Source: an uncultured Aliarcobacter sp.
GTDB taxonomy: Bacteria > Campylobacterota > Campylobacteria > Campylobacterales > Arcobacteraceae
Direction of reading: 5' to 3'
NCBI GenBank assembly: GCA_963664305.2
Contig: CAXXLV010000002.1
Span: 1,216,001 to 1,280,000 of the forward strand
Length of the DNA: 64,000 nt
Shown here in pieces: positions 1 through 64,000 of the stretch. The position numbers and the translations under genes were made by a program. Numbering within the stretch: position 1 is the stretch's first letter; every line of letters begins with the position of its first letter. The notes beneath the pieces are model-generated. The model saw only the letters and a list, made by a program, of their open reading frames with translations, was not told the DNA's origin and ran no database searches.

Positions 1-431
1 ATCTCTTTATTTGCAAGTTTATAAACACCTTGTTCTATTTGAATCTTTATTTTTTTGATTTCAAGTAAAGTATCATAAATAGATTCTAAAATTTGAGAAT
101 TTTCATTTTCCCAAGATAATAAATCATAATTCAATTTATCTTTAGCATACTGAATAGTAAACTCTATTCCCCCTGATTCATAAATACTCTGTGTAAATCC
201 TAAAGATACACTTTTTGAGAATTTATCACTATCGGTTGAAAATGAATGGCTTCTATTCAAACCAGAACTAAGGTTAATAGGAGAAATCCAATCATTTTTA
301 TTTGTTTCATAATTAGATTCAATATATTTCTTTTCTAATTCTCTTGTCTCTTTTTTATCTTTTTGCAATATTTCTAAATTATTTGCAAAGGCTAAACTAC
401 AAAACAATGAACATACAATAATTTTACGCAA
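1..431 (-). CDS. Probable TolC-family outer membrane protein, N-terminal part (runs off window)
   Basis: Manual translation from TTG at 431 after AAGGA RBS: MRKIIVCSLFCSLAFANNLEILQ...NDWISPINL...GFTQSIYESGGI; signal peptide, open to window edge. Confidence 0.6.
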   Translation of the reverse strand, partial: MRKIIVCSLFCSLAFANNLEILQKDKKETRELEKKYIESNYETNKNDWISPINLSSGLNRSHSFSTDSDKFSKSVSLGFTQSIYESGGIEFTIQYAKDKLNYDLLSWENENSQILESIYDTLLEIKKIKIQIEQGVYKLANKE

Positions 432-519
432 CTTATTTCCTTTCATTTTTATCAATCGAAATTTTATATCAGCTTTTTTAATGATTTTTTAACAAAATAT
501 TAATTCTTTATTTCAATTA

Positions 520-534
520 AGATAATTATTATCA
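520..534. promoter_or_regulatory. Fur box upstream of exbB-exbD-tonB
   Basis: AGATAATTATTATCA matches the 7-1-7 tGATAATnATTATCa consensus at 14/15 positions; context is an iron-uptake energiser operon. Confidence 0.75.
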
Positions 535-580
535 ATATTATATTAAAATTTTCATAATAAAATGCAAAGGATAAAAAATT

Positions 581-1015
581 ATGGATAGTATGAATATAGA
601 AACTCTTAAACATTTAGTAGATTATGGGGTAATATCTCTATTAGTTTTAATGAGTTTCATAGCTGTTTGGTTTTTTATTGAAAGAATTATTTTTTATAAA
701 AAAATCAATATAAAAAACTACAAAAATAAAAAACAATTAGATGTTGCATTAACAAAACATCTAACAATCATAGGAACAATAGCTTCTAATTCTCCTTATA
801 TTGGATTACTTGGAACTGTTTTAGCAATTATGCTTACATTTATGACAATGGGAAGTGGAGATATTGATGCAGCAAAAATCATGGAATCTTTAGCATTAGC
901 TTTAAAAGCAACTGCTGTTGGATTAGTTGTAGCTATAACATCAATGGTGTTTTATAATATTTTGGGAAGATACGCAGAAGTTTTGGAGAGTTTATATGAA
1001 GCTGAAGAAATATGA
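581..1015 (+). CDS. exbB: TonB system energiser ExbB (short type)
   Basis: SPYIGLLGTV and ALKATAVGL MotA/TolQ/ExbB motifs. Confidence 0.93.
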   Translation: MDSMNIETLKHLVDYGVISLLVLMSFIAVWFFIERIIFYKKINIKNYKNKKQLDVALTKHLTIIGTIASNSPYIGLLGTVLAIMLTFMTMGSGDIDAAKIMESLALALKATAVGLVVAITSMVFYNILGRYAEVLESLYEAEEI

Positions 1016-1373
1016 TTCAATAAATGTAATCCCATTTATTGATGTTTTATTAGTACTTTTAGCTATAGTTTTATTAACTTCTACTTTTATTACAAGAGGG
1101 ATAATACCTATATCGTTGCCAAGTGCTTCAAGTGCAGACCAATTAAAACCAAATAAAGAGATTATTTTAGTTATACAAGAAAATGGTGAATTATTTTTTG
1201 AAGATAGAATAGAAACTTTAGAAAATATTGAAAAGATAATTTTACAATCAGTAAAAGAGACTCCTATTCATATTAATACAGACAAAAATACAAAATTTGA
1301 GTCATTTGTTGAAGTTCTTGATATGTTGAAAAAAAACCATTATTCTAATGTATCGATTGTGACAAAAAAATGA
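996..1373 (+). CDS. exbD: ExbD
   Basis: INVIPFIDVLLVLL motif; follows exbB. Confidence 0.93.
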   Translation: MKLKKYDSINVIPFIDVLLVLLAIVLLTSTFITRGIIPISLPSASSADQLKPNKEIILVIQENGELFFEDRIETLENIEKIILQSVKETPIHINTDKNTKFESFVEVLDMLKKNHYSNVSIVTKK

Positions 1374-2107
1374 GTAGACAAACTAAACACAGATATTTAA
1401 ACTCATTTTTTATGGCAACTTCAATATATTTGATTGCATCATTTTTTTTATTTTATGTTTTCGCAGATACTTTAATAGTTCCACCTAAAGAAGAAACTGT
1501 AAAAACTATTTCTTTACAACATGTTGCTTTAAAAGAAGAACCAACTCCTCCACAAGCAGAACCTGAACCTGTTGTGGAAGAAAAACCTGAACCTGAACCA
1601 ATTGTTGAAAAACCAACTCCAATTCAGAAAAAAATTGAAAAGCCAAAACCAAAAAAAGAAAAAGTTGAACATAAAAAAATTGATAAACCAAAACCTATTG
1701 AAAAACCAATAGAAAAAGTTGAACAAAAAACTGAAGTTATACCTGTTCCAGAAGCAAAACCAGTTGAAGCACTTCCATCAAAACCAATGATGAGTGCAAG
1801 TGAAATAGAAAGTATTGAATCAGAATATCTATCAAAAGTTAGATTTCATATAGAAAAAAATAAAACTTATCCTAAAATTGCAAAAAGATTAAATCAAAGT
1901 GGAAAAGTACATGTTACTTTCTTAATCTTAAAAGATGGGAAAATAAAACATTGTAAAGTTCATAAAAGTTCAAATTTTGAGAGTTTAGACAATGCAGCAA
2001 TTGAGATATTTGATAAGATTTCTAGTTTTGAACCTATTCCAGAAAAATTAGATAAAAACTCTTGGGAAATTACTGTTCCAATAGTTTATCAAATTACAAG
2101 AAATTAA
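1370..2107 (+). CDS. tonB: Energy transducer TonB
   Basis: N-terminal TM, EP/KP-rich linker, YP..A C-terminal TonB domain. Confidence 0.92.
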   Translation: MSRQTKHRYLNSFFMATSIYLIASFFLFYVFADTLIVPPKEETVKTISLQHVALKEEPTPPQAEPEPVVEEKPEPEPIVEKPTPIQKKIEKPKPKKEKVEHKKIDKPKPIEKPIEKVEQKTEVIPVPEAKPVEALPSKPMMSASEIESIESEYLSKVRFHIEKNKTYPKIAKRLNQSGKVHVTFLILKDGKIKHCKVHKSSNFESLDNAAIEIFDKISSFEPIPEKLDKNSWEITVPIVYQITRN

Positions 2108-2132
2108 AATAATGGGAAATTCCCATTATTTT
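2106..2132. terminator. Bidirectional terminator between convergent tonB and pepA
   Basis: Inverted repeat AAAATAATGGGAA-A-TTCCCATTATTTT. Confidence 0.75.
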
Positions 2133-3550
2133 TAATCTTCTAATAAATCTTTTAAGAATCCAATAGTTGTTCTAACACCTGCTCCACTTGCACCATGTGC
2201 ATTGTATCCCCAAGTTTTTTCAACATATGCAGGTCCAGCTATATCAAAATGAACCCATTTATTTTTATTTTCATCATAAATAAAGTTATCTAAAAACATA
2301 CCTGCTGTTATTGCTCCACCATATCTAGTATTTGCAACATTACAAACATCTGCAATTTCAGATTTTATTGTTTTTCTCAGAAATCTATTAAAATCTAAAC
2401 TTGTTGCATATTCACCAGCTTTTAAGGCACTTGCAACTGCATTTCTTTTTAGAACTTCATTATTTCCCATAACTCCAGTTGTATACTCACCAACTCCAAC
2501 TACACAAGCCCCAGTTAATGTTGCATAATCAAAAATATAATCTATATCTTTTATTTCATCTTGAGCATAACATAAACAATCTGCAAGAACTAATCTTCCT
2601 TCTGCATCAGTATTTCTTACTTCTATTGTTTTCCCGTTTCTTGCAGTTAAAATATCATCAGGTTTATAAGCATTTCCACCTATCATATTTTCAACAGCTC
2701 CAACAATTCCATGAACTTCAAATGAAAGTTCAAGTTTAGCAATAGCCCACATAGTTGAAAGAACTGCACAACCACCTGATTTATCAGCTTTCATAGTTAC
2801 CATAAAATCAGCAGGTTTTAAAGATAATCCACCAGAATCATAAGTTAAACCTTTTCCAACTAAAACAATTTTGAATTTTGGATTTTTTGGTTTATATGTT
2901 AAATGAATTAGTTTTGACTCATGAATAGAAGCTCTTCCAACACTATGCATCGCCATCATTTTATGTTTTTCTAAATAACTTTCTCCATGAATTTCACATT
3001 TGATTTCTACATCTTTTGCTATTTCTTGTGCCATTTTTGCCATAACATCAGGATAGAAATCTGCAGGTGCTGTATTTACCATATTTCTTGCTTTATTAAC
3101 TGCTTTAGCAATAATTTTTGATTCATTTAAAATTGACTCTAATTTTTTAGATTTCTCATTTACAACTAAATCTAATTCAATTTTTTTCTTATCTTTTTCT
3201 GATTTATAATCAACAAATTTATATTGGCCAAGTGCTGCACCTTCAACTAAAGCTTTAAAGTTTTCTTCTAAAGTTTCATCAACTACTATTTTTGCACTTT
3301 TAAAATTTGTTGTTTGAATTTTTTTAATTGCTGTTGCAGTTGCAATTGCAATACATTCATAAGAGTTTTCTTCAAATCCCACATAAATTTTTTTAGATTC
3401 AGCTAATAAAACACAAGATTCATCTTTTGCTTTAAAATCAAGTATTTCTAAAACTTCTTTATCTTCAGTTAAACTCTCTAAATCTTTTACAAGAATTATT
3501 TCTACTTCTGAACTAACTTTTTCATTTTTTTCTACTAAATTAATCTTCAT
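2132..3550 (-). CDS. pepA: Leucyl aminopeptidase (M17)
   Basis: GKGLTYDSGG and NTDAEGRL motifs. Confidence 0.95.
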   Translation of the reverse strand: MKINLVEKNEKVSSEVEIILVKDLESLTEDKEVLEILDFKAKDESCVLLAESKKIYVGFEENSYECIAIATATAIKKIQTTNFKSAKIVVDETLEENFKALVEGAALGQYKFVDYKSEKDKKKIELDLVVNEKSKKLESILNESKIIAKAVNKARNMVNTAPADFYPDVMAKMAQEIAKDVEIKCEIHGESYLEKHKMMAMHSVGRASIHESKLIHLTYKPKNPKFKIVLVGKGLTYDSGGLSLKPADFMVTMKADKSGGCAVLSTMWAIAKLELSFEVHGIVGAVENMIGGNAYKPDDILTARNGKTIEVRNTDAEGRLVLADCLCYAQDEIKDIDYIFDYATLTGACVVGVGEYTTGVMGNNEVLKRNAVASALKAGEYATSLDFNRFLRKTIKSEIADVCNVANTRYGGAITAGMFLDNFIYDENKNKWVHFDIAGPAYVEKTWGYNAHGASGAGVRTTIGFLKDLLED

Positions 3551-4241
3551 TTTGACCTCTTTTTTCTACTCTTTTTGTAGCTTTATTGATATAGTAAATA
3601 ATACTACCACCAAATATTACAGCAATTGGAATTGCTAAATACCAATGCTCTTTAGCCCACTCTAAAACAACCAAAATTTCATTTCCAAAATACCAAACTG
3701 GCACTATTGTAATAGCAGCCCAACACCAAGCTGACATTAAATTTATAAACGCAAACATTTTAGCACTATATCTTGTAAGACCAATTGAAATAGGGATTAC
3801 AGTTCTCATTCCATACATATATCTTTGTACAAAAATAATTGGCCAACCATGTTTTTTTAATAAAAGATGAGCTAATGCAAATTTTCTTCTTTGACTTTTA
3901 AATTTTTTATGAACATAAGATTTATTAAATCTTCCTATATAAAAATATACTTGATCTCCTGCAAATCCACCAAGACCTGCAACAAAAATTGCAATGTATA
4001 AATTCATATCTCCTGTATGAGATAACAATCCAGCCATAATAAGACCAGCTTCACCTTCTAGCATACCCCATGCAAAAAGTATTATATATCCATATTTTTT
4101 CAATAAATAAATAAATTTCTCTTCAAAACCATCAACTGGTGCTTGATATAAATTATATGCTAAAAAAGAGAAAAACACTATCAAAAAAATTGTTAGTATT
4201 TTTCCTGAATATGGTTGGATTTTTCTAAAAAGTTCTTTCAC
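3540..4241 (-). CDS. DedA family membrane protein
   Basis: LEGE, GDQVYFYIGR and RYMYGMR DedA motifs. Confidence 0.88.
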   Translation of the reverse strand: MKELFRKIQPYSGKILTIFLIVFFSFLAYNLYQAPVDGFEEKFIYLLKKYGYIILFAWGMLEGEAGLIMAGLLSHTGDMNLYIAIFVAGLGGFAGDQVYFYIGRFNKSYVHKKFKSQRRKFALAHLLLKKHGWPIIFVQRYMYGMRTVIPISIGLTRYSAKMFAFINLMSAWCWAAITIVPVWYFGNEILVVLEWAKEHWYLAIPIAVIFGGSIIYYINKATKRVEKRGQNED

Positions 4242-4253
4242 ATTTTATCCCTA

Positions 4254-5462
4254 CTATTTAAAATCTAACAAACTTTTTGCTTGAACCATATCTTTATCTC
4301 CACGTCCTGATAAATTTATGATTACTGTCTTTCCTTTTAATTTTTCTTTTGCTTTCTTTAAATATGCAACTGCATGTGATGATTCAAAAGCAGGAATAAT
4401 TCCCTCTTTTCTACTTAACCAAACAAAAGCTTCTAAAGCTTCTTCATCAGTTATAGAATCATAACTTACTGATTTGTTATCTTTATGAAAAGAGTGTTCT
4501 GGTCCAATTCCAGGATAATCAAGTCCTGCACTAATTGAGTGAGCTTCTAAAACTTGTCCATCTTCATCTTGTAATAAATATGAACATTGCCCATGAAGTA
4601 CTCCTGGACTTCCTTTTTCTAAAGAACATCCATGTTTATCAGTATCTAACCCTAAACCACCTGCTTCAATACCAATACAAGTTACTTCTTTATCTTCTAA
4701 AAAATGTGAGAACATACCAATTGCATTTGATCCACCACCAATACATGCAACAACATAATCAGGAAGTTTTCCCTCTTTTTCAAGAATTTGTTTTCTTGCT
4801 TCATAACCAATGACTGCTTGAAAATCTCTAACCATCATAGGATAAGGATGAGGACCTGCAACTGTTCCAATTATATAAAAAGTATCCCTTGCATTTGTAA
4901 CCCAATATCTAATAGCATCATTCATTGCATCTTTTAACGTTTTGCTTCCACTTTCAACTGCAATTACTTTTGCACCTAAAAGTTTCATTCTAAATACATT
5001 TAATTCTTGTCTAGCAACATCTTTTGCACCCATAAATACCGTACATTCTAATCCCATTAAAGCTGCAATTGTAGCAGTTGCAACACCATGTTGCCCTGCT
5101 CCTGTTTCTGCAATTACCTTTGTTTTACCCATTTTTTTAGCAAGTAAGCCTTGAGCAATTACGTTATTTACTTTATGAGCACCCGTATGATTTAAATCTT
5201 CTCTTTTTAAATAAACTTTTGCACCAATTTCTTCAGAGATATTTTTAGCAAAATATAAAGGATTTTCTCTTCCTACATAATCTTTTAATAATGCATTTAC
5301 TTCTGCCCAAAACTCTTCATCAAATCTATATTTTTTATATTCAGCTTCTAACTCTTTTAAAATTGGCATTAGTGTTTCAGGAACATATTGCCCACCAAAA
5401 ATACCAAATTGTCCTTTAGCATCAGGATCAAAAATACTAGGTTTTGGAATATAATTACTCAT
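4254..5462 (-). CDS. trpB: Tryptophan synthase beta chain
   Basis: HTGAHK PLP lysine, [14 protein letters not shown]. Confidence 0.97.
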
Positions 5463-5477
5463 TAATTTCTCTTTTTA

Positions 5478-6035
5478 TTAAATTTCTAATACAGAATAAA
5501 CAGGTGCAACTTCACTTAATTTTTTTGCACCATTTAAAATATGAATGTTCATTAAAAAACACATTTCAACTAAATTTACATCAAGTTTTTTGATTAAATT
5601 TGCAGCAGCATATGCAGTTCCACCGCTTACAATAATATCATCAATTAATAAAACATTTGCATTTTTTTGATGATTAAAAGCATCAAGGTGTAATTCAACT
5701 TCATCAAAACCATATTCTAATTCATATTTTTCACATACAGTTGTACTTGGAAGTTTACCTTTTTTTCTAACAGGAACAAATCCTATTCCTAATCTATCAG
5801 CAAGTGCTGCTCCAAAAATAAATCCTCGTGAGTCAATTCCTGCTATATAATCTAAGTTATAAGATTTATATCTATCTTCTAAATGATTCATCAATAATTG
5901 AAATGCTTCTTTATTATTTAACAAAGTTGTAATATCTTTAAATATAATTCCAGCTTTTGGAAAATCTTTTATACTTCTAATTGAATCTAATAATATTTTT
6001 TTACTATTTTCGTCTAATATCTTATTTTCACCCAA
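5478..6035 (-). CDS. apt: Adenine phosphoribosyltransferase
   Basis: [23 protein letters not shown] and PRPP motif [11 protein letters not shown]. Confidence 0.93.
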
Positions 6036-6169
6036 TTTAAGTCCTTTTATATCTATTTTCTTGTGAAAAGTGGTTAATTTTAGCTAAATAATTATTATGA
6101 TTTTATGATGTTTTCAAAATATTTAAGAATATTATAAATATAATATTTTAAATTATTTAAAGGTTTATT

Positions 6170-6970
6170 ATGAAACTTTTACTCATTTTTTTACTTTCTT
6201 GTTCACTTTTTTCTTTTGATTTACAAAAAGTGAATATTTATGATGAAAAAAAACATAATATAAATAATTGGTATATGAGTGAAAAACTTGATGGAATAAG
6301 AGCATATTGGAACGGAAAAGAACTATTAAGTAAAAATGGAAATAAGATTTTCGCTCCAACTTGGTTTATAAAAGATTTTCCTTCTTTTGAACTTGATGGT
6401 GAACTTTGGACAAAAAGAGATGATTTTGAAAATATTCAAAACATTGTTTTAGATACAAATCCAACAGAAGATTGGAAAAAAATCACATACAATATTTTTG
6501 AACTACCTAACTCAAAAGGGAATTTTCCTAAAAGACTAGAAAAATTAGAAAATTGGTTAATAAAAAATCCAAACAATTATATAAAAATCATTCCTCAAAT
6601 AATTTGTAAAGATAAAACTCATTTAAATAATTATCTAAAAGAATTAATTGAAAGAAAAGCTGAAGGTATCATAATAAAAAATCCAAATTTAGAGTATCAG
6701 ACAGAAAAAAACAATAATCTTTTGAAAGTAAAAACATTTTTGGATGATGAAGCCATAGTTATAAATCACAATCTCAAAAACAACAAATTTAAAAGTTTAG
6801 TTGTGAAATTAAAAAATGACGTTACATTTAATTTAGGAGGAGGATTTTCAGATAATGAAAAAATTAATCCACCTAAAATTGGAGAAATCATTACCTATAA
6901 ATATTATGGTTTAACAAAAAATGGTAAACCTAAATTTGCTTCATTTTTAAGAGTAAGAAAAAATGAATAA
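6170..6970 (+). CDS. Minimal ATP-dependent DNA ligase with signal peptide (LigE type)
   Basis: SEKLDGIR motif I, LDGELW, EGIIIK, LLKVK; hydrophobic N-terminal leader. Confidence 0.88.
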   Translation: MKLLLIFLLSCSLFSFDLQKVNIYDEKKHNINNWYMSEKLDGIRAYWNGKELLSKNGNKIFAPTWFIKDFPSFELDGELWTKRDDFENIQNIVLDTNPTEDWKKITYNIFELPNSKGNFPKRLEKLENWLIKNPNNYIKIIPQIICKDKTHLNNYLKELIERKAEGIIIKNPNLEYQTEKNNNLLKVKTFLDDEAIVINHNLKNNKFKSLVVKLKNDVTFNLGGGFSDNEKINPPKIGEIITYKYYGLTKNGKPKFASFLRVRKNE

Positions 6971-6973
6971 AAC

Positions 6974-7372
6974 TTAGTATAATTCATAAGTTTTAGAAAT
7001 TAAACCAGAATCTCTCAACTTTGCACAAATTGTTGTTTCTTTTGTAGTATCAACAACTAATTCTATTGTTTTTTCTCCACTATCAGAACTTTTAACTTCC
7101 AATGATAAACAACTGTTTTTATCTTCCATTTTTAAGTCGCTAATAATCCAATTTGAATCATTTAAATTCATTGTATCACTTAATTTTTCTATTTTTTGAT
7201 TGAGTAAATAATAACTTTGGATTGAGTTTATTGCAGTATTTATATCTCTTTTTATAGTTGAAACTAATGCACTATCTTTTGTGTCCATATATTTTGGAAC
7301 TGCAAATGATGCAATTATTCCTAAAATCACTATTGCAAAAATTAACTCAAGTAAAGAAAATGCAGTTTTCAT
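6974..7372 (-). CDS. Prepilin/pseudopilin-like protein
   Basis: AFSLLELIFAIVILGIIA class III signal with E+5. Confidence 0.85.
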   Translation of the reverse strand: MKTAFSLLELIFAIVILGIIASFAVPKYMDTKDSALVSTIKRDINTAINSIQSYYLLNQKIEKLSDTMNLNDSNWIISDLKMEDKNSCLSLEVKSSDSGEKTIELVVDTTKETTICAKLRDSGLISKTYELY

Positions 7373-7445
7373 AACAAAATCCTTTAAATAATAATTTAAA
7401 AGATTATAATTTGTTATTTCTTAAAATAATATTATTAATTATTTA

Positions 7446-8888
7446 TTATAAAATATCAGGAATATCTATATTTGTCTCTTTTTCCACATCAGCAACATTT
7501 TCAAAAATTACTTCAATTGGAGCTGCACTATTTTCATTTTCTTTATCAACAAATCGTGTAAGTGCTTTTTGGAAATCTAGTTTTACTGTCCCAATAGGAC
7601 CATTTCTTTGTTTTCCAATTATAACTTCAGCTTCTTCTACTGGTTTATTTATAAACTTAGATTTATAATCTTCACCTTTATCTTTAGCTTCTTTTTCTTT
7701 TTTTGCTTCTTCTCTTTCTTTATAAACATCATCTCTATAAACAAACATGATAATATCAGCATCTTGCTCAATAGCTCCAGATTCCCTTAAATCACTTAAC
7801 ATTGGTCTTTTATCTGGTCTATTTTCAAGTCCCCTATTCAACTGAGAAAGTGCAATAATAGGAATTTTCATCTCCCTTGCAAGCATTTTTAAACCTCTTG
7901 AAATATCAGAAACCTCTTGGTGTCTATCTTTATTTCCTGTTCCTTGCATAAGTTGAAGATAATCGATGATTACAAGTCTTATATTATTTGCCTCATTTTG
8001 AGCTAATTTTCGCACCCTTGCTCTTAATTGATTGATATTTATACTTCCACCATCGTCAACAAAAAGTTTCTTTTTATTTAAATCATCAAAAGCTGCACTT
8101 AAATTTGACCATTGAGAATCATCCATATCACCTTTTCTAAGATTTTGTAATGGTATTGAAGTTTTTGCAGATAACATCCTTAACATCAATTGTTCTGCTG
8201 GCATCTCTAGAGAGAAAAATATTACACCACTTCCTCTTTCTACATTTTTTAAAGCCATATTAAGTACTAATGCAGTTTTTCCCATTGCTGGCCTTGCAGC
8301 AATAATTATCAAATCCCCTTCATTAAAACCAGTTGTTCTTCTATCAAGTGCCTCAAAACCAGTTGTTTCACCAATAAGATGTTTATTTCCAAGTTTTTTC
8401 ATCTTTTCAATATATGAAAGGGTATCACTTGTAATAGTATTCATATCTTTTAATTCAGAAGTTGCACTATCAGTTGAGATTTTATAAAGTTCACCTTGAA
8501 TAGTATCAAGTGCTTCATTTGCACTAACTTCTTCTTCAATAGCTACCTTTTTTATTGTAGTTGCTAGAGTTGCTAGTTCACGTTTAACTGAACCATCTTT
8601 TATTTCTCGTACATAAGCTAAAGTATTTGTAATTGGATTTGCTGATAAAATTTCAAGTAATATAGAATCATCTACATCTTTAGAATCAAGTCTTTTTCTT
8701 ATAAACTCTTCATCAATTGGCATATCATCATTATGAAGTTTCACCATTACTTCAAAGATTTTTTTATGAGCAGGAAGATAAAAATCTTTAGGTTTTAAAA
8801 CACCTAAAACATCTTCCAATTCTTCTGGATTAAATAAAATTGAACTTAATACAGCTCTTTCAATGTTTATACTATATACACTATCCAT
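7446..8888 (-). CDS. dnaB: Replicative DNA helicase
   Basis: AARPAMGKT, IDYLQL, SQLNR, LRESGAIEQDAD. Confidence 0.97.
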   Translation of the reverse strand: MDSVYSINIERAVLSSILFNPEELEDVLGVLKPKDFYLPAHKKIFEVMVKLHNDDMPIDEEFIRKRLDSKDVDDSILLEILSANPITNTLAYVREIKDGSVKRELATLATTIKKVAIEEEVSANEALDTIQGELYKISTDSATSELKDMNTITSDTLSYIEKMKKLGNKHLIGETTGFEALDRRTTGFNEGDLIIIAARPAMGKTALVLNMALKNVERGSGVIFFSLEMPAEQLMLRMLSAKTSIPLQNLRKGDMDDSQWSNLSAAFDDLNKKKLFVDDGGSININQLRARVRKLAQNEANNIRLVIIDYLQLMQGTGNKDRHQEVSDISRGLKMLAREMKIPIIALSQLNRGLENRPDKRPMLSDLRESGAIEQDADIIMFVYRDDVYKEREEAKKEKEAKDKGEDYKSKFINKPVEEAEVIIGKQRNGPIGTVKLDFQKALTRFVDKENENSAAPIEVIFENVADVEKETNIDIPDIL

Positions 8889-9949
8889 TATTTTCTTTTT
8901 TCTGCTTCAATTTCAACTTCTTGGATGAATCTATTTATAAGTGCATCTCCACTTAATTTTTCAATAATTTCACCCTTTTTCATTACAAGTCCACTACCTT
9001 TTCCAAAGGCAATTGCAACATCTGCACTTTTTGCTTCTCCGATTGCATTAACAACACAACCCATAACTGAAACATCAAGTGGAGTTTTTATGTGAGCAGT
9101 TCTTTTTTCTATTTCAGCAACTGCACTTACTAAATCTGCTTCAATTCTTCCACAAGTAGGACAAGAAACGATATTTAGTCCCTCTTTTGCAATTCCAACA
9201 TCTTTTAAAATTGCTTTTCCAACTTTAATCTCTTCTTCAAGTTCACCAGTCATAGAAACTCTTAAAGTATCACCAATTCCATCAAGTAATAAAGAGCCTA
9301 ATGCAATTGATGATTTAATTGTTGAGTGAAATTGTGTTCCAGCTTCTGTAACACCTAAATGAAATGGATAATTATTTTTAGGTCTTAATAATCTATAAGC
9401 TTCTACAGTTCTTTGAACATCACTAGCTTTTAAAGAAACCTTTAAATTCGTAAATCCTAAATCTTCAAGATATTTGATATTGTACTCAGCTGAGGCTACC
9501 ATTCCTTCTGGAGTTTGACCATATTTATCTTCAAATTGTTTTTCTAAAGAACCTGAATTTACTCCAATTCTAATTGGAATATTTCTTTGTTCGCAAGCTT
9601 TAACAATCTCTTTAACCCTACTTTTTTCTCCAATATTTCCTGGGTTAATTCTAATACAATCCACAACCTCTGCAGCAATTAAAGCAAGCTTATATTTAAA
9701 ATGAATATCTGCAACAAGTGGTAAATCTATTTGAGATTTTATATCTTTTAGTGCATTAGCTGCATCCATGTCAGGAACAGCAACTCTTACTATATCAGCA
9801 CCAGCAAAATGTAATCTTGTTATTTGTTCTACTGTTGCTTTTACATCTGATGTTTTTGAAAAAGTCATTGATTGTACTGGAATTGGTGCATCACCACCAA
9901 TAGGAACATTTCCTACGAATATTTGTTTTGTTGGGTATCTTTTTATCAT
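8888..9949 (-). CDS. ispG: HMBPP synthase
   Basis: VQSMT, RINPGN, SCPTCGR, MGCVVN. Confidence 0.96.
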
Positions 9950-10062
9950 AATTGGGATTTTATCACAAAAATATTAATTTAATATGAAAAATATTTAATA
10001 AAACTACAAGAAGTTATTTCCTATAATGATTTAAAATTAATATATAAATAAGTTACTGTTTT

Positions 10063-12138
10063 ATGGAAATCAAAAAAAATATTTTTATCATGATTATGTT
10101 ATTTTTAATAATAGCTTTTTTTATAACATTTGGAAGCTATTTTTATATTTTAAATAAACAATCAAAACTATTAGATTCTATCTATTTTTCTGTACACCAA
10201 AATATTACAAAAACAACAGAAAATTTAATTAAAGATAAACAAAATACAACTTTAGCAATTGCTTTATCATTGGCTAAAAATGATAATTTATTCAATTGCA
10301 TGAAAAATGAAACCTATGAAAAATTAAATTACAAAAAGATTATTGAAGAAATTAGAAATTATTCAAAATACAAAAATGTATGGATTCAAATAGTTGATAA
10401 AAATGGAAACAGTGTATATCGTTCTTGGACAGATAAAAAAGGTGACAATTTACTTTTTAGAAAAGATTTAAAAAATACTCTTACAAATCAAAATATTTCT
10501 ACTTCTATAAGTGTAGGATTATTCAATCTTACATTAAAAGCTAGAACTCCTATTTACGACGATGAAAACAATTTTCAAGGAGCTTTAGAAGTCATAACAC
10601 ATTTTAATTCAATAACAAATGATTTAAAAGAAAACAATATTAATTCATTGATAATTACTGACAAAAAATATAAAGATATATTAAAATTCCCATACACAAA
10701 TATTTTTATAGATGATTATTATATAGCTAATCTAAATGCAAATGTTGATTTATTAAATTATGTAAAAAATAATAACATTGAAAACTACATTAGTATTCCT
10801 ACTTATAAAATTGAGAATAATCAATTAATTTCTAATTATATTTTATACAATAAAAACGGTGAAAAATTAGCTTATATATTAAATTTTATTGATTTAAAAA
10901 ATATTGATACTCAAATCATAAAATCATTTAAAGTTCAAATTATTATGATTTGCGTAATTGCCTTAATTATACTTTTTTTCTCTTTTTTAATTTATCTTTA
11001 TTCTACATATTTAAAAGATATTAAACAGCAAGAAAATAAAAAACAATCTATTTTAGATTCACAATCGAGTATCATTGTAATTACAAATGGTTTAGAAATT
11101 ATAGATGCAAATAAAAAATTATTTGAATTTTTTACTACAGTTTCAAATTTAAATGAGTTTAAAAATAAATATAAATGTATCTGTTCTGCATTTCTAGATT
11201 TAAAAGATGAAATGTATATTATAGAAAAAGATTATGATGGAAAAAATTGGGCTGAATATGTTTTTGAAAATAGTGATAAAAATTACAGAGTTGCAATGAA
11301 AAATTCATCAAATGAAGTTAGACATTTTTCATTAAATGCTTCTAAAATAAAATCTGAAAACTATATCATAACTACTTTTACAGATATAACAAAAGAGATT
11401 GAACAAATTGACAAAGATAAAGAAAAAGATAGACTTCTTTATCAACAATCAAAAATTGCTGCCATTGCAGATATTCTTAGAAATATTGCCCATCAATGGA
11501 GACAACCTTTAAGTGTAATTAGTACAATTACAAGTGGAATGAAACTTCAAAAAGAACTAAATAATCTTTCAAATGATGAATTCAATAACTCTTGTGATGT
11601 GATTATTAACAATACACAAAAACTTTCAAATACAATTGAAAACTTCACAAATTTCTTCTCAAAAGATGAAGTTGTTGTAAATTTTTCAGTCGTAGAAACA
11701 ATAAAAAATACCCTTGCATTTTTTGATTCTATTTTTGAAAAGAACAATATAAAATGTAGTTTCAATTATGATACAGATTTCGTACTAAATTGTAATAAAA
11801 ATGATTTTTCTGAAGCAATTTTAAATATAATAGATAACTCAGTTTATGCACTAATTGAAAATAAAAATGAAGAAGAAAGATTTATTTTTGTTGATTTTAA
11901 AGATAAAGTATTACAAATAAAAGATAGTGCAAATGGTATAGATGAAGATATTCTTTCTAAAATTGTAGAACCTTATTTTACAACTAAACATCAATCTTTT
12001 GGTGTTGGACTTGGTTTATATGTAGTTCATGAATTTTTTGTTAAAAATTTAGGTTATAAAATCAATATCAAAAATGTAACATTTGAACATGAAAATAAGA
12101 AATATTCAGGAACAAACTTCATAATTGACTTCAATTAA
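10063..12138 (+). CDS. Membrane sensor histidine kinase (Cache-like, PAS-like, HisKA, HATPase)
   Basis: Two TMs, IAHQWRQPL H-box, PYFTTK..GVGLGL. Confidence 0.9.
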   Translation: MEIKKNIFIMIMLFLIIAFFITFGSYFYILNKQSKLLDSIYFSVHQNITKTTENLIKDKQNTTLAIALSLAKNDNLFNCMKNETYEKLNYKKIIEEIRNYSKYKNVWIQIVDKNGNSVYRSWTDKKGDNLLFRKDLKNTLTNQNISTSISVGLFNLTLKARTPIYDDENNFQGALEVITHFNSITNDLKENNINSLIITDKKYKDILKFPYTNIFIDDYYIANLNANVDLLNYVKNNNIENYISIPTYKIENNQLISNYILYNKNGEKLAYILNFIDLKNIDTQIIKSFKVQIIMICVIALIILFFSFLIYLYSTYLKDIKQQENKKQSILDSQSSIIVITNGLEIIDANKKLFEFFTTVSNLNEFKNKYKCICSAFLDLKDEMYIIEKDYDGKNWAEYVFENSDKNYRVAMKNSSNEVRHFSLNASKIKSENYIITTFTDITKEIEQIDKDKEKDRLLYQQSKIAAIADILRNIAHQWRQPLSVISTITSGMKLQKELNNLSNDEFNNSCDVIINNTQKLSNTIENFTNFFSKDEVVVNFSVVETIKNTLAFFDSIFEKNNIKCSFNYDTDFVLNCNKNDFSEAILNIIDNSVYALIENKNEEERFIFVDFKDKVLQIKDSANGIDEDILSKIVEPYFTTKHQSFGVGLGLYVVHEFFVKNLGYKINIKNVTFEHENKKYSGTNFIIDFN

Positions 12139-12194
12139 ACTTCTATTTTGTAAAGATTGGATAAAATACCCGCATTAATAAGAAAAGGATTTTT

Positions 12195-12929
12195 ATGCAA
12201 GATTTTGCTATTTTTGATTTAATAATAATATCTATTACTCTTATTTTAGGACTAAAAGGTCTTTTTAGAGGGCTAATTAAAGAAGTATTTGGGATTATTG
12301 GAATCATTGGTGCAATTTTTGTAGCTTCAAGAATTTCAACAGAAACGGGTGAATTATTAGCTCCGGTATTAGTTTTAGAGAATCAAGCAACAATAAAATT
12401 AATTGGATTTGTGGTAGCTTTAGTTGGTGTTTGGCTTGTAGTTTATAGCGCAGGATTAGTTGTTAGTAAAATTTTCTCAGCAAGTGGTTTAGGTGTTATT
12501 GATAGAATACTTGGATTTGTTTTTGGTGCAGCAAAAATATTTTTAATTTTTTCTGTTATCTCTTATGCACTTTATCAAGTTCATTCATTTAAAAAAGTTA
12601 TGGATGAAAAATTTGCTACTTCAATAGTAATGCCACATTTAATTAGTGTTGGTTCTTACATCATAAAACTAGATACTGATTCACTAACGAATAGTTTTGA
12701 TAAAGCTGTTAAATCAGTTAAAGATACACAAATTGTAAAAGATGCTACTTCTAATCTAAAAGAAGAAGTTAATTCAACTGTTGATGGAGTACAAGAGGCT
12801 ATTAAAGATGAAGTAATTCAAAAAGTTGAAGAAAAGATTGAAGATACTACAAATACAACTTCTGAACAAGTTGATGCAGTAAAAGAAAAACTAAAAAATA
12901 TTGCAAATAAACCAGAAGAAAATAAATAA
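12195..12929 (+). CDS. cvpA: CvpA family protein
   Basis: GLFRGLIKE and DRILGFVFG motifs. Confidence 0.85.
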   Translation: MQDFAIFDLIIISITLILGLKGLFRGLIKEVFGIIGIIGAIFVASRISTETGELLAPVLVLENQATIKLIGFVVALVGVWLVVYSAGLVVSKIFSASGLGVIDRILGFVFGAAKIFLIFSVISYALYQVHSFKKVMDEKFATSIVMPHLISVGSYIIKLDTDSLTNSFDKAVKSVKDTQIVKDATSNLKEEVNSTVDGVQEAIKDEVIQKVEEKIEDTTNTTSEQVDAVKEKLKNIANKPEENK

Positions 12930-12941
12930 AGGGATTTAATA

Positions 12942-14459
12942 TTGTTTGAGAATAAATATATACAACAAAGAATAGAAAAAGCAGAAAAATTAAGAGAAGT
13001 TGGGATTAATCCTTACTCAAATGATAGTTCAAGAAATTGTACAATTGCAAAATATTTAAACGTAAATAGTGATATTTTACATAGCGAAGAAAAAAGAGAT
13101 GAAAATAGAACTTATACAGTTGCAGGAAGAATTAAATTTTTTAGACTAATGGGGAAAGCTGCTTTCTTAAAAATTGAAGATGAAAGTGGAATGCTTCAAA
13201 TTTATGTAGCAAGAGATAATTTACCAGAAGGTTTTTACAACGATATTTTCAAAAAAAATATTGAAGTTGGTGATATTATTGAAGTTTCAGGTTATCCTTT
13301 TGTAACTGGACAAGGTGAACTTTCATTACATGCAGATGGTTTAAAAATACTAACAAAAGCTATTTCTCCACTTCCTGAAAAATATCATGGAATTCAAGAT
13401 AAAGAGTTAAGATATAGACAAAGATATTTAGACTTAATCATGAATTCGGAAGTTCGAAAAACTTTTCAAATCAGAAGTAAAGTAATTAGTTTAACTAGAA
13501 GATTTTTTGAAAACAAAGGTTTCTTAGAAGTTGAAACTCCAATGATGCACCCAATTGCAGGTGGAGCAAATGCTAAACCTTTTGTTACTCATCATAATGC
13601 TTTAGGAATTGATAGATTTTTAAGAATCGCACCAGAATTATATTTAAAAAGATTAATTGTTGGTGGATTTGAAGCAGTATTTGAAATCAATAGAAACTTT
13701 AGAAATGAAGGAATGGATGCAACTCATAATCCTGAATTTACTTCAATTGAATTTTATTGGGCTTATAAAACTTATAAAGATTTAATTCTTTTAACAAAAG
13801 AGTATTTTGAATACTTATTTGAACACTTAAATTTACCAACACTATTACCTTATGGTGATTTTAAAATTGACTTTAGTAAATTTACTGAAATTCCATTAAT
13901 TCAATCTTTATATGAAATTGGTGGTGTTCCACAAGATATCGTTGAAGATAAAGAAAAAATTCTTGCATTTTTAAGAGCTAATAATTTAGAAGCTAATGCA
14001 AATTTAAATTTAGGTCAACTTCAAGGTGAATTATTTGACGAATATGTTGAAGATAAATTAATTAATCCAACATTTATCACTGAATATCCAGTTGAAATTT
14101 CACCACTTGCAAGAAGAAATGATGAAAAACCACATTTAACAGATAGATTTGAATTATTTATTGCAGGTAAAGAAATTGCTAATGCGTTTAGTGAGTTAAA
14201 TGACCCAATAGACCAACTTCAAAGATTTGAAGGTCAAATCGCTGCAAAAGAAGCTGGTGATGATGAAGCACATGAAATGGATGAAGATTTTGTAAATGCT
14301 TTATCTTATGGTATGGCTCCAACAGCAGGTCAAGGTATTGGTATTGATAGATTAGTAATGATGTTAACTAATGAACATTCAATTAGAGATGTTTTATTAT
14401 TCCCAGCTATGAAACCAATCAAACATGAAATTGATTTATATGAAGATCAAGAAAATTAA
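12942..14459 (+). CDS. lysS: Lysine--tRNA ligase
   Basis: [25 protein letters not shown]. Confidence 0.97.
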
Positions 14460-14484
14460 TTAGAAAAAAGATTAAGGAGCAAAT

Positions 14485-15747
14485 ATGAGTTATATAACAA
14501 GTGCGAATTTAGAGCAAGCAGATAATGAAGTATTTTCAATAATTGAAAACGAATTAAAAAGACAAACAAACCATTTAGAAATGATTGCATCTGAGAACTT
14601 TACTTCTCCAGCTGTTATGCAAGCTATGGGTTCTGTTTTCACTAACAAATATGCTGAGGGTTATCCTTATAAAAGATATTATGGTGGTTGTGAATTTGCT
14701 GACCAAGTTGAGCAATTAGCTATTGACAGAGCTTGTAAAATCTTTGGTTGTTCTTATGCTAATGTTCAACCTCATTCTGGAAGCCAAGCTAATGGTGCTG
14801 TTTATGCTGCATTATTAAGTGCTGGTGATAAAATCTTAGGTATGGATTTATCTCATGGTGGACATTTAACTCATGGTTCTAAACCTTCATTCTCTGGTAA
14901 AAACTATTCTGCTTTTTATTATGGTGTTGAATTAGATGGTAGAATCAACTATGACAAAGTTATGGAAATTGCAAAAATTTGTCAACCAAAAATAATTGTA
15001 TGTGGTGCTTCTGCATACGCAAGAGAAATTGACTTTAAAAAATTCAGAGAAATAGCTGATGCTGTTGGTGCTATTTTATTTGCTGATATTGCTCACATTG
15101 CAGGACTTGTTGCTGCTGGTGAACACATGAGTCCATTCCCATATGCTGATGTTGTTACAACTACTACTCACAAGACTTTAAGAGGTCCAAGAGGTGGTAT
15201 GATTATGACAAATGATGAAGAGATTGCTAAAAAAATAAATTCAGCTATTTTCCCAGGATTACAAGGTGGACCACTTGTTCATGTAATTGCTGCAAAAGCT
15301 GTTGCATTTAAAGAAATTTTAGATCCATCATGGAAAGATTATGCAAAACAAGTAAAAGCAAATGCAAAAGTATTAGCAGAAGTTCTTACAAAAAGAGGAT
15401 ATGACATTGTAAGTGGTGGAACAGATAATCACTTAATTTTAGTATCATTTTTAAATAAACCATTCAGTGGAAAAGATGCAGATGCAGCTTTAGGAAATGC
15501 TGGAATTACTGTAAATAAAAACACAGTACCAGGAGAGACAAGAAGTCCATTTGTTACTTCAGGGATTAGAATAGGAAGTCCTGCATTAACTGCACGTGGA
15601 ATGAAAGAAAAAGAGTTTGAAATTATTGCAAACAAAATTTGTGATGTATTAGATAACATTGAAGATTCAGCATTACATGCTAAAATCAACAAAGAATTAG
15701 AAGAATTAGCTTCTGGTTTTGTGATTTACAATCAATCGACTTTCTAG
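14485..15747 (+). CDS. glyA: Serine hydroxymethyltransferase
   Basis: [27 protein letters not shown]. Confidence 0.98.
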
Positions 15748-15774
15748 GATTTAGAGATAAAATAAGGATAAGTT

Positions 15775-16788
15775 ATGCAAATAAAAGGTGAAGAGTTCAT
15801 AAAGAAAGTTCAACTTCAACAAGAAAGAGAAGAACTTGAAAGAAAGCTAAGTGAACTTGAAGAAGTTGAAGTATCAATAAGTAATATTAATCTTAATAAT
15901 AATTTAAATATGAATAATAATGATTCAATTAATTTAAATAGAAATACTCAATTTGAACCAAATGAACATGAACTTGATAATATTATGTTAGGTACTTCTT
16001 CAACTGGAAGTAATGAAGAGAACAAGAAAAAATATCTAATTTTAGGTATTGTTCTTGTTGTATTATTTTTATTAACAATTATTATTATAAGACTTCTTAC
16101 AAATGATCCAGCAAAAGATGATCAATTTACTTCTAATAATGCGAACTCTTCTGAAATAAAAAAATTATCTGAAAATAGTAATATTGAAGAAAATTTCCAA
16201 AAAATCATTAATGAAAGAGTTAAAAAAGATTCTAATGAACCAATGATTCCAGAAAATGCAATTCCTGCAGATCAAAGACTTCAAAATTTACAACAAACAA
16301 ATGATAGTACAACTCAAGAAGAGAGAGAAACTATTCAAGAAGAAGCACCTGCTAATATCTCTAATGAAACTTTAGATGAAACAATTAAAAAAATTGAAGA
16401 GAAAAAAGCTACTCAAAAAGAAAAAGTAGTTCAAACTACTGAGAAAAAGACTTCACAAACAAAAGAAGTAACTCAAAATGTTGAACAAAAAAAATCTGTA
16501 AGAGATTTAATGGATTCTCCAAGTTCATCATCTACGACTTCATCAACAGCAATGTCTTCAGGATATTTTGTACAAATTGGAGCTTTTACAAAAAAACCTT
16601 CTGATAGTTATATAAATACTATTAGAAATGCAAAATTTAAATATAAAATATACCAACAAGAAATAAAAGGTGTAACTTATAATAAAGTTTTAATTGGACC
16701 TTATTCATCAAAAGCTGCTGCTAGTGAAAGTGTTGATGATATAAAAGAAAAATTAAACGTTACAAGTGCATTTGTTGTTAAATTTTAA
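15775..16788 (+). CDS. SPOR domain cell-division protein
   Basis: Single TM, low-complexity linker, C-terminal YFVQIGAF...VLIGPY. Confidence 0.85.
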   Translation: MQIKGEEFIKKVQLQQEREELERKLSELEEVEVSISNINLNNNLNMNNNDSINLNRNTQFEPNEHELDNIMLGTSSTGSNEENKKKYLILGIVLVVLFLLTIIIIRLLTNDPAKDDQFTSNNANSSEIKKLSENSNIEENFQKIINERVKKDSNEPMIPENAIPADQRLQNLQQTNDSTTQEERETIQEEAPANISNETLDETIKKIEEKKATQKEKVVQTTEKKTSQTKEVTQNVEQKKSVRDLMDSPSSSSTTSSTAMSSGYFVQIGAFTKKPSDSYINTIRNAKFKYKIYQQEIKGVTYNKVLIGPYSSKAAASESVDDIKEKLNVTSAFVVKF

Positions 16789-16800
16789 AAAGAGAGTATT

Positions 16801-18210
16801 ATGAACTTTTACAGCAAAGAAATTTTATTAGATCAATTTACACCTGTTTCAATTTATGAAAAAGTGAAATCATTATATCAACATGAAATCACTTTTTTAT
16901 TTGAAAGTACAATCAATTCAAGTGATGGAAACTACTCTTATATAATTATTGGAGATAGAGAAAGAGTTTGGTATGATAAAGATACTTGCTATTATAAAAA
17001 TGAAGAAGGCGAAGTAACAATTGTTGATTCAAATCCTCTGCTTTTTTTAAAAAAATATTATAAAAACTTTGATAAACAATTATATAAAGAAAAAGCTCTT
17101 GAATTAGGTATTGGTCTAATTGATGGATTTATTGGAAATGTAGGTTATGATATTGGAAAAGAGTTTGAACCTAAACTAAAAGAATCAATGAATAACTTAG
17201 TTGACCAATTAGATATGCCTGATTTAGACCTAATCAGACCAAACATTATTTTAGGTTTCTCACATAAAACTTCTAAACTTGTTATGGTTACGTCTGTTGA
17301 ATCAAAAAAAGATGAACTAAAAACTATTGAAGATATTCTTTATACAACATATTCTTATGCCCCATTAAAAAAAGCAACTCTATTAGATGAAGGTAAATTC
17401 AACTTTACAAAAGAAGAATTTTTTGAAATGGTAGCACGTTCAAAAGAGATGATTAAATCTGGAGACGTATTTCAGATTTTAATGTCAAATAGATTTATTC
17501 AAAAAGCTGTAGTTGATCATTTAAGTTTTTATAGAGCTTTAAGAAGTAAAAACCCAAGTCCTTATCTATTTTTATTAGAGTTTGAGAAATTTACAATTGC
17601 TGGAAGTAGTCCTGAAGTTATGATTAGACTTGTTGATGGACATTTACTTTTAAGACCAATTGCAGGAACTAGAAAAAGAGGAAAAAATCTAGATAGAGAT
17701 TTAGAATTAGAAGCTGAAATGTTAAATGATACTAAAGAAAAAGCTGAACATATTATGCTTGTTGATTTAGGAAGAAATGACGTTGGTCGTGTTGCACGTC
17801 CAGGAACTGTTAAAGTTACAGATTTGATGAGAGTTGAAAGATACTCACATGTAATGCATATGGTTTCAGATGTTGAAGCTATAATTGATGACAAATATGA
17901 CATGTTCGATTTATTTATGGCAACTTTTACAGCAGGAACAATGACAGGAGCTCCTAAAATTAGAGCGATGGAATTAATTGCTCAATTTGAAGGAATAAAA
18001 AGAAATTTCTATTCTGGAAGTATCGCATATTTTGGTTTTGATGGAAATATGGATAGTGCAATTACAATTAGAACAACTTTATTAACAGAAGATACTGTTG
18101 TATTCCAAGCAGGAGCTGGAGTTGTTGCTGATTCTAATCCTGAACTTGAATATCTTGAAGTTCAAAATAAACTAGCTGCTAATATCTCTACTTTAAAAGA
18201 CTTATCTTAA
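16801..18210 (+). CDS. trpE: Anthranilate synthase component I family
   Basis: NPSPY, GSSPE, PIAGTRKRG, GTMTGAPK. Confidence 0.85.
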   Translation: MNFYSKEILLDQFTPVSIYEKVKSLYQHEITFLFESTINSSDGNYSYIIIGDRERVWYDKDTCYYKNEEGEVTIVDSNPLLFLKKYYKNFDKQLYKEKALELGIGLIDGFIGNVGYDIGKEFEPKLKESMNNLVDQLDMPDLDLIRPNIILGFSHKTSKLVMVTSVESKKDELKTIEDILYTTYSYAPLKKATLLDEGKFNFTKEEFFEMVARSKEMIKSGDVFQILMSNRFIQKAVVDHLSFYRALRSKNPSPYLFLLEFEKFTIAGSSPEVMIRLVDGHLLLRPIAGTRKRGKNLDRDLELEAEMLNDTKEKAEHIMLVDLGRNDVGRVARPGTVKVTDLMRVERYSHVMHMVSDVEAIIDDKYDMFDLFMATFTAGTMTGAPKIRAMELIAQFEGIKRNFYSGSIAYFGFDGNMDSAITIRTTLLTEDTVVFQAGAGVVADSNPELEYLEVQNKLAANISTLKDLS

Positions 18211-18270
18211 TTTATTAATTTAATATTGGCTATTATTTCAAACATAAAAGCCAATATTAAAGGATATAAA

Positions 18271-19056
18271 TTGTTACTTGGTGTAAATATTGACCACATT
18301 GCAGTTTTAAGAGAAGCTCGAAAAATTAATGACCCAAATCCCCTTGATGCACTTGGTATTTGTAAACTAAGTGGTGCAGATCAAATTACAATCCACTTAA
18401 GAGAAGATAGACGACACATCCACGATAATGATGCAAAAGCTATCATAGAACAATCAGCATTACCAGTAAACTTAGAGTGTTCAATCAATAGTGATATTAT
18501 TGATATAGTTTGTAAACTAAAACCAAGTCGTGCTACTTTAGTTCCTGAAAATAGAAATGAAGTTACAACTGAAGGTGGACTTGATGTAAAAGGAAACTTT
18601 GAAAAACTTCAAAAAGTAATAGACAAACTTCATCAAAATGAGATTGAAGTTTCACTTTTCATTGATCCAAATGAAGAAATTATTGAATTATCAAAAGAGT
18701 TAGAAGTTGAATGGATTGAACTTCATACTGGAACATTTGCAAATATCTATGCAATGCTAAATACAAATTTATCAAACACTCATCACTCAATAAAAGAATT
18801 AGAATTAAGTAAACAAGAATTAAAAACAAAACTTGCAAAATCTGTAAAAGAGATAGAAAATTCTTCAAAACTAGCAAGAAAACTAGGATTAAAAATTGCA
18901 GCAGGTCATGGATTAAATTATCAAAATGTAACAATGATTTCAAGAATTCCTGAAGTTGAAGAGTTAAATATTGGTCAAAGTATAATAGCTCGTTCAGTTT
19001 TTACAGGACTTAATAAAGCAATAATTGATATGAAAGAATTGATTAAAAATGATTGA
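18271..19056 (+). CDS. pdxJ: Pyridoxine 5'-phosphate synthase (start moved to TTG 18271)
   Basis: LGVNIDH, HLREDRRH, AGHGL; AAGGA RBS before 18271. Confidence 0.95.
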   Translation: MLLGVNIDHIAVLREARKINDPNPLDALGICKLSGADQITIHLREDRRHIHDNDAKAIIEQSALPVNLECSINSDIIDIVCKLKPSRATLVPENRNEVTTEGGLDVKGNFEKLQKVIDKLHQNEIEVSLFIDPNEEIIELSKELEVEWIELHTGTFANIYAMLNTNLSNTHHSIKELELSKQELKTKLAKSVKEIENSSKLARKLGLKIAAGHGLNYQNVTMISRIPEVEELNIGQSIIARSVFTGLNKAIIDMKELIKND

Positions 19057-19987
19057 AAATAATAAACCTAAAATTGCTATTAGTATTGGAGATTTAAATG
19101 GTATTGGAATTGAAATAGCATTTAAATGTCATGAAGAAATTTCTAAAATTTGTCACCCTATTTATTGTATAAATAACAAAATGCTAAAAAGAGCAGCGAA
19201 TGAACTTAAAGTTGAAATTCCAGAAGATTTTGAAATATTTAAAACAAAAGGTGAATTTGATTTAAAACCTGGAACTGTTTCTAAAAAATCAGGTAAATAT
19301 TCATTTAACTCTTTTATGGATGCAATTAATCTTGCAAATTTAAAAGAAGTAGACGCAATTTGTACTCTTCCTATAAATAAAGAATCTTGGAATAAAGCTG
19401 AAATAAAATATAAAGGTCATACTGAAGTTTTAAGAGACTATTTTGGAAAACATGCAATTATGATGCTTGGTTGCGAAAAAATGTTTGTTGCACTTTTTAC
19501 AGAGCATATTCCTCTTAGAAAAGTTGCAAAAAAAATAGATGAAGAGGATTTAACTTTATTCTTAATTGATTTATATAACAATGTAAAAAGTGAAAATATT
19601 GGTGTTCTTGGTTTAAACCCTCACGCAAGTGATAATGGTGTTTTAGGTGATGAAGAAGTTCAAATTTTCAAAGCTATAAAAAAAGCAAATAAACATTTTG
19701 AAAAAAACATTTTTAAAGGTCCACTTGTTCCTGATACTGCATTTTCTCCACTTTCAAGAAAAAATTTTAAATACTTTGTTGCAATGTATCATGACCAAGG
19801 TTTAGCTCCATTAAAAGCTTTATATTTTGAAGAAAGTATAAATGTAAGTCTAAATTTACCAATAATTAGAACTTCTGTTGACCATGGAACTGCTTTTAAT
19901 ATCGCATATAAAAATGAAAATATCAATACTCAAAGTTATATAAATGCAATAAAAGAAGCTATAAATCTAATCTCTATGAAAAAATGA
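19049..19987 (+). CDS. pdxA: 4-hydroxythreonine-4-phosphate dehydrogenase
   Basis: GHTE, GLNPHA, MYHDQG, RTSVDHGTA. Confidence 0.95.
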   Translation: MIENNKPKIAISIGDLNGIGIEIAFKCHEEISKICHPIYCINNKMLKRAANELKVEIPEDFEIFKTKGEFDLKPGTVSKKSGKYSFNSFMDAINLANLKEVDAICTLPINKESWNKAEIKYKGHTEVLRDYFGKHAIMMLGCEKMFVALFTEHIPLRKVAKKIDEEDLTLFLIDLYNNVKSENIGVLGLNPHASDNGVLGDEEVQIFKAIKKANKHFEKNIFKGPLVPDTAFSPLSRKNFKYFVAMYHDQGLAPLKALYFEESINVSLNLPIIRTSVDHGTAFNIAYKNENINTQSYINAIKEAINLISMKK

Positions 19988-21051
19988 AAAGCCTAGAAAC
20001 TTGTTATGAAATTAATTTCTCAAAAATTAATTTCATAGAAAGAAAAGTAAAAATAACAAATCCAAAAACTATAATTAGTGGTGCTTCAAAAACTGGAAAA
20101 ACCTATTTAATTTATGATTTTTTGTCTAATTTCAAATCAAATGAATATCTTTATATTGATTTTTCTGATTTAAGAAATGATTTAATTGAAATTGCTAAAA
20201 ATTTAGAAGAATTTATCAAAAAAAATGAAATTATTGTTTTAATACTAGAAAATTTTGAATTTCAATTCTCAATTCCTGAATGTGAAAATATAATAATTTC
20301 AACAACAAATAACCAAATTATAGAAGGTTTTGAACATATAAACCTAAATGCTTTAGATTTTGAAGAGTATTTATTACATGATAATAAACATCAAAATATT
20401 ACTCAAAGTTTTAATAGTTTTTTAAAATTTGGAAATCTTCCAGAAATTATAAACCTAGAAGAACATAAAAAAATTCAACGTTTACAAGAGATAATTAGAC
20501 TGATTTGTAAAGATGAAACGCAATATGAAATACTAAAAATAATGATTGAAAATATTGATGAAAAAAAATCTCTTTTCCAATTGTTTAACTCACTAAAAAC
20601 AAAAATTAAACTTTCAAAAGATAAATTTTATGAAGTATGTAAAATATTAGAAAATAGTAGAATTATCTATTTTTTACCAAAATATAATCAAGAAAAATCA
20701 ACAAAAAAGATTTTTTGTTACAACTACTCTTTTTTAAATGCCATTACTTATACAAAAAAATTTAAAAATGAATTTTCTAATATGATTTTTTTGGAATTAA
20801 TAAATAAATATGAAGAAATTTATTACTATGAACAAATTGATTTTTATATAAAATCGAAAAATATAGCTGTTGTTTCTATACCATTTTTTAATACTTTCTT
20901 GAATAATAATTTAATAAAAAAAATTATTAAAAATGCACTTGAACTAAATATAAAAGAGATAAATATTATAACTATCTCAAATAGTGAAAAAATTCATGAC
21001 CCAAAAATCAAAATAAATGTAATTCCTTTTTATGAATGGGCAATAAGCTAA
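19984..21051 (+). CDS. AAA_14/DUF4143-like ATP-binding protein
   Basis: Walker A GASKTGKT; FGNLPE; family assignment from overall pattern. Confidence 0.65.
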   Translation: MKSLETCYEINFSKINFIERKVKITNPKTIISGASKTGKTYLIYDFLSNFKSNEYLYIDFSDLRNDLIEIAKNLEEFIKKNEIIVLILENFEFQFSIPECENIIISTTNNQIIEGFEHINLNALDFEEYLLHDNKHQNITQSFNSFLKFGNLPEIINLEEHKKIQRLQEIIRLICKDETQYEILKIMIENIDEKKSLFQLFNSLKTKIKLSKDKFYEVCKILENSRIIYFLPKYNQEKSTKKIFCYNYSFLNAITYTKKFKNEFSNMIFLELINKYEEIYYYEQIDFYIKSKNIAVVSIPFFNTFLNNNLIKKIIKNALELNIKEINIITISNSEKIHDPKIKINVIPFYEWAIS

Positions 21052-21077
21052 GAATTTGTTAATGATTTTTTAGATAA

Positions 21078-21815
<738 letters not shown>

Positions 21816-21834
21816 ATATCAAAAGGAAAGATTT

Positions 21835-22053
21835 ATGATTAGATTAGAAGAAAGAATTTCAAAAGCATTAAAACAAGTTGATAATGATAGATATATTTTA
21901 GCAATTGCTGTTGGGCAAAGAGCAGATGAATTAAGTAAAGGTGCTAAACCATTATTAGAATTAAACACTCAAAAAATGAAATATACTGATATTGCTATTG
22001 ATGAAATTGCAGCAGGTCTTCTAAAAATTGAAGGATTTATAGATAAAAAATAG
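21835..22053 (+). CDS. rpoZ: RNA polymerase omega subunit
   Basis: DRYILAIAVGQRA...IAIDEI; position between pyrH and spoT. Confidence 0.92.
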   Translation: MIRLEERISKALKQVDNDRYILAIAVGQRADELSKGAKPLLELNTQKMKYTDIAIDEIAAGLLKIEGFIDKK

Positions 22054-22091
22054 AGATAAGTTAAAAAACTTACCTCTAGGTCTTAGATAAT

Positions 22092-24236
22092 ATGGATCAA
22101 TTTTTCAAAGAAATTCAACATATAAACAATGTTGATGATGCTATTAACAAATTAAAAACTCAAATTGACATTTCTCCAAAATTATATGAAATTATAAATT
22201 TTATTATTGAGGCCCATGAAGGTCAATTTAGAAAAAGTGGTGAGCCTTATTGTGTTCATCCAATCTTAGTTGCTTGTATAACTGCAAGTTTTTCAAAAGA
22301 TGAAGCTGTTATTGCTACAGCTTTACTTCATGATGTAGTTGAAGATACTCCTTATAACTTAGAATATGTAAAAGAGACTTGGGGCAGTGATATTGCTCAT
22401 ATGGTTGATGGACTAACAAAAATTGTAGAAATAAGAGAACACGAATTTGTAACTTCAAAAGATGCAAGTGATTCTAAAATTATTTCATCAGCTTTAACTT
22501 TTAGAAAAATGCTTATAGCATCAATTGATGATGTTAGAGTTTTAGTTGTAAAACTTTGTGACAGACTTCACAATATGCTTACACTTTCTGTATTGCCAGC
22601 AAATAAACAAAAAAGAATTGCAGAAGAAACTTTAGTTGTTTATGTTCCTATTGCAAATAGATTAGGTATTTCTACACTAAAAAATACTCTTGAAGATTTA
22701 GCATTTTTTTATATTTATCCAAATGAATACAAAAAGATTGATGCATTTTTAAAAGAGCATGAACACTCAATGCAATTAAGCTTTAATAATTTTATTACAA
22801 CTACAAAAACATTATTAGAAAAAAATGATTTTGATTTAAACAAAATTAAAATTTATTCAAGAATCAAACATCATTATTCTATTTATTTAAAAATGCAAAG
22901 AAAAGGAATTTCAATTGATGAAGTTTTAGATTTATTTGCAATTAGAATTTTAGTTGAAAACGATATAGATTGTTATAAAGTTTTAGGTTTTATTCATTTA
23001 GAATACAAACCTTTAATTTCTAGATTTAAAGATTATGTTGCAACTCCAAAAGAAAATGGTTATCAAACTATTCATACAACAGTATTTTACAACTCAAAAA
23101 TTTATGAAATTCAAATTCGTTCATTTGAAATGAATAAAATTGCTGAGTATGGAATTGCTGCCCATTGGATGTATAAAACTGGAGCAAAAAATACAACAAA
23201 TCTTAATTGGTTAAAATCATTAGAGTTCTCAAATGAAAATATTGAGGAATTTTATCAAGAAACAAAAGCTGATTTATATAGTGAAGAAATAATAGTTTAT
23301 TCACCAAAAGGTGAAGTATTCACTCTACCTGTTGGTTCAACTGCATATGATTTTGCTTTTGCAGTACATACAAATATAGGTAAACGTGCTGTTGCTTGTT
23401 ATATCAATAAAATTAAAAAACCTCTTTTAACTGTTTTAAAAAGTACAGATATTGTATCAATTGAAATTGGTGATGATACTGTTGTTCGATGTTCATGGAT
23501 TGAAATGGTAAAAACATCACGTGCAAAAAAACAAATAAAACTTTTATGTACGCATAGACAAAAAGAGATTGATGAACTTTCAGGAAAAAATATTATAAAT
23601 ACTATATTTTCAAGATATTATGAAGATATCACAAAAATTTATCCTATTGAATCATTATTTAAAATACCTCAAATATTAGATTTTTTAAAACACACAAAAT
23701 TAACAATTGAGAAAAATATAATAAGAGACAAGGGTTTAATGACAAGATTTAAAATTCTTACTAGTAAAATTAAAGAATTTAAATTTGATAACATCCTAAT
23801 ATATTCAAATTTTAGTATAAGTTCTGTATCATTTGACCATTGCTGTCATCCTAAATTTGGTGATGATATTGTTGCATTTAAAAATGGAAGTGAAGCAATA
23901 ATTCATCATAAAATGTGTGATAAAGCCTACAGTAAAATTAAAAACAATCAAGAAATGCTTTTTTGTAAATGGACTCAAAATAGTGTTTATCAATATAAAA
24001 TGGTAATAAGTATTCCAAATACTAGAGGTGAGTTAGCAAAAGTTCTAACATATCTAGCACAATATGAGTTTTATATTTTGGGTGTTGATTTCGGAAGACA
24101 AAAACATTCTTATATTCAATATTGTGATATTGAATTTGAAACAAATAAAGCTAATATTGATGAAGTAAGAAAAATTGTAGAGAAAAAAGTAAAGGTTATT
24201 GAATTTTTTTCAAAAAAAGATGCTTATAACAAATAA
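22092..24236 (+). CDS. spoT: Bifunctional (p)ppGpp synthetase/hydrolase
   Basis: RKSGEPY, LLHDVVED, PKENGYQTIHT, TGS and ACT domains. Confidence 0.95.
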   Translation: MDQFFKEIQHINNVDDAINKLKTQIDISPKLYEIINFIIEAHEGQFRKSGEPYCVHPILVACITASFSKDEAVIATALLHDVVEDTPYNLEYVKETWGSDIAHMVDGLTKIVEIREHEFVTSKDASDSKIISSALTFRKMLIASIDDVRVLVVKLCDRLHNMLTLSVLPANKQKRIAEETLVVYVPIANRLGISTLKNTLEDLAFFYIYPNEYKKIDAFLKEHEHSMQLSFNNFITTTKTLLEKNDFDLNKIKIYSRIKHHYSIYLKMQRKGISIDEVLDLFAIRILVENDIDCYKVLGFIHLEYKPLISRFKDYVATPKENGYQTIHTTVFYNSKIYEIQIRSFEMNKIAEYGIAAHWMYKTGAKNTTNLNWLKSLEFSNENIEEFYQETKADLYSEEIIVYSPKGEVFTLPVGSTAYDFAFAVHTNIGKRAVACYINKIKKPLLTVLKSTDIVSIEIGDDTVVRCSWIEMVKTSRAKKQIKLLCTHRQKEIDELSGKNIINTIFSRYYEDITKIYPIESLFKIPQILDFLKHTKLTIEKNIIRDKGLMTRFKILTSKIKEFKFDNILIYSNFSISSVSFDHCCHPKFGDDIVAFKNGSEAIIHHKMCDKAYSKIKNNQEMLFCKWTQNSVYQYKMVISIPNTRGELAKVLTYLAQYEFYILGVDFGRQKHSYIQYCDIEFETNKANIDEVRKIVEKKVKVIEFFSKKDAYNK

Positions 24237-24255
24237 TTAAAGGGTTAAAAAATTA

Positions 24256-25464
24256 ATGGAAAATAGAGTTCAAGAAGCGTTAAATGAAATAAAAAGAGGA
24301 ATTGCTGAAATTATTGATATTGAAGCAATTGAAAAATTAATAAGAAAATATTTTGAAACTGGTGAGAATTTTTTTGTAAAAGCAGGTTTTGATCCAACAG
24401 CTCCTGATTTACATTTAGGACATACTGTATTAATCCAAAAACTTGCAACTTTCCAAAAATTTGGAGGAATAGTACAATTTTTAATTGGAGATTTTACAGC
24501 AACAATTGGGGACCCAACTGGAAAAAGTGAAACTAGAAAAGTTTTAAGTAGTGAACAAGTTCTAAAAAATGCTGAAACATATAAAGAGCAAGTATTTAAG
24601 ATTTTAGAAGCAGAAAAAACACAAGTTATGTTTAATAGTACTTGGTTAAAAGAGTTAGGAACAGGTGGATTAATTGCACTTGCTTCAAATTTAACAGTTG
24701 CAAGAATGTTAGAGCGTGATGATTTTTCAAAAAGATATGCATCAAATACTCCAATTGCTGTAAGTGAATTTATGTATCCCCTACTTCAGGGTTATGATTC
24801 GGTTGCAATGAATACTGATATTGAGCTTGGTGGAACAGACCAAAAATTCAATCTTTTAATGGGAAGAACTCTACAAAAAGCTTATAATTGTAAAAAACAA
24901 CAAGCTGTTTTAATGATGCCAATCCTTGAAGGTCTTGATGGTGTTCAAAAAATGTCAAAATCATTAGGTAACTATATTGGTGTTACTGATGAACCATTTG
25001 ATATGTTTGGAAAAGTTCTTTCAATCTCAGATGAGTTAATGTGGAGATATTATGAATTATTATCAGCTAAATCATTAGTTGAAATTAATGCTTTAAAAGA
25101 AGGTGTTAATGATGGTTCTAAACATCCTAAAAAAGTAAAAGAAGAATTAGCAATGGAAATTGTTGATAGATTCCATGGTGCAGGTTTTGGAGAAAAAGCA
25201 AAAGAAGAATTTGAAAAAGTTTTTGCAAAAAAAGATATTCCAACAGATATGCCTGAATTTACATTTGAGGCCCCAGCTTGGATTTGTCAAGCATTAGTTG
25301 ATTCTAAATTAGTTGATTCAACTTCTCAAGCAAGAAGAGATATAAAAGCAAATGCAGTATCAATAAATCAAGAAAAAATAAGTGATGATAAGTTAAATTT
25401 AGAAAAAGGTGAATACATTTTACAAAAAGGTAAAAAAAGTTTCGCTAAGATAGTAATAAAATAG
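24256..25464 (+). CDS. tyrS: Tyrosine--tRNA ligase
   Basis: [19 protein letters not shown]-terminal S4 domain. Confidence 0.97.
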
Positions 25465-25475
25465 AAAGGCTAATT

Positions 25476-26555
25476 TTGAAAATAGGAAAGTATGAAATAA
25501 AGCATCCAATTATCCAAGGTGGAATGGGTGTAGGTATTAGTTGGGATCAATTAGCTGGAAACGTAAGTTTAGAGGGTGGTCTTGGTGTAATTTCTGGTGT
25601 TGGAACTGGTTATTATAAAAACTTAAGTGAAAATGTTCACATCATTACAAAAAAAGATAAACCAAAAGATGTTGTGAATTTTTATTGTAAAGATGCTTTA
25701 AAAGAAATATTTGCAAATGCAAGAAAAATTTGTGGTGATGCACCACTTGCTTGTAATGTTTTATATGCAATTAATGATTATGGAAGAGTAGTTCATGATG
25801 CTTGTGAAGCAGGAGCAAATATTATAATTACAGGTGCAGGTATTCCTACAAATATGCCTGAATTTACAAAAGATTTTCCAGATGTTGCATTAGTTCCTAT
25901 TGTTTCAAGTGCAAGAGCTTTAAAATTAATTTGTAAAAAATGGCAAAGATACAACAAAATTCCTGATGCTGTAATTGTAGAAGGTCCTTTAAGTGGTGGA
26001 CACCAAGGATTTAAATATGAAGATTGTTACAAAGAAGAGTTCCAATTAGAAAACATTGTTCCTCCTGTTATTGAAGAAGCAAAAAACTGGGGAAATATTC
26101 CAATTATTGCAGCTGGTGGAATTTGGGATAAAAAAGATATTGATAAATTTTTAGCAATGGGTTGTGTTGGTGTGCAAATGGCAACAAGATTCATTGGTAC
26201 ATTTGAATGTGATGCTGATAATAAATTTAAAGATGTTCTTTTAAATGCAAAAGAAGAAGATATTCAATTAATGAAATCTCCAGTTGGACTTCCAGCACGT
26301 GGTGTTAGAACAAATTTACAATTCTCAATTGAAAATCACACAGCACCAAAGGTTCAATGTATTTCAAATTGTGTAGCACCATGTAATAGAGGACATGAAG
26401 CTAAATTGGTTGGTTATTGTATTGCAGATAGATTAGGTGCAGCATATAAAGGTGATGTTGAAACTGGTTTATTTTTCTCTGGTTCAAATGGTTATAAAAT
26501 TGATAAAATCATCTCAGTTAAAGAATTAATGCAAAAATTAACAGTTGGAGAATAG
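25476..26555 (+). CDS. Nitronate monooxygenase/FabK-like flavoprotein
   Basis: PIIQGGMGVG, EGPLSGGH, AAGGI, QMATRF. Confidence 0.88.
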   Translation: MKIGKYEIKHPIIQGGMGVGISWDQLAGNVSLEGGLGVISGVGTGYYKNLSENVHIITKKDKPKDVVNFYCKDALKEIFANARKICGDAPLACNVLYAINDYGRVVHDACEAGANIIITGAGIPTNMPEFTKDFPDVALVPIVSSARALKLICKKWQRYNKIPDAVIVEGPLSGGHQGFKYEDCYKEEFQLENIVPPVIEEAKNWGNIPIIAAGGIWDKKDIDKFLAMGCVGVQMATRFIGTFECDADNKFKDVLLNAKEEDIQLMKSPVGLPARGVRTNLQFSIENHTAPKVQCISNCVAPCNRGHEAKLVGYCIADRLGAAYKGDVETGLFFSGSNGYKIDKIISVKELMQKLTVGE

Positions 26556-26557
26556 AA

Positions 26558-28327
26558 ATTTTTAAAAACTTTTTTATTCTAATTTTTTCATTTAATATAT
26601 TATTTGCAAATGCTAGTTTTGATGCTTTAGAACAGCAATACAGATCTGCAAAAATAGAATTTTTAAAAGCTGCTCTCAAAAAAGATGAGCAGCTAAAAAT
26701 TGATGAACTAAAAAAAGTAATAGAATTAGGTGAAAAATTAAATAAAGATACGAGACCTGACAAAAAGAAACTAGAAATACTTTTATCAAAACAAGATAAT
26801 AGTGTAAAATCAACAAATACAACTACTTCAATAAAAACTACTGAAAATAAAGAAGTAGAAAAAAATAATTCATCATCAAATATTCTTTATTCAATACAAT
26901 CTGTTTCAACATCAAGTAATACAATTATTATAGATTTTAATGTTGATGTTAGTAAAGATGATATTAAATTTTTTAGACTAAATCAAGCATCAGTATATAA
27001 AAGTATAATTGATATAAATGGTTATTTTAAAGATGCTATTCCTACAAAATTATCAATAAATGGAGTTGATAATATAACGTTAGGACAATTCAAACCGAAT
27101 GTTCTTAGAATTGTTTTATCTGATTCTAAAAAATTAGATTTTTCGTATAGTATGACTAAAAGACAAATCATAGTTAAAATCAATAATATTGCTCCAATTA
27201 TAGAGAAAAAAGAACCTGTAATAAATAAAGAAGTAGAAAAAATAGTAACTCCACCTACTGAAAAAAATGAAGAACCTTCAAATAATGAATATATTGATTC
27301 AGAAAACCCAATCAGGTCAATTTCAAGTGAAGATAATAAAATTGTTGTTAAATTCAATAAAGATTATTTTAAAGGTAATGTTAAATTCAGAACTTTAAAA
27401 CAAAATGGGAATTATGAAAATATTTTTGATATTACAGGAAAATATAAATATATTGATCCAACAAAACTTGAAATTGATGGAATTGATAAAATTATCACAA
27501 CATCAAATAGCAATAAATCTGTAAGAATAAGATTAATCAATAAATCTAATACAAAAGTAAATTACACTTTAAATAAAAGAGAATTAATCATTTCGACTAA
27601 TTCTGTAAAAAACAATGTAAACAATAATATTCCACCAAAAACTATTGATAAAACAATTGTTATTGATGCAGGACATGGTGCAGATGATGTTGGTGCAGTA
27701 GGTCCAAATAAAAGATATGAAAAAGTTATAAATCTAAATGTAGCAAAATATTTATACTCTATTTTGAAACAAAGAGGTTATACAAAAGTATATCTAACAA
27801 GAAATAATGATACTTTCATAAAAGTTATGGACAGAACTATTTTAGCAAATGAAAAAAATGCAGATATATTTATTTCTATTCATACAAATGCTGTTCCAAA
27901 AGAAAAAGCAAATGTAACAACTGGTATTGAAACATTTTTCTTAAGTCCAGCAAGAAGTGAAAGAGCAAAAAGAGTTGCTGCACTTGAAAATAAATCAGAT
28001 ATTAGAGAGATGAATGAATCAACAAAAGATACATTCTTAGAATCATTAAATAGACCAAGAATAACTGCTTCACATAAATTAGCAATTGATGTTCAAGCAG
28101 GTATTTTACAATCTGCTAGAACAAAATATAAAGATATAAATGACTCTGGTGTAAGAGAAGGTCCATTTTGGGTTTTAGTTGGAGCACAAATGCCTTCTAT
28201 TTTAGTTGAGCTTGGATATGTTTCTCATCCAGAAGAAAGTAGAAGATTATACGATAAGAACTATCAACAACTATTAGCAAATGGTATTGCTAATGGTGTA
28301 GATTCTTACTTTTTAAAAAATCCTTAA
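26558..28327 (+). CDS. amiA: N-acetylmuramoyl-L-alanine amidase (Amidase_3); frame extended upstream of ORF-track start to a probable ATT start
   Basis: IDAGHG, SIHTNA, ILVELGY; frame open from stop at 26519-21 through a signal peptide (IFKNFFILIFSFNILFA); GGAG at 26547-50. Confidence 0.85.
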   Translation: MFKNFFILIFSFNILFANASFDALEQQYRSAKIEFLKAALKKDEQLKIDELKKVIELGEKLNKDTRPDKKKLEILLSKQDNSVKSTNTTTSIKTTENKEVEKNNSSSNILYSIQSVSTSSNTIIIDFNVDVSKDDIKFFRLNQASVYKSIIDINGYFKDAIPTKLSINGVDNITLGQFKPNVLRIVLSDSKKLDFSYSMTKRQIIVKINNIAPIIEKKEPVINKEVEKIVTPPTEKNEEPSNNEYIDSENPIRSISSEDNKIVVKFNKDYFKGNVKFRTLKQNGNYENIFDITGKYKYIDPTKLEIDGIDKIITTSNSNKSVRIRLINKSNTKVNYTLNKRELIISTNSVKNNVNNNIPPKTIDKTIVIDAGHGADDVGAVGPNKRYEKVINLNVAKYLYSILKQRGYTKVYLTRNNDTFIKVMDRTILANEKNADIFISIHTNAVPKEKANVTTGIETFFLSPARSERAKRVAALENKSDIREMNESTKDTFLESLNRPRITASHKLAIDVQAGILQSARTKYKDINDSGVREGPFWVLVGAQMPSILVELGYVSHPEESRRLYDKNYQQLLANGIANGVDSYFLKNP

Positions 28328-28736
28328 TATCATTTATTAAGTCTAGTTGTTTATTCTTAATTCTTGGAAGATTATCTAAAGAAAAAAACTTAACTTTAGA
28401 ATTTTCCCAAGATAAGTAATTATTTTTTAAAGTATCATTTGTAAAATATTTATCTAAGTCTTCAATATTTTTACTATTTACTAACCAAATACCAATATCT
28501 TTATCAATGTTTATTTGCTCAAAATAGTCTTCAAATAAAGCAATATCAACATTAATTGAACTCTCTTCTAAAAACTCTCTTTTAGCACATTCATATGCCG
28601 TTTCATTTTTATTTTTTGTTCCTTTTAAACAACCCCATTTATCTTTACTTGCAACTGAACGACAAAGAAGTATTTTTATAACATCATCTTTTACAGTATA
28701 CGGCACTAAGCCATAAGCTTTTACATGAGCTTTCAT
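28290..28736 (-). CDS. NUDIX hydrolase
   Basis: G..N.NETAYECAKREFLEESS Nudix box. Confidence 0.8.
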   Translation of the reverse strand: MKAHVKAYGLVPYTVKDDVIKILLCRSVASKDKWGCLKGTKNKNETAYECAKREFLEESSINVDIALFEDYFEQINIDKDIGIWLVNSKNIEDLDKYFTNDTLKNNYLSWENSKVKFFSLDNLPRIKNKQLDLINDIKDFLKSKNLHH

Positions 28737-28754
28737 TATTTTTTTAAGCCTTTA

Positions 28755-29822
28755 TTATGAATTTATTTTTTTATTATAGATATAAGTAGAAAGTATTAAC
28801 CAAATTAACATTGGAAAAAGTAAAGATAATTCAGGAATTATATTACCTGAACTTGTTAATTTAAATAACATAAAGAAAAATCCCCATACTATCAATGTTC
28901 CAAAAATTGAAAGAGATGTGAATTTACCTAAATTAAAAAATCTACTATTTAAAGAAGAGTATGCATAAACTAAAAGTATCATAGGCAATACAAAAAATGG
29001 AATTATGATTTGATTATAAATCACTCCTCTAATTTTTTGAGTATTAATTCCTTGTTCTTTTAATAAAATTAATGCAGATATTGCATCAAAAATAGAAAAA
29101 TCAGTTTTACTTTCATAAACATTATCCAGAATTTTAGGTTTAAATCCATCAAGTGTATGTAAAAACTTTTCATATCTGATATCTAATTTTGAATCATCCA
29201 CATTTATATTTTCAGGTTTATTTATGATTTTTACATCAACAACATACCATTTATTATTTTGGAAATATGCTTTATCTCCAATAATAGTTTCAACAACATC
29301 ACTATTATTAACTTTAAAAATATGTATATTTTCAGCTTTTTTTTCTAATGGTAATAACTTTTTAAAATATACGTAATAATCATTATATTTTAAAAAAATA
29401 TCACTTTTTGTACTTGTAAAATATTCATTATTTAAAATTTTTCTTTTTTGATCATAAGAATAAGCTAATGGAGTCATTTGCAATGCGATTAAAGAAAACA
29501 ATAAAAAAGTTGAGATAAAAACCACTGGCATAAATATCTCTTTTCTTGTTGCACCAAGAGCATTAAAGGCAACAAATTCATTGTTTCTAATAAAAACTAC
29601 TAGAGTAATTACCCACCCAAAAACTATTGATAATGGTAATGCAAGAGTTAATGTAAAAAAACTATTATATAAAACATAAAGTAACTGTAAGTTTGCAGAA
29701 GAAGGTATGTTTTTAAAGTTTTGTAAATAATCAATTCCAACAAAAAATAGTTCTAATGAAATTAAAACAATGAAAAAATTAATTATATATTTTTTTAAAA
29801 TAAATCTTGTTAGTATGCTCAT
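28755..29822 (-). CDS. LptF/LptG family LPS export permease
   Basis: 3+3 TM layout, NEFVAFNALG motif. Confidence 0.87.
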   Translation of the reverse strand: MSILTRFILKKYIINFFIVLISLELFFVGIDYLQNFKNIPSSANLQLLYVLYNSFFTLTLALPLSIVFGWVITLVVFIRNNEFVAFNALGATRKEIFMPVVFISTFLLFSLIALQMTPLAYSYDQKRKILNNEYFTSTKSDIFLKYNDYYVYFKKLLPLEKKAENIHIFKVNNSDVVETIIGDKAYFQNNKWYVVDVKIINKPENINVDDSKLDIRYEKFLHTLDGFKPKILDNVYESKTDFSIFDAISALILLKEQGINTQKIRGVIYNQIIIPFFVLPMILLVYAYSSLNSRFFNLGKFTSLSIFGTLIVWGFFFMLFKLTSSGNIIPELSLLFPMLIWLILSTYIYNKKINS

Positions 29823-29824
29823 AT

Positions 29825-30376
29825 CTACTTCAATGAAAATTTTGATTTAACTAAATCGATTTCTTCAGTTTTAAGTGCTTCAATCGCTTTTATAGTGTGA
29901 GGTATTATATCTTGCAATTTATTTAACTCTTCTTTTGAAAAGTTACTTAATACATAATTTGCAACATCATTTTTATCAGCTGGTTTTCCTATTCCAATTC
30001 TAACTCTAATATACTCTTTTCCAATGTGTGAATCTAAAGATCTAAGTCCATTGTGTCCACCATGACCACCACCAATTTTAAACTTAACTGTGCCAAATGG
30101 TAAATCTAAATCATCATGAATTACTATGATATTTTCAATATCAATTTTGTAATACTCTTTTATTGCATGAACTGCAACTCCAGAATTATTCATATATGTT
30201 GTTGGTTTTGAAAAAAGATTGTAACCTGATTTTAATAAAGTTGATTGAAAGTTTGGATTGTTTACATTTGAAGTTGATAGGTTTTTAGTCATCTCATCGA
30301 TAACTAAAAAACCTACATTATGTCTTGTTAATTGATATTTTTCACCAATGTTACCAAGACCTACTATTAAATACAT
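29825..30376 (-). CDS. pth: Peptidyl-tRNA hydrolase
   Basis: GLGN, TRHNVGF, HDDLDL, GHNGL. Confidence 0.97.
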   Translation of the reverse strand: MYLIVGLGNIGEKYQLTRHNVGFLVIDEMTKNLSTSNVNNPNFQSTLLKSGYNLFSKPTTYMNNSGVAVHAIKEYYKIDIENIIVIHDDLDLPFGTVKFKIGGGHGGHNGLRSLDSHIGKEYIRVRIGIGKPADKNDVANYVLSNFSKEELNKLQDIIPHTIKAIEALKTEEIDLVKSKFSLK

Positions 30377-30385
30377 AAATATTAA

Positions 30386-30922
30386 TTATTTAGCTTTAAT
30401 TACACCAACAACTGGTACTCTTGGATCTAAGAAACACTCTAAAGTTTCAGGTAAAGTTAAATCTCTAATTAAGATATTATCACCTGTATCTAAATTTGTT
30501 ACATCTAAAGTAATGTTATTTGGTAAGTTTTCAAGTGTACATTTTACAGGTACTCTTTTAGTATGAACCATTAAAAGACCTTTATTTTTAAGACCTTTAG
30601 CAATTCCTGTTGTTTTAACTGGAATTTTATATGAAGTTTTAACACCTGGTTGTGCAACCATTAAATCAACGTGTAATAACTCAGAAGTTAATGGACATTT
30701 TTGATATTCTTGAACTACAACTTTTACGATGTTTCCAGAAAGATTTACATCAAATGCTAATGTTTCTTTATTTCTTAAAAATTTAATGAATTCATTTTTT
30801 TTGAATGCCGCTGAAATGTTTTCTAAACCTTTACCGTAGATATTTGCAATTAAATATCCTTCTCTTCTTAAAGTTTTAGTAGCTTGTTTTGTCATACTAT
30901 CTCTAATGATACCCTCTAACAT
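30386..30922 (-). CDS. rplY: 50S ribosomal protein L25/Ctc
   Basis: LRREG..ANIYG, HVDL; adjacent to pth. Confidence 0.93.
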
Positions 30923-31081
30923 AACGATCCTTTGTGTTTAATTTTAATTTGAGTCGGGATTATATTCAAAGCTAACTAAATATTAGTTTAAGTTTTTATT
31001 AAAAATTTATTTAACTTTTATTAATAGAATTTTAGATAACATAATTGCCTCAATTAAAACAAATATATAAGGTTAAATCCA

Positions 31082-31942
31082 ATGATATTATTAGATGGAA
31101 AAGCATTATCTGAAAAAATCAAAGAAGAAGTTAAAGTTGAAGTTGCTCAACTTGTAGAAGAAAAACAAATAACTCCAGGACTTGCAGTAATTTTAGTTGG
31201 AAATGATCCAGCAAGTGCAACATACGTAGCGAGTAAAGCTAAATCTTGTAAAAATGCAGGAATTTACTCTGTTGTTCATGAAATGCCTGAAACAATTACT
31301 CAAGAAGAGTTACTTGAAACAATTGCAAGAATGAATGAAAATCCAAAATTAGATGGTATTTTAGTTCAATTACCACTTCCTAAACATATTGATACAACTA
31401 TTGTTCTTGAAGCAATTAATCCTTTAAAAGATGTTGATGGTTTCCATCCATACAACGTAGGAAGAATGGTTTCAAATCTTGATGCATTTTTACCAGCAAC
31501 TCCTTTTGGTGTTATGAGAATGTTTGAAGAGTATGGAATAGAATTAAGTGGAAAAAATGTTGTGGTTATTGGAAGTTCTGATATTGTTGGAAAACCAATG
31601 GCTTCACTTTTAATCAATGCAAAAGCTACAGTTACAGTTTGTAATAGTAGAACAAAAGATTTAAAAGCTCATACACTTGCAGCTGATATAGTTGTAATTG
31701 CTGTTGGTGTTCCATATTTATTAAAAGAAGATATGGTTAAAGATGGTGCAATTGTAATTGATGTTGGAATCAATAGACTTGATACAGGAAAACTTGTAGG
31801 TGATGCAGATTTCGAAGGTTTAAAAAACAAATGTTCACACTTAACTCCTGTTCCAGGTGGTGTTGGACCTATGACTATTGCAATGCTTCTAAAAAATACA
31901 ATTAAAGCTGCAATGTTAAGAGAAAAAAGAGAAGCTAAATAA
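31082..31942 (+). CDS. folD: Methylene-THF dehydrogenase/cyclohydrolase
   Basis: GILVQLPLP, KDVDGF, TPVPGGVGPMT. Confidence 0.97.
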   Translation: MILLDGKALSEKIKEEVKVEVAQLVEEKQITPGLAVILVGNDPASATYVASKAKSCKNAGIYSVVHEMPETITQEELLETIARMNENPKLDGILVQLPLPKHIDTTIVLEAINPLKDVDGFHPYNVGRMVSNLDAFLPATPFGVMRMFEEYGIELSGKNVVVIGSSDIVGKPMASLLINAKATVTVCNSRTKDLKAHTLAADIVVIAVGVPYLLKEDMVKDGAIVIDVGINRLDTGKLVGDADFEGLKNKCSHLTPVPGGVGPMTIAMLLKNTIKAAMLREKREAK

Positions 31943-32728
31943 ATGATTAAAAAAATATATAACTGGTCTTCTTCTTGGACTGGAACTGTAGTAATTGTTC
32001 TTACAATTATATTCTTTATTGCTCAAGCATTTGTAATTCCAAGTGGAAGTATGAAAAATACTCTATTAATTGGAGATATGTTATTTGTAAAAAAATTTGC
32101 ATATGGAATTCCAACTCCAAGAATCCCATGGCTTGAAATAAAAGTTTTACCTGATTTTAATGGAAATGGCCATCTTATTGAAGGTGATAGACCAAAACGT
32201 GGTGATATTGTAGTTTTTAGATATCCTAAAAATGAAACTATTCACTATGTAAAAAGAGCTGTTGCAACGGGTGGAGATATGATTGCAATAAAAGATAAAC
32301 ATCTTTTATTACATCCAAAAGAAGGAAATGAGTTTGTAAAAGCAAACTATCCAAAAGAAAATATTATTGAAGTTGAAGATAAACTTTGGGTAGTTGATCC
32401 ATATAGAAAAGATCATCCAGGAATTCACAATGACCCAACTGTTGTTGATAATGGATTAAATCCAAGTGAATTATTTAATATGATGCCAATTATAGTTCCA
32501 GAAGATGAAACATTTATGATGGGTGATAATAGAGATCATTCAAATGATTCAAGATTTTGGGGAACAGTACCATATAAAGATATCGTAGGAACACCTTGGT
32601 TTGTATATTTTTCATGGGATGAAAATAAAGAAATCAGATGGGATAGAGTTTTGAAAAGCGTAAAATCTATTGAAGAAAATATGGATAAAGAAAATATTGA
32701 AATTAACCATGAAAAAGGAATCTATTAA
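31943..32728 (+). CDS. lepB: Signal peptidase I
   Basis: IPSGSM, YVKR, GDNRDHSNDSR. Confidence 0.95.
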   Translation: MIKKIYNWSSSWTGTVVIVLTIIFFIAQAFVIPSGSMKNTLLIGDMLFVKKFAYGIPTPRIPWLEIKVLPDFNGNGHLIEGDRPKRGDIVVFRYPKNETIHYVKRAVATGGDMIAIKDKHLLLHPKEGNEFVKANYPKENIIEVEDKLWVVDPYRKDHPGIHNDPTVVDNGLNPSELFNMMPIIVPEDETFMMGDNRDHSNDSRFWGTVPYKDIVGTPWFVYFSWDENKEIRWDRVLKSVKSIEENMDKENIEINHEKGIY

Positions 32729-32729
32729 G

Positions 32730-33185
32730 ATGAAATATTATATTGCAGCAGACCATGCAGGAATTGACATAAAATCTTATGTAAAAGAACTTTTTGAAGA
32801 AAGAGGTCATCAAGTTGAAGATTTAGGACCTTTTAGCAAAGATAGAGTTGATTACCCTGATTATGCTTCTAAAGTTTGTAAAAAAGTTCTTGAGAATGAA
32901 GGAACAATGGGAATATTAATTTGTGGTTCAGGACTTGGAATGAGTATGGCAGCAAATAAATTTGATGGAATTAGAGCAGCTCTTTGTCACAATGAATATA
33001 GTGCAAGAATGGCAAGAAAACATAATGATGCTAATGTTATTTGTTTAGGAGAGAGAGTTTCTGGTCATGGAATGATTGAAGCTATTGTTAAAGCATGGGA
33101 TAAAGCTGAATTTGAAGGTGGAAGACATGCAGGACGTGTTGAGAAAATCAATGCTTTAGGAAAAATGGGAAGTTGTAGAGTATAA
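32730..33185 (+). CDS. rpiB: Ribose 5-phosphate isomerase B (start moved to ATG 32730)
   Basis: ADHAG, DYPD, CGSGLG, HNDAN, FEGGRH. Confidence 0.95.
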   Translation: MKYYIAADHAGIDIKSYVKELFEERGHQVEDLGPFSKDRVDYPDYASKVCKKVLENEGTMGILICGSGLGMSMAANKFDGIRAALCHNEYSARMARKHNDANVICLGERVSGHGMIEAIVKAWDKAEFEGGRHAGRVEKINALGKMGSCRV

Positions 33186-33343
33186 ATATACTCTGCAATT
33201 CTATTAAAATAATTTAAATTAACTTTTAAAAAATTATATCTTCAAATCTCTACTTTTAATCTAAAATCTTATCAATTTATTTTCCTAAGTACCTATTTAT
33301 CAATATTATGAGATAATCAAATCAAAATGAAAAGGCATATTTT

Positions 33344-33448
33344 ATGAGTGATTGGCAAGTATATCTAATGATGTTTATTGTTGTTAGCCTTATGTTACTT
33401 GGTAAAAAAATGATGTTTTTTGATAATGAAAAAAAGGATAAAAATTGA
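33344..33448 (+). CDS. Unannotated 34-aa small membrane protein
   Basis: MSDWQVYLMMFIVVSLMLLGKKMMFFDNEKKDKN*; AAAGG RBS; TTGA overlap with next start. Confidence 0.6.
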   Translation: MSDWQVYLMMFIVVSLMLLGKKMMFFDNEKKDKN

Positions 33449-34674
33449 TAAATCCAAAAATTATAGATTATATTTTTTCAAGTGCATCTATTCAAAGATG
33501 GAATGATTATCCAAGAATGGTTGAACTAGTAGAACTTGATAAACAAGCTCATAAATTTATAATTGCTTATTTTATTGCGAAACTTGAAAAAGATATAAAT
33601 TTTACACATCTAATTGAAGCTGGTATTTTTGAATTTTTAAGACGTGTAGTTGTAACTGATATAAGACCTGATGTTTTTAGAAAAGCTTTACAAAAAAAAT
33701 CAAAAGAGATTAATAGTTGGGTTATTTCAAAATTATCTTCTTCTATAAAAGATATTGATAATGGAACTTTTTTACAAAAATTTGAAGAGTTTTTGAATAA
33801 TCCGGAAATGTATAAAAAAGAGAGATTTATTTTAAAAGCGGCTTCATATCTTGCAACAAAATGGGAATTTTCAATCGTTTATCAAACAAGCCAATTTTTA
33901 AATGATATTGAAGATGTAAAAAAAAGTGTTGATGAAGAACTTGAAGACTATTATGAATTAATCGGTGTAAGAAAAATTGCATTAAATAAAAAATTAGGAA
34001 AAATTGTAGATTTAAGTGGTAGATTAAGATTCCAAAAAAGATGGGCACAAACTCCAAGAATTCCAGAAACTTCTGTTTTAGGACATATGTTAACTGTTGC
34101 AATTTTTGGATACTTTTTCTCACTTGAAGTAAAAGCTTGTGATAAAAGATTACAAAACAACTTTTTTACAGCTTTATTTCATGATTTACCTGAAGCTTTA
34201 ACACGAGATATTATAACTCCTGTAAAATATTGTGTTGATGAATTATCTGACATTATTGCAGAGTATGAAATAGAAAAAATTGAAGATGATATTTTGCCAA
34301 ATATTCCAGAAACTTTACACGAAGAGTTTTCTTATATTTTAGGGCTTTATGATGGAATAAAAGAAGAGTTTACAAATAAGATTAAAAACAATGGAAAAAT
34401 TGAAGTTGTAGAAGATATTTCAAAATACAATATTGATAAATATGAAGCAATAGATGGACTTGCTCTTAAACAATGTGATAAGTTATCAGCTTTTGTGGAA
34501 GCTAGTTTATCAATCTCCCATGGAATAAAATCTAAAGAATTAATTGGTGGGAAAAAAGAGATTCTAAAAAGTCTAAAAGAGATTCAAGGAATTGATTTTA
34601 AAGCAATTGCTATGCAAATTGACCATGAATTTGGAACAACAGGACAAACACAAGCCAGAATGGATTTTGATTAA
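33445..34674 (+). CDS. HD-domain phosphohydrolase (YfbR-like, duplicated domain)
   Basis: RW..., ETSVLGH, FHDLPE, CDKL in C-terminal half; degenerate copy in N-terminal half. Confidence 0.8.
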   Translation: MINPKIIDYIFSSASIQRWNDYPRMVELVELDKQAHKFIIAYFIAKLEKDINFTHLIEAGIFEFLRRVVVTDIRPDVFRKALQKKSKEINSWVISKLSSSIKDIDNGTFLQKFEEFLNNPEMYKKERFILKAASYLATKWEFSIVYQTSQFLNDIEDVKKSVDEELEDYYELIGVRKIALNKKLGKIVDLSGRLRFQKRWAQTPRIPETSVLGHMLTVAIFGYFFSLEVKACDKRLQNNFFTALFHDLPEALTRDIITPVKYCVDELSDIIAEYEIEKIEDDILPNIPETLHEEFSYILGLYDGIKEEFTNKIKNNGKIEVVEDISKYNIDKYEAIDGLALKQCDKLSAFVEASLSISHGIKSKELIGGKKEILKSLKEIQGIDFKAIAMQIDHEFGTTGQTQARMDFD

Positions 34675-34681
34675 AATACAG

Positions 34682-34712
34682 TAAAATATAGCTTTTTAAA
34701 AGCTATATTTTA
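34682..34712. terminator. Palindromic probable terminator between convergent genes
   Basis: TAAAATATAGCTTTT-T-AAAAGCTATATTTTA. Confidence 0.6.
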
Positions 34713-36660
34713 GATTTACATATCCATATCTTCCTGGGTCATTAAATAATACTCTTTCTGAACCAACTTGCACATATGTAATATCTTGATATGTATTTGT
34801 TGAAGCATATGTTTTATCAAAAATATTGTCAACACCAAGTGTTAAACCAAAATTTTTATGTAATTGATTTGTATATTTTAAATTAACAACTGCATAACCA
34901 CCTAATTCTTGTTCTCTTGCACTACTATCAAAACTGTCCCATCTATCAACTGCTATTACTTCTGCTGTATATTTTGATTTATCCATTTCATAATTTAATG
35001 CTAAATTTGCTTTCAATGGTGGAATTTCTGCTAAATCTCTATCAGCAACATCTTCATCTTTTTTACCTCTTTGGTAAGCTACACCATAATCAAATGAAAA
35101 ATTATCTGTAATTGCATAAAGTCCACTTACATCAAATCCATAAATTTTTGCATCAATATTTTCAAATTTACTTCCAGTATTATAAATATAATCTTTTAAC
35201 ACTGAATAAAATAATTTTGGTTTTATATTGAAGTTTCCAATAGTTTTATCAAATCCTAAATCAGCTTCATAATTTTTTACATCATCTAAATCTGAATTTC
35301 CTTGAGTTCCCATAGCACTAGTTGTATAAAGTTCTCTTGCATCTGGAACTCTTGCTGATTTTCCAATTCCTGCAAAATATTTTGTATTTTCATCTGCATT
35401 ATAAATTCCAAAAATATTAGCATTTAATGAAGCATATTTTTTATCAGTTTTTAAAATACTTGACGAATCAATATCTGTATAATCATATCTAGCACCCATT
35501 TCTAAATCTAACTTCCCAAATGATTTTTCAACTTTTGAAAAAATAGCTTTATTCGTTGTATCAGTTGATGCTAAACTAGAACCTGTATAAGTCGTAATTC
35601 CTGTTGTTGTATTTGTTGAAAAGTTTTCCCCTCTCCAGTTTCTTACACTTGTATCTAATCCAACAGTAACTAATGAATCTGCAACTTCAACACTATTTTT
35701 TATTTTACTTCCCCAAATAGAAGTTTTATAATGAGCAGTATTATAAGTTGTTAATCCATTATTTCTCAATCTTGTACTCATTGGATGGTCAACATTTGAA
35801 TAGTAATAGTCTAAATCTAATTGTTTAGAAAAATCTCCTAAATTTCTAGCAGTATATCCTACTGTATAAATATTTGAATCATCATAATCAGCATCCATTG
35901 AACCTGTTGGATATAAAACATTATCACTTCTATTTGCAGTGTAAGAAAGTTTTATTTCTTGGTCATCATTTATATTAAACTGACCTTTTGTTAAAACAGT
36001 TTGTTTTTCATATGCTCTTTGTTCTGGATTACTATATTGGTTTGCAGTTGGAACATTTTTTTCTACTTGTTGTTCATAAAAAGTATTTCCATTTCCATCT
36101 TCATATTGGTCACTTCTTTCAGTTGATGCAGAAACTAATAATTTTAATTTATCAGTTCCTCCACTTACAGTTGCACTTGCTTTTCTATATCCATAACTTC
36201 CAGCATTTAAGTTAACTTCACCATGAACATCTTTTGTTGGTTCTTTAGTTTCAACTTTTACTAAACCACTTAAAGTTCCAAAGTTCTCTACATCATAAGG
36301 ACCTTCAATAACTTTTACACTTTGAATGTTGTTTGATAAAACGTGAGAAGTTGCAGGGTCCATTCTATTTGGACAAGCTCCATATATTTTTGCATCGTCA
36401 AGTAAAATATTTATATTGTCTTTTTTTTGCCCTCTTAAAATAATATCATTTGCAATTCCACTTCTTCTTACAATTGAAATTGATGGAACATTTTTCATTA
36501 GAGCTTCAGCTAAATCTGCACTTTTAATCTCTTCTGAACTTACATCTTTTACAATTGTTGAATTTGCAGTTTCAACTACACTGATAGTTTCTAATGTATT
36601 AGTTTCACTTGCAAATAAAACAGCAGTTGTTACAAGTGATAGAGAAATAATTCTATTCAT
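34696..36660 (-). CDS. TonB-dependent receptor, OprC-like probable copper receptor
   Basis: Signal peptide, TonB box ETISV, CPNRM (CxxxM) and HPM (HxM), C-terminal F. Confidence 0.85.
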   Translation of the reverse strand: MNRIISLSLVTTAVLFASETNTLETISVVETANSTIVKDVSSEEIKSADLAEALMKNVPSISIVRRSGIANDIILRGQKKDNINILLDDAKIYGACPNRMDPATSHVLSNNIQSVKVIEGPYDVENFGTLSGLVKVETKEPTKDVHGEVNLNAGSYGYRKASATVSGGTDKLKLLVSASTERSDQYEDGNGNTFYEQQVEKNVPTANQYSNPEQRAYEKQTVLTKGQFNINDDQEIKLSYTANRSDNVLYPTGSMDADYDDSNIYTVGYTARNLGDFSKQLDLDYYYSNVDHPMSTRLRNNGLTTYNTAHYKTSIWGSKIKNSVEVADSLVTVGLDTSVRNWRGENFSTNTTTGITTYTGSSLASTDTTNKAIFSKVEKSFGKLDLEMGARYDYTDIDSSSILKTDKKYASLNANIFGIYNADENTKYFAGIGKSARVPDARELYTTSAMGTQGNSDLDDVKNYEADLGFDKTIGNFNIKPKLFYSVLKDYIYNTGSKFENIDAKIYGFDVSGLYAITDNFSFDYGVAYQRGKKDEDVADRDLAEIPPLKANLALNYEMDKSKYTAEVIAVDRWDSFDSSAREQELGGYAVVNLKYTNQLHKNFGLTLGVDNIFDKTYASTNTYQDITYVQVGSERVLFNDPGRYGYVNLKYSF

Positions 36661-36708
36661 AAATTTTACCTTGTATTAAAAAATTTACGAAAGTATTACA
36701 AAGAGCTG

Positions 36709-36726
36709 TTAATTTACTGTTAATTA
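36709..36726 (+). repeat. attL core TTAATTTACTGTTAATTA
   Basis: Identical to 41931-41948. Confidence 0.82.
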
Positions 36727-36939
36727 GAAAGAACTTAAAAACTTTATTTCTTTATATATTGATTATTTTTTGTGTTGAATAAGTATGTTAATTTATCAAA
36801 TTAACAAAAATTATACAAATTTAATTACTAATAACAAATTAATATTTTTTCCAATATCTAAAAAAAATTATTTTTCTAATAATTAAAATTCCATTAAAGT
36901 TATTAAGTTATAATAAAAATTATTTTTTAAAGGAATTAA

Positions 36940-37245
36940 ATGAAAAAACTTTTATTAATTAGTTTATTAACATCTCTTGCATTTTCAGAGGTTTATTATA
37001 AAAATAAAGATACAAAATATAATGATCGAGAATTAGCAGATGACCAAATCAGAATAAATGGTTATATTACAAATGTAAATAAATGGCGTGATTATACTAT
37101 CATAGAAATAAAACAAAAAGATGGAAAATATGTAAAAGCTAAAGTTGGTAATAATGATGGATTTAGTGAAAATGACATAGTTTTAGGAAGTTGTGTTAAT
37201 TACAAATACGGTCAATATGAAAGATGTTCATTATACAGAAGATAG
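36940..37245 (+). CDS. Small secreted hypothetical protein (element cargo)
   Basis: Signal peptide MKKLLLISLLTSLAFS; AAGGA RBS; gtTATAAT at 36907-14. Confidence 0.75.
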   Translation: MKKLLLISLLTSLAFSEVYYKNKDTKYNDRELADDQIRINGYITNVNKWRDYTIIEIKQKDGKYVKAKVGNNDGFSENDIVLGSCVNYKYGQYERCSLYRR

Positions 37246-37257
37246 TTATAAAACTAT
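37220..37257 (+). repeat. Cassette-flanking direct repeat, copy 1
   Basis: AAAGATGTTCATTAT-AC-AGAAGATAGTTATAAAACTAT. Confidence 0.85.
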
Positions 37258-37288
37258 AAGTAAATATAAATTCTAAAAAGGAAGAATT

Positions 37289-37684
37289 ATGAAAATAGAT
37301 ACAGATTATCTAAAAGAAATATTAGATGTTTTTATTGAAAGTGATACTAATTACATTAAAACTGATATATACAAAACTATGATTCATGAAAATGAGGAAA
37401 AATTTTTATTTCATTGGGATCTATTATTAGATAAGTATTTAATTGTAAATACAAAAGGCGAAAAACCAAAATTAGCTACATATGCAATGAATGGTGAATG
37501 TTCAATTATTCTTGGATCAAGTGTTAGATTGCATGATAATGGGCATGAATTTTATAATATGCTAGAAGATGATACAACAATAAATAAAATCCAATCAAAT
37601 GTTAAAAATTTAAGTATGGATTTTCTTTTAGAAGCATCAAAACAGTATATAAATTATAAACTTGGAAATATTTTTAATTCATAA
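37289..37684 (+). CDS. DUF2513-like winged-helix hypothetical protein
   Basis: MKID.D.LKEIL N-terminus, H..LL.D..LI, RLHDNGHEF pattern recalled from DUF2513. Confidence 0.6.
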   Translation: MKIDTDYLKEILDVFIESDTNYIKTDIYKTMIHENEEKFLFHWDLLLDKYLIVNTKGEKPKLATYAMNGECSIILGSSVRLHDNGHEFYNMLEDDTTINKIQSNVKNLSMDFLLEASKQYINYKLGNIFNS

Positions 37685-37725
37685 ATAATACAAAATAAGA
37701 AATATAAATAATACATTTATTTCTA

Positions 37726-37764
37726 AAAGATGTTCATTATTATAGAAGATAGTTATAAAACTAT
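37726..37764 (+). repeat. Cassette-flanking direct repeat, copy 2
   Basis: AAAGATGTTCATTAT-TAT-AGAAGATAGTTATAAAACTAT. Confidence 0.85.
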
Positions 37765-37767
37765 TTT

Positions 37768-38139
37768 CTATTTAAAAATCATAGTGTTATAAATTTTATT
37801 CTCTTCTTTTTGTTCTTTAATCGCTGAATATACAAAATATGTCATAAATATTGAAGCCATAATTAATGCTCCTAATACTAATAATCCTATTGCATTTTTG
37901 TGTTCAATTTTTGTATTTTTAATATCTAAAATTGGTTCGTTTGCATAAACTCTTTCATCAGTAGGAATATCTCTTTTATTATTTAGATTTAATTCTATTT
38001 TATTTTTTCTATTTGAATTAGCACTAATAAAATCTAATGCTTCTTTTCTTTTTTCTTCTTTTAATAATTGTTTTTCTGCCCTTATAACTCTTTCTTTATC
38101 ATTCCAGTAATTTTTCAACTCATCATTATCTATCTTCAT
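37768..38139 (-). CDS. Hypothetical protein with C-terminal TM helix (start moved to ATG 38139)
   Basis: AAGGA RBS before 38139; AIGLLVLGALIMASIFMTYFVYS TM segment. Confidence 0.7.
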   Translation of the reverse strand: MKIDNDELKNYWNDKERVIRAEKQLLKEEKRKEALDFISANSNRKNKIELNLNNKRDIPTDERVYANEPILDIKNTKIEHKNAIGLLVLGALIMASIFMTYFVYSAIKEQKEENKIYNTMIFK

Positions 38140-38270
38140 TTTTTTCCTTAAACAAACAATAATATAGATATTCCTATTGTTATAAATAATAAAAAAAGCC
38201 AATCAATATTATCAAAACTTAATCTAAACATTTTAAGCCTTTGTTGTGGTATTAAGAAATTCTAACAATT

Positions 38271-38290
38271 AAATGACTCAGAAATGACTC
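38271..38290. repeat. Tandem AAATGACTC repeat, candidate integrase arm-type sites
   Basis: AAATGACTC-AG-AAATGACTC just downstream of the int stop. Confidence 0.5.
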
Positions 38291-38308
38291 TTTTTATAAC
38301 TTTTTTTA

Positions 38309-39328
38309 TTATTCATCTAAAAATGTAGTTTTTCTTATTGTCGTTTCTTTTTTTATATATTTAGAATATTTTTGTAAAGTTACATCTAAAGACCTATGTC
38401 CTAACATTTGACTAACCCATAATGGGTTTTCTGCATTTGAAAGCATATTACTTGCAAAGGTGTGTCTTGTTTGATATATTGAACGATAATCTAAATCTAA
38501 ATGATTTAAAATATCTTTCCAAATATTTTGTAAAGCTGAACTAGACTTAAAAGGTTTAAATTTACTATTCAAAAACACATATTCAAAAGAACCAGTAATT
38601 TTATATTGTTCTAAAAGATAACTTTCACAAATTGGCAGCATATCAATAGTTCTAACACTTGATTTAGTTTTAGGTGTATCTTCAAAACCGTTTGTAAATT
38701 GATTATCTATTTTTATGGTAAAGTTTTCAAAATCAATATTACACCATTTTAAACCAAATATTTCTCCAGTTCTTGCACCAGTATAAAAAAGAGTTGCAAT
38801 TAAATTTTTTATTAAGTCAGGAGCCGTATCAATAATTTTTTTAGCTTCATCAAAAGTAAAAGGATTCATAACATAATTTGTTTTTAGTTTTGGTTTTGTA
38901 ATTTGTAATGGAGTAAAATTGATATAACCTTTGATTATTGCTTTTTCAAATGCAAACTTCAATATAACATGACATATTCTTAAAGTAGATTTATCAGAAA
39001 AAGAATTATAAAAATCATAAATTATTGATGGAGTAATTACACTAACTACTTTATCACTAAAGAAAGGTTTTATTTGAGTATTAAATAAGTTATTATATGC
39101 ACGATAAGAATTTCTTTTTAAAGTTGATTCTTTCTCATCTAAAACCATTTGACAAAGTTCTACAACAGTAGGAACACTCTTTTTAATATTGAATTTATTA
39201 AAAAATTCTTCATCTTCATAATAAGACTTGAATTTCTTTATATTCTCTTTTGAATATTTTAATTTTGTTGTTTTTCTTATTCCATTAATTGATACATATA
39301 GAATGCCATTTCTATCGTAAAAAGTCAT
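38309..39328 (-). CDS. int: Tyrosine recombinase/integrase (start ATG 39328)
   Basis: TGARTGE, PKT, YQTRH, LGH, KY catalytic set; GGAGG RBS. Confidence 0.95.
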   Translation of the reverse strand: MTFYDRNGILYVSINGIRKTTKLKYSKENIKKFKSYYEDEEFFNKFNIKKSVPTVVELCQMVLDEKESTLKRNSYRAYNNLFNTQIKPFFSDKVVSVITPSIIYDFYNSFSDKSTLRICHVILKFAFEKAIIKGYINFTPLQITKPKLKTNYVMNPFTFDEAKKIIDTAPDLIKNLIATLFYTGARTGEIFGLKWCNIDFENFTIKIDNQFTNGFEDTPKTKSSVRTIDMLPICESYLLEQYKITGSFEYVFLNSKFKPFKSSSALQNIWKDILNHLDLDYRSIYQTRHTFASNMLSNAENPLWVSQMLGHRSLDVTLQKYSKYIKKETTIRKTTFLDE

Positions 39329-39426
39329 TTTTCCTCCAAATTTACGCATTAAGTTCTTATCTAGTAGCAAAAGAAAACAAAAAATATTTTAAATTTGTTT
39401 GTATCCTCACGCCCTATCGGTTGTGT

Positions 39427-39498
39427 ACTCATTTTTAAAATATCGGTCTAATATCAATAACGATAAAAAAAGCTATCCGAATATTTTAAAAATCGAGT
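39427..39498. other. Long imperfect hairpin between xis-like gene and int
   Basis: ACTCATTTTTAAAATATCGG pairs with CCGAATATTTTAAAAATCGAGT: 20 bp with two single-base bulges. Confidence 0.7.
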
Positions 39499-39539
39499 CT
39501 TAATAATTAATATACATTTGTTATAAAATACTACAACTA

Positions 39540-39824
39540 TTATGAAGCTAGTTTTTTTATTGCTTCACTTATAAAAATTATTTTTATTTTTCCTTTTTCT
39601 ATCGTTTTATGATAATGAACACCTATTTTTAATCTTCCATCTTTAAACATATTATTTAATGTTGATTCAGATATATCTAGATATTCTCTAACATTTTTTC
39701 TTTTTGTCAAATCTGGAACTTTTATAAGATTACTTTCCAATAATTTTATTTTATTTTCTAAGAAAGTAATTTTTTCTAAAACTTCAGGAATTAAATCTAG
39801 ATTTTTAAAAGCTTCATAACTCAT
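39540..39824 (-). CDS. Excisionase/AlpA-like HTH protein
   Basis: LTKRKNVREYLDISESTLNNM..DGRL..GVHY; directly upstream of int. Confidence 0.75.
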   Translation of the reverse strand: MSYEAFKNLDLIPEVLEKITFLENKIKLLESNLIKVPDLTKRKNVREYLDISESTLNNMFKDGRLKIGVHYHKTIEKGKIKIIFISEAIKKLAS

Positions 39825-39850
39825 TTTTTATCCTTTTTATAATTAATATA

Positions 39851-40897
39851 TCAATAATCCAAAAGCCCATTTCTCAAAGAGTAGTTTTCACCTCTTTGGT
39901 ATATCAGCTCATCACCAAAAAATATTTCCATTATCTTGTTTCTATTAGTTTGTAATACAAATATAGATAATGATTTCTTTTTAACTAAAGTAGTTAATTC
40001 TTTTAAACTGAATTTTTCATGTAATAATCTATAAAGACTTAAAGGTGCTAAAGTTTTACTACAATTAAATCTAACGATTCTATGTTTACAATACCAAGCA
40101 TTTAAATATTTCTCTTTAGTTGATAAATTCTCTTTTTTAGATAAAGGTAATGTTTTATTTATATACTTCATTACATATGATGCAGCATTTTTAATATTTA
40201 TCTGTATGTCATTTGCTTTATTATCAAATAATCTTTTAAATGCGTTAACCACTCTATCTACACTTGATTTTGGGATAAATAGTAATATATGAGTATGTGG
40301 CGTTCCATTTTTATGTGGCTCATTTACTCTAAAATATATTCTTTCATCTTTAGTTAATTCTTTCAAACTTCTATCGTGTCTAAGTTTGGAAAACATTTTT
40401 GTTAAATGCTTTACTGCTTCTTTAGGTTGAATAAAATTATATTTAGAATTAGGCACTAAAATATTCATCTTTTTATCCATTTTCATTTTATGAAACTCAC
40501 TTGGAAGTGTTAAAGTCATAAATATTGGAAATAGATTTTTTTCTTTTGCTTCATTTGTTAATGTATTAATTCTGTTTTGAATTAATGCATGATATCTAGT
40601 TGGATTATGATTAGCTGATATAACTAAATCTTTTAAAGGAATTTGAGTTCCTGAAATTTTGTCATAGAGGTAATTATATTTTAAAAAAGAATTTTGTCTT
40701 TTTAACTTTTCTAAAACTTCTTTATAATCATTTTGACTTAAGCCATAAATTTTAGTTTTATTGCTTATGTCCACAACTTTTTTATAAATAGTCAAGGAAG
40801 ATAAAGAAGAAAAACTTTGTTCGCACGGCTCACAAATTATTTTCTTCTTATCTTCAATCATTACGCTATTGTTAATAATTTCTTTTGTATAATGCAT
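39851..40897 (-). CDS. rep: Rolling-circle replication initiator (HUH endonuclease, phage gpA-like)
   Basis: Motif 1 FMTLTLP, motif 2 EPHKNGTPHTH, motif 3 YVMKY; AAGGA RBS. Confidence 0.92.
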   Translation of the reverse strand: MHYTKEIINNSVMIEDKKKIICEPCEQSFSSLSSLTIYKKVVDISNKTKIYGLSQNDYKEVLEKLKRQNSFLKYNYLYDKISGTQIPLKDLVISANHNPTRYHALIQNRINTLTNEAKEKNLFPIFMTLTLPSEFHKMKMDKKMNILVPNSKYNFIQPKEAVKHLTKMFSKLRHDRSLKELTKDERIYFRVNEPHKNGTPHTHILLFIPKSSVDRVVNAFKRLFDNKANDIQINIKNAASYVMKYINKTLPLSKKENLSTKEKYLNAWYCKHRIVRFNCSKTLAPLSLYRLLHEKFSLKELTTLVKKKSLSIFVLQTNRNKIMEIFFGDELIYQRGENYSLRNGLLDY

Positions 40898-40899
40898 TT

Positions 40900-40975
40900 A
40901 TATATCCTTATCCGAGGTTATTTAGTTCAAAGGAAGAAAAACCGCCAAGTATTCTTTCCTTTGGACAACTTAATT
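40900..40975 (+). ncRNA. Candidate antisense RNA to the rep leader (ends approximate)
   Basis: TATAAT at 40888-93; spans complement of the rep RBS and the 40925-40966 hairpin with CGCCAA loop. Confidence 0.45.
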
Positions 40976-41240
40976 AAACTGCTGTAAATGAAATTGAAGA
41001 CTTAGAATAAAGTTTGCAATTTATTTCCATATCTTTACCAATATTAGATTGATATTTTTGTACCTCTTTTTCATCAATAGTTATATCAACTAATTCTTTT
41101 TTAGAAGTACCATTATTTAGTTTTTGATTTGCAAGTAATTGAACTGCAAATTTTTTACTCGTACTTTCTCCTGTTTCTTTATTTATATAGACTGGCTTTT
41201 CGTAACAATCTATTATTTTGCCTTGTATTGTTATGTTCAT
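40974..41240 (-). CDS. Probable single-stranded DNA-binding protein (inovirus gV/RstB-like)
   Basis: 88 aa, beta-rich, NKETGE beta-hairpin; adjacent to an RCR Rep. Confidence 0.65.
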   Translation of the reverse strand: MNITIQGKIIDCYEKPVYINKETGESTSKKFAVQLLANQKLNNGTSKKELVDITIDEKEVQKYQSNIGKDMEINCKLYSKSSISFTAV

Positions 41241-41698
41241 TTTTCTTCCTTATTTCTATTTTTTTTAAATTCAAATTCTTTATTTGTAATAGGTGAAACT
41301 ATGAATGATTCTTCTGATAATCCAAATTCAACTGATAATCTTTCATTTTCAACAACATATTTGTCATATTCTTCAACAGTCCGAAAATCTGTTCTACTAC
41401 AACCTGAAACAAAAATGCTTGGTGCAATTAAAGATATAATATCTGGCAAATATCTGATTTCTTCTTCTCCAAATTCATTATTAACTTTTACCCCATAGCC
41501 TTCACCAACAACAACTAACTCTTTTTGTAATTGAACTAAAGAGTTATCAATCATTTCTCTAATTAATGTAGAAACAGTTATTCCATAATGTTCAGCAAGA
41601 ATTTCAAGAACATCAACTTTTCCTTTTGGCATACGAAGATTTATCTTTTTTTCTTCACCTCTGCTATCTAATTTATTTAACTTTTTGTCTAAAGACAT
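41237..41698 (-). CDS. Ribbon-helix-helix (CopG/Arc-like) regulator with C-terminal extension (start ATG 41698)
   Basis: KKINLRMP..VDVLEILAEHYGITVSTLIREMI; AAGGAG RBS. Confidence 0.8.
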   Translation of the reverse strand: MSLDKKLNKLDSRGEEKKINLRMPKGKVDVLEILAEHYGITVSTLIREMIDNSLVQLQKELVVVGEGYGVKVNNEFGEEEIRYLPDIISLIAPSIFVSGCSRTDFRTVEEYDKYVVENERLSVEFGLSEESFIVSPITNKEFEFKKNRNKEEK

Positions 41699-41727
41699 AT
41701 TTACTCCTTTTTGCAAATTATTTGTAT

Positions 41728-41760
41728 TACAATTGTATCACCAAAATTTACAATTGTCAA
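41728..41760 (-). promoter_or_regulatory. Sigma70 promoter overlapped by two ACAATTGT palindromes
   Basis: TTGACA(41760-55)-17 nt-TACAAT(41737-32) with TGn extension; palindromes at 41728-37 and 41750-57. Confidence 0.8.
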
Positions 41761-41930
41761 TAATTTTATTAATGAATAAATATTTTTGAAATAAATAAGT
41801 GTGCTTGATTTGTGTATTTTTTTAAATATAAAATAAATATATTTTCAAATTAAAATATATTCTAGAATTCAAAAGTTACATATTTATGATGATTTGATAT
41901 ATATTTGATTTATAAATAAAATATGTAATA

Positions 41931-41948
41931 TTAATTTACTGTTAATTA
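41931..41948 (+). repeat. attR core TTAATTTACTGTTAATTA
   Basis: Identical to 36709-36726; abuts the glpD stop codon. Confidence 0.82.
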
Positions 41949-43538
41949 TCAAAAATAGTTTTTAATAAACTCTTTTGCTTCATTTTTCTCTATTTCTTTT
42001 TTTTCAATATCCCATTTTAAAATTTTTGCCATTTCTTCACAAACAATATCAACAAGTTCTAAAGAAGATTTTTTATCTATAAAACAAAGCCCTATTCTTC
42101 TTGCTAAATAGTCTATTGGCTTTTGAATGAACTCTTCTTTTATACAATACTCTATCTCTTTTTTTAAATAAGGAAATCTTTCATCTAGTAAATCAAAATC
42201 TTTATTTTCATCTGCAAGTGATAAAACCTTTATTGCATTGTCACCATAAAGTGAAATCAAAGATTTTTTTGTTTTTTTTGAAATAGGATAAAATGAAGTT
42301 AATTTTTCTAAGTTTTTTTTCTTTTGCCTATTTCCTACAAGTTTATATTTTTTTGTTTTACACAGTTCTTTCTTTTCAATTTTATTTTGTTTTATCAAAT
42401 AATCCATGATGTCATTTGCCATTTTTCTATAGGTAGTCCATTTGCCACCACAAATTGAAACTAAACCACTTTTTGAACTAAAAATTGAATGTTCTCTGTT
42501 TATTTGTTCTGTTTTTAATTTATTACTTTTTACAAGAGGTCTAATTCCACTCCAAGAAGATAAAATATCCTGTTTTGTTAAAGTTTTATCAAAATAATTA
42601 TTTACCTCTTTTAATAAATACTCTATTTCTTCATCTTTTACTTTTGAATTTTCCTCATAAAAAGTTTTATTATCTGTTGTTCCTATTAAACAATGTTCTA
42701 AAAATGGTAATACAAAAACTACTCTATTATCACTTGTATTTGGTATCAAAATTGCTTCATCAGAAAATAAAAAATCCTTTGAAACAACAATGTGAATTCC
42801 ACTACTTAAAGTCAAGACTTCTTTTGTTTCATTATCTAAAAATCTCATATTATCAACATTTGCACCTGTTGCATTTATTACAACTTTTGATTTGATTTCA
42901 AACTCTTTATTTTTTACTTTATCAAAATACTTCACGCCTGAAATCTTATTATTTTCATCATATGAAAAATTTTTAACTTCACAATAGTTTTTAACAATTG
43001 CACCATTTTCAAAAGCTGATTGCAAAAGTGAAATTATCATTCTAAAATCTAAAAAAGTTCCATCATAAAACGAAATACATGCTTTTAAATTTTTTTTTCT
43101 CAAATTTGGGAAATAGTAACTACTAATAACTTTATTCAAAAAAGTATTATTACCTAAACTATTTTTATATGAAATCAATTTATAAATAAACAAACCAATA
43201 TAGTTTTTAATTAGATTAAAATAAGAGTAACTTGGGATATTTATTTTTAATTTTTTTGATATATTTGAACTATTTTTTAGAAAAATTGCTCTTTCTTTTA
43301 AAGCTTCTTTTACTAAATTGTATTGAGATTTATCAAACTCTTTGATTGCTTTTTCAAGATACCTAACTCCACCATGAACTAATTTTGAACTTTTAGAACT
43401 AGCTCCACTTCCAAAATCATTTTTTTCTAAAAGTAAAACTTTATAACCTCTAAGTGTTGCATCAAGACATATTCCACTACCAACAGCTCCGCCACCAATC
43501 ACAACAATATCATAGTTTTCATCTCTTGAATTTATCAT
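41949..43538 (-). CDS. glpD: FAD-dependent glycerol-3-phosphate dehydrogenase/oxidase
   Basis: GGGAVG, SSKSSKLVHGGVRYL, GTTD, GIRPL, GGKWTTYR. Confidence 0.88.
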   Translation of the reverse strand: MINSRDENYDIVVIGGGAVGSGICLDATLRGYKVLLLEKNDFGSGASSKSSKLVHGGVRYLEKAIKEFDKSQYNLVKEALKERAIFLKNSSNISKKLKINIPSYSYFNLIKNYIGLFIYKLISYKNSLGNNTFLNKVISSYYFPNLRKKNLKACISFYDGTFLDFRMIISLLQSAFENGAIVKNYCEVKNFSYDENNKISGVKYFDKVKNKEFEIKSKVVINATGANVDNMRFLDNETKEVLTLSSGIHIVVSKDFLFSDEAILIPNTSDNRVVFVLPFLEHCLIGTTDNKTFYEENSKVKDEEIEYLLKEVNNYFDKTLTKQDILSSWSGIRPLVKSNKLKTEQINREHSIFSSKSGLVSICGGKWTTYRKMANDIMDYLIKQNKIEKKELCKTKKYKLVGNRQKKKNLEKLTSFYPISKKTKKSLISLYGDNAIKVLSLADENKDFDLLDERFPYLKKEIEYCIKEEFIQKPIDYLARRIGLCFIDKKSSLELVDIVCEEMAKILKWDIEKKEIEKNEAKEFIKNYF

Positions 43539-43616
43539 ATTTTTCTCAATTAAAGGTATTTAAAAAAAGCTTTTTGCTAAGCTAGGATATAATAAAAATA
43601 AATAAAAAGGAATAAA

Positions 43617-44027
43617 ATGCAAATAATTATTGCCATAGCTGTTTTTATAATCATCTTAACACTAATACTTTATAAAGTAAATGATAGATTCGAAAAAAGA
43701 GAGCTAATAATACTTTTATTAATAATAATTATTTCAACAATAGCTTATATTTGGTATGAAAAATCACAAGAAAACTTTTTCCCAAAAATGTTTAAAGAAA
43801 AATATGAAAAAGAGAAAAATGTTTTAATTGAAGGATTAGAATCTGAACTTTTAAATAATAAAGTTGTTAGTTCAAAAGATAAATTTATTTATAAATTTAC
43901 ATATCTTGTTAAAAAAGATAATAAAGAGTTTTTATGTACAACAAATGAAGTTGAAATCAATAAAATACAAAATAACTTTGTATTTAAAAATTTCTTGGAT
44001 TTAAAAGAAGAGTGTATAGAAAAATAA
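43617..44027 (+). CDS. Hypothetical membrane protein
   Basis: Two N-terminal TMs; AAGGA RBS. Confidence 0.7.
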   Translation: MQIIIAIAVFIIILTLILYKVNDRFEKRELIILLLIIIISTIAYIWYEKSQENFFPKMFKEKYEKEKNVLIEGLESELLNNKVVSSKDKFIYKFTYLVKKDNKEFLCTTNEVEINKIQNNFVFKNFLDLKEECIEK

Positions 44028-44033
44028 CTCTTC

Positions 44034-44681
44034 TTATGCTGGTTTAAAACCACTTTTACTTTTACAAACCTGAGGAAACAGACAATTTTCACACTCAGGT
44101 TTTACAGCTTTACAAATATATCTTCCAAATAAAACCATTGCTTGATGAAAAATATGTAAATCGTGCCCTTTTAATTTTTTTACTAAATCTGCCTCAGTTA
44201 TATCAACTGTTTTTCCATCACTAAGTCCCAGTCTATGAGAAACTCTAAAAACATGAGTATCAACTGCCATAAGATTTGCACCCTCAAACTCAATCATAAA
44301 TACATTTGCTGTTTTATTCCCAACACCTGCAAGTTTCATAAGCTTTTTTTGATCATGTGGAATTTCGCCATCATAATTCATCAAAACACTTTGAGCCATT
44401 TTTATAATATTTTTTGCTTTATTATTAAAAAATGAACAAGATTTTAATAACTCTTTTACATCTTCAAGCTCAGCAACTGCTAATTCTCTTACACTTGGAT
44501 ATTTTTCAAAAAGAGCTGGTGTTATAATATTTACTCTTTTATCAGTACATTGAGCACTTAAAATAATAGCTATTAATAATTCATAATCATTTCTATAATT
44601 TAGCTCTGTAACTGCATCACTATACTTTTCAATAAATGCTTGTTTTATTATTTCAATATCTGCTTTTGTTGCTTTTTTCAT
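44034..44681 (-). CDS. nth: Endonuclease III
   Basis: LSAQCTD, HhH GVGNKTA, VDTHV, C-terminal 4-Cys FeS motif. Confidence 0.96.
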   Translation of the reverse strand: MKKATKADIEIIKQAFIEKYSDAVTELNYRNDYELLIAIILSAQCTDKRVNIITPALFEKYPSVRELAVAELEDVKELLKSCSFFNNKAKNIIKMAQSVLMNYDGEIPHDQKKLMKLAGVGNKTANVFMIEFEGANLMAVDTHVFRVSHRLGLSDGKTVDITEADLVKKLKGHDLHIFHQAMVLFGRYICKAVKPECENCLFPQVCKSKSGFKPA

Positions 44682-44682
44682 T

Positions 44683-46656
44683 TTATATCTCTTTTATTTT
44701 TGCTATCTCATCTCTTAATCTAATAGCCTCTTCAAAGTTTAAATCTTGTGCCGCTTTTTTCATTTGTTTATTTAACTCTATCAAGATTTTTTTACGTTCA
44801 CTTGCTGGCATTTTTTCTAGTTTTTGTTTTTTCCAAGCTACATCATCATACTCTTCAAGTTTTAGATTTTCATCAAGTTTTCTTTTTGTTGATTTTGGAG
44901 TTATATTATGTTCTTTATTGAAATCTTCTTGAAGTTTTCTTCTTCTATTTGTTTCATCAATTGCAAATTGCATCGAAGCTGTAATTTTTTTTGCAAATAA
45001 AATTACTCTTCCATTTTCATTTCTAGCAGCTCTTCCAATTGTTTGAATAAGAGAAGTACGACTTCTTAAAAATCCTTCTTTATCAGCATCAAGTATAGCA
45101 ACTAAAGAAGTTTCAGGAATATCAAGACCTTCTCTTAAAAGGTTAATTCCAATTAACACATCAAAAGTTCCAAGTCTTAATTCTCTGATTATTTGATTTC
45201 TTTCAATTGCATCAATTTCGCTATGCATATATTTTACTTTTATTCCTAAATCTGCATAATAACTAGCTAACTCTTCAGCCATTTTTTTAGTAAGAACTGT
45301 AACTAAAACTCTTTCATTTTTTGCAATTACTTTTTTTATCTCATCATGTAATCTTTCAACTTGATATTCACTATCTATTATGTCAATAATTGGGTCAAGT
45401 AATCCAGTTGGTCTTATAATTTGCTCAGCTACAACTGAACTCATATCAACTTCAAGTTCATTTGGAGTTGCACTTACAAATACATAATGTGGTGCTTTTT
45501 TTATAAACTCATCAAATTTTAGAGGTCTATTATCAAGTGCTGAAGGAAGTCTAAATCCATACTCAACTAAAACCTCTTTTCTACTCCTATCAGCTGCGTG
45601 CATTCCTCTAAATTGAGAAAGTGAAACATGAGATTCATCAACCACAAGTAAAAAATCTTTTCCCATTTGTTCAAAATAATCAAGTAACGAATAAGGAGTT
45701 TCACCAGGTTTTAATCCAGTTAAGTGTCGTGCATAGTTTTCAATTCCTTTGCACATTCCAGTTCCTTCAATCATCTCTAAATCAAACTCAACTCTTTGTT
45801 TTAGTCTTTGATATTCAACAAGTTTTTGTTCTTTTTGGAAATAATCAAGTCTTTCATCTAATTCTTCTTCTATTTGTTTAACGGCTGTTGCTAATTTATC
45901 ATTTGAAACAACGAAAGGATTAACAGAATAAATAATTACTTCTTGTAAATCTTTTACTCTGTTATTTGTTATATATTCATGTTTTGAGATAGATTCAACC
46001 TCATCACCAAAAAACTCAACTCGAATAAACTCATCTTCAAAATAAGCTGGAAAAATATCTATCACATCACCATTTACTCTAAAATCAGCCCTATCAAAAA
46101 ACTTATCGTTTCTTTTATAACCCATTTCCACAAGTTTTAATAAAAACTCTTTTTGTGAATACTCAAAACCTACTTCAACTCTTTGAACCATTGCTTTATA
46201 TTCACTTGGATTTCCTAAACCATAGTTAGCTGAAACAGATGCAATTACAATAACATCATCAAAAGATAATAAAGAAGCTGTTGCACTAAGTCTTAATCTT
46301 TCTAATTCTTCATTTATAGAACTATCTTTTTCAATAAATAAATCGCTTCTTGGAATATATGCTTCAGGTTGATAATAATCATAATAAGAGATAAAATATT
46401 CAACATGATTGTTTGGAAAAAATTGTTTAAATTCACTGTAAAGCTGAGCAGCTAAAGTTTTATTATGAGTCATTATAAGTGTAGGTTTTTGAACTTTTTC
46501 AATAACTTTTGCTATTGTATAAGTTTTACCACTTCCAGTAACTCCTAAAAGTGTGTTATATTGATTTCCAGCTTCTATACTATCACTTAAAGCTTTTATT
46601 GCTTTTGGTTGGTCTCCACTTGGTTCATAATCACTTACTACTTTAAACTTTGTGAT
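44683..46656 (-). CDS. uvrB: Excinuclease ABC subunit B; extended to probable ATC start at 46656
   Basis: Frame upstream of ORF-track start reads [16 protein letters not shown]...[30 protein letters not shown] 6 nt upstream. Confidence 0.95.
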
Positions 46657-46666
46657 GATAAGCTCC

Positions 46667-47203
46667 TTATTTTTCTTTCAAAATTTCATATAAAATAATA
46701 GATACATCTCTTGCTGTCCAAATAACATCTCTACTTAAAGTATCTCTATCTTTTTCTATATTTGCATTATTCCAATATTTATTTAAAATTCTTTGTATAT
46801 CATTTTTTCTGTGTTCTTCACTTAATTCTAAAATAGTCAAATGAAAAAATTTGTGACTATTATAGATTGATAATTTATTTTTTGTTTTTAAAAAATATAA
46901 AAGTAAAGATACTTGCCAAGTATGCCACTCTATTCTATCCATAGCACTTGGAAGTTTATGTGCATAATCCAAAGCCCTATAAGAATCTAATATAACTCTA
47001 CAAGCTTGAGATAAAGCATTGATATTCATATTTTCTATATTTTTGGGAAATCTCATTTCTTCTAATTTTATAACTTTTAATGATGGAGTATTTCTTGTAA
47101 CATTCAATTCTTTTGTATTATTTTTGTTATCCATTAATAAATATATTAAAATTATCAGTAATAAAACTGCAATAATTATTATACCAACTATGGCAAGATG
47201 CAT
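46667..47203 (-). CDS. Hypothetical protein with N-terminal TM
   Basis: Long ORF in operon context; GAGG RBS. Confidence 0.7.
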
Positions 47204-47898
47204 AAATCTACCTCTTCAAAATTGAAATTTTCAAATCTTGTGTATTTTTTTTGACAACATAATGATGGAATATTTATATATTTTTTATTTTCAAATACAT
47301 AAGTTCCACCTTGATGGTAGTGTCCTTCAATTACAATATTTGTATCATAATTTTTTAATCTCTTAAAAACAATTTCTTCAAAATTTTTCATTTTATGACA
47401 AATGTTTTTTTCTAAAAGAGCATTCTCTATTTTTTTTGAAATGTAAAAATTTATATCGATAAAATTCATAAATTTCAAAAAGAATCTATTTCTAACAACA
47501 TTACAAAAAAGGTCATATTTCCAATTTATAAAATTATCTCCATGAGATAAACTTATTGTTATATCATTGAATTTTCCCAAAATTGGTTGATTTTCTCTTT
47601 TTATAATTTTTATATTTGAAAAAAGTTCTTGAAGATTATAATCATGATTTCCCTCTAAATAAATTATCTCTATTTTTTTTGATAAATTATTTAAAATATC
47701 TATTATTTCATGATTTTGTTTTATAAAATATTTACATTCACTTGAAATAAAATCTATGATATCACCCATTAAAAAAAGTTGTGAAGTTTTAATCTCTTCT
47801 TTTTCTAATTTGTTTAAAAATTGTAAGAATTCTATGTTTTTTTGATTAAAATGAGAGTCAGCTACAAAAATAGCTCCCTCTTTAATATTAAGATTCAT
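47188..47898 (-). CDS. lpxH: UDP-2,3-diacylglucosamine hydrolase-like metallophosphoesterase
   Basis: DSH, GD, EGNHD, HGD, GHYH. Confidence 0.78.
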   Translation of the reverse strand: MNLNIKEGAIFVADSHFNQKNIEFLQFLNKLEKEEIKTSQLFLMGDIIDFISSECKYFIKQNHEIIDILNNLSKKIEIIYLEGNHDYNLQELFSNIKIIKRENQPILGKFNDITISLSHGDNFINWKYDLFCNVVRNRFFLKFMNFIDINFYISKKIENALLEKNICHKMKNFEEIVFKRLKNYDTNIVIEGHYHQGGTYVFENKKYINIPSLCCQKKYTRFENFNFEEVDLCILP

Positions 47899-47944
47899 AA
47901 GCTATTTTTGATTTTCTTATTTAATTTCTTCTTTTCAGCTACAT

Positions 47945-48433
47945 TCATAGTAACTCTATGTCCTTGTAACATACATTTAGAACTTCAAAAGTTTTAACAC
48001 CACCTGGAAGTGTTGCAGTTACTTCATCACCCTCTTCTTTTCCCATTAATTGTTTTGCAAGTGGAGAATTAAAAGAAATTAATCCTTTATCTGCATTTGA
48101 TTCAACTCCACCAACAATAGTATATGTAAATTCTTCATCTGTATTTGTGTCAACTAAACTTACCGTTGAACCAAAACTCACTTTATTATGTGGAAGAGTT
48201 GAAGGATCGATAATAACTGCTTTTGAGATAACTGCATTTAATTCTGCAATTTGTGAGTCAATTAATGCTAATTTATCTTTTGCAGAATGGTATTCAGCAT
48301 TTTCTTTTAAATCTCCTAATTGTCTAGCTTCATCTAATGCAATTACAGTTTCAGGTCTTTCTTTTTTCTTTAAAAACTCTAGTTCTCCTGTAATTTTATT
48401 ATATCCAGCTATTGTCATTGGTTCTTTATCCAT
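47945..48433 (-). CDS. greA: Transcription elongation factor GreA (start ATG 48433)
   Basis: GDLKENAEY, ISFNSPLA. Confidence 0.96.
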   Translation of the reverse strand: MDKEPMTIAGYNKITGELEFLKKKERPETVIALDEARQLGDLKENAEYHSAKDKLALIDSQIAELNAVISKAVIIDPSTLPHNKVSFGSTVSLVDTNTDEEFTYTIVGGVESNADKGLISFNSPLAKQLMGKEEGDEVTATLPGGVKTFEVLNVCYKDIELL

Positions 48434-48494
48434 CAACATCTCCAATAAATTTATTTATGATATAATACCTAAAAATAGTAAAAGAGAAGTTTAG

Positions 48495-49145
48495 ATGAAA
48501 TATGACAGAACAAAAAAGTTATTTGGGAACGATGTCTTTGAAAAATTCAAAGATGTAAAACTAATACTTTTAGGTGTTGGTGGTGTTGGAAGTTTTGCAC
48601 TTGATGCTCTTTATAACACTGGAATTACAAATATTACTATAGTTGATTTTGATACTTATGAAGAATCAAATATGAATAGACAAATGGGAAGTCATGGGAA
48701 TATTGGAAGAATTAAAGTTGAAGCTTTAAAAGAAAAGTATCCAGATGTTACTCCAATTCATGTTAAAATTACTCCTGAATGGATTGACAATTTTGATTTT
48801 TCATCTTATGATTATATATTAGATGCAATTGATGATATTAGACCTAAAGTACATCTAATAAAAAAGCATTTTACAAAAATTATTAGTACTAGTGGTGGAG
48901 CAAAAAGAATTGACCCAAGTAAAATAGAATATATATCTATTTGGGATACATATAATGACCCATTTATTAAAAAAGTTAGAGAAGAATTAAAAAAACAAGG
49001 ATTTAAGAAAAAATTTAAAGTAATTTTTTCATCAGAAAATCCAAGATGTATCGAAAAAGGAAGTTTTGAGGGAGTTACTGGCTCTTTTGGTTTAATGATG
49101 GCATCAGTTACTATTCAAAAATTGTTAAAGAAAATTGAAAAATAA
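48495..49145 (+). CDS. tcdA: ThiF/TcdA family (tRNA ct6A dehydratase-like)
   Basis: GVGGVG, SNMNRQ, DAID, FSSENP. Confidence 0.75.
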   Translation: MKYDRTKKLFGNDVFEKFKDVKLILLGVGGVGSFALDALYNTGITNITIVDFDTYEESNMNRQMGSHGNIGRIKVEALKEKYPDVTPIHVKITPEWIDNFDFSSYDYILDAIDDIRPKVHLIKKHFTKIISTSGGAKRIDPSKIEYISIWDTYNDPFIKKVREELKKQGFKKKFKVIFSSENPRCIEKGSFEGVTGSFGLMMASVTIQKLLKKIEK

Positions 49146-49206
49146 CTTAAAGATACTCAAAGTTTAAAAGATATATAATAATTAACTTACATGAAAAAGG
49201 ATTCAC

Positions 49207-50115
49207 ATGAGCGGTATTAGCGGTAGTGTAGAGCAAATGACGCAAGGACATTTAAGAAATGTTCAACAATTAGCAGTATTTTACACTGGACATAATAATA
49301 TATACGCAATTAATATAGCAAAAGTTAAAGCTTTTATAATTACAGAAGAAGTTGCAATTAACGATACACCAAAAGACACAGATATTATTGCAGGGATTGC
49401 TACAATTAGAGGTGAGCCTGTAACATTAATCAATCTTGATGCTTGGCTTGGACTTCCTGCACTTGCAGTAAAAGATTATAAACTTATTATATTTTGTGAA
49501 TTTAATCACAAAAAAATTGGTTTCCTAGTAAAAGACATGCTTGATATCGTTGAAAAAACAACTCAAGAATTAAGACACACAGAAGAGACTAACTCAAAAA
49601 TTACATATACAACTTACGTAAAAGTAAATAACAAAGATGAGTTATGTACTGTGTTTAATGCTGAGCAATTATTAAGAGACATCAAATGGACTGATGATGG
49701 TTCAGATGAAATTAGAAAATATGTTGACGAGAAACTTCACTCTGATAAATTAATTTTAGCTGCTGAAGATTCTGGTGTTGCAAGAGAAGTTCTAAGTTCA
49801 TTTTTTGAAGAAACAGGTCTTGATTATGAAATCTATGCAAATGGAACTTTATTAGTAAAAAGATTAGAAGAATTAAATCCTGATAAAATTGGTTTAGTAA
49901 TTACAGATATTGAAATGCCTGGAACTGATGGATATCAAGTTGCTGCATTTATAAAAAACAATAAAAATTTAGCACATGTTCCAATTATTGTAAACTCTTC
50001 AATGACAACAGATGCAGTAAGAGGAAAAATGAGCCAAGTTGGTGTTGATGGATTTGTTGGTAAAACTGATATTTCAAATCTATTTAAACTAACAAAAAAA
50101 CTTTTATTAAGATAA
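49207..50115 (+). CDS. cheV: Chemotaxis protein CheV
   Basis: CheW domain (YAINIAKV, IRGE) plus receiver (AEDS, TDIEMP). Confidence 0.93.
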   Translation: MSGISGSVEQMTQGHLRNVQQLAVFYTGHNNIYAINIAKVKAFIITEEVAINDTPKDTDIIAGIATIRGEPVTLINLDAWLGLPALAVKDYKLIIFCEFNHKKIGFLVKDMLDIVEKTTQELRHTEETNSKITYTTYVKVNNKDELCTVFNAEQLLRDIKWTDDGSDEIRKYVDEKLHSDKLILAAEDSGVAREVLSSFFEETGLDYEIYANGTLLVKRLEELNPDKIGLVITDIEMPGTDGYQVAAFIKNNKNLAHVPIIVNSSMTTDAVRGKMSQVGVDGFVGKTDISNLFKLTKKLLLR

Positions 50116-50125
50116 TCTCTTTTTC

Positions 50126-50152
50126 AATAAGATGAGTTAAACTCATCTTATT
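50126..50152. terminator. Bidirectional terminator between cheV and argH
   Basis: AATAAGATGAGTT-A-AACTCATCTTATT. Confidence 0.7.
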
Positions 50153-51542
50153 ATTTATTTTCTAACCACTCTTCGAAATATTTTATTTGATTTTCTGTTT
50201 GGATTGATGAAGTCCCACCAAATGAATTTCTTGCGTTCATTGAATTTCTTAAATCTAAGTACATAATTATCTCTTCACTTACATTTTTTAATTCATCATT
50301 TGCACTTCTAATTTCATTTATATTTAATTCACTAATATCTTTATTTAAGCTATTTGCTAATGCTACTACATCTTTTGTTATGTAGTATGCTGTTCTAAAT
50401 GGCATATTTTGTTTTTGAACTAAATAATCAGCTAAATCTGTTGCTGTTAAGTGTCCAATTTTACAAGCTTTTTCCATTTTATCAACATTTACAATCATAG
50501 TTTTAATAACTTCATTTAAAATTGAAATAGAAATTTCAACTGTTTTAACAGAATCAAAAACACCCTCTTTATCTTCTTGAGTATCTTTATTATAAGCTAG
50601 CGGTAAACCTTTCATAACAGTTAAAAGAGAGATTAAATTTCCATATACTCTACCTGTTTTTCCTCTTAATAATTCTGGAACATCAGGATTTTTCTTTTGA
50701 GGCATAATTGAACTTGTTGTTGCATACTCATCACTCATTCTTACAAATTGGAATTCATAAGATGACCAAAGAATAAGTTCTTCCGAAATTCTACTAATAT
50801 GCATCATAGTTGTACTTATATTAAATAAAATCTCTAAAGCAAAATCTCTATCAGAAACCGTATCCATAGCATGATTTGTAGGAGCTATAAATCCTAATTT
50901 TTGTGAACTTGATTCTCTATTAATATTGTGTGGAGTTCCTGCAAGGGCAGCACTTCCTAAAGGACAATAATTGTTTCTCTCATACGAACTTTCAAATCTT
51001 TCATAATCTCTTTTAAACATATTTGCATAGGCTAATAAATGGTAACCAAAGTTAAGAGGCTGAGCATGTTGTAAGTGAGTCATACCAGGAATTAAAGTAG
51101 TTGTATATTTCCCTGCTACATTTACAAAAGTTTCAACTAATTCTTTTAATTGAGTTTTTATACTTACTGATTTATCTTGAACATATAGTCTAAAATCTGT
51201 TGCAACTTGGTCATTTCTACTACGTGCAGTGTGAAGTCTTTTTCCTGGTTCTCCAATTATTTCTGTGAGTCTTGTTTCAACTGCCATATGAATATCTTCA
51301 TATGCTAAAGAAAATTTAAACTCGCCACTTTCAATCTCTTTTTTAACTTGTAAAAGTCCTGTTTCAATAGCTTTTTGCTCTTCTACTGTTAAGATACCTT
51401 GTTCCGCCAACATTGCTGAATGTGCAATTGAACCTTTAATATCTTGAGCATAAAGTTCTTTATCAAACATTATTGAAGCATTAAATTCATCTAAAATTTG
51501 AGCATTTGTATTTTTTAAAATCTGATTATTTTGATTTGACAT
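50151..51542 (-). CDS. argH: Argininosuccinate lyase
   Basis: [28 protein letters not shown]. Confidence 0.97.
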
Positions 51543-51604
51543 TTGGTTTCCTAAAATTATAATGTGCCTTTTAAATTAAGCCGGAATTATAACACAACTG
51601 TTAT

Positions 51605-51790
51605 TTACTCTTCCTCTTCAATCTCTTGAATTGCATCTTTTATAATATACAAAATTTTACTTTTTGCATTTTCTTCATTATTTTCCGGTACATCCCATCC
51701 AACAATAGACATATATTTGTCAACAAGTGATTTTACATCATCCACGATATTATCGTGTAATTGTGCTAATTCTTTGTCTTGTGCATTCAT
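51605..51790 (-). CDS. Small acidic hypothetical protein
   Basis: AAGGA RBS; WDVPE motif; fills the intergenic space. Confidence 0.7.
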   Translation of the reverse strand: MNAQDKELAQLHDNIVDDVKSLVDKYMSIVGWDVPENNEENAKSKILYIIKDAIQEIEEEE

Positions 51791-51873
51791 TATTTTTTCC
51801 TTTTTATATTAGTTATTATTAAATACTTGATATAATACCGAACATTAACAATAAAAAAAATAAGGTATCATTT

Positions 51874-53121
51874 TTGATAAATATTAAAGAGTTAACAAAA
51901 AATACACTTTTTCAACTTAAAAATGAAAATATATCAACAACTCCTGAACACTATTTTATAGAATTCAAAAAACAAGCAGAAAAAGAGAATGTAGAATTAG
52001 AAGAATTTGAATTATTTAAAAAAATAAAAAACTCTTTAACAAAAGAAGAACAAGATTCTTTAAAAACAGAATCATTTAATGAATTAGCAACTATTTTATC
52101 GCAAAGAATTACAACTGATGAATTAAAAAATTTAGTAGCAACACTAAATGATATTTTAGTACCATCAATTGATTTTAGTTTTATAGAAGATATTGAAGAA
52201 TTTATTTTAAACAACATAAAAAATCCAAAAACTATAATATCAAATGCTTCGTTAGAAAAATTAAAAGAATTATCTAAAAAAAGAGTAGATGCGGATAGAA
52301 AAGTTTTAAAAGATAAAACAGATGATGTAGTAAAATTAACATCATTAATGAGTAGATATTTTGATAAAACGCTTAATGATGGAAAAAATTCTACAGAAGA
52401 AATAATGAAAATAAAAGATGAATTATTATCTTTAAATATCTCTAATTCTTCTTTTAGAGAATTAAAAATTGTTGAGAAAAAACTTATTGATACAGTTTAT
52501 AACATCGAACACTCTATGAAAGAAAATCATAAAATGATTGAAGATAATAGAGAAAAATTTCAACAATTAAATAAACAAATTGAAGAACTTCAAAAAGAAC
52601 TTGTATTAGTAAAAGAAGAGTATCAAGTTGATTATTTAACAAATATTTTAAATAGAAGAGCTTATCACAAAGAAGTAGAAAAAATGGAGAAAAAATTCTC
52701 TATTTTTAATGCTAATTATGCAATTGTTTTTTATGATATTGACCACTTTAAAGAAATCAATGATCAATTTGGACATTCTTGTGGAGATAGCGTACTAAAG
52801 AATTTTGCTGCAATATTAAAAGATTTAACTAGAAAAGAAGATATTATTGCAAGATATGGTGGAGAAGAATTTATTGCACTTGTTAATTATCAAGATGAAA
52901 TAGAAGTTCAAAGATATATTAAAAGAGTTAAAAAAACTCTTGAAAATGCAAATTTTTTATATAAAGATTCACAAATAAAAATAAAATTTTCTGCTGGAAT
53001 TACTTATAGAAATAAATATGAAACATTTTCAGATGCTAAAAAAAGAGCTGATGAATTACTTTATGAAGCAAAACATAAAGGAAGAAATAAAATCATTATA
53101 GATGATGGGATTGAATTATAA
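51874..53121 (+). CDS. Diguanylate cyclase (GGDEF)
   Basis: DYLT, DIDHFK, RKED I-site, RYGGEEF. Confidence 0.92.
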   Translation: MINIKELTKNTLFQLKNENISTTPEHYFIEFKKQAEKENVELEEFELFKKIKNSLTKEEQDSLKTESFNELATILSQRITTDELKNLVATLNDILVPSIDFSFIEDIEEFILNNIKNPKTIISNASLEKLKELSKKRVDADRKVLKDKTDDVVKLTSLMSRYFDKTLNDGKNSTEEIMKIKDELLSLNISNSSFRELKIVEKKLIDTVYNIEHSMKENHKMIEDNREKFQQLNKQIEELQKELVLVKEEYQVDYLTNILNRRAYHKEVEKMEKKFSIFNANYAIVFYDIDHFKEINDQFGHSCGDSVLKNFAAILKDLTRKEDIIARYGGEEFIALVNYQDEIEVQRYIKRVKKTLENANFLYKDSQIKIKFSAGITYRNKYETFSDAKKRADELLYEAKHKGRNKIIIDDGIEL

Positions 53122-53132
53122 AAATTACTCTA

Positions 53133-53900
53133 TTATGATAAAGTAATTTTTATAATATTTGCTACTAACATAAAAATCAATACAAAAATTAAAACTTTTT
53201 TTATAAAACTCTCTCCACCTTTTATTGCATAATGACTTCCTATGTAAGATCCTAACATATTAGAAATAGCCATTGGAATTGCAATCATCCATAGTACTTT
53301 TCCTGCCATTACAAAGGCAATTGCTGAACCAATATTTGTAGCAAGATTTAAAGGTTTTGTTGAAGCAGTTGAAATAATATAATCCAAATGTAAAAACTTT
53401 TTCATAGAAATTGTCATATAAGTTCCAGTACCTGGTCCTAAAATACCATCATAAAAACCAATTGGTGCTGTTGCTAATATAATATTTTTATTTGTTAATT
53501 TCGTATTTTCTTCACTAATATTTTTACTTTTTTTAAGTAAAAAAAACAAAGCGATTGGTATTGCAATTAAAATTGCCCATTTTATAACATAATCAGGAAT
53601 ATACATTACAAGTTTACTTCCAACATAAGATGCTAATAAACAAGGAATAATTGCAATACTCACAACTTTAAAAGATATCTTTTTACTTAAAAAATATTTG
53701 ATAGTTGCCATTAAAGTACCAAATAAAGAAGCCATTTTATTAGTTGCTAAAACAAAAACAGGGGGAATTCCACTATATAAAAGAACAGGTACTTGTATCA
53801 TTCCACCGCCACCAGCAATAGAATCAATATAACCTGCAACAAATCCAGTAATAACAAAAACTACTATCCACAAAGTAGTTATTTCTTGTAAAAAATCCAT
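53133..53900 (-). CDS. TauE/SafE (TSUP) family transporter
   Basis: IDSIAGGGG, ATNK, YDGILGPGTG. Confidence 0.9.
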   Translation of the reverse strand: MDFLQEITTLWIVVFVITGFVAGYIDSIAGGGGMIQVPVLLYSGIPPVFVLATNKMASLFGTLMATIKYFLSKKISFKVVSIAIIPCLLASYVGSKLVMYIPDYVIKWAILIAIPIALFFLLKKSKNISEENTKLTNKNIILATAPIGFYDGILGPGTGTYMTISMKKFLHLDYIISTASTKPLNLATNIGSAIAFVMAGKVLWMIAIPMAISNMLGSYIGSHYAIKGGESFIKKVLIFVLIFMLVANIIKITLS

Positions 53901-53981
53901 ATAAACTCTTAATTTTTTGTGGAAGTATATCTAAAAATTATATATAAGTTATATTAAAATTTCAAAAAAATTTCTTTTTCA

Positions 53982-54605
53982 TTATGACCATAATTGTAAT
54001 TTTGGAAGATGAGAAACTGCCCTTAAAATATCAGTTTTTGAAACAATTCCTAATAAAGTTGCATTTTCATCTACAATTGGTATTGCATCTAGTTTAAAAT
54101 CAAGCATTACTTTTACAACACTTCGTACATCAGCCATAGGCTCAGCTGTAATAACCTCGGGCAAATAAATATCTTCAATTTTTCTATTTAATATAGATTT
54201 TACATTTTCAATATCTTCCATAATAAGATTTAAAATGATTTTCTTATTTATTATTCCAATAATCTTTTTACCAAATGCAGTTATTGGTATTTGTGTAATT
54301 TGATTATCTTTTAAATAAGAATAAGCTTCTTCAATAGATACTTTATTATCCATTGAAAAGACATCCTTTGTCATGATATCTTTTATATAATAAACAGGTT
54401 CAGATGTATCTAAATTTGCAATTTTTTTATAAGAGTTCAAATACTCTTGTTTTTGATGTTCTTTTTCTTCATTTGAAAAATTTTGAATAAATCCTTCATC
54501 AGGAGTAAGTCTAGTTTCTTGTATTTCTTCTACATTTTTTAAGTTATATAAGTTATCAGCAGTACTTCTAAAACCTACACTTCCGTTATTATATATAGCA
54601 AACAT
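53982..54605 (-). CDS. CBS-pair domain protein
   Basis: IKDIMT, IPIVD..LLGIVSKTD. Confidence 0.85.
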   Translation of the reverse strand: MFAIYNNGSVGFRSTADNLYNLKNVEEIQETRLTPDEGFIQNFSNEEKEHQKQEYLNSYKKIANLDTSEPVYYIKDIMTKDVFSMDNKVSIEEAYSYLKDNQITQIPITAFGKKIIGIINKKIILNLIMEDIENVKSILNRKIEDIYLPEVITAEPMADVRSVVKVMLDFKLDAIPIVDENATLLGIVSKTDILRAVSHLPKLQLWS

Positions 54606-54669
54606 CTTTTACTCCTTATTTATAATCATCATAATACAGATTATTTAATAAATTATTAATGATTTCTAA

Positions 54670-57048
54670 CTAAACAGTAACTTTTTTTGAAATAGAAATC
54701 AAATTTCCTATTAGTTGAGTATCTTTTTGTTTTATCCAAAAGTCTTCATTTGCAACAATGATTAATCTTTTTTTCGTTCTACTTACAACTGTGTTTATTA
54801 GATTTAAACCTTTAAAATTTTCATTTATAGTATTTGTAAAAAACATTCTTCTTTTTCCACTATTTGAATCATCAACAACAGAAAAAATCACATTGTCCCA
54901 TTCACTTCCTTGTGATTTGTGAATTGTCATTATATTTTCAAAATATTTTCTACCCAAGTGTTCCTTTAAAAGTTTCACTTGTTTTTTATATGGAGTTAAT
55001 ATCACAAAAGATTTTCCTTCGAACTTTTTTACTAATTCTTTAATTATCATTACTTCTTCTAATGATGAGCGTTCATCAGCTTCATTTACATTTGAAGCAC
55101 TATCTATAAAAAAGAGATTTGTATCACTATCTAAGGCTGATTGAAACCCAAATTTATAAACAAATTTATTTAAAACTTGTGCTAAATTTTTTCCAAATCT
55201 ATGAGTTGATACTAAATTTACTTGTGATGTTTTTTCAAATTTTGGAGTTGTATTACTTGTAAACTCAAAATATATCTCATCAATACTATTTTTTAAAAAA
55301 AGTGTTTCAAAAAAGAGAGCAGATTGACTCCATAAAAAGCTCTTTTTATATGCATTTATATCATCAGCTTTTATTTCACTAACAGGTGGAAGTTGCATAT
55401 GATCACCCAAAAATGTTATTGGAGAATTACATTTAAATAAACTTAAAGCCTTGATTGTAGACATATATCCAGCTTCATCACAAAAGATATGGTTTACTTC
55501 AATATTTTCATTTATAGTGTATTGAATATACGCGTCAATTGTCATTGCAAGTACTAAACTATTTTTTACTCTTTGTTTTGTACTTTGTTCAATTAATAAA
55601 TCTTTCTCATCAATCAAAAACTCTAATTTATCTTTTAATTTTTTATCATCAAAATTTTTATGATGTATATCTAAAGCTTGATTTATCAACTCATCATTTG
55701 AGTTTTCTACTAAACTTTTGATTGATTCTAAACTATTTTTACACCAAAGATTTAGTTGAGATATTTTTTCATTTATTTGTAACTGTTTTTCATCTAAATT
55801 TGTTTGTGTCAAATCTTTAAATATTTCATTATAAATCTTTTCACTTTTTATTAAATCTTTACAAAGAGTTAATATTTCAAAATTTTCTTGAGTTATTTGA
55901 TTTATTTCTTTCTCGATTTTTTCCAACTCTTTTCGAATACAATCAAGATTTACAACCTCTTTTAATTTATTCTCTTCAACTAGTTTTTCATCAAAGTTTA
56001 TGCAAGGATTTCCTTCATGTCTTCTTATTGCATCTTTTATCATTTTTGAATTATTTGAGAAATGATAAGCTTTTAAAGGTAAAGTTAGAAGATTTATCAA
56101 AGGTTGTAAGTGTTCTTCTTCATTTTCAAGTTTGATAATTTTTATTTTATTTTCTTGAAGTTTAAAAAAATATTCTAAGATTATTTCTAAATCTTCACTA
56201 ATCTTTTTACCTTCTCTATATTTTAAAACTCTACTTAATATATTTATTTCATTTTCAAGAGATTCTAAAACTCTTTCTATTCCTTTTGTTTCACAAATTT
56301 CAGAATATTTATCAAAAAAATCTTTTGATGGAATTCCTATTCGTAAAACCTTTTCATTTGAGATTTGAAGTTTTTCTGTGTTTTCTAAAACTCCAAAAAG
56401 TATCTGCTCTAAAGCTACATTTGTAGGAGCAACTATCAAACCTTTTTTATTTGAAGTTATATAATTTATCAAAGCAGTTGATAAAATGGCTTTTGTTTTT
56501 CCAGTTCCAGGAGGTCCCCAAATATATGAATATCTATTTTCAAATATAGAATTTACAGCATCTTTTTGATTTTGGTTTAGTTTTGTATCTTTTAATATTT
56601 CTAAATTTGGTTTCAACTTTAAATCAAATTTTTCATTAAATATAAGCTTATTGGAATTTTTTTCATACCATTCAATCAAATTCTTAATCAAAAAAAGTAA
56701 ATCAGATACTACAAAAAAATCATCACTTTTTATCTTCTCAAATTCAATATCAGGATTTAAAACTTGAACATACAAAAGTCTATTTTTTTCATCATACTCT
56801 TTGATTAATATATCTTTTTTATTAAAGTAATATTCATTTGTTTGATTGTTTTTATAATAAGTTTTTTCAAAGTCATAAATAGGTTTTTCTAATTTTATTT
56901 CATATAGTTTTGGAGAGCTATCTTTTTGGTATTTTATAGATACAACTTTATCTATACTTTTTCCATTGTTTTCACTATATTTTTTAACATATTCATAATA
57001 AAAATTTGCCTGGTCTAGGCATAATTCTTTTAACTTTGCTATTTCCAT
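54670..57048 (-). CDS. UPF1/DNA2-like superfamily 1 helicase
   Basis: LNQNQ, GPPGTGKT, DEAG, GDHMQLPP, TIHKSQGSE, SRTK. Confidence 0.88.
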   Translation of the reverse strand: MEIAKLKELCLDQANFYYEYVKKYSENNGKSIDKVVSIKYQKDSSPKLYEIKLEKPIYDFEKTYYKNNQTNEYYFNKKDILIKEYDEKNRLLYVQVLNPDIEFEKIKSDDFFVVSDLLFLIKNLIEWYEKNSNKLIFNEKFDLKLKPNLEILKDTKLNQNQKDAVNSIFENRYSYIWGPPGTGKTKAILSTALINYITSNKKGLIVAPTNVALEQILFGVLENTEKLQISNEKVLRIGIPSKDFFDKYSEICETKGIERVLESLENEINILSRVLKYREGKKISEDLEIILEYFFKLQENKIKIIKLENEEEHLQPLINLLTLPLKAYHFSNNSKMIKDAIRRHEGNPCINFDEKLVEENKLKEVVNLDCIRKELEKIEKEINQITQENFEILTLCKDLIKSEKIYNEIFKDLTQTNLDEKQLQINEKISQLNLWCKNSLESIKSLVENSNDELINQALDIHHKNFDDKKLKDKLEFLIDEKDLLIEQSTKQRVKNSLVLAMTIDAYIQYTINENIEVNHIFCDEAGYMSTIKALSLFKCNSPITFLGDHMQLPPVSEIKADDINAYKKSFLWSQSALFFETLFLKNSIDEIYFEFTSNTTPKFEKTSQVNLVSTHRFGKNLAQVLNKFVYKFGFQSALDSDTNLFFIDSASNVNEADERSSLEEVMIIKELVKKFEGKSFVILTPYKKQVKLLKEHLGRKYFENIMTIHKSQGSEWDNVIFSVVDDSNSGKRRMFFTNTINENFKGLNLINTVVSRTKKRLIIVANEDFWIKQKDTQLIGNLISISKKVTV

Positions 57049-57121
57049 TTGGGATTTTAACTTAGAAAAATTTACGTTTTTGTTAAAGTATTTGTAACTA
57101 AATTTTAATTACTATTTGCTA

Positions 57122-57934
57122 ATGAATAATACACTATATTTTACGCACGAAAAATTAGATTTTTTAGAACTAAGATACTCAAAATCAAATCAATGTTACA
57201 AAGAACACATTCATAATACTCTATCTATTGGTGCTATTCTTGCAGGTCAAAGAACATATAAAAATAAAAGTAAAACTATAATTTTAGAAAAAAACCAATT
57301 GGCTATTGTAAATCCAAATACTATTCATAGTTGTAATTCTAATTCAAAAGTAGCAAATAAAATCTTTATGCTTTATTTAGATAAAGATTGGTGTTTTAAA
57401 CTTCAAAAAACAATATTTCCATATATAAAAGAATTTGTACCTTTTTCAACAGAAATTCTAAAAAATAAAATCTTATATAAAAAATTCATAACTCTTTGTG
57501 AACTTTTATTTTCAAATGCATTGATTATAGAAAAAGAGAGTTCTATTATAGATTTTTTCTACTCTTTGTATAATAAATACCATAAAGAAATAGAAATAGA
57601 TATAGAAATAAAAACAAATGAAAAAATAGAAAATATCATCTCATATATGAATAAAAATATTAAAGATGATATTAGTCTAGATGATTTATCAAAAGAGTTT
57701 AATCTATCAACTTTTTATATAATAAAACTTTTCAAAAAAGAACTTAATATTTCAGCTCATTCATATTTTATAAATTTAAAAATTGAACTTGCAAAGAAAT
57801 TACTAAAAAATGGATTTTCTATAGTTGAAGTAGCATTAGAATGTGGCTTTTATGACCAAAGCCATTTTCATAGAAATTTTAAAAAAATAGTTGCAATTAC
57901 TCCCAAAAAGTATCAGGACAATTTTGTACAATAA
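57122..57934 (+). CDS. AraC family regulator
   Basis: Cupin (HIH) plus GFYDQSHFHRNFK HTH. Confidence 0.92.
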   Translation: MNNTLYFTHEKLDFLELRYSKSNQCYKEHIHNTLSIGAILAGQRTYKNKSKTIILEKNQLAIVNPNTIHSCNSNSKVANKIFMLYLDKDWCFKLQKTIFPYIKEFVPFSTEILKNKILYKKFITLCELLFSNALIIEKESSIIDFFYSLYNKYHKEIEIDIEIKTNEKIENIISYMNKNIKDDISLDDLSKEFNLSTFYIIKLFKKELNISAHSYFINLKIELAKKLLKNGFSIVEVALECGFYDQSHFHRNFKKIVAITPKKYQDNFVQ

Positions 57935-57978
57935 TTAATTTTCTCTTTTTAATACAATCTTCAAAATAAAGGAGATTT

Positions 57979-58602
57979 ATGGAAATTTATTTACAAAGTT
58001 TTTTTATACTTGCATTTACTCATTTTTTAGCATTGATTAGTCCTGGTATTGATTTCTTTATAATTATTAATTCTACTATTAAAAATGGGAAAAAAGCTGG
58101 AATAATTGTTGCTTTTGGAATTACCATTGCAAATTTGGTTTATATACTTTTAGCTCTATTTGGAATTATTATTTTAAAAGAAAATTTATATATCTTTAAC
58201 TCTTTAAAAATTTTAGGAAGTAGTTATTTACTCTATATTTCATATCACTTATTTAAATCAAAAAAGAAAAACTTATTTGAGGACTTATCTAAAAATAAAA
58301 AAAGTATTACTCTAATATCTAGTTTTTTAAAAGGTTTTCTAAGTGCAATACTAAATCCTAAAAATTTTATTTTTTACTTTACAATGTTTAGTATAACTAC
58401 ACAAAATAATACGCCATTTTTTATTCAAACTATTTATGGAATTTGGATGTTTTTTGCAGTTTTATTTTGGGATATTTTTATAGTTTATATTTTAAGTTTA
58501 GAAAAAATCAAAGAATTATTTAACAAATATATTTACCTAATCGAGAAAATATCAGCTATATTTCTTACATTTGTAGCTTTGATGATAATCTACAAAATAT
58601 AA
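57979..58602 (+). CDS. LysE/RhtB family exporter
   Basis: SPGIDF, GSSYLLY, NPKN. Confidence 0.9.
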   Translation: MEIYLQSFFILAFTHFLALISPGIDFFIIINSTIKNGKKAGIIVAFGITIANLVYILLALFGIIILKENLYIFNSLKILGSSYLLYISYHLFKSKKKNLFEDLSKNKKSITLISSFLKGFLSAILNPKNFIFYFTMFSITTQNNTPFFIQTIYGIWMFFAVLFWDIFIVYILSLEKIKELFNKYIYLIEKISAIFLTFVALMIIYKI

Positions 58603-58656
58603 AAAAAGAGACTTATCAAAAGACAAGTCCCTTTTAAAAATCTAAAATTTAAAAAA

Positions 58657-59637
58657 TTAGATTGGTAAAACTCTAATGTTTTCATCAACTTTTTGTTGTA
58701 ATACTGACTCAATTGCAAATAAAGTTCCTGTACTTCCAGACGAACATCCTGAACAAGAACCTAAATATCTGATATAAATATCATAATGAGGAAGATTTTC
58801 TTTGATATCAATAATCTCCATATCTCCACCATCCATTACAAGCATTGGTCTTACATCAGTATCAATTACAGCATCAACTGCTTTAATTCTTTGAACTAAC
58901 GTCATTTTGTCAAATGAAGCATGTCCTGATGCACTTGCATCAGCAGCTGTTTTTAATCTAGATTGTTCCATTTCAGCTCTAACATCTTTTAAGATATCAA
59001 CTAAATAGATATCTTTAGCTTCATGACCACCTGGTTTAATACATGATTTACAGAAAGCTCCAGCTTTTGTATAATCTGTGATTTCTTCAACAGTTTTTAA
59101 ATCATTGATTTTGATAACTTCTTTTAAAGTTGCTAATGAAACCCTTGCACATTCACAAACGATTTGCTCTTCTTCAAAAGATTCCATATCAACACCTTTA
59201 TAATCAGCTGCTGCTTTTTTGATAACATCATAAGCCATAACTGAACAGTGCATTTTTTGAGGTGGAACTGCTGGAGTTTCTGGATTATCTCTTAATGCAA
59301 ATTCAACATCAATATTTGTAATTTTTACAGCTTCATCAACTGTTTTTCCAATACATAACTCAGCCATAACATCTGAAGATGCGATTGCTGTACCACATCC
59401 AAAAGATTTAAATTTTGACTCTAAAATTTTATCTGTAGACTCATCAACTGCCCAGTAAAGTCTTACAGCATCACCACATGATTCAGCACCAAAATCTGCA
59501 ACAATTAATTTTGCTCCAAGTTCGGCTGCTCTTTCTTCTGTAATTTCCCCTTGGTGTTTAGGGTTATTCATTCTATTTACAACTTGATTTGAATATTCAT
59601 CCCAAATTGATCCGCTTATTAAACTATTTTTTGCCAT
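58657..59637 (-). CDS. nifU: Fe-S scaffold NifU
   Basis: CGD, FGCG, KMHCS, CEC...CKSC, CSGC three-domain layout. Confidence 0.95.
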   Translation of the reverse strand: MAKNSLISGSIWDEYSNQVVNRMNNPKHQGEITEERAAELGAKLIVADFGAESCGDAVRLYWAVDESTDKILESKFKSFGCGTAIASSDVMAELCIGKTVDEAVKITNIDVEFALRDNPETPAVPPQKMHCSVMAYDVIKKAAADYKGVDMESFEEEQIVCECARVSLATLKEVIKINDLKTVEEITDYTKAGAFCKSCIKPGGHEAKDIYLVDILKDVRAEMEQSRLKTAADASASGHASFDKMTLVQRIKAVDAVIDTDVRPMLVMDGGDMEIIDIKENLPHYDIYIRYLGSCSGCSSGSTGTLFAIESVLQQKVDENIRVLPI

Positions 59638-59667
59638 CTTATTTTCCTTTAAATATTATTCTATTTT

Positions 59668-60903
<1,236 letters not shown>

Positions 60904-61034
60904 CTATTCCAAAATTAATAGTTGCAAATAAAAACTTTTTCGTATTCTAATGAAAATAGGATAAAATTTGTCTTAATTGTTTTTTATCCTATTTATTTTT
61001 TTCATACAGTAAATTTATTATACTAATCAATGAT

Positions 61035-62501
61035 TTAAAAACTGCTATTAAATGTGGCTAAATAATTTACAATCGCCCCATTTTCATCTTTTAATGTAGA
61101 AATTTTCAAATATTCTTCGTAAATTGTTCCATCTTTTCTTCTATTTTTTAATTTTCCATCCCATTTACCATCTTGTTTTAATCTATCCCACATTGTATTG
61201 TAGAATTTATTATCTTGTAAACCAGAATTTAATATAGATGGATCTTTTCCATAAACATCATTTAATTCATAACCTGTAATTTCTGTAAATGCTTTGTTTA
61301 TTAGAATAATATTATTGTTTTTATCAGTAATTATTATTCCTTCCAATGCTTGTTCAAATATCTTAAGTGATAATTCAACTTTTGTTTGTGCACTTTTTCT
61401 ATCAATAGATTCTTTAATCAAGTTTTTATACAATTTTTCTAATGCATTGTGTAATTTTCCAATTTCATCATTTGATGGATTATTAAGGAATTTAACTTTT
61501 TTGTCATTTGATATATCTTCAACAATTTGACTTAATTGATTAAGTGGTCTTGAGATTCTTGTTGCAATAACAACACCTATAAATGCACCAATAATTCCTA
61601 AAATTACACTTATAAATAAGATTGAAGTTGCATTTTCATGTGCTATTTTAAAAGCTTCATTTACAGGTTCTCTAACTATTACTTTCCAAGAGAAACCTTC
61701 ATATTCTTCAAACCCTTTACTTACACTACTTGCTGTTAAATATTTAACATTATCATTCCAATTTAAAATTTTAAAAGATTCTTCATCTGTATTAAATGAT
61801 TGTGCAACATTTGAAGATATATCAGAGATATTAGCTCTTTCAGTATTTCCAGGTCCAACTAAAATCATTCCATCTTTTGATAATAAAAATATCTCTACAC
61901 CATGTTCTTTTTGAATACTTCTAATAACATCTCTTGTCCATTGCCAAGTCAAATGAGTACATAAAACCCCAAGAGTTTTACCATCTTTATTTATAACAGG
62001 AAATGCAACATCTGAAAAATAAATAGCTTCACCACTATTATTTGGTAATAATTTAGCTAATAATAAAGCATCATGTACATCACCAATATAAGGTCCATTT
62101 AAACCATTTGGAAGCCAAGGTCTAGCTTTTACATTTTTACCTTCTAAATATCCATTTGTTCCAACTTCTACTGTTCCATCAGGAAGAGCATATCCAATCC
62201 ATTCATGATGATTATAATTATCTTTAATTTTTTGAATCAATTCTCTTTTTTCGTTTATAGAACTATTTTCATTTGTTAGTATAGGTAATGATGCTGCAAA
62301 TCTAATCTCTCTAAATCTTTCTAACATCTCTCTATCAAGAATATCATTTACTCTTTTTGATAACTTAACCAATGACTCACCAGAATTTACTTCAAGTTGT
62401 TTTGTTGATATGTTATTTGAATAAAAACCAACTGTTAATGCAACGATAAAAGTTAAAATTCCAACTAAAAATGAAAACTTTAAACTAAAACTATTTTTCA
62501 T
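61035..62501 (-). CDS. Cache-HAMP-PAS sensor without output domain
   Basis: TM-dCache-TM, RPL..DEIG HAMP, PAS (NKAF..ITGY, RRKDG) then stop. Confidence 0.82.
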   Translation of the reverse strand: MKNSFSLKFSFLVGILTFIVALTVGFYSNNISTKQLEVNSGESLVKLSKRVNDILDREMLERFREIRFAASLPILTNENSSINEKRELIQKIKDNYNHHEWIGYALPDGTVEVGTNGYLEGKNVKARPWLPNGLNGPYIGDVHDALLLAKLLPNNSGEAIYFSDVAFPVINKDGKTLGVLCTHLTWQWTRDVIRSIQKEHGVEIFLLSKDGMILVGPGNTERANISDISSNVAQSFNTDEESFKILNWNDNVKYLTASSVSKGFEEYEGFSWKVIVREPVNEAFKIAHENATSILFISVILGIIGAFIGVVIATRISRPLNQLSQIVEDISNDKKVKFLNNPSNDEIGKLHNALEKLYKNLIKESIDRKSAQTKVELSLKIFEQALEGIIITDKNNNIILINKAFTEITGYELNDVYGKDPSILNSGLQDNKFYNTMWDRLKQDGKWDGKLKNRRKDGTIYEEYLKISTLKDENGAIVNYLATFNSSF

Positions 62502-62512
62502 GATTCACCTTT

Positions 62513-64000
62513 TTATAAATTCTTTTTGTCCAAAATTATTGAAAAACAAGCACCTTTGTAACTCTCAAAATTATAATCAAAAACTCTATTTTCAACCAAA
62601 ATATTCCCTTTAAATTTTTTAGTAATTATTTCATAAGCACTATACAATCCTAAACCTATCCCTGAAGAATTATGTTTTGTAGAAAAATATGGTTCAAAAA
62701 TCTTTTCAATTATCTCTTTTGGAATTCCACCTGCACTATCTTGTATATCAATAATAATTTCTTCTTTATCTTCTTTCATTTCAACAATAATCAAACCTTC
62801 TTTTGTAAACTCTTTTGCATTTTTTAATAAGTTGATTAATACATGTTTTAATTCATTTTCATAAGTAAATAGTTCAATATCAATTAAATTTTCAATTAAA
62901 ATTATATTTTTAGCATTTAAATCATCTTTAAACATTAATGTACACTGATGAACAGTATCTTTTAAATTAAAAGATTTTTTTTCGATACTTTCATTAAAAT
63001 AGCTTCTAAAATCTTCTATTGTATTTGATAAATAGTTCGTGTTACTTAATATCCCTTCTAAATTTTCAAAAAACTCTTTATCTTCTAAAATATTAAACTC
63101 TTTTTTTAGTTTTAAACCACTTGCTAAAACAGAAATAACACTTAAAGGTTGTCTCCATTGATGAGAAATATTTTGAATCATCTCACCAAGAGCTACCATT
63201 TTTGTTTGTTGAGACAAAATATATTCTCTATTTTTTTCTTCTTGTATTTTTCTATATCTATAATTTATATAAAAGATAAAAATCAATGAAAGTAAAAATA
63301 AAATTAAAATCATTTTATGATAGTTATTCATAACTTGTTTGATAAACTCAGAATTTTTATATAAAACCATATATGCAGCATTTTTATCATCTTGAACGTT
63401 TTTTATTGATAAAAATGAAATTGCCATATAATTTCCATCCACTTTTTTATAAAGTGAAAAATTTTCACTACTTCTCATTTTTCTTTTTATAAGATTTTTT
63501 TCGTCACTTGAATAAAAATTTTCACTAGTAAAATGGCTTAACTCTTGTGTTTTATTTTCTTTATATAAGTATTCATCATTTTCATTACTTAGTTGAAAAT
63601 TGTTCAAATACTCTTTAAAAACTTTCTCTTCTATGATAGATTTTTTAACTAAAAAATGTACATCTACATCAAAACTTGATTCAAAATTCTTCTCAAAAAA
63701 ATCTGAACTTACTGATAATTCAACACTACCTATATGAAAAAGTTTTTCATCAAAAAGTGGATAAACAAATCTATAACCATCTACAATTTTTCCTATTTCA
63801 TAACCATGAACTGGTTTTAAATCTTTGTTTGCTTCTTTTACACTAAATCTATCTTTTGTTAGATTATCACCAAATTTATCTTTTTCATGCATTCTTAAAA
63901 AACTTGTATTATCTGGAAAATGAAAATGAATTTGATGAAATTTATACTCTTTTAATCTAAGATAATCAGATATTAACTTTTCATATAATTGTTCTCGATA
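62513..64000 (-). CDS. Cache-domain sensor histidine kinase (5' end outside window)
   Basis: Frame open to 64000 (HFHFPDNTSFLRMH); ISHQWRQPL; PYFSTK..GIGLGL. Confidence 0.9.
   Translation of the reverse strand, partial: YREQLYEKLISDYLRLKEYKFHQIHFHFPDNTSFLRMHEKDKFGDNLTKDRFSVKEANKDLKPVHGYEIGKIVDGYRFVYPLFDEKLFHIGSVELSVSSDFFEKNFESSFDVDVHFLVKKSIIEEKVFKEYLNNFQLSNENDEYLYKENKTQELSHFTSENFYSSDEKNLIKRKMRSSENFSLYKKVDGNYMAISFLSIKNVQDDKNAAYMVLYKNSEFIKQVMNNYHKMILILFLLSLIFIFYINYRYRKIQEEKNREYILSQQTKMVALGEMIQNISHQWRQPLSVISVLASGLKLKKEFNILEDKEFFENLEGILSNTNYLSNTIEDFRSYFNESIEKKSFNLKDTVHQCTLMFKDDLNAKNIILIENLIDIELFTYENELKHVLINLLKNAKEFTKEGLIIVEMKEDKEEIIIDIQDSAGGIPKEIIEKIFEPYFSTKHNSSGIGLGLYSAYEIITKKFKGNILVENRVFDYNFESYKGACFSIILDKKNL

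Follow-up and report, generated by a model that had tools for sequence, protein, structure and literature searches.

The window, the whole 64-kb stretch of DNA analysed here, carries an insert (36709-41948) between a TonB-receptor gene and glpD. As the earlier note had claimed, it is bounded by exact 18-bp direct repeats, 5222 bp apart, and encodes an RHH-domain protein, an SSB-like protein, a Rep, an Xis-like protein, a tyrosine integrase and the products of three cargo ORFs (Table 1). The five core genes and one cargo ORF lie on the minus strand, and the two other cargo ORFs on the plus strand.

Table 1. Features of the insert and its neighbour at attR, in window coordinates
Feature	Position	Strand	Basis or remark
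attL, left copy of TTAATTTACTGTTAATTA (attachment-site core)	36709-36726		exact 18-bp direct repeat
Cargo ORF, 101 aa	36940-37245	+	signal-peptide-like N-terminal segment (by eye)
Cargo ORF, 131 aa	37289-37684	+	DUF2513/phrog_585
Cargo ORF, 144 aa	37768-38202	-	probably ~123 aa, from an internal ATG
Tyrosine integrase (Int)	38309-39370	-	Pfam, PHROG; likely start 39328
70-nt imperfect hairpin, CTCGATTTTTAAAA ... TTTTAAAAATGAG on coding strand	39428-39497	-	in the 169-bp Int-Xis spacer
Xis-like HTH protein, 94 aa	39540-39824	-	HTH_17, PHROG
HUH rolling-circle replication initiator (Rep), two-tyrosine type, 348 aa	39851-40897	-	Pfam, PHROG
OB-fold protein, 88 aa, probable ssDNA-binding protein	40974-41240	-	predicted fold
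RHH-domain protein, 159 aa, probable repressor of replication operon	41237-41716	-	Pfam, PHROG
Promoter-like TTGACA-17 nt-TACAAT	41729-41760	-	upstream of RHH gene
Two ACAATTGT palindromes	41729-41736, 41750-41757		overlap promoter; putative operators
attR, right copy of TTAATTTACTGTTAATTA	41931-41948		abuts glpD-like stop codon
glpD-like gene	41949-43538	-	neighbour at attR

Rep matched Phage_GPA (8.5e-24) and REP_ORF2-G2P (4.8e-11) in Pfam and phrog_91, 'nicking at origin of replication' (1e-29), and its motifs H201-T-H203 and Y241-V-M-K-Y245, the latter being the YxxKY proposed earlier, were unchanged across 8 aligned relatives. The 88-aa ORF immediately upstream had no Pfam match; its AlphaFold2 model (pLDDT 83.9; layout b1-b3/helix/b4) confidently predicts an OB fold, with SsbB/SsbA/PriB (Foldseek E 0.014) and the Rim1 SSB (Z 6.9) as the top structural matches. 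The latter is a middling fold match, and a role as an SSB is probable; the SSB-like gene of the earlier note is SSB-like by predicted fold only. Of its 92 homologues, which are unnamed or 'hypothetical' in databases save for one evident misnomer, 80 are also 88 aa long, and in relatives the gene always directly precedes Rep. The proposed repressor was recovered as an RHH protein, with weak Pfam RHH/CopG matches (residues 21-58, E 0.012-0.054) below the cut-offs and a match to the 'transcriptional repressor' family phrog_876 (3e-5); its counterparts in relatives match NikA-like RHH proteins at 1.6e-8. The promoter motif upstream of this gene is kept in a relative, in genome G002. The palindrome overlapping it occurs 6 times in the window versus 2.8 expected, and we infer that the promoter pair, 21 bp apart, are operators.

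The integration genes were likewise as described before. The integrase matched Phage_integrase (3e-19), Phage_int_SAM_3 (2e-10) and phrog_1 (8e-60), and it probably starts at the internal site given in Table 1, since the alignment with the integrase of a prophage in the same genome (see below) begins at M15. The Xis-like protein showed a sub-cut-off HTH_17 match (E 0.0057) and weak matches to PHROG excisionases. Among the cargo, the 101-aa ORF had no Pfam or PADLOC match, and a homologue with 30% identity (E 7e-10) adjoins the Rep gene of an inovirus in G002. The 131-aa ORF matched DUF2513 below the Pfam cut-off (E 1.4e-4) and phrog_585 (E 1.3e-14), and lies between two copies of a 24-nt direct repeat (37234-37257 and 37741-37764, 96% identical). 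The 144-aa ORF, with a single hydrophobic segment at its C-terminus (by eye), had no significant family in Pfam, PHROG or PADLOC. The core ORFs are intact, with their catalytic motifs present, and the absences listed earlier hold as well: families of Zot, secretin, relaxase or T4SS proteins were absent from the Pfam matches of the element, and the gaps between its genes contain no coat-like small ORF.

The two 18-mers are the sole matches in the window with up to 2 mismatches allowed, and the only ones in the 2.78-Mb genome with up to 1; in 100 shuffled sequences, none had two or more matches (up to 2 mismatches). Empty sites with a single 18-mer, which the earlier note had proposed to look for, were present in two close relatives (G027 and G019), where flanks 94-95% identical to those of the element are joined. 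Similarly, in one metagenome run one contig joins 36708 to 41931 while another bridges attR. Contigs from two isolate-like runs, which drop rare variants, contained only the integrated form. The empty sites indicate that the insert is mobile and has moved in the past, and an excised circle is predicted.

We found 91 other loci, 11 from genomes and 80 from metagenomes, that encode similarly short Reps (50-87% identical) and keep the order (RHH)-SSB-Rep-(Xis/AlpA)-Int. The earlier note had named homologues that always carry morphogenesis genes as a sign of a decayed prophage; neither tblastn nor profiles derived from 10 inovirus sequences found Zot or secretin at any of the 91 loci (22 of which extend 5 kb or more on each side of Rep), and Pfam found neither in 106 ORFs from 10 loci. 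In contrast, all nine IMG/VR contigs with a distant Rep (31-37% identical) carry both Zot and secretin. The viral-contig collection yielded no short-Rep element, which is weak evidence as it selects for viral hallmark genes. In a quick tree, the 73 short Reps all fell on one side of a branch with SH-aLRT 99%, and a long branch separates them from inovirus Reps. Thus the element appears to be a member of a widespread lineage without virion genes rather than a one-off decay, with a replication module that seems to be a separate old lineage never associated with virion genes.

This Rep clade occurs in 12 of 184 genomes of the host's bacterial family. In a sample of 400 other genomes from the phylum it was found in 5, which belong to four further families within the host's order. 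Relatives bounded by repeats measure 3612, 3658, 3664 and 3702 bp and up to 9.1 kb, with core-only members at ~3.6 kb. Their att sites are varied and appear tRNA-like, and several encode a P4-type integrase (Arm-DNA-bind_3) and AlpA (E ~1e-16). Their cargo is often defence-like (reverse transcriptases, MNT/HepT, GmrSD with a methylase, Fic with AAA_21, an NB-ARC/TPR protein). The Rep carries the generic database label 'replication endonuclease' and our literature searches found no published description, in keeping with the suggestion of an undescribed family in Campylobacterota.

The genome carrying the element (G000) also contains, ~315 kb away, a repeat-bounded inovirus prophage of 9.4 kb that encodes Zot (1e-16), a secretin (4e-27), a Gly/Ser-rich protein of 486 aa, small membrane ORFs, Rep, Xis (a 66-aa gene preceding int) and Int. 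Its Int and Xis are 64% and 73% identical to those of the element, versus 34% for Rep (437 aa vs 348 aa in the element), and we regard it as a candidate helper. A separate element in this genome has the layout Rep-FtsK/SpoIIIE-Xis-Int, and both the prophage Rep and the genome's third Rep gave weak RepSA Pfam matches. Co-occurrence of short-Rep elements with inoviruses, suggested earlier as a check, was seen in part: a true Zot (E<1e-7, ORF of 320-410 aa) is present in 4 of the 12 short-Rep genomes (G000, G002, G189 and G130), which are related to one another, and absent from 8, compared with 30 of 184 overall. In G189 the small element matches the inovirus contig over 167 nt with 74% identity, in a stretch at the AlpA gene.

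The hairpin between Int and Xis also links the element to the prophage. Its region aligns over 113 nt, at ~75% identity, with intergenic DNA of the prophage, the orientation relative to Rep is the same in both, and folding gave dG -13.9 (z -2.1) for the element and -18.3 (z -3.6) for the prophage. The pattern occurs twice in G000, in these two places, and in none of the 183 other genomes of the host family; one further match lies on a related inovirus contig at the equivalent gene position. Across these three sequences, which provide thin covariation, the 14 outer pairs are invariant and 2 pairs are compensatory. None of the other short-Rep loci fetched carries the hairpin, which is therefore a trait of the element, not of the family. 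The match on the related inovirus contig indicates that it is native to the inovirus lineage, and Xis, integrase and hairpin appear to have been exchanged with the lineage resident in G000. The hairpin is a candidate cis signal of the single-stranded form, either a packaging signal or a complementary-strand origin; it could also be a passenger of the recombination that delivered Xis and Int.

Our combined findings suggest an integrated, self-replicating, non-self-transmissible ssDNA replicon, for which excision, ssDNA and packaging are predictions from sequence. We put at about even the chance that it is an integrase-bearing satellite of a filamentous phage, a natural 'phagemid island'. In the integrated state, the RHH protein would repress its own promoter. 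Xis and Int would recombine the two copies of the 18-bp core to release a 5222-bp circle, after which Rep, judging from its families, would nick the circle for rolling-circle replication while the OB-fold protein would coat the displaced strand. A co-resident or incoming inovirus would supply coat proteins, Zot-type ATPase and secretin, and this machinery may extrude the element's strand, recognised by the hairpin copied from the phage lineage. In the recipient cell, the strand would be made double-stranded and inserted by Int at the 18-bp site. Against this reading, only a minority of the short-Rep genomes house an inovirus as well, and the G002 element and G002 inovirus have no DNA in common.

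It is possible, if doubtful, that the element is an integrative rolling-circle plasmid with no dedicated vehicle, which excises, replicates and re-integrates, and spreads vertically, by transformation or by means neither encoded nor signalled on it. This fits its content of excision, replication and integration functions and nothing else, as well as the core-only relatives, the eight genomes with a family member and no inovirus, and the G002 pair. However, members occur in at least five families of the order and at 80 metagenome loci, and their att sites vary, which points to efficient horizontal transfer; nor would a purely intracellular replicon readily account for an SSB-like gene beside Rep and an inovirus-derived hairpin. 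An unlikely alternative is a satellite of tailed phages in the style of PICMI or P4, with Int, AlpA/Xis and a replication initiator producing concatemers for packaging in helper capsids. The relatives with P4-type integrase, AlpA and defence-like cargo have such a layout, and PICMI itself comprises int, alpA and primase (PMC10803314). Yet the element has a Rep and small OB-fold protein of the ssDNA-phage kind instead of a primase, its borrowed parts derive from an inovirus, and neither Pfam and PHROG on the element nor Pfam on relatives revealed a terS, capsid or redirecting gene. We consider it quite improbable that the element is instead an integrative mobilizable element, with Rep as relaxase, the RHH protein as relaxosome accessory and a conjugative element providing the pore. 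HUH initiators do act as relaxases in some integrative mobilizable elements, and the relatives' RHH proteins match NikA-like and MobC_2 families (E 1.6e-8 to 9e-5); but this similarity is generic, an SSB gene would be unexpected, Pfam found no MOB relaxase family on the element, and conjugation looks unavailable in G000, as neither VirB4 nor a coupling protein was matched in this 99.96%-complete genome. Finally, a decayed, now inert inovirus prophage that lost its virion genes, a reading favoured by the Int, Xis and hairpin common to element and prophage and by the three cargo ORFs in a possible former place of structural genes, is very improbable given the 73-sequence Rep clade on its long, well-supported branch with no link to Zot or secretin, the intact core ORFs, the identical att repeats, and the insertion polymorphism between close relatives and inside a metagenome.

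Several known systems resemble the element in part. The pSAM2-type AICEs of actinomycetes are likewise integrative replicons that have Int and Xis together with a rolling-circle Rep, but carry an FtsK-like transfer gene that the element lacks. PICMI is described as having about six genes, including int, alpA and primase, with rolling-circle-like replication and packaging of concatemers (PMC10803314). Like PICMI and P4, the element is a small integrated island with int, alpA/xis and one replication gene, with defence cargo in its relatives; unlike them, it has an HUH nickase with SSB rather than a primase and no fis-linked site, and the sole helper candidate found in G000 is filamentous, whereas their helpers are tailed phages. 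Integrase-carrying inovirus prophages, such as the resident one, have a Rep of the same Phage_GPA/REP_ORF2-G2P family, and the resident prophage resembles the element in its Xis-Int module, flanking direct repeats and hairpin. The element differs from such prophages in its shorter Rep of a separate clade, and it lacks a Zot-type ATPase, a secretin, an adsorption protein and small coat ORFs.

Among satellites of filamentous phages, a precedent for the favoured reading is pDolos, a 2.9-kb rolling-circle plasmid encoding a 359-aa Rep, a repressor, an antitoxin-like protein and an SSB, which is packaged by the Shewanella inovirus Dolos and for which the authors argue that a short packaging signal suffices (bioRxiv 10.1101/2023.11.28.569023). 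By description, pDolos differs from the element in lacking an integrase and in not being integrated, which its authors stress as unlike other satellites. RS1 (~3 kb) and TLC (~5.4 kb) are integrated satellite filamentous phages of Vibrio cholerae that encode a repressor and an inovirus-type replication initiator without morphogenesis genes, and are packaged with the help of CTX, KSF-1 or VGJ (RS1) or an fs2-like phage (TLC) (PMC3545932). The element is similarly small and integrated, with a repressor and initiator and no morphogenesis genes, although its helper is a candidate known from sequence while RS1 and TLC are helper-packaged. RS1 and TLC integrate at dif through the XerCD of the host and are not known to encode any recombinase, whereas the element encodes a tyrosine integrase and Xis and uses an 18-bp site that lies between two ordinary genes. 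Moreover, RS1 is approximately a copy of its helper's replication module, while the element's Rep is distant from that of the resident phage, and it is the integration module that these two have in common.

The boundary repeats are the only two copies of their 18-mer in the window at up to two mismatches, and the only two in the whole genome (2.78 Mb in two contigs, the window being C2:1216001-1280000) at up to one mismatch; two copies occurred in none of 100 shuffled sequences. This confirms the exact repeats of the earlier note, spaced 5222 bp. The DNA is AT-rich, with a G+C content of ~20-30% across the profiled 30-48 kb stretch of the window. The insertion site lies between a TonB-dependent receptor gene and a glpD-like gene, with no tRNA genes found in the window. 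A DNA search with the region and its flanks, covering 61 genomes (the source genome and 60 relatives), found the two flanks adjacent to each other in many genomes of the genus. In genomes G027 and G019, with flanks 94-95% identical, the left-flank and right-flank matches have exactly 18 bp in common, giving the left flank, a single identical 18-mer and the right flank, which is the empty site that the earlier note had proposed to look for. With flanking direct repeats and a one-copy empty site in relatives, the insert has the properties of a site-specific integrative element.

Integration is also polymorphic. In metagenome run X2, one contig joins position 36708 to 41931 and so leaves out 5222 bp (18 letters common to both sides of the joint, the shorter side being 77 nt long), and another contig bridges attR. 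Thus, occupied and empty sites coexist in nature. The isolate-like runs X23 and X24, available as contigs, contain the integrated form. No attP or attB joints were seen in them, which is no evidence of absence since contigs drop rare variants. Joints with short sides (21-25 nt) in run contigs look like k-mer noise and were discarded. Terminal overlap, a sign of circularity, was found in 0 of the 80 metagenomic loci retained in our Rep search and, among all fetched contigs, only in one viral contig (L043, 32 nt). Another contig (L052) carries an integrase fragment upstream of the SSB and Rep genes, an arrangement that proves nothing about a circle.

Features of the element, the resident prophage and related loci. 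Positions are those of the window unless a genome contig or a fetched locus (L) is named.
Feature	Position	Strand	Details
attL / attR	36709-36726 / 41931-41948		exact 18-mer TTAATTTACTGTTAATTA, spaced 5222 bp
Cargo ORF, 101 aa	36940-37245	+	no significant family
24-nt direct repeat	37234-37257 / 37741-37764		23/24 identical, 507 bp apart
Cargo ORF, 131 aa	37289-37684	+	DUF2513 / phrog_585
Cargo ORF, 144 aa	37768-38202	-	no significant family
Tyrosine integrase (Int), 353 aa	38309-39370	-	PF00589 3e-19; phrog_1 8e-60
Imperfect hairpin, 70 nt	39428-39497	-	Int-Xis spacer
Xis-like protein, 94 aa	39540-39824	-	HTH_17 E 0.0057
Rep, 348 aa	39851-40897	-	Phage_GPA 8.5e-24; REP_ORF2-G2P 4.8e-11; phrog_91 'nicking at origin' 1e-29
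88-aa protein	40974-41240	-	no family match
RHH protein, 159 aa	41237-41716	-	weak Pfam RHH E 0.012-0.054 (below cut-off); phrog_876 repressor 3e-5
Resident inovirus prophage, 9.4 kb	C2:1566626-1576032 (L020 4627-14033)		23-nt direct repeat, 21/23 identical; gene order: 92-aa ORF (reverse), 126-aa ORF, hairpin, four small membrane ORFs, 486-aa Gly/Ser-rich, 137-aa ORF, Zot, secretin, 67-aa ORF, Rep, Xis, Int
Third Rep-bearing element of the source genome	C1 ~854850-859755 (L021 2850-7755)		Rep 392 aa (Phage_GPA 1e-12), 87-aa ORF, FtsK/SpoIIIE ATPase 429 aa, 144-aa ORF, HTH_17 protein, integrase 387 aa
G002 element	L022 4389-8019		3612 bp, exact 19-bp repeats
Homologue of the 101-aa cargo protein, G002	L125 11942-12271		30% identical
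Shared stretch in G189, 167 nt	L025 ~9010-9176 (element) / L126 5316-5482 (inovirus)		74% identity
Related elements, 3612-3702 bp	L022 3612, L096 3658, L091 3664, L097 3702		exact flanking repeats
Related elements, 4.3-4.8 kb	five loci		repeat-bounded
Related elements, 5.9-6.6 kb	five loci		repeat-bounded
Related elements, 7.6 kb	one locus		repeat-bounded
Related elements, 9.1 kb	one locus		repeat-bounded

Eight ORFs lie between the repeats, and the genes for Rep, Int and the accessory proteins are intact, bearing out the gene content read earlier from the sequence. Rep scores above the curated cut-offs of both families (Phage_GPA 84.6 bits, cut-off 31.4; REP_ORF2-G2P 43.3 bits, cut-off 27.8). 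H201-T-H203 and Y241-V-M-K-Y245 are invariant among eight Reps of its clade aligned over their full length; by analogy with the family, these would be the metal motif and the catalytic tyrosines. Profile scores and motifs place Rep among the two-tyrosine HUH rolling-circle initiators, whose layout is that of the phiX174 gpA and P2 gpA type. Both integrase domains are likewise above cut-off (catalytic PF00589, 69.9 bits; N-terminal SAM-like PF14659, 41.1 bits), and its alignment with the resident prophage's integrase begins at M15, so that the start is probably at 39328. Upstream of the RHH gene, the sequence TTGACA-17 nt-TACAAT is overlapped by two ACAATTGT palindromes 21 bp apart, a candidate autoregulated promoter.

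The 88-aa protein has 92 homologues, 80 of them exactly 88 aa long, all unnamed or called 'hypothetical' save one evident mislabel. An AlphaFold2 model (32-sequence alignment, pLDDT 83.9) has the order strand-strand-strand-helix-strand. Foldseek puts SsbB, SsbA and PriB at the top (E 0.014, probability 1.0). In an independent structure aligner the yeast SSB Rim1 leads (Z 6.9) a list of SSB chains, PriB chains and further OB folds. These middling scores support an SSB-like protein at the level of the predicted fold, as does the fixed position of the gene directly upstream of Rep in relatives. The 126-aa protein of the resident prophage was considered as a relative and rejected (hhalign probability 0.3; a loose MAFFT alignment is no evidence). 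Among the cargo genes, the one with DUF2513 is bracketed by a 24-nt direct repeat, as if it had entered as a cassette or as if the repeats were paired terminators. A homologue of the secreted-looking 101-aa protein lies just downstream of the Rep gene of an inovirus in genome G002, and this 'cargo' may thus be an accessory gene circulating among filamentous-phage-type elements.

Genes for making virions were not found on the element. Pfam and PHROG searches detected no Zot, secretin, relaxase or type IV secretion (T4SS) family among its eight proteins, a Zot profile built from 10 inovirus sequences matched neither the element nor 91 related loci, and the gaps between genes hold no coat-like or adsorption ORFs of at least 22 aa. 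The resident prophage, in contrast, has membrane-type ORFs of 38, 40, 47 and 63 aa and a Gly/Ser-rich protein of 486 aa. With neither a Zot/pI-type ATPase nor small coat and adsorption proteins, the element does not qualify as an autonomous inovirus, and the absences listed in the earlier note (Zot/pI ATPase, coat protein, relaxase and T4SS gene) hold in these searches. Rfam gave nothing on the element at E<=1, and PADLOC found no defence family among its proteins.

A complete-looking inovirus prophage resides in the same genome, ~315 kb away, and is a candidate helper. It was recognised near C2:1.57 Mb, where a Zot gene and a second Rep gene (34-38% identical) occur together with DNA resembling int and xis of the element; it encodes Zot (1e-16), a secretin (4e-27), a Rep of 437 aa and small membrane ORFs of 38-63 aa. 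Its proteins are 64% (Int), 73% (Xis) and 34% (Rep) identical to those of the element. The element's integrase is nearer to that of the prophage than to that of the closest Rep relative, in G002 (45%). Integration modules have thus passed between the two kinds of element.

The two also share a hairpin. The element's 169-bp xis-int spacer matches non-coding DNA that the prophage has between the 126-aa gene and the coat-type ORFs (~75% identity over 113 nt, E 3e-10). Both form a 70-nt hairpin on the coding strand; the outer stem of 14 pairs is common to them and the interiors differ (element, dG -13.9, z -2.1; prophage, dG -18.3, z -3.6). The stem pattern occurs twice in the source genome, in 0 of the 183 other genomes of the host family, and once in a viral-contig collection, in an 11.6-kb inovirus whose Zot is 28% and 126-aa protein 72% identical to those of the prophage. 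There it directly follows the 126-aa gene, the same gene position. The hairpin is thus native to that inovirus lineage, and the element's version is a diverged copy whose orientation relative to Rep is unchanged. Two of the 25 pairs show compensatory change, thin support from only three sequences. Absent from the other loci of the element's own Rep clade, the hairpin is common exclusively to the element and the resident inovirus lineage and is a candidate cis packaging signal; it may also be a passenger of recombination. Genome G189, which likewise has both a related element and an inovirus, offers a second case: the two share a stretch that covers AlpA in the element and lies downstream of Rep in the phage, hinting that excision regulators are commonly exchanged.

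We then placed the element among its relatives. Rep matches at E<=1e-10 occur in 51 of the 184 genomes of the host family and fall into two classes: short Reps (50-87% identical to the element's, ORFs of ~340-365 aa) in 12 genomes, with two broken copies among them and a fragment in a thirteenth genome, and long Reps (<=42% identical, ORFs mostly ~370-510 aa). With an alignment of eight short Reps as query, metagenomes yielded 107 loci, of which 80 were kept (Rep 52-86% identical), and IMG/VR yielded nine contigs (31-37% identical). All nine IMG/VR contigs have Zot and secretin just upstream of Rep, whereas tblastn found neither in any of the 80 metagenomic and 11 genomic short-Rep loci. Profiles from 10 Zot and 10 secretin sequences recovered their own seeds only (best other match E 0.004, in L102), and Pfam found neither among 106 ORFs of ten short-Rep loci. 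At least 5 kb is available on both sides of Rep in 22 loci, and short contigs thus do not explain the absence. Homologues that always carry morphogenesis genes would have made this a decayed prophage according to the earlier note; none of the 91 other short-Rep loci carries Zot or secretin. In a quick maximum-likelihood tree, a branch with 99% SH-aLRT support sets the 73 short Reps apart, a separation partly built in since identity to the query defined the labels; the presence of Zot and secretin tracks the same split and is independent of that definition.

The conserved gene order that the earlier note suggested seeking recurs as (RHH)-88 aa-Rep-(Xis or AlpA)-Int, and one sub-type has its integrase, of the P4 type, upstream of the RHH gene. 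The 3.6-kb forms consist of the five core genes only, as directly seen in G002, whose element is the nearest genomic relative (Rep 83% identical) and occupies the orthologous site behind the TonB-receptor gene in opposite orientation. Flanking repeats of six metagenomic loci (L068, L074, L080, L085, L095 and L096) look like tRNA 3' ends, one ending in the CCA complement; tRNA genes may therefore be the target of much of the family, though not of this element. One Rep copy (L032, contig C2 of G130) is clearly dead, being split by two tandem IS21-type insertions (rve and IstB pairs) with another IS flanking. Outside the host family, 400 genomes of the phylum were sampled; 5 of them have the clade, and these represent four further families of the order. 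Rep matches 369 protein clusters at E<=1e-20, and the named ones are 'replication endonuclease' of Aliarcobacter butzleri, A. cibarius, Halarcobacter or Arcobacteraceae. Among annotated phages and plasmids, Rep has no close relative (best <=29% identical, to P2-like 'replication endonuclease' genes and 14-kb Vibrio prophage records), and pDolos does not figure among the matches. In the viral-contig collection, Rep alone found no match, and all that the alignment of Reps recovered were inoviruses whose Reps are distant.

Our combined findings suggest, with about an even chance of being right, that the element is an integrase-bearing satellite of a filamentous phage, for which packaging is predicted. 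It has inovirus-type replication genes of its own and no morphogenesis genes, and a filamentous phage that shares its Xis, Int and hairpin is available in the same cell. In the cycle we envisage, the RHH protein would repress the element until Int and Xis excise a 5222-bp circle; this would replicate by rolling circle, with the OB-fold protein covering the displaced strand, which the helper's filament would export by means of the shared hairpin; integration in a new host would follow.

Several observations speak against the satellite reading. Co-occurring inoviruses, which the earlier note had proposed to search for, exist beyond the resident prophage, but true Zot is found in only 4 of the 12 short-Rep genomes as against 30 of the 184 overall, counts for which we offer no statistical test since the short-Rep genomes are related to one another. 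Pfam Zot matches at E ~1e-4 in ORFs of ~800 aa, present in many genomes, represent a host protein and were not counted as inovirus. The element and the inovirus of G002 share no DNA, those of G189 share the AlpA region only, and no short-Rep element was found among the viral contigs. The element could instead be an integrative rolling-circle plasmid that needs no helper, a reading that we consider doubtful.

Relatives often carry defence-like cargo, judging by their domains: an NB-ARC/TPR/PRTase-CE protein (L023), Fic with an AAA_21 ATPase (L025), a C5 methylase with GmrSD (L026), a PIN protein (L027), reverse transcriptases (L028 and L031) and MNT/HepT pairs (L030 and L031). Such cargo, together with AlpA and P4-type integrases in relatives, would fit a satellite of tailed phages in the style of PICMI or P4; with no primase family detected on the element by Pfam, we judge this improbable. 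Conjugative mobilisation, with Rep serving as the relaxase, is very improbable: Rep could conceivably take that role, but no MOB relaxase, coupling protein or T4SS gene was found on the element, and PF03135 and PF02534 have no match in the whole genome, which thus appears to be without VirB4 or a coupling protein. That the element is a dead inovirus remnant is barely credible, being contradicted by a lineage that consistently lacks virion genes.

Returning to the satellite reading and extending it to the family, we propose more tentatively that the short-Rep elements may be a large unrecognised family of integrase-bearing filamentous-phage satellites in Campylobacterales: minimal (from 3.6 kb) RHH-SSB-Rep-Xis-Int 'phagemid islands' that would capture the helper's packaging hairpin and excision module and ferry defence genes without killing cells. 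If the family does hijack filamentous phages, such parasitism would be much commoner and more modular than thought, and the defence-like cargo of relatives would have a non-lytic route in a group to which food- and water-borne Aliarcobacter belong. With the element and its candidate helper in one genome, the idea is directly testable. To our knowledge, few filamentous-phage satellites are on record: RS1 and TLC of Vibrio cholerae, both of which use host Xer recombinases, and the free plasmid pDolos. Inovirus genome surveys use the Zot-type ATPase as a marker and satellite finders target satellites of tailed phages; if this holds throughout, both would miss elements like this one. A search of the open full-text literature brought up no account of a Rep-SSB family that carries an integrase and lacks Zot. 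The nearest reports concern RS1/TLC, pDolos, PICMI, marine virion-encapsidated elements and Vibrio inoviruses; in its accessible sections, one Vibrio survey names only 'degraded CTX-I elements' (PMC12715192). The kind of element, a filamentous-phage satellite or an integrative rolling-circle replicon, is already known, and what is new is its own Int/Xis module, the modular exchange with the helper lineage and the family-wide spread in Campylobacterales.

IMEX such as CTX, RS1 and TLC have no recombinase of their own and integrate at dif via host XerCD, whereas this element encodes its own integrase and Xis and sits between a TonB-receptor gene and glpD. It differs from pSAM2-type AICE in having no FtsK/SpoIIIE-like transfer protein; the third Rep-bearing element of the same genome has one, and its layout recalls those elements of actinomycetes, an unexpected find in this phylum. 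An 821-aa TIR-domain protein adjoins that element. PICMI combine int, alpA and a primase (DUF3987/DUF5906) and are integrated next to fis (PMC10803314); the present element lacks the primase. RS1 and TLC represent the integrated version of filamentous-phage satellites in Vibrio (PMC3545932). A precedent with a very similar gene set is pDolos, which is preferentially packaged by the inovirus Dolos; its authors point out that a short packaging signal is all that a rolling-circle plasmid requires in order to become a satellite (10.1101/2023.11.28.569023).
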